15,452 nucleotides of DNA, taken from positions 1 through 15,452 of the forward strand of contig JBNAWM010000027.1 of the NCBI GenBank assembly GCA_049699855.1, written 5' to 3'. Both the position numbers and the translations under genes were made by a program. This DNA comes from Candidatus Cryosericum sp. (GTDB lineage Bacteria > Caldisericota > Caldisericia > Cryosericales > Cryosericaceae). The notes beneath the pieces are model-generated. The model was not told where the DNA came from, did no database searches, and was given only the letters and a program-made list of their open reading frames with translations. Shown one piece after another: positions 1 to 15,452 of this stretch; position 1 is the stretch's first letter, and each line of letters begins with the position of its first letter.

Positions 1-24
1 TCAGAGCGAACAACAGAGGCAACC

Positions 25-90
25 GTGGACCCAGACAGTAGATCGGAGCGACATACATTCCTGAACGCTGGACGGCGCACGGACAGTTGA
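25..90 (+). CDS. Putative MgtL-like leader peptide, 21 aa (MDPDSRSERHTFLNAGRRTDS)
   Basis: AGAGG at 15-19, GTG at 25 and TGA at 88-90. The N-terminal D-P-D resembles the acidic/proline start of enterobacterial MgtL (MEPDP/MDPEP), and it lies upstream of a terminator and mgtA. Caveat: the frame is open to the window edge, so this could be the tail of a longer upstream gene. Confidence 0.4.
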   Translation: MDPDSRSERHTFLNAGRRTDS

Positions 91-124
91 TTCGACTAAT
101 CCTTTCCTTGTGGTGATGCAAATC

Positions 125-160
125 GCCCCCTGCCACCCGATAGCGGCAGGGGGTTTGTTC
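125..160 (+). terminator. Intrinsic terminator/attenuator hairpin in mgtA leader
   Basis: CCCCCTGCC (126-134) pairs perfectly with GGCAGGGGG (145-153) around a 10-nt loop, followed by TTTGTTC. Confidence 0.65.
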
Positions 161-180
161 GTCTCCAGCGGGAGGCGTTC

Positions 181-372
181 ATGCACCACAAATTCTCCAA
201 CGACATAGCGCATGCCCTTCCTGCCACGGGCGACATCCTCTGGTGCGCGGCAATCCACAGATATTGCAGCTGCCGCACTGCCCGGCGACTCCCAATGCAC
301 CGCTTCCTGCACGCGCGGGACCATATTCCGTTGTGCACCTCCAGCACAAGGTTCGACTGGTTGACAGCCTGA
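181..372 (+). CDS. Small His/Cys-rich hypothetical ORF (63 aa) upstream of mgtA
   Basis: Strong SD GGGAGG (170-175) 5 nt before ATG 181. The peptide has 7 His and 4 Cys. No family recognised. Confidence 0.35.
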   Translation: MHHKFSNDIAHALPATGDILWCAAIHRYCSCRTARRLPMHRFLHARDHIPLCTSSTRFDWLTA

Positions 373-434
373 AGGGCTGAACCGGCTGAACGGGAGCTCC
401 CTTCTTCACCATTCCTTTTCTGGAGGTCACTACC

Positions 435-3062
435 ATGAGCTTTCCCTTTGTTCCAACCGTAACCGCAAAACGAAAGCGAACCGAGATCAGCAATCAGATC
501 TCCCGTCGCCTGGCGACGTTTGCCCGCATGGATCCCTCTGCCGTCATGGAGCAGCTTGGCACGAGTACGGCCGGACTCAGCGATGAGGAGGTCGAAGCAC
601 GCCTGGAACAGTATGGCCACAACGAGGTGGCACGCGAACAGCGCACGTCCCCGCTCAAGCGCCTGATCATCATTCTTTCCAACCCGCTGTCGGTCCTGCT
701 GATCATCCTGGCAATCATCACGGCTCTCACCGGCGGCGGCCCCGGCGTTTATGTCATCCTGCTCATGGTTGTCCTTGGCGCCGCCCTGAGATTCATCCAG
801 GAACAGCGTTCGGACATTGCCGCGCAGGAACTTCAGAAGATGGTCACGACGACAGCAACCGTCATGCAGGACGGAGGCAAGAAGGAAGTCGCCCTCAAGG
901 ACATTGTGCCCGGCGACCTGGTCTTCCTGTCCGCAGGAGACATGGTCCCGGCGGACGTGCGTCTGATCACCGCCAAGGATCTCTTCGTCAGCCAGGCAGC
1001 CCTCACCGGCGAGTCCATGCCTGCAGAGAAATCCGCCACCCTGGTGGATGTGTCCCAGACGGACGTGCTGAGCATGCAGAATCTGTGCTTCCTCGGAACG
1101 AACGTCGAAACCGGCTCCGCAACAGCAGTTGTGGTACAGACCGGCAAGGAGACCTATTTCGGAGCGCTTGCAAGCAGTATCGTCGGCCGCCGCGAGATGA
1201 CCAGCTTCGACAAGGGCGTCAACAACTTCACGTGGCTGATGATCAAACTGATGCTCGTCATGGCGCCTGCCGTTTTCCTCATCAACGGCCTGCTGCGCCA
1301 CAACTGGATGGAAGCGTTCCTGTTTGGTCTTGCCGTAGCAGTGGGGCTGACCCCCGAGATGCTCCCTATGATCGTCACCGTCAACTTGAGCAAAGGCGCC
1401 GTCGCCATGTCTCACAAGAAGGTCATCGTCAAGCGCCTGAATGCCATTCAGAACTTTGGAGCAATGGACATCCTCTGCACCGACAAGACGGGCACCATCA
1501 CGCAGGGGCACGTTCAGCTGGAGCGGTATGTCAATATCCGTGGCAACGAGGACGGGCACGTCCTCGACATGGGATTCCTCAACAGCTACTACCAAACCGG
1601 ACTGAAGAATCTCATGGACATTGCCATTCTGGCGCACGTCGACAAGGCACGCGAGCTCGTGGATGAAGCCAAGTACCGCAAAGTGGATGAGATTCCCTTC
1701 GACTTCTCACGCAAGCGCATGTCCGTTGTCGTGACCGATGGCAAGACAGATTTCCTCATCTGCAAGGGTGCCGTCGAAGAGGTTGTCGGGCTGAGCACCA
1801 TGGTTGCGCTTGAAGGTGGCAAACTACCCTTGGACGGTCCTCAGCGCGCAAACGCGCTCCAGCTTGTCAGTGACCTGAATGCACAGGGATTCCGCGTGCT
1901 GGCCATCGCTACTGCCAGCGCCGGGCATGGCGATGCTGACCGTGTCTATACCGTGAGCGACGAACGGGACCTGACCTTGCTGGGATTTCTTGCCTTCCTG
2001 GATCCGCCCAAGGCGACAGCGGCCGAGGCTATTGCCAAATTAGGCTCCAACCGAGTTGGTGTGAAGATTCTGACGGGCGACAGCGACCTCGTCACCGTCA
2101 ATGTCTGCCGTCAGGTTGGCATCCCTGAGCCACGCGTCCTGCTGGGGCCGGCCATCGAAGCCATGTCTGATGCCGATCTGGCAGGCGTGGTGGAGGACAC
2201 GGTAGTCTTCGCCCGGCTCTCGCCAAACCACAAGGAACGCATTATCCGGTCATTGCAGCAGCGCGGTCACGTGGTTGGCTTCCTTGGCGATGGCATCAAC
2301 GACGCCCCCGCGCTCCGCACTGCGGATGTCGGCATCTCTGTCGACTCAGCGGTCGATATTGCCAAGGAGTCGTCCGACATCATCCTGCTGGAGAACTCCC
2401 TGCTGGTGCTGGAAGAGGGCGTCATCGAGGGCCGCAAGGTGTTTGGCAACGTCATCAAGTACATCAAGATGGCTGCCAGCTCCAATTTCGGCAACATGTT
2501 CAGTGTCATTGGAGCCAGCGCCTTTCTCCCGTTTCTTCCCATGCTGCCTCTGCAGATCCTTACCAATAACCTGCTGTACGACCTCAGCCAGACCACCATC
2601 CCCACCGACGCAGTAGACGAAGAATGGCTGGCCCGGCCGAGGAAGTGGGAGATTGGCAATCTGCGCCGGTTCATTGTGTTCATCGGACCCATCAGCTCGA
2701 TCTTCGACTACGCGACGTTCTTCATCATGCTGTATCTCTTCAAATGCTGGACCAATCCGGCGCTGTTTCACACCGGCTGGTTTGTGGAGTCGCTGTTCAC
2801 CCAGACGCTCATCGTACACGTGATCCGCACCAACAAGATCCCGTTCATCCAGAGCATCGCCAGCAAGCCATTGCTGATCAGCTCTGTTGCCATTGTTGCG
2901 ACGGGTGTCCTGCTGACCGTCATCCAGCCCATCGCCCGGGTCCTGGGCTTCGTTGCTCTGCCGCCCCTCTATTGGCCACTCCTCCTGGGGATGCTGCTGA
3001 CCTATGTCGTCCTGACGCAGATCGTCAAGACCTGGTTCATTCACCGCTTCGGAGATGTCTAG
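435..3062 (+). CDS. mgtA: Magnesium-translocating P-type ATPase (P3B, MgtA/MgtB)
   Basis: SD GGAGGT at 422-427. Motifs TGES, GLTPEMLP (P3B signature), DKTGT (phospho-Asp), LNSYYQTGLKNLMD, PFDFSRKRMS, TGD, GDGINDAPAL, SSNFGNMFS and FHTGWFVES. 875 aa. Confidence 0.97.
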   Translation: MSFPFVPTVTAKRKRTEISNQISRRLATFARMDPSAVMEQLGTSTAGLSDEEVEARLEQYGHNEVAREQRTSPLKRLIIILSNPLSVLLIILAIITALTGGGPGVYVILLMVVLGAALRFIQEQRSDIAAQELQKMVTTTATVMQDGGKKEVALKDIVPGDLVFLSAGDMVPADVRLITAKDLFVSQAALTGESMPAEKSATLVDVSQTDVLSMQNLCFLGTNVETGSATAVVVQTGKETYFGALASSIVGRREMTSFDKGVNNFTWLMIKLMLVMAPAVFLINGLLRHNWMEAFLFGLAVAVGLTPEMLPMIVTVNLSKGAVAMSHKKVIVKRLNAIQNFGAMDILCTDKTGTITQGHVQLERYVNIRGNEDGHVLDMGFLNSYYQTGLKNLMDIAILAHVDKARELVDEAKYRKVDEIPFDFSRKRMSVVVTDGKTDFLICKGAVEEVVGLSTMVALEGGKLPLDGPQRANALQLVSDLNAQGFRVLAIATASAGHGDADRVYTVSDERDLTLLGFLAFLDPPKATAAEAIAKLGSNRVGVKILTGDSDLVTVNVCRQVGIPEPRVLLGPAIEAMSDADLAGVVEDTVVFARLSPNHKERIIRSLQQRGHVVGFLGDGINDAPALRTADVGISVDSAVDIAKESSDIILLENSLLVLEEGVIEGRKVFGNVIKYIKMAASSNFGNMFSVIGASAFLPFLPMLPLQILTNNLLYDLSQTTIPTDAVDEEWLARPRKWEIGNLRRFIVFIGPISSIFDYATFFIMLYLFKCWTNPALFHTGWFVESLFTQTLIVHVIRTNKIPFIQSIASKPLLISSVAIVATGVLLTVIQPIARVLGFVALPPLYWPLLLGMLLTYVVLTQIVKTWFIHRFGDV

Positions 3063-3087
3063 CAAATAGCGGAGTCTCCTCCTGGTA

Positions 3088-3151
3088 CCCCCTAACCCGC
3101 CGTACGGAAGATCCCGGGTTAGGGGGATTGTTTATCTCTTTCTCTCTTTTT
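3088..3151 (+). terminator. Intrinsic terminator after mgtA
   Basis: Perfect 12-bp stem CCCCCTAACCCG (3088-3099) / CGGGTTAGGGGG (3115-3126), followed by ATTGTTT and a long pyrimidine/T-rich tract. Confidence 0.8.
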
Positions 3152-3186
3152 GCTGTATATTCTGTTATTGTTCTAGATTCAGGAGG
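3128..3186 (+). promoter_or_regulatory. AT-rich promoter-like region and RBS of the DUF819-SPL-AOR operon
   Basis: Candidate -10 elements TATATT (3156-3161) or TG-t-TATTGT (3163-3171), then AGGAGG at 3181-3186. No clear -35. Confidence 0.4.
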
Positions 3187-3193
3187 CTGTTGG

Positions 3194-4348
3194 ATGCTGA
3201 TGATATACTGCGCTTTCGCCGTATTGGTTCCTGCCCTCTTCATATATCTTGCTTATCGGTTTGCTCCCTTGCGAGCAATTGGCACAGTAGTGCTGTGCTA
3301 TCTCGCAGGAATGGTCATCGGCAATATTGGGCTCTTTCCCAAAAGCATCGCACCTTTACAGTCTACTTTATCAAATGTCACGGTAGCACTCGCGCTGCCG
3401 CTTCTCCTGTTTTCTATCGATGTGAAGAAGTGGTTCAGAGTTGCCGGAAAGGGTATGCTGGCCATGCTGTTAGCCATCATCGCAATTGTGACTGTTGCCT
3501 TCGCAGCTTACCTTGCTATCCACAGAACAGACGCAGCTGCCTGGCAATTGGCCGGCATGGCCATGGGGATGTACACTGGTGGAACACCCAATATGGCTGC
3601 CATCAAGTCAGCCCTGGGTGTGCCTAGCTCCGTGTATATTCTCTTCCTTACCTATGATACGATCGTCTCCCTTGTCTACATCTTGTTCATGTCCACAATT
3701 GCACGCCCCCTCTTCGGTCTCTATTTGAAGCCCTATGAACCCCCCGTCTCCGACAACGCAGTTGGCACAGCAGGAGATGAGGACGAGTCAATTGAAGCAT
3801 ATTCGGGCATGTTCGGCAAGGCCACACTGCGCGGCCTCGGTCTGGCTTTTTTGGTGAGTGCAGCCATCGTGGGAGCCTCCATTTTCTTGGGGGGGCTGGT
3901 GCCCGGATCGGCCTCTACAGCAGTGACGATCCTCTCAATCACTACCCTTGGCATTTGCGCCTCCTTTGTGCCAGCCATTCGCAGACTTCGAAAGACGTTC
4001 CAGGCTGGCATGTACATCATTTATGTCTTTTGCTTCGTCGTAGCCTCTATGACCAGCTTGGATAGTCTTGTTCATATTGACCTCCACATCCTGACATTCG
4101 TGACCGTGTGTATATTTGGCACCGTTCTGCTCCACTCCCTCCTCTGCCGTCTGTTCAGAATTGATGTTGATACTTTTATCATAACATCTGTTTCTGCTGT
4201 CTGCTCACCGCCTTTTGTACCTGCAGTCGCTGCTGCGCTCAAGAACAAATCGATCATCATATCAGGGCTGACGACAGGCATCGCAGGGTATGCCATTGGA
4301 AACTACCTGGGCATTACCTTTGCCTATCTGTTCAAGAGCATTCCATGA
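3194..4348 (+). CDS. DUF819-family integral membrane protein (putative transporter), 384 aa
   Basis: AGGAGG 7 nt before ATG 3194, so the true start is internal to track ORF 2624..4348. Roughly 10-12 hydrophobic segments. Motifs YTGGTPNMAAI and C-terminal G(I)AGYAIGNYLG are typical of DUF819. Confidence 0.8.
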   Translation: MLMIYCAFAVLVPALFIYLAYRFAPLRAIGTVVLCYLAGMVIGNIGLFPKSIAPLQSTLSNVTVALALPLLLFSIDVKKWFRVAGKGMLAMLLAIIAIVTVAFAAYLAIHRTDAAAWQLAGMAMGMYTGGTPNMAAIKSALGVPSSVYILFLTYDTIVSLVYILFMSTIARPLFGLYLKPYEPPVSDNAVGTAGDEDESIEAYSGMFGKATLRGLGLAFLVSAAIVGASIFLGGLVPGSASTAVTILSITTLGICASFVPAIRRLRKTFQAGMYIIYVFCFVVASMTSLDSLVHIDLHILTFVTVCIFGTVLLHSLLCRLFRIDVDTFIITSVSAVCSPPFVPAVAAALKNKSIIISGLTTGIAGYAIGNYLGITFAYLFKSIP

Positions 4349-4359
4349 GAGGAGATGAC

Positions 4360-5835
4360 ATGACAAACGGTCTGCCAGCAACCGGAAGATCTCGCGCCGA
4401 GGTTCTTGCTGATCTCGAAAGCTTCAGCAAAGACGATCCGCAATATAAGGAAGCCAGGACATGGAGTCTCGTTTACTATCTGGATGAGGACTACAATCAG
4501 TTTCTCCAGCAGGCATATGGCAAGTACTTCTCGGCAAATGGTCTCAATCCTGCTGCCTTCAAGAGCTTGAAGCGTCTCGAGCGTGAAGTTTTACAGGCAA
4601 CATCCGAGCTTCTGCATGGTGACAACCAAGTCTGTGGCGTCATGACCTCTGGCGGAACAGAAAGCTGTCTGCTGGCAGTAAAGACATATCGTGACCGTGG
4701 TCGTGCCCGCGGCATTCGCAAGCCGGAGATGGTAATTCCTGAGACGGCACACGTTGCCTGGGAAAAGGCCAGCGAATACTTCGGCGTCAAGATAAGGCGA
4801 GCTTCCCTTGCAAAGAGCATGGGAGTTGATCCCGCGTCTGTGAAACAGCTGATAAACCACAACACAGTCATGGTCCTGGGCTCCGCTCCAGAATATCCAC
4901 ATGGTATCATCGATCCCATTGAGGAGCTGGGCCGCCTGGCACAAGAACGAGGCGTTCCTCTTCATGTGGATGCCTGTGTTGGCGGCTACTTGTTGCCGTT
5001 TCTAGAACGGCTCGGCATTCCCTTGCCGCTCTGGGACTTTCGCGTGCCAGGTGTGACATCCATTTCAGCAGACATTCACAAATATGGTTTTGCTGCCAAA
5101 GGCGCTTCCAGCATCCTGTATCGAAACCTGGATTACTTCAAGTACCAGGTATTCGTCTACGAGAACTGGCCGGGCGGGATTTTTGCGTCACCCGCTTTGC
5201 TGGGAACTCGTCCTGGCGGCGCCTACGCCGCAGCATGGGCGGCTTTACAGGCAAATGGGGAGGAAGGCTACCTTGAGCTTGCCAGAAGAACAATGAATGC
5301 AACTGGCAGATTGCTCGAGGGCATTAAAGCTATTCCCGGTCTTGAGATTGTCGGCGATCCCCACACCAGTCTGTTCGCATATCGCTCATCAGACCCAACC
5401 GTGAACATTTTCGCCGTTGGCGATCAGATGGAGAAGAGGGGATGGTTGATCGACCGCCTCCAGAGGCCAGACGCCCTGCACGCCATGGTGACCGCTTCTC
5501 ATGACGCAGTTGTGGACACTTATCTTGCCGACCTGGCCGCGGCCGTTGCCGAGGTACGAGCTCACCCTGAGCTGGGCGAAACCGGCCAGGCTGCCACGTA
5601 TGGAATGATTTCTCACATTCCACTGCGGGGAATGGTGCGCAAGCAGGTACTTGATATGTTCGCGGCCACCTATTGTCTCTCTGGTGGAGAGGTTGATCTG
5701 TCAGACTCCGCATCCCTGACTGGCGCAACTTCCGAAAATGCAGGAGAGACCGGCAGCAAGCCCGGTCTGGTCGCGCGGCTCATCAACTGGTATGTCAAAC
5801 GACAACAAGCGCGCGAAACCTCGTCCAAGAAATGA
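4360..5835 (+). CDS. Sphingosine-1-phosphate-lyase-like PLP enzyme (group II PLP decarboxylase fold)
   Basis: SD GAGGAG 4349-4354 before ATG 4360; an in-frame ATG at 4345 overlaps the upstream stop. Motifs TSGGTES..LAVKTYRD, AHVAWEKA, GSAPEYPHGIIDPI, HVDACVGG, DFRVPGVTSISADIHKYG (PLP lysine), WPGGIFASP..GTRPGG and C-terminal YGM closely parallel S1P lyases. Confidence 0.85.
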   Translation: MTNGLPATGRSRAEVLADLESFSKDDPQYKEARTWSLVYYLDEDYNQFLQQAYGKYFSANGLNPAAFKSLKRLEREVLQATSELLHGDNQVCGVMTSGGTESCLLAVKTYRDRGRARGIRKPEMVIPETAHVAWEKASEYFGVKIRRASLAKSMGVDPASVKQLINHNTVMVLGSAPEYPHGIIDPIEELGRLAQERGVPLHVDACVGGYLLPFLERLGIPLPLWDFRVPGVTSISADIHKYGFAAKGASSILYRNLDYFKYQVFVYENWPGGIFASPALLGTRPGGAYAAAWAALQANGEEGYLELARRTMNATGRLLEGIKAIPGLEIVGDPHTSLFAYRSSDPTVNIFAVGDQMEKRGWLIDRLQRPDALHAMVTASHDAVVDTYLADLAAAVAEVRAHPELGETGQAATYGMISHIPLRGMVRKQVLDMFAATYCLSGGEVDLSDSASLTGATSENAGETGSKPGLVARLINWYVKRQQARETSSKK

Positions 5836-5889
5836 AAGAAGAGAGAAACTTATGACGGTGACGATGCTGATTGTCTGCGGGCGGATATC

Positions 5890-7872
5890 ATGAAGCCATA
5901 CCGAGGACGCATTTTGTGGGTCGACCTCACGACAGGCACGTTTGCTGTCGAAAAGGTTCCGGATGAGGTCTACCGCACGTATCTAAGCGGGCTTGGGCTT
6001 GCTGCATGGGTGCTGTATCGAGCCATCCCGGCAGGGGCGGAGCCCCTTGGTCCCGACAACGTCCTTGGCTTCGTTTCGGGGCTTCTGACCGGTTCGGGGA
6101 GTTTGTTTACCGGCCGTTGGATGGCCGCGGCCAAGTCACCACTTACCGGGACCTGGGGGGATGCCAATTGCGGTGGTACCCTGTCGCCGGCCATCAAGCA
6201 GTGTGGTTACGATGGCATCTTTGTCACCGGCATGAGCGACCATCCCGTGTACCTGTACATCGACAATCATGGCCCGGAGCTGCGCGATGCGACGGATCTC
6301 TGGGGTCATGACACCATTGAAACGGAGTCCATCCTGAAACAGCGGACAGGCGGAAACCATACGCCGGCGGTCGCCTGTATCGGCCCTGCCGGCGAACGGC
6401 TGTCGCTGATCGCAGGCATCAGCAATGATGGCGGCCGCATGGCTGCCCGCTCCGGACTGGGTGCGGTCATGGGATCCAAGAAACTCAAGGCCATCGTGCT
6501 GGCAGGCTCGCGGCCCATGGGCAGCGAGAATCCCGGAGAAATGATGCGCCTCAGCCGTCCCTGTGCCTCTGCTGCAACGCATGGTATTCCTCTGCCGTCA
6601 GGCCGCGTTATGCCACTGCTGGGGGCCCTCCTGCGCCATCTGCCCATCACCATGCGCATGGATGGTCATCTGTCCATCCCCATCTTTCGCAAGTGGGGTA
6701 CCTGCGGCATGGACCAGGCATCGGTCGAATGGGGGGACACACCTGTACGCAACTGGTCTGGCAGTGAACGGGACTATCCCGTACGACTTTCTTCAGCCAT
6801 CAACCCTGACCGTGTCCTGACGTATGAACAGCGCAAATACCATTGCTACTCCTGTCCCCTTGGCTGTGGCGGAACCTGCACTTGGCAGGGCAGGGAAACC
6901 CATCGGCCCGAATACGAGACGATCGGAGCCTTCAGCGCCCTGCTCATGTGCAACGACCTGGCAGCCATCTATGCCGTCAATGATCAGCTGAACCGGGCCG
7001 GTATGGATACCATCTCCGCCGGGGGTACCATCGCCTGGGCCATGGAAGCATGGGAAAAGGGGATCCTCACGTCTGCCGACACAGACGGCTTCGCACTGCG
7101 CTGGGGCGATCCCGCCGCTGTCCGGCATCTCGTTGACCTCATGATTGCCCGCCAGGGCATTGGAGTGTTGCTGGCAGATGGTTCCCTGCGCGCGGCACGC
7201 CACTTCGGCCATGACTCGGAATCGTTTGCAATTCAGGCGGGCGGTCAGGAGATCGCCATGCACGACCCGCGCCTGGACCCCGGATATGCGCTCCATTCCA
7301 GCGTTGAGCCGACCCCAGGACGCCACACGACGGGTGCGCAGACCTACTATGACATGTATCGTCTCTGGACCCGCGTCCCTGGATTACCAAAGCCCCGCCT
7401 GCTCTCCACCAAGGCTTCCAAGTACCGCGCTGACCGTACCCAGACCGCGATAGGAGTCGCCAACAGTTGTTTCACCCAGCTCTTCAACGGAGCCGGGCTG
7501 TGCATGTTCGGTGCCATGATGGGGGTAGATCACCTCCCTGTGTTCGAGTGGTTGAATGCCGCCACCGGCTGGACAATGACGCCAGAGGAGTATATGACCA
7601 TCGGCAGGCGAATCCAGACCCTGCGCCAGCTGTTCAACGTGCGCGAAGGCATCGATCCACGCTCGCTGGCCATCAGTCCGCGGGCAACGGGACACCCTCC
7701 TCTCACACAGGGTGCCAATCGAGGAAGAACTGTACCGATCGATGCATTGATGCGCAACTACTGGCAGCAGATGGGATGGGACCCGGCAACCGGCATTCCC
7801 ACTGTGGCAACACTTCAGGAACTGGGCATCGAGCATCCTGCCGCCGGCAGCACCAATTCGTCATCGACGTAA
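5890..7872 (+). CDS. Aldehyde:ferredoxin oxidoreductase family protein (W/Mo-bis-pterin)
   Basis: N-terminal YRGRILWVDLT, KSPLTG..GDANCGG, CIGPAGE, AARSGLGAVMGSKKLKAI, CYSCPLGC plus distal GLC ([4Fe-4S] ligands), PEYET, GMDTIS and HDPR. 660 aa. Confidence 0.93.
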   Translation: MKPYRGRILWVDLTTGTFAVEKVPDEVYRTYLSGLGLAAWVLYRAIPAGAEPLGPDNVLGFVSGLLTGSGSLFTGRWMAAAKSPLTGTWGDANCGGTLSPAIKQCGYDGIFVTGMSDHPVYLYIDNHGPELRDATDLWGHDTIETESILKQRTGGNHTPAVACIGPAGERLSLIAGISNDGGRMAARSGLGAVMGSKKLKAIVLAGSRPMGSENPGEMMRLSRPCASAATHGIPLPSGRVMPLLGALLRHLPITMRMDGHLSIPIFRKWGTCGMDQASVEWGDTPVRNWSGSERDYPVRLSSAINPDRVLTYEQRKYHCYSCPLGCGGTCTWQGRETHRPEYETIGAFSALLMCNDLAAIYAVNDQLNRAGMDTISAGGTIAWAMEAWEKGILTSADTDGFALRWGDPAAVRHLVDLMIARQGIGVLLADGSLRAARHFGHDSESFAIQAGGQEIAMHDPRLDPGYALHSSVEPTPGRHTTGAQTYYDMYRLWTRVPGLPKPRLLSTKASKYRADRTQTAIGVANSCFTQLFNGAGLCMFGAMMGVDHLPVFEWLNAATGWTMTPEEYMTIGRRIQTLRQLFNVREGIDPRSLAISPRATGHPPLTQGANRGRTVPIDALMRNYWQQMGWDPATGIPTVATLQELGIEHPAAGSTNSSST

Positions 7873-7884
7873 AGGAGACGGCAT

Positions 7885-8292
7885 ATGGCATACACCATCA
7901 CCGACAAATGCATTGGATGCAGCCTGTGCGCACGCATCTGCCCGGTCGCCGCCATCACAGGACAACTCCATTCGACGTACGTCATCGATGAGAGTGTCTG
8001 CATCGATTGCGGCGCGTGCGGAAGGGTCTGTCCGGCTGCCGCCATCTTGGACACAACAGGAGCGACATGCACCCATGCGAAGCGTGAGAGCTGGCCGAAG
8101 CCTGCTATCGACGCTGTCTTGTGCGTATCGTGCAATGCCTGCATCCAGGCCTGCCCGGTGAGCTGTCTGGACCTTGGCGCGACGAACCTTCAGGATCCCC
8201 ACGCCAAACCCGTCCTGGCACTGCCGGACCGGTGCATCGGGTGTGGATTCTGCGCTGACTCCTGCCCGGTGGGCGCCATCACCATGAGGTAG
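7885..8292 (+). CDS. Polyferredoxin with four [4Fe-4S] motifs
   Basis: SD AAGGAG before the ATG. Four CxxCxxCxxxCP motifs (CIGCSLCARICP, CIDCGACGRVCP, CVSCNACIQACP, CIGCGFCADSCP). Confidence 0.93.
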   Translation: MAYTITDKCIGCSLCARICPVAAITGQLHSTYVIDESVCIDCGACGRVCPAAAILDTTGATCTHAKRESWPKPAIDAVLCVSCNACIQACPVSCLDLGATNLQDPHAKPVLALPDRCIGCGFCADSCPVGAITMR

Positions 8293-8298
8293 CCGGCC

Positions 8299-9960
8299 AT
8301 GAGCTCTGGGCACAGCACGGTTGTCATAACCCACGCGCCTCCCCTGGATTACCGTCGGGACTTTGTCGCCCTGCCGCGCACGTACGGGACCACCGCATGG
8401 GAAATGCGTTCTGATGTCCGGGCAATCCGAACGACGGTCTTTGAAAACCTGAGCGCGCTCGACGACCGCGCGCACTTCTCGGACAGGGCAAAAAACCGTC
8501 ACGTCCTGCTCAAGCCAAACCTTGTCACCGTGTACCACGACATGGGCCTCGTCGACCGCGACTACCCCGAAACAACCGACCCCCGCGTCCTGGACTCGGT
8601 TGTGCAGTGGTTCCTGCAATTCACGAGTGATATCACTATTGTCGAGTCGTCCGGGCGCGGGGCTCCAACGCGTGGCTCGTTCCATGTCGCGGGCATTGAC
8701 CGCCTGGCACGCCACCGGGGCGTGGGACTCGTGGCACTGGAAGAGCAGCCCATCGATCGATATATCCTGCCACACGCCAAGGTCCAGAAAGAGATCTGCA
8801 TCCCCCGCATCATGAGCGGAACAGTCACGGGCGAGTCCTTCTACGTGTCGCTGCCGAAGATGAAAACCAATCTCTATACCGGTGTGACTCTGGGCTTCAA
8901 GAACGCCATGGGGACTATCCCCTACAACCTGAGACAGCGCAATCACAACTGGGCCATTGACCAGAAACTGGTGGACATGCTGTATCTCTTCCGGCCGGAC
9001 CTTGTCCTGGTCGATGGCATCGTTGGCGCCGAAGGCAACTGCCCCGCCCCCGTTCAGCCGGTGGACAGCAGGGTGATCATCAGCGGAGACAACACCGTGG
9101 AAGTCGACCGGGTCACCACCGGCATGATGGGGTTCGACCCCATGAGCATCAACCTGATCCGGATTGCTCAGGAGCTGGGGTTCGGCGACCCGTCCGTAGA
9201 GGTCATCGGCGACACGTCACCGATGCATTTCACCCCCGCTGACGCCTCCCTGATGTCCGACTCGTTTCATGAGCTGTTTCCCAACGTGCGTGCGCTTGTC
9301 GGGCACGAGATGCGCAATGCACCTCACGTTGCTCACATGACTGACGTCACACCCGCACTGGTCCTCCAGATGGAACAGGTCTGCCGCGGAGGGTGCCTGG
9401 CCACCACACGATTTGCTTTTGACATGTTGCGCTTTGAGGGACTGAGCCGCGATTTCACGCTGACGGTCGTCATTGGCGCTGGCACCATCATCGATGGGAA
9501 ACGCGTGTGGCTTGACCGTGCCGGGACCGGGTATACGGCCGACCAGATCCAGCGCCTGCCTGGCAGGCACATGATTGTCGGCAACTGTGCACATCTTGTC
9601 CCCGCACTGCGCGGCGAACGTGTTGAAGGATGCATGCCGTTTCCCAACGCTCCCCACATGGTTCTGCACCGCCTGACCGGGACCTGGTGCAGGGTGATGT
9701 CGCCGCGCAACCACAACCTGCTTCCCCTCCTGATGGCGACCCTGCAGGAATGCGAAAACCGTAAACGTCTGCTCAGGCAGGGAGTCCGTCTGGACGTCCC
9801 TCTGCAGATGGATGATCATATTGCGGAACCTCGTCCCCTGACAGAGTCCGAGCAGGCCATGGACATCATCCCCTGGCCATTTCCCCCGCTCACACCTGCG
9901 GAGATCCGCCAGCTCGTCGCGCAGGAAAATCGCAACGTACTTGCAACCTTTAGAGGTTGA
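8299..9960 (+). CDS. DUF362 domain protein with Cys-containing C-terminal domain (putative Fe-S)
   Basis: Motifs VLLKPNLV, TTDPRVL, IVESS, SLPKMKT...VTLGFKNAMG and RPDLVLVDGIVGAEGNCP, plus C-terminal CRGGC...GNC...GCMP. GAGGT upstream. Confidence 0.82.
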   Translation: MSSGHSTVVITHAPPLDYRRDFVALPRTYGTTAWEMRSDVRAIRTTVFENLSALDDRAHFSDRAKNRHVLLKPNLVTVYHDMGLVDRDYPETTDPRVLDSVVQWFLQFTSDITIVESSGRGAPTRGSFHVAGIDRLARHRGVGLVALEEQPIDRYILPHAKVQKEICIPRIMSGTVTGESFYVSLPKMKTNLYTGVTLGFKNAMGTIPYNLRQRNHNWAIDQKLVDMLYLFRPDLVLVDGIVGAEGNCPAPVQPVDSRVIISGDNTVEVDRVTTGMMGFDPMSINLIRIAQELGFGDPSVEVIGDTSPMHFTPADASLMSDSFHELFPNVRALVGHEMRNAPHVAHMTDVTPALVLQMEQVCRGGCLATTRFAFDMLRFEGLSRDFTLTVVIGAGTIIDGKRVWLDRAGTGYTADQIQRLPGRHMIVGNCAHLVPALRGERVEGCMPFPNAPHMVLHRLTGTWCRVMSPRNHNLLPLLMATLQECENRKRLLRQGVRLDVPLQMDDHIAEPRPLTESEQAMDIIPWPFPPLTPAEIRQLVAQENRNVLATFRG

Positions 9961-9963
9961 TAC

Positions 9964-10275
9964 ATGGCGAAGCGGAGATGGTTCTGGACCCTCTGCCGCG
10001 TCCTGACGCTCCTGCTGTTTGCAGGAATTGTCCTCGCCGGCTACGCGATGAAACATCTGATCGTGGGCTGGTGCGCCCTGGCGGCACTGCTGGCGCTTCA
10101 TGCGGCCGAACTCCATACCAGCCTGAGCCTTCAGGCAACAGCTGGTCTGAGGCGGCCCTACATCATCGCGATGACACTGCTGTTCGGCTTTACGTGGTGG
10201 TTTCCCGCACTGTCTACCGGATCTTCCTGGGACGGAACGCGCGGCTGGCCCAGGTCAAGGCCTCGCGGTCAGTAA
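9964..10275 (+). CDS. Small membrane protein (about 3 TM; H..E and TLLFG pattern, DUF1145-like by eye)
   Basis: AGAGGT upstream, starts 3 nt after the DUF362 stop. Basic N-terminus followed by hydrophobic helices, LHAAE and MTLLFGFTWW. Overlaps the convergent gene by 62 nt. Confidence 0.65.
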   Translation: MAKRRWFWTLCRVLTLLLFAGIVLAGYAMKHLIVGWCALAALLALHAAELHTSLSLQATAGLRRPYIIAMTLLFGFTWWFPALSTGSSWDGTRGWPRSRPRGQ

Positions 10276-10864
10276 CCTCGTGGAAGTCTTCATAGAACTG
10301 GCCGACGGCCATCAGCCACTCGGCCGCATGCACTGCCACGACACGGTACCCCTGCCTCGCCAGCTGGCGCATGACTTCCTTGTCCACGACAGGCGTTGCG
10401 ATGGTCGGAACACCGCCCATGCCACTGACAACATCCGCTGCGGCAGTCATGGTCGCGCCCGTCGCGATTCCATCGTCGACGACCAGGACGCGGGCACCCC
10501 GTTCCCAGGTCTGTGGAATATAGCGCTCAAACAGCTCTGCGTACAGCACCAGCCGCTCTTTCTCAAAGCCGATCTCGGCCTCAAGGCGTTCGCGGGGTTC
10601 ATGCGCTGACTCCGGTGACAGGATGGTGGCAAAACTGCCATTCCCGGCATATCCCAAAGCGCCCACTGCCAGCTCGCGATTCGCATCAGAACGAATCTTG
10701 CGGATGAGCAGAACACCAAATGGAAGGCCCAGTTCCTGGGCGACGACAGACCCGACGACCACGCCACCGCGCGGAATGCCATAGCAGAGGTCAAAGACCA
10801 GCCCCTGCTCACGGATCTCGCGCGCCAACTTCGTTCCCGCTTCTTCCCGCGAAAGGAAAACCAT
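10214..10864 (-). CDS. Phosphoribosyltransferase family protein
   Basis: SD GGGAGGA upstream. F.SREEAG..LA, PRGGVVVG, PRPP-binding VVDDGIATGATM and AVGQFYEDF.EVTD typify the uncharacterised type I PRT family. Confidence 0.9.
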   Translation of the reverse strand: MVFLSREEAGTKLAREIREQGLVFDLCYGIPRGGVVVGSVVAQELGLPFGVLLIRKIRSDANRELAVGALGYAGNGSFATILSPESAHEPRERLEAEIGFEKERLVLYAELFERYIPQTWERGARVLVVDDGIATGATMTAAADVVSGMGGVPTIATPVVDKEVMRQLARQGYRVVAVHAAEWLMAVGQFYEDFHEVTDREALTWASRAFRPRKIR

Positions 10865-10891
10865 AGCATTCCTCCCACTGCGAACATCCTG

Positions 10892-10949
10892 GTTGGTGAA
10901 CCACCAACACGTGCTTACACTATGATGACACAGTGGAGGATTTGGTCAA
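10892..10949 (-). promoter_or_regulatory. Putative sigma70 promoter plus palindromic site upstream of PRT gene
   Basis: Minus strand TTGACC (10949-10944)-N16-CATCAT (10927-10922), with TG-n directly before the -10. Perfect inverted repeat GTTGGTG-AAC-CACCAAC at 10892-10908. Confidence 0.45.
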
Positions 10950-10964
10950 CACCCCTGCAGGACG

Positions 10965-11513
10965 TCAGATGCGCAGATACCAGGCAATGGCGGTCTCGTC
11001 CTCACTGCCCGGTGTTGCCTGGAGGTAGAGGCGGTCAAAACCGCCGATGACGAACCCGTAGTCGCGGAAGAACATGCAGGCGGTTACGTGCACATCCTGT
11101 GTCTCGGCGCGCAGCCAGTGCAGGCCGCGACCCAGAGCCCAGTCCCGGACGGTGTCCATGAGCGTTGTTGCAATGCCATGGTGCAGGTGTCCGTGTTCCA
11201 CGCGCAGGCCCCATACCCGTGCCATGTTGTTGTGGTCTTCCTGCACGCATACCTGCCCCACAAGCTGTTCGTCCACGAACGCCAGATAGATGGCCGCATC
11301 TTCCCGGTCCAGATAGACAAGATCCGGACGGCCGCCTTCTGATTTGGCATAGGGATGTTCGACCGAATCGACATCGAAGTCGTACTGGTCACCGCACATC
11401 GAGACCTTTACGCGGGCTTTCACCACGAAACTGCTTCGCAGTCCGTCGACGAACGGAGCAAGTTCCCTCGTTGCACGCACGATGCGTATGTCAATGCCAG
11501 TCGTCTGACTCAT
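10965..11513 (-). CDS. GNAT N-acetyltransferase, streptothricin acetyltransferase (Sat)-like
   Basis: AcCoA-binding region HLHHGIATTLM and C-terminal ETQDVHVTACMFF..YGFVIGGFD..Y.....DETAIAWYL resemble Sat/SatA. Start chosen at ATG 11513 (alternative 11519). Confidence 0.8.
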   Translation of the reverse strand: MSQTTGIDIRIVRATRELAPFVDGLRSSFVVKARVKVSMCGDQYDFDVDSVEHPYAKSEGGRPDLVYLDREDAAIYLAFVDEQLVGQVCVQEDHNNMARVWGLRVEHGHLHHGIATTLMDTVRDWALGRGLHWLRAETQDVHVTACMFFRDYGFVIGGFDRLYLQATPGSEDETAIAWYLRI

Positions 11514-11519
11514 GTGCAT

Positions 11520-11525
11520 ATGATA
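11520..11525 (-). promoter_or_regulatory. -10 element (TATCAT) 6 nt before the GNAT start: probable leaderless transcript
   Basis: Minus strand reads TTGTG-TATCAT-ATGCAC-ATG, with no SD in front of the gene. Confidence 0.45.
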
Positions 11526-11610
11526 CACAAACGCCAGCGCGAAAGGGGAAGCCGGCATTCACAACTGGATGTTCAGGCCGGTTCGCAGGACTCGTCAACG
11601 GAAAATGCAC

Positions 11611-11616
11611 TATACT
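11611..11616 (+). promoter_or_regulatory. Candidate -10 (TATACT) for the YbhB/YbcL gene
   Basis: TATACT about 40 nt upstream of GTG 11658 in the divergent intergenic region. No good -35. Confidence 0.35.
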
Positions 11617-11657
11617 TGGAGAGAAGTCTATCCGTTCTGCCTGAGGGGAGCAAACAC

Positions 11658-12227
11658 GTGCGACATGAGCTGAATCGCTGGACTGCAGTTTGTATCCTGG
11701 CCCTGGCGACCATGGGTTTGTGGAGTTGTCGCTCATCTGGCAGAGCACCCGGGGAGGTTCCTGTGCACATGACATTGGTAAGCACCGCATTTTCGGAAGC
11801 CGGTCCGATTCCAGTGAAGTTCACCGGGCAGGGCGCCGACGTATCACCAGACCTTGCATGGAGCGGAGCTCCCGAGGCAACCCAGAGCTACGCCCTCATC
11901 TGTGAGGATCCCGACGCCCCAGGTGGCACGTGGATCCACTGGACGATCTGGAACATTCCGGCCTCTGTCGTCAGACTGCCCGTGGACGTCGCCCGACAGC
12001 CCGTTCTTAACGACGGCTCCGTCCAAGGGGTCACAAGCTTTGGTGGACATGGCTACCAAGGACCCATGCCCCCAACGGGTCCGCTTCACCACTACTACTT
12101 CCGCCTCTTCGCTCTTGACACCATGCTGGCACTTGATGCTTCTGCCACACGACAGCAGCTGGATGCTGCCATGGCGGAACATGTCCTGGCTCAAGGGACC
12201 CTGATGGGGACATACCAGCGTCAGTAG
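11658..12227 (+). CDS. YbhB/YbcL family (PEBP/Raf kinase inhibitor-like) protein, probable lipoprotein
   Basis: SD GAGGGGAG 11643-11650 before GTG 11658 (internal to track ORF 11355). Signal MRHELNRWTAVCILALATMGLWS-C. PEBP motifs SPDLAW, DPDAP.GTWIHW, GYQGPMPP.G..HHYYFRLFALD. Confidence 0.88.
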   Translation: MRHELNRWTAVCILALATMGLWSCRSSGRAPGEVPVHMTLVSTAFSEAGPIPVKFTGQGADVSPDLAWSGAPEATQSYALICEDPDAPGGTWIHWTIWNIPASVVRLPVDVARQPVLNDGSVQGVTSFGGHGYQGPMPPTGPLHHYYFRLFALDTMLALDASATRQQLDAAMAEHVLAQGTLMGTYQRQ

Positions 12228-12263
12228 TCAGCGCCCGTGGAGCCGGGGCGCACCCCTGACTGC
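12224..12263. terminator. GC-rich hairpin between convergent ybhB-like and GH25 genes
   Basis: GCGCCC (12231-12236)/GGGCGC (12246-12251) enclosed by AGTCAG/CTGACT. No U-tract. Confidence 0.3.
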
Positions 12264-12276
12264 GCCCGACCACCCC

Positions 12277-14532
12277 TTATTGATGACTTGATGCCGATGC
12301 AGACGTGGCGACGGCGCTGATCGTGATCGTGACCGTCTTGGTCGGATCATCCCATGCGACGTCGGCTCCGAGGTGCTCACTGACAAACCGGACTGGCAGC
12401 ATCGTCCTGCCATTCATGATCGTGGCAGGAACGTCCATCACGACCGGCTCACCATTCACCACGGCCGTCCGATTGCCAATCTGCAGCAGCAACGTCGTTC
12501 CATTGAAATCCACCTCGACACTGCGCGTATCGGCAACCCAGGTGATACCGCCCCCCAGGCCCTCAATGATTGGCCGCAGCGGAACGAGAGTCCTGCCGCT
12601 TACGATGACCGGGGGTGTATCCAGGGTCAGCAGCTGACCGTCAAGATGCGCCGTCTTACTGCCAACGGACAGCGTAATGATGTGCTGGTTGGGATCCACC
12701 GTTTTCTGAAACGTTGCCAGCACCGATTTGTTCTCGTTCATCGTGAGCGACATTGGATTCGCCGTCCCTATGGCGCTTCCGCTCCAGCCTGTGAACTCCC
12801 ACCCTGCAGCCGGACGGGCGGTGAACGTCACCGTGCTGCCTGCGGGGTACGAGTCCTGCCGAGGCTCCACGCTCAGGAAGCCATTGCCCATGACAGCCGA
12901 CAAAAGAGTGTACGACGATTGCGTGGTTCCACCGATGACATATTGAGACAGGCTCTGTTCGTTGCCATTGAACCAGTTCAGATCAACGCTGTGCCCTTCC
13001 ACCCCCGGGACGCTGCCATTGTCTGCATACTGCCAGAATGCCCAGGAGTCCCACCCCCCGATGTTGGGCTGAGCGGATGCCGTATAGGCTGCAATCCACA
13101 AACGGTAGCGCCCGCTGATTGTCGGGTCGGCCTTGATCAGATCAGCCGCCACCGAAGAACTGCAGTAGATCACCGGGTTAGCGCCAGTTGCGCCCCGGAC
13201 GATCGTGGACCACTGGTCAATCCACTGCACCATGGCAATGCCGTGAATGTTGTACTTGGGCTCGATGTCCAGGGCTGGCACCAGGAATCCAGGGGTGATG
13301 TACTGGCCAGCCACCTGAAGGAAATAGGCTGCTTCGGCCGCCGCTGTGTTGTCTGCAGGCCAGCAGATATGATAGACCCCTGTCAGAAGACCCGCTGATC
13401 GAGCGCCCGGAACCAGAACATTGAGAAACGGGTCCGTGATCGTCACGCCCTCCGTCGCTTTGACGAACGCGAAGCGATAGCCGGTCGAGAACACGGCTGC
13501 CCAGTTGATGGGGCCGTCCGCATGGTCTCCCCCGCACTGCCACCGCGAAACGTCAATTCCCTGGATCATGCCGACACGCATCTGCACCGGGATATTAATA
13601 CTGCCTGTGGAAGAGGAAATGCGCACAAGACTCTCATAGGTTCCGGCTGCCATGCCCGTGCGCTGTATGGCTATCGAAACAGGCTGGCTTGCGCCGACGG
13701 GGATGCTTCCCGATGCGGGCGAAGGGCTGGCAATCCATGGTGCTCCAACTGCCGTGCTGAACGTCAGTGGCGATGTTCCCGTGTTCTGCAGCGTGAGGGT
13801 CAGCAATGACTGCTCGCCTCCAAAGTCGAGCTGGGGGGGAAGGAAGAAAAGTCCGGCAGGCATGGGTGCGGCCTGCGGAACGACCTGAACGTCGGCGCAG
13901 CGATCACCTGCCCCGTTTGCATTGACTGCACTGACGGCATACCAGTAAGCCCTGCCGCCCAGCAGCATCGGGCCGTCCGTCCACGTTCGGGTGTCAAAGC
14001 CGGGGTCTCCAGCGTTGATTGTTGCAATCAGCACCTTTGGGTCGGCGTGACGGTCACGGTAGATCCGCCAAGCGGAAATGGGGGCTGTCCCCGTCTGGTC
14101 AGGCGGCGCCCATCTCAGGGAGACCGACTCCACCCCGGCCGTTGCCGTCAGCGACGTGGGAACGCCGGGAATCGGACTGGGAGGGACTGCCTTGAGGTAC
14201 GTGTCCACCGACCAGCCCATGAGACCATCTTTCCACTGCACGCGCCACCAGGTGAACCCGCTGCCGCTGGCAGGTCCCTCGAGAATAATGCCCGAAGCCC
14301 CATCCTTCTCGACTCCCGAGACCGCCCCTGACGTGCCGGGTGAGGCCCGCACATTGAGCCCGTCGCCGCCGGTGCCGGTGACTTCCACGGCGGAGCCAAC
14401 CGCCAGCGCATCGGCACGCGCAGGTGCGGCGTCCAGCAGTGCGGACAGCATGAGGAAAATGCACAGGACGAGGGCCACCCTTCTGAGAACGGCTCCGCGC
14501 CTGCCTGCGTCCTTCCACCCCGGATATAACAT
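12277..14532 (-). CDS. Secreted multidomain GH25 lysozyme/muramidase: signal peptide-SH3-FN3-BACON-like-GH25-InlB-B-repeat-like-copper amine oxidase N-terminal (stalk) domain
   Basis: AGGAGGT at 14551-14545 upstream of ATG 14532; signal ...ALVLCIFLMLSALLDAAPARA. SH3 (GLNVRASPG...WWRV...GW), FN3 (PTSLTA...LRW...YWYAVSAVN), GH25 (GIDVSRWQ, FAFVKATEG, LDIE, LWIAAY, FWQY, DLNWF), PAAGWEFTGWSG repeat, and GRTLVPLR/GRTMLPVRFVSE stalk domain. Confidence 0.88.
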   Translation of the reverse strand: MLYPGWKDAGRRGAVLRRVALVLCIFLMLSALLDAAPARADALAVGSAVEVTGTGGDGLNVRASPGTSGAVSGVEKDGASGIILEGPASGSGFTWWRVQWKDGLMGWSVDTYLKAVPPSPIPGVPTSLTATAGVESVSLRWAPPDQTGTAPISAWRIYRDRHADPKVLIATINAGDPGFDTRTWTDGPMLLGGRAYWYAVSAVNANGAGDRCADVQVVPQAAPMPAGLFFLPPQLDFGGEQSLLTLTLQNTGTSPLTFSTAVGAPWIASPSPASGSIPVGASQPVSIAIQRTGMAAGTYESLVRISSSTGSINIPVQMRVGMIQGIDVSRWQCGGDHADGPINWAAVFSTGYRFAFVKATEGVTITDPFLNVLVPGARSAGLLTGVYHICWPADNTAAAEAAYFLQVAGQYITPGFLVPALDIEPKYNIHGIAMVQWIDQWSTIVRGATGANPVIYCSSSVAADLIKADPTISGRYRLWIAAYTASAQPNIGGWDSWAFWQYADNGSVPGVEGHSVDLNWFNGNEQSLSQYVIGGTTQSSYTLLSAVMGNGFLSVEPRQDSYPAGSTVTFTARPAAGWEFTGWSGSAIGTANPMSLTMNENKSVLATFQKTVDPNQHIITLSVGSKTAHLDGQLLTLDTPPVIVSGRTLVPLRPIIEGLGGGITWVADTRSVEVDFNGTTLLLQIGNRTAVVNGEPVVMDVPATIMNGRTMLPVRFVSEHLGADVAWDDPTKTVTITISAVATSASASSHQ

Positions 14533-14604
14533 CTCTGTTCCACTACCTCCTGCGCACAACGTGCCCGGCAACCCACACCAGGGCCAGCTCCACCGATCAT
14601 GTAC

Positions 14605-14613
14605 ATTGTAGCA
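14605..14613 (-). promoter_or_regulatory. Extended -10 promoter for GH25 gene
   Basis: Minus strand TG-C-TACAAT about 70 nt upstream of the start codon. Confidence 0.5.
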
Positions 14614-14708
14614 GCATTCTGGCAAGCATTGCTCCTCCCCGTCCCCTGCACCCATGAATACTTGCTCTGCGCTCTGTTCTCCTCCTTCCCACAAGAACCG
14701 AAGGCGCC

Positions 14709-14737
14709 TTGCACCACAGGGTCAATAGCCGTACAAT
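14709..14737 (+). promoter_or_regulatory. Sigma70-type promoter for HAD hydrolase gene
   Basis: TTGCAC (14709-14714)-N17-TACAAT (14732-14737). Confidence 0.65.
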
Positions 14738-14791
14738 ACCTTCGTCGCCGCACCTGCGAGACCGTGTGCGCGACGGAAACGGGAGGCTATG

Positions 14792-15452
14792 ATGGACCTG
14801 ATCATGTTTGACATGGATGGAACGCTGTTTCGGACCGAGACATCCTTTTTTCCCTCTGTGAGGGAGTTTGCCAGTCGACACGGCATTCCCACGCCCGACG
14901 AGGAGTTTCTTCGCGGATTCATCGGCCAGAACGGCACCGAATGGCGAGCCTGGTTGAGCCAGCTGAACCTCGACATGTCTGTCCCTGAGCTGGCCGCAGA
15001 ATTCGACCTGATTGAGCAGGAGTTCGTCCGAAACCAGGGCGAACTCTATCCCGGCGCTGTGGAAGTGCTGACAGCTCTTGCATCGGATGGATGGAAGCTG
15101 GGCATCTGTAGCAACGCCCCGGCATGGTACCCAGAGGCTATTCTCACCCGCGCAGGCGTGCGCAGTCTGTTCACGGTGATCCGCGTTCCGACCCGTCCCG
15201 ACCAGACGAAGACCATGATGCTGTGCGATGTCTGGAATGAACTTCATCCAGAACACTGCGCGATGGTCGGCGACCGGGCTGACGACATGCAGGCGGCGTA
15301 CGCAGGCGGATATTTCGCCGTCGGCGCTGTCTACGGCTGGGCTCCGGAGGAGCTGGAACGCGCGGATGTGCGCATTCACGACATCGCAGATGTCCCTGCC
15401 GTCCTTGCGGCCCACTGGTCGCAGGAACGAGACACCGCACGCCAACCCGCTG
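14792..15452 (+). CDS. HAD-family hydrolase (phosphoglycolate-phosphatase-like), 3' end outside window
   Basis: Not in the ORF track because there is no stop in the window. GGGAGG 14781-14786, ATG 14792 (or 14789). Translates as MDLIMFDMDGTLF...LYPGAVEVL..L...GICSN...K...MVGDRADDMQAA...GAVYGW, giving HAD motifs I-IV. Confidence 0.92.
   Translation, partial: MDLIMFDMDGTLFRTETSFFPSVREFASRHGIPTPDEEFLRGFIGQNGTEWRAWLSQLNLDMSVPELAAEFDLIEQEFVRNQGELYPGAVEVLTALASDGWKLGICSNAPAWYPEAILTRAGVRSLFTVIRVPTRPDQTKTMMLCDVWNELHPEHCAMVGDRADDMQAAYAGGYFAVGAVYGWAPEELERADVRIHDIADVPAVLAAHWSQERDTARQPA

What the first reader, a model, noticed from the sequence alone, without database searches (positions are those of the whole stretch)
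3194..10275. Candidate anaerobic 'lyase to aldehyde to ferredoxin' catabolic operon: DUF819 + S1P-lyase-like enzyme + W-AOR + polyferredoxin + DUF362 + membrane protein
Seen: six co-oriented genes with gaps of 54 nt or less, bounded by the mgtA terminator and a convergent gene. Established: S1P lyases carry out PLP-dependent retro-aldol cleavage of sphingoid-base phosphates to a long-chain aldehyde plus phosphoethanolamine, and AOR-family enzymes oxidise aldehydes to acids with ferredoxin as acceptor. Inference: the product of gene 2 is the substrate class of gene 3. The operon may therefore import (DUF819) and degrade sphingoid bases or a related beta-hydroxy-amine anaerobically while generating reduced ferredoxin, which would give context to two DUF families. 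Characterised bacterial S1P lyases that I know of (Legionella, Burkholderia, Symbiobacterium) are not described in such an operon. No kinase gene is present in the window.
Basis: partly seen in the sequence, partly recalled or inferred. Interest (0 to 1): 0.85.

Follow-up and report, generated by a model that had tools for sequence, protein, structure and literature searches.

The report
Kinase-free lyase cassette beside aldehyde oxidoreductase
The six genes are real but are two separately inherited units that sit together in this genome: an aldehyde-oxidoreductase module, and a widespread carrier-plus-lyase pair whose enzyme, unlike its kinase-paired relatives, likely splits an already charged lipid base such as the bacterial sulfonolipid capnine into taurine and a fatty aldehyde.

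Summary
The six co-oriented genes and their family labels are confirmed, but they are not a conserved operon. DUF819+lyase recur together (43 of 80 lyase loci; long DUF362 in 0), and AOR+DUF362 recur together (37 of 80 DUF362 loci; lyase in 0). Kin keep the AOR module at the same site with other genes upstream, and the cassette has lower GC3. The lyase is closer to S1P lyases than to decarboxylases (411 vs 102 bits) but forms its own clade with a remodelled head-group pocket (A103L, H129N). An FGGY kinase flanks 42 of 42 StSPL-like loci and 0 of 121 loci of this clade and its sister branch. In six loci a taurine-type aminotransferase follows it, once with alanine dehydrogenase and a PTER-like amidase, three times with an unrelated AOR. 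Best reading (about 0.4): a kinase-independent lyase for a sulfonate long-chain base (capnine to taurine + fatty aldehyde), with AORs as aldehyde sink. Rivals: free sphingoid base/S1P lyase, or cysteate/aspartate decarboxylase with antiporter. The scan noted this pair and the capnine idea before on other DNA.

The parts
3088..3149 (+). Intrinsic-terminator-like hairpin after mgtA (12-bp stem, 15-nt loop, T-rich tail); 5' boundary
   Evidence: Sequence; weaker version listed
3194..4348 (+). Module A gene 1: DUF819 membrane carrier (CPA/AT clan, about 10 hydrophobic segments)
   Evidence: Pfam PF05684 E 2e-42; hydropathy; clan and CitS-type template from PMC8396727 passages; GC 0.51, GC3 0.57
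4360..5835 (+). Module A gene 2: S1P-lyase-family PLP enzyme of the kinase-free WSLVYY/NGLN clade (alternative start 4345); K241 PLP lysine, Y39, N60, K247, Y414 kept, L37 and N63 replace StSPL A103 and H129
   Evidence: PDB StSPL 411 bits vs MfnA 102, GAD 92; residue table of PMC6148460; alignments; tree; GC3 0.57
5836..5889 (+). 54-nt junction between the two modules; homology to kin ends at about 5810 (module A) and begins at about 5889 (module B)
   Evidence: blastn against kin loci; sequence
5890..7872 (+). Module B gene 1: aldehyde:ferredoxin oxidoreductase family (bis-pterin W/Mo enzyme; C319, C322, C326, C538)
   Evidence: AFOR_N/AFOR_C; 1AOR 329 bits; motifs; GC3 0.69
7885..8292 (+). 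Module B gene 2: polyferredoxin, four CxxCxxCxxxC motifs
8299..9960 (+). Module B gene 3: long DUF362 protein; N-domain LarA-like fold, C-domain resembling the Fe-S domain of hydrogenase small subunits/NuoB, with conserved cysteines
   Evidence: Pfam; model pLDDT 90; VIA Z 14.9, rmsd 3.1, 212 aligned to LarA family; Z 6.5, rmsd 3.3, 101 aligned to hydrogenase small subunit, a middling score; invariant C362, C366, C430, C445, C464
9964..10275 (+). Module B gene 4: small membrane protein, kept only in close kin (and one other locus); DUF1145-like as a lead only

Best explanation
The run is two independently inherited modules, a DUF819 carrier plus S1P-lyase-family enzyme placed upstream of an AOR-polyferredoxin-DUF362 module, and the lyase likely cleaves an already charged long-chain base such as the sulfonolipid capnine into taurine and a fatty aldehyde without a kinase. 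Shown: two modules, a distinct lyase clade, altered head-group pocket, no kinase neighbour, taurine-type neighbours in some genomes. Inferred: the substrate; PLP retro-aldol cleavage of the C2-C3 bond as in S1P lyase, with the C1 sulfonate in the remodelled phosphate pocket; DUF819 moving taurine or the base; oxidation of the aldehyde by the adjacent or another AOR. This genome has no match for beta-oxidation or taurine-degrading genes, so here the pair would detoxify or scavenge rather than feed a full catabolic pathway.
For: Modules. Lyase rather than decarboxylase family. Clade: SH-aLRT 100, 26 of 44 rows, quick tree. FGGY kinase beside 28 of 28 and 14 of 14 H129/Q-type lyases, against 0 of 104 (75 have at least 3 kb on both sides), 0 of 11 and 0 of 6 for this clade and its sister branch. 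A lyase-type kinase (43% identity or more) occurs anywhere in only 12 of 50 clade genomes; best match here 24%; no DAGK_cat. Taurine links: aminotransferase after the lyase in L066, L245, L246, L251, L252, best PDB match taurine:2-oxoglutarate aminotransferase 6JIX for both tested (300 vs 271 and 301 vs 267 bits); L070 has a second type (nearest Atlas cluster auto-named taurine-pyruvate aminotransferase), alanine dehydrogenase and a PTER-like hydrolase (282 vs 200 bits); TauE directly downstream in L056, L058, L091, L387. Lipid links: DedA replaces DUF819 in 21 of 104 loci, never both; FadL, acyl-CoA dehydrogenases and AMP-binding ligases nearby in a few loci. S1P lyases accept a C1-phosphonate (PMC6148460 passages).
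Against: No assay. Taurine-type aminotransferases stand beside only 6 of 104 loci, five of them related spirochaetes. The 6JIX match is moderate and that family also handles beta-alanine (recalled); PTER also acts on N-acetyl-beta-alanine (title of PMC13311154); TauE/TSUP is a broad family. Xsc is in only 4 of 12 clade genomes vs 26 of 289 others (p 0.023, kin not corrected) and in 3 of 4 genomes with a different lyase type. DUF819's clan carries small charged solutes, and a sister branch sits beside an amino-acid permease (3 of 6 loci), which fits a decarboxylase. H129 is Q in an active Burkholderia S1P lyase, so the pocket change is not decisive. This genome has no taurine-pathway match.
Confidence: 0.4

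Rival explanations
1. The enzyme cleaves ordinary sphingoid bases, either unphosphorylated (giving ethanolamine + aldehyde) or as imported 1-phosphates, with DUF819 or DedA delivering the substrate.
For: Y105, N126, K317 and Y482 equivalents are kept. A Burkholderia S1P lyase cleaves free sphingosine at about 8% of the S1P rate (PMC5234717 passages). A bulkier L at A103 and loss of H129 would suit a small neutral head group. Lipid-handling neighbours. No kinase needed.
Against: Does not explain two separate taurine-type aminotransferases, a PTER-like enzyme and TauE. No EutB here. No ethanolamine-phosphate phospho-lyase among the best 60 of 79 PDB matches of the neighbouring aminotransferase.
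Confidence: 0.25
2. The enzyme is an S1P-lyase-derived decarboxylase for L-cysteate, cysteine sulfinate or L-aspartate (giving taurine, hypotaurine or beta-alanine), and DUF819 is its substrate/product antiporter, a self-sufficient proton-motive pair; the aminotransferase and AOR in richer operons then process the amine.
For: Two-gene sufficiency in fermenters lacking beta-oxidation. DUF819 belongs to the clan of Asp/Ala exchangers and Glu and citrate symporters. Amino-acid permease beside the sister branch. The same bond position is broken in decarboxylation and retro-aldol cleavage (established PLP chemistry). It explains the taurine-type neighbours equally well.
Against: Scores far below decarboxylase cut-offs (241 < 299 MfnA, 126 < 380 GAD). 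Keeps the S1P-lyase C-terminal extension with the entry tyrosine, which the MfnA alignment does not reach. DedA, FadL and acyl-CoA enzymes as neighbours point to a lipid.
Confidence: 0.25
3. One reading: a dedicated six-gene pathway in which this AOR, polyferredoxin and DUF362 evolved to oxidise the lyase's long-chain aldehyde.
For: Tight spacing and no terminator-like site listed in the 54-nt junction. No NAD aldehyde dehydrogenase match in the genome. Lyase-AOR coupling exists elsewhere with another AOR subfamily.
Against: 0 of 80 and 0 of 80 reciprocal synteny; 1 of 50 at genome level; four kin loci have module B with other upstream genes; GC3 0.57 vs 0.69-0.74.
Confidence: 0.1

Closest known systems
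Sphingosine-1-phosphate lyase (EC 4.1.2.27): StSPL of Symbiobacterium thermophilum (PDB 3MAD/5EUD), human SGPL1 (4Q6R), yeast Dpl1 (3MC6)
   Same: Best structural relatives (411 bits); PLP residues, Y105, N126, K317 and Y482 equivalents kept; soluble like StSPL.
   Different: A103L and H129N; separate clade; C-terminal tail about 40 residues longer (median 67 vs 26); paired with DUF819/DedA and not with the FGGY kinase that flanks enzymes carrying StSPL motifs.
Taurine nitrogen-assimilation clusters (Toa or Tpa + alanine dehydrogenase, sulfoacetaldehyde reductase, exporter; PMC6616044 passages)
   Same: Relatives of the lyase lie beside Toa-like and Tpa-like aminotransferases, alanine dehydrogenase and TauE.
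   Different: Those pathways import taurine by TauABC; here a lyase and DUF819 stand upstream. The window's genome has none of the downstream genes.
Group II decarboxylases MfnA (tyrosine/aspartate) and GAD, and decarboxylase/antiporter pairs
   Same: Same fold and Pfam family; enzyme-plus-carrier layout.
   Different: 102 and 92 bits vs 411; below NCBIfam cut-offs.
Pyrococcus furiosus AOR (1AOR) and related tungsten oxidoreductases with polyferredoxin partners
   Same: AFOR_N/C domains, four cluster cysteines, aligned PEYE and H motifs; TupA/TupB-like genes in the genome, below cut-off.
   Different: A subfamily linked to a 553-aa DUF362 protein (37 of 80 loci); metal and substrate untested.

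Membership tests
S1P lyase (EC 4.1.2.27) | PLP-binding set (G168, T169, H201, D274, C276, H310, K311, S353 in StSPL) | tested here: met
   G99, T100, H131, D204, C206, H240, K241; T283 for S353
S1P lyase (EC 4.1.2.27) | Substrate-phosphate residues Y105, N126, K317 | tested here: met
   Y39, N60, K247, invariant in 104 of 104 clade loci
S1P lyase (EC 4.1.2.27) | Substrate-phosphate residues A103(T) and H129(Q) | tested here: not met
   L37 in 104 of 104; N63 in 103 of 104, D in one; characterised enzymes have A/T and H/Q
S1P lyase (EC 4.1.2.27) | C-terminal extension with entry tyrosine Y482 | tested here: met
   Y414; present in 102 of 104, two rows gapped
S1P lyase (EC 4.1.2.27) | Cleaves S1P to phosphoethanolamine + aldehyde | not testable with these tools
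   Needs an assay
Group II amino-acid decarboxylase (MfnA/GAD) | Reaches the curated family cut-off / nearest solved relatives are decarboxylases | tested here: not met
   241 < 299 and 126 < 380; 102 vs 411 bits
Aldehyde:ferredoxin oxidoreductase family | AFOR_N + AFOR_C and four [4Fe-4S] cysteines | tested here: met
Aldehyde:ferredoxin oxidoreductase family | Tungsten cofactor and aldehyde oxidation | not testable with these tools
   Only indirect: TupA/TupB-like genes below cut-off
Conserved six-gene operon | Lyase/DUF819 and AOR/DUF362 recur together | tested here: not met
Taurine aminotransferase (neighbour in L066-type loci) | Nearest characterised relative is Toa; W and R aligned with chain W23/R158 of 6JIX | tested here: inconclusive
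   Best PDB match and residues kept in 5 of 5; their role is recalled (paper not held); beta-alanine transaminases not excluded

The most novel reading that the evidence does not exclude
A clade of S1P-lyase homologues spread over at least eight bacterial phyla is the missing 'capnine lyase': it opens the breakdown of Bacteroidetes sulfonolipids by releasing taurine without a kinase, with DUF819 as its carrier, while the StSPL-type clades use an FGGY-family enzyme as an unrecognised sphingoid-base kinase.
Probability: 0.35. Interest if true: 0.85.

Novelty: new variant of a known kind. Interest (0 to 1): 0.55.

Why it matters
Sulfonolipids are made by common Bacteroidetes, and my searches listed no paper on how their base is degraded. 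If the lyase is a capnine lyase, it links membrane-lipid turnover to the taurine and sulfur cycle in guts, sediments and digesters, and gives DUF819 a function. The clean split (kinase with one pocket type, carrier with the other) names substrates and controls for a simple assay. The six-gene operon itself is a local juxtaposition and matters little.

Tried and rejected
Six-gene conservation: rejected. Simple GAD/MfnA membership: rejected. Expression/co-transcription: no run was listed, no evidence either way. Ceramidase search in the genome: nothing rang in the controls either, uninformative. Amphipathic moment of the clade's extra tail: 0.58 vs 0.47-0.56 in other clades, not discriminating. 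Neighbouring SDR as sulfoacetaldehyde reductase: no such PDB match among 13. Neighbouring TPP enzyme (L050) as Xsc: nearest models are acetolactate synthase/2-hydroxyacyl-CoA lyase. Xsc co-occurrence: weak and not specific; the count of 30 of 301 includes G597, an unpublished genome. A class-wide search around G041 found only G041 itself (1 of 300, one genome not scored). Plasmid homologues (34-43%) sit with ABC transporters or a PKS cluster and are other branches. DUF362 protein: no PDB sequence match; Foldseek gave only weak LarA-family matches. My first label 'GltS-like' for the membrane protein beside the NGLD clade got no Pfam/NCBIfam match and is dropped. The careful tree did not finish; the quick tree is quoted. 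The link of PDB 9EFA to PMC12873775 was not confirmed in its text. Supplements were not read; supplemental Table S2 of PMC5234717 bears on the pocket comparison.
Full report
Observation. The six ORFs, their spacing and family labels are as described. The genome is 1.63 Mb, 97.9% complete; the nearest named homologue of the DUF362 protein (81%) is from a Caldiserica bacterium.

Two modules. DUF819 lay beside the lyase in 43 of 80, an AOR in 2 of 80 (30% identical to ours), the long DUF362 in 0 of 80. Beside DUF362, an AOR lay in 37 of 80, the lyase and DUF819 in 0 of 80. Of 50 of those 80 lyase genomes, 1 had the long DUF362 anywhere. Among 22 same-genus genomes the lyase is in G010 and G012 (remnant in G008) and the DUF362 in G005, G011 and G012; G012 has them on different contigs. 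In four kin loci module B is intact, three of them reach the same downstream genes, and all have unrelated genes upstream; DNA homology starts at the AOR start codon. GC3 is 0.57 for DUF819 and the lyase against 0.69-0.76 for the flanking genes. The cassette was therefore most likely placed in a variable site in front of a resident AOR module (inference). Co-transcription is possible but untested.

The lyase. Its best solved relatives are S1P lyases (411 bits) rather than MfnA (102) or GAD (92). Against the residue table in PMC6148460 (passages) it keeps the PLP set, Y105, N126, K317 and Y482, but has L for A103 and N for H129. These define a clade (motifs WSLVYY, NGLN) that is monophyletic in a quick tree of 44 chosen rows (SH-aLRT 100) and spans Bacillota, Spirochaetota, Desulfobacterota, Pseudomonadota, Myxococcota, Gemmatimonadota, KSB1, Bacteroidota and this lineage.

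Kinase split. I widened the sample with class- and family-wide searches and took a chosen subset of hits with flanks. Lyases with the StSPL motif (NPLH) or a Q at that position had a co-oriented FGGY-family kinase in 28 of 28 loci and 14 of 14 in a third class. DUF819 was present in 62 and DedA in 21 of the 104, never both. Pfam scans of neighbour representatives showed no recurring kinase of another family; an APH-type enzyme beside threonine synthase (2 loci), one ROK and one AAA_33 protein were seen. At genome level a lyase-type kinase (43% or more) was found in 12 of 50 clade genomes, at least five of which carry a second lyase of another clade; 38 had only relatives of 37% or less, or none (many genomes incomplete). 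These are a few lineages, not independent events. The window's genome has no DAGK_cat or EutB match and only 24% FGGY relatives.

What needs no kinase? Five loci place a class III aminotransferase directly after the lyase; the two tested match taurine:2-oxoglutarate aminotransferase best, and in three an AOR of another subfamily follows (L066, L245, L246). L070 has a different aminotransferase (nearest Atlas cluster auto-named taurine-pyruvate aminotransferase; PDB best match 3N5M, a YhxA relative of unknown function), alanine dehydrogenase, a hydrolase closest to PTER (PTER is an N-acetyltaurine hydrolase per the listing of PMC11374699) and an MFS carrier. TauE follows the lyase in four betaproteobacterial loci. 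FadL, acyl-CoA dehydrogenases, AMP-binding ligases and lipases occur sporadically. Capnine (structure recalled: the C1-sulfonate analogue of sphinganine-1-phosphate; made from cysteate in Bacteroidetes, PMC11193023 passages) would give taurine plus a fatty aldehyde by the S1P-lyase reaction, and S1P lyases tolerate a C1-phosphonate. This accounts for the missing kinase, the pocket change and both kinds of neighbour. I noted the idea, before consulting earlier findings, which hold the same pair and idea on other DNA; they are leads, not support.

Against. Only 6 of 104 loci show the aminotransferase. Taurine and beta-alanine enzymes are hard to tell apart. Xsc enrichment is weak and shared with another lyase type (the count includes unpublished G597). 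DUF819's clan moves small charged solutes (PMC8396727 passages), and a sister branch has an amino-acid permease, so a cysteate/aspartate decarboxylase-antiporter pair fits too. Free sphingosine is a poor but real substrate of one bacterial S1P lyase (PMC5234717 passages). This genome showed no match to the acyl-CoA dehydrogenase, ETF, alanine dehydrogenase, TauE or PTER-like queries, and its aminotransferases are at most 35% identical and lie in other contexts.

Module B. An intact AOR-family enzyme, a polyferredoxin, a two-domain DUF362 protein (LarA-like N-domain, Z 14.9; hydrogenase-small-subunit-like C-domain, Z 6.5, a middling score) and a small membrane protein, often with MarR or TetR regulators in other genomes. 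With four AOR-family genes and no NAD aldehyde dehydrogenase match, an AOR is the likely sink for any aldehyde the lyase makes, which may be why the juxtaposition is tolerated; nothing shows it is dedicated.

Literature. Searches for capnine or sulfonolipid degradation (one listed each), FGGY with sphingosine lyase and DUF819 (10 papers, passages of two read) listed no description of this clade, a capnine lyase or a DUF819 substrate. The library lacks most subscription journals, and the Toa structure paper was not held. Also seen: passages of PMC12671195, PMC6522883, PMC6616044, PMC10733307, PMC12873775; listing only for PMC13311154. No supplements were read.

Verdict. The operon as proposed is a local join of two modules (about 0.9). 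The transferable finding is a kinase-free variant of the S1P-lyase family; capnine lyase is the most likely function (0.4), with two rivals at 0.25 each.

Noticed in passing
L269-L291, L293, L297, L299, L301, L304, L373-L386: Every StSPL-motif or Q-type lyase locus (42 of 42) has a co-oriented FGGY-family kinase below all named cut-offs (xylulokinase 272 < 380): a candidate bacterial sphingoid-base kinase unrelated to DAGK-type kinases.
   Followed up: partly
L028-L033, L036 (e.g. L029:7105-8814): In 7 Clostridia loci a GH3-family acyl-amide synthetase precedes DUF819+lyase; it could join the amine product to an acid.
   Followed up: no
L269, L270, L271, L275, L277: Lyase + FGGY kinase operons extended by a class III aminotransferase and a RuBisCO-like protein.
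   Followed up: no
L292, L294-L296, L298, L300, L302, L303: A distant lyase-family clade (FGYVFD/NGLD; Y105 changed to F, R284 mostly K) also lacks the kinase; 6 of 8 have an unclassified membrane protein and 2 have TauE.
   Followed up: partly
L260:9620-10651, L261: A beta-eliminating-lyase-family PLP enzyme (threonine-aldolase-like by recalled motif) lies upstream of DUF819+lyase.
   Followed up: no
L023:9531-9750 (G008): Only a decayed 3' remnant of the lyase remains in a same-genus genome, without DUF819.
   Followed up: partly
G000 whole genome: No PF00171 aldehyde dehydrogenase match although the family rang in 14 of 14 controls; four AOR-family genes instead.
   Followed up: partly
window 10965-11558 (-): GNAT acetyltransferase nearest to streptothricin acetyltransferases but far below their cut-offs (79 < 360); conserved at this site in kin.
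   Followed up: no
window 12277-14694 (-): Multi-domain GH25 lysozyme-family protein with weak SH3/FN3/BACON matches and a copper-amine-oxidase N-terminal domain.
   Followed up: no
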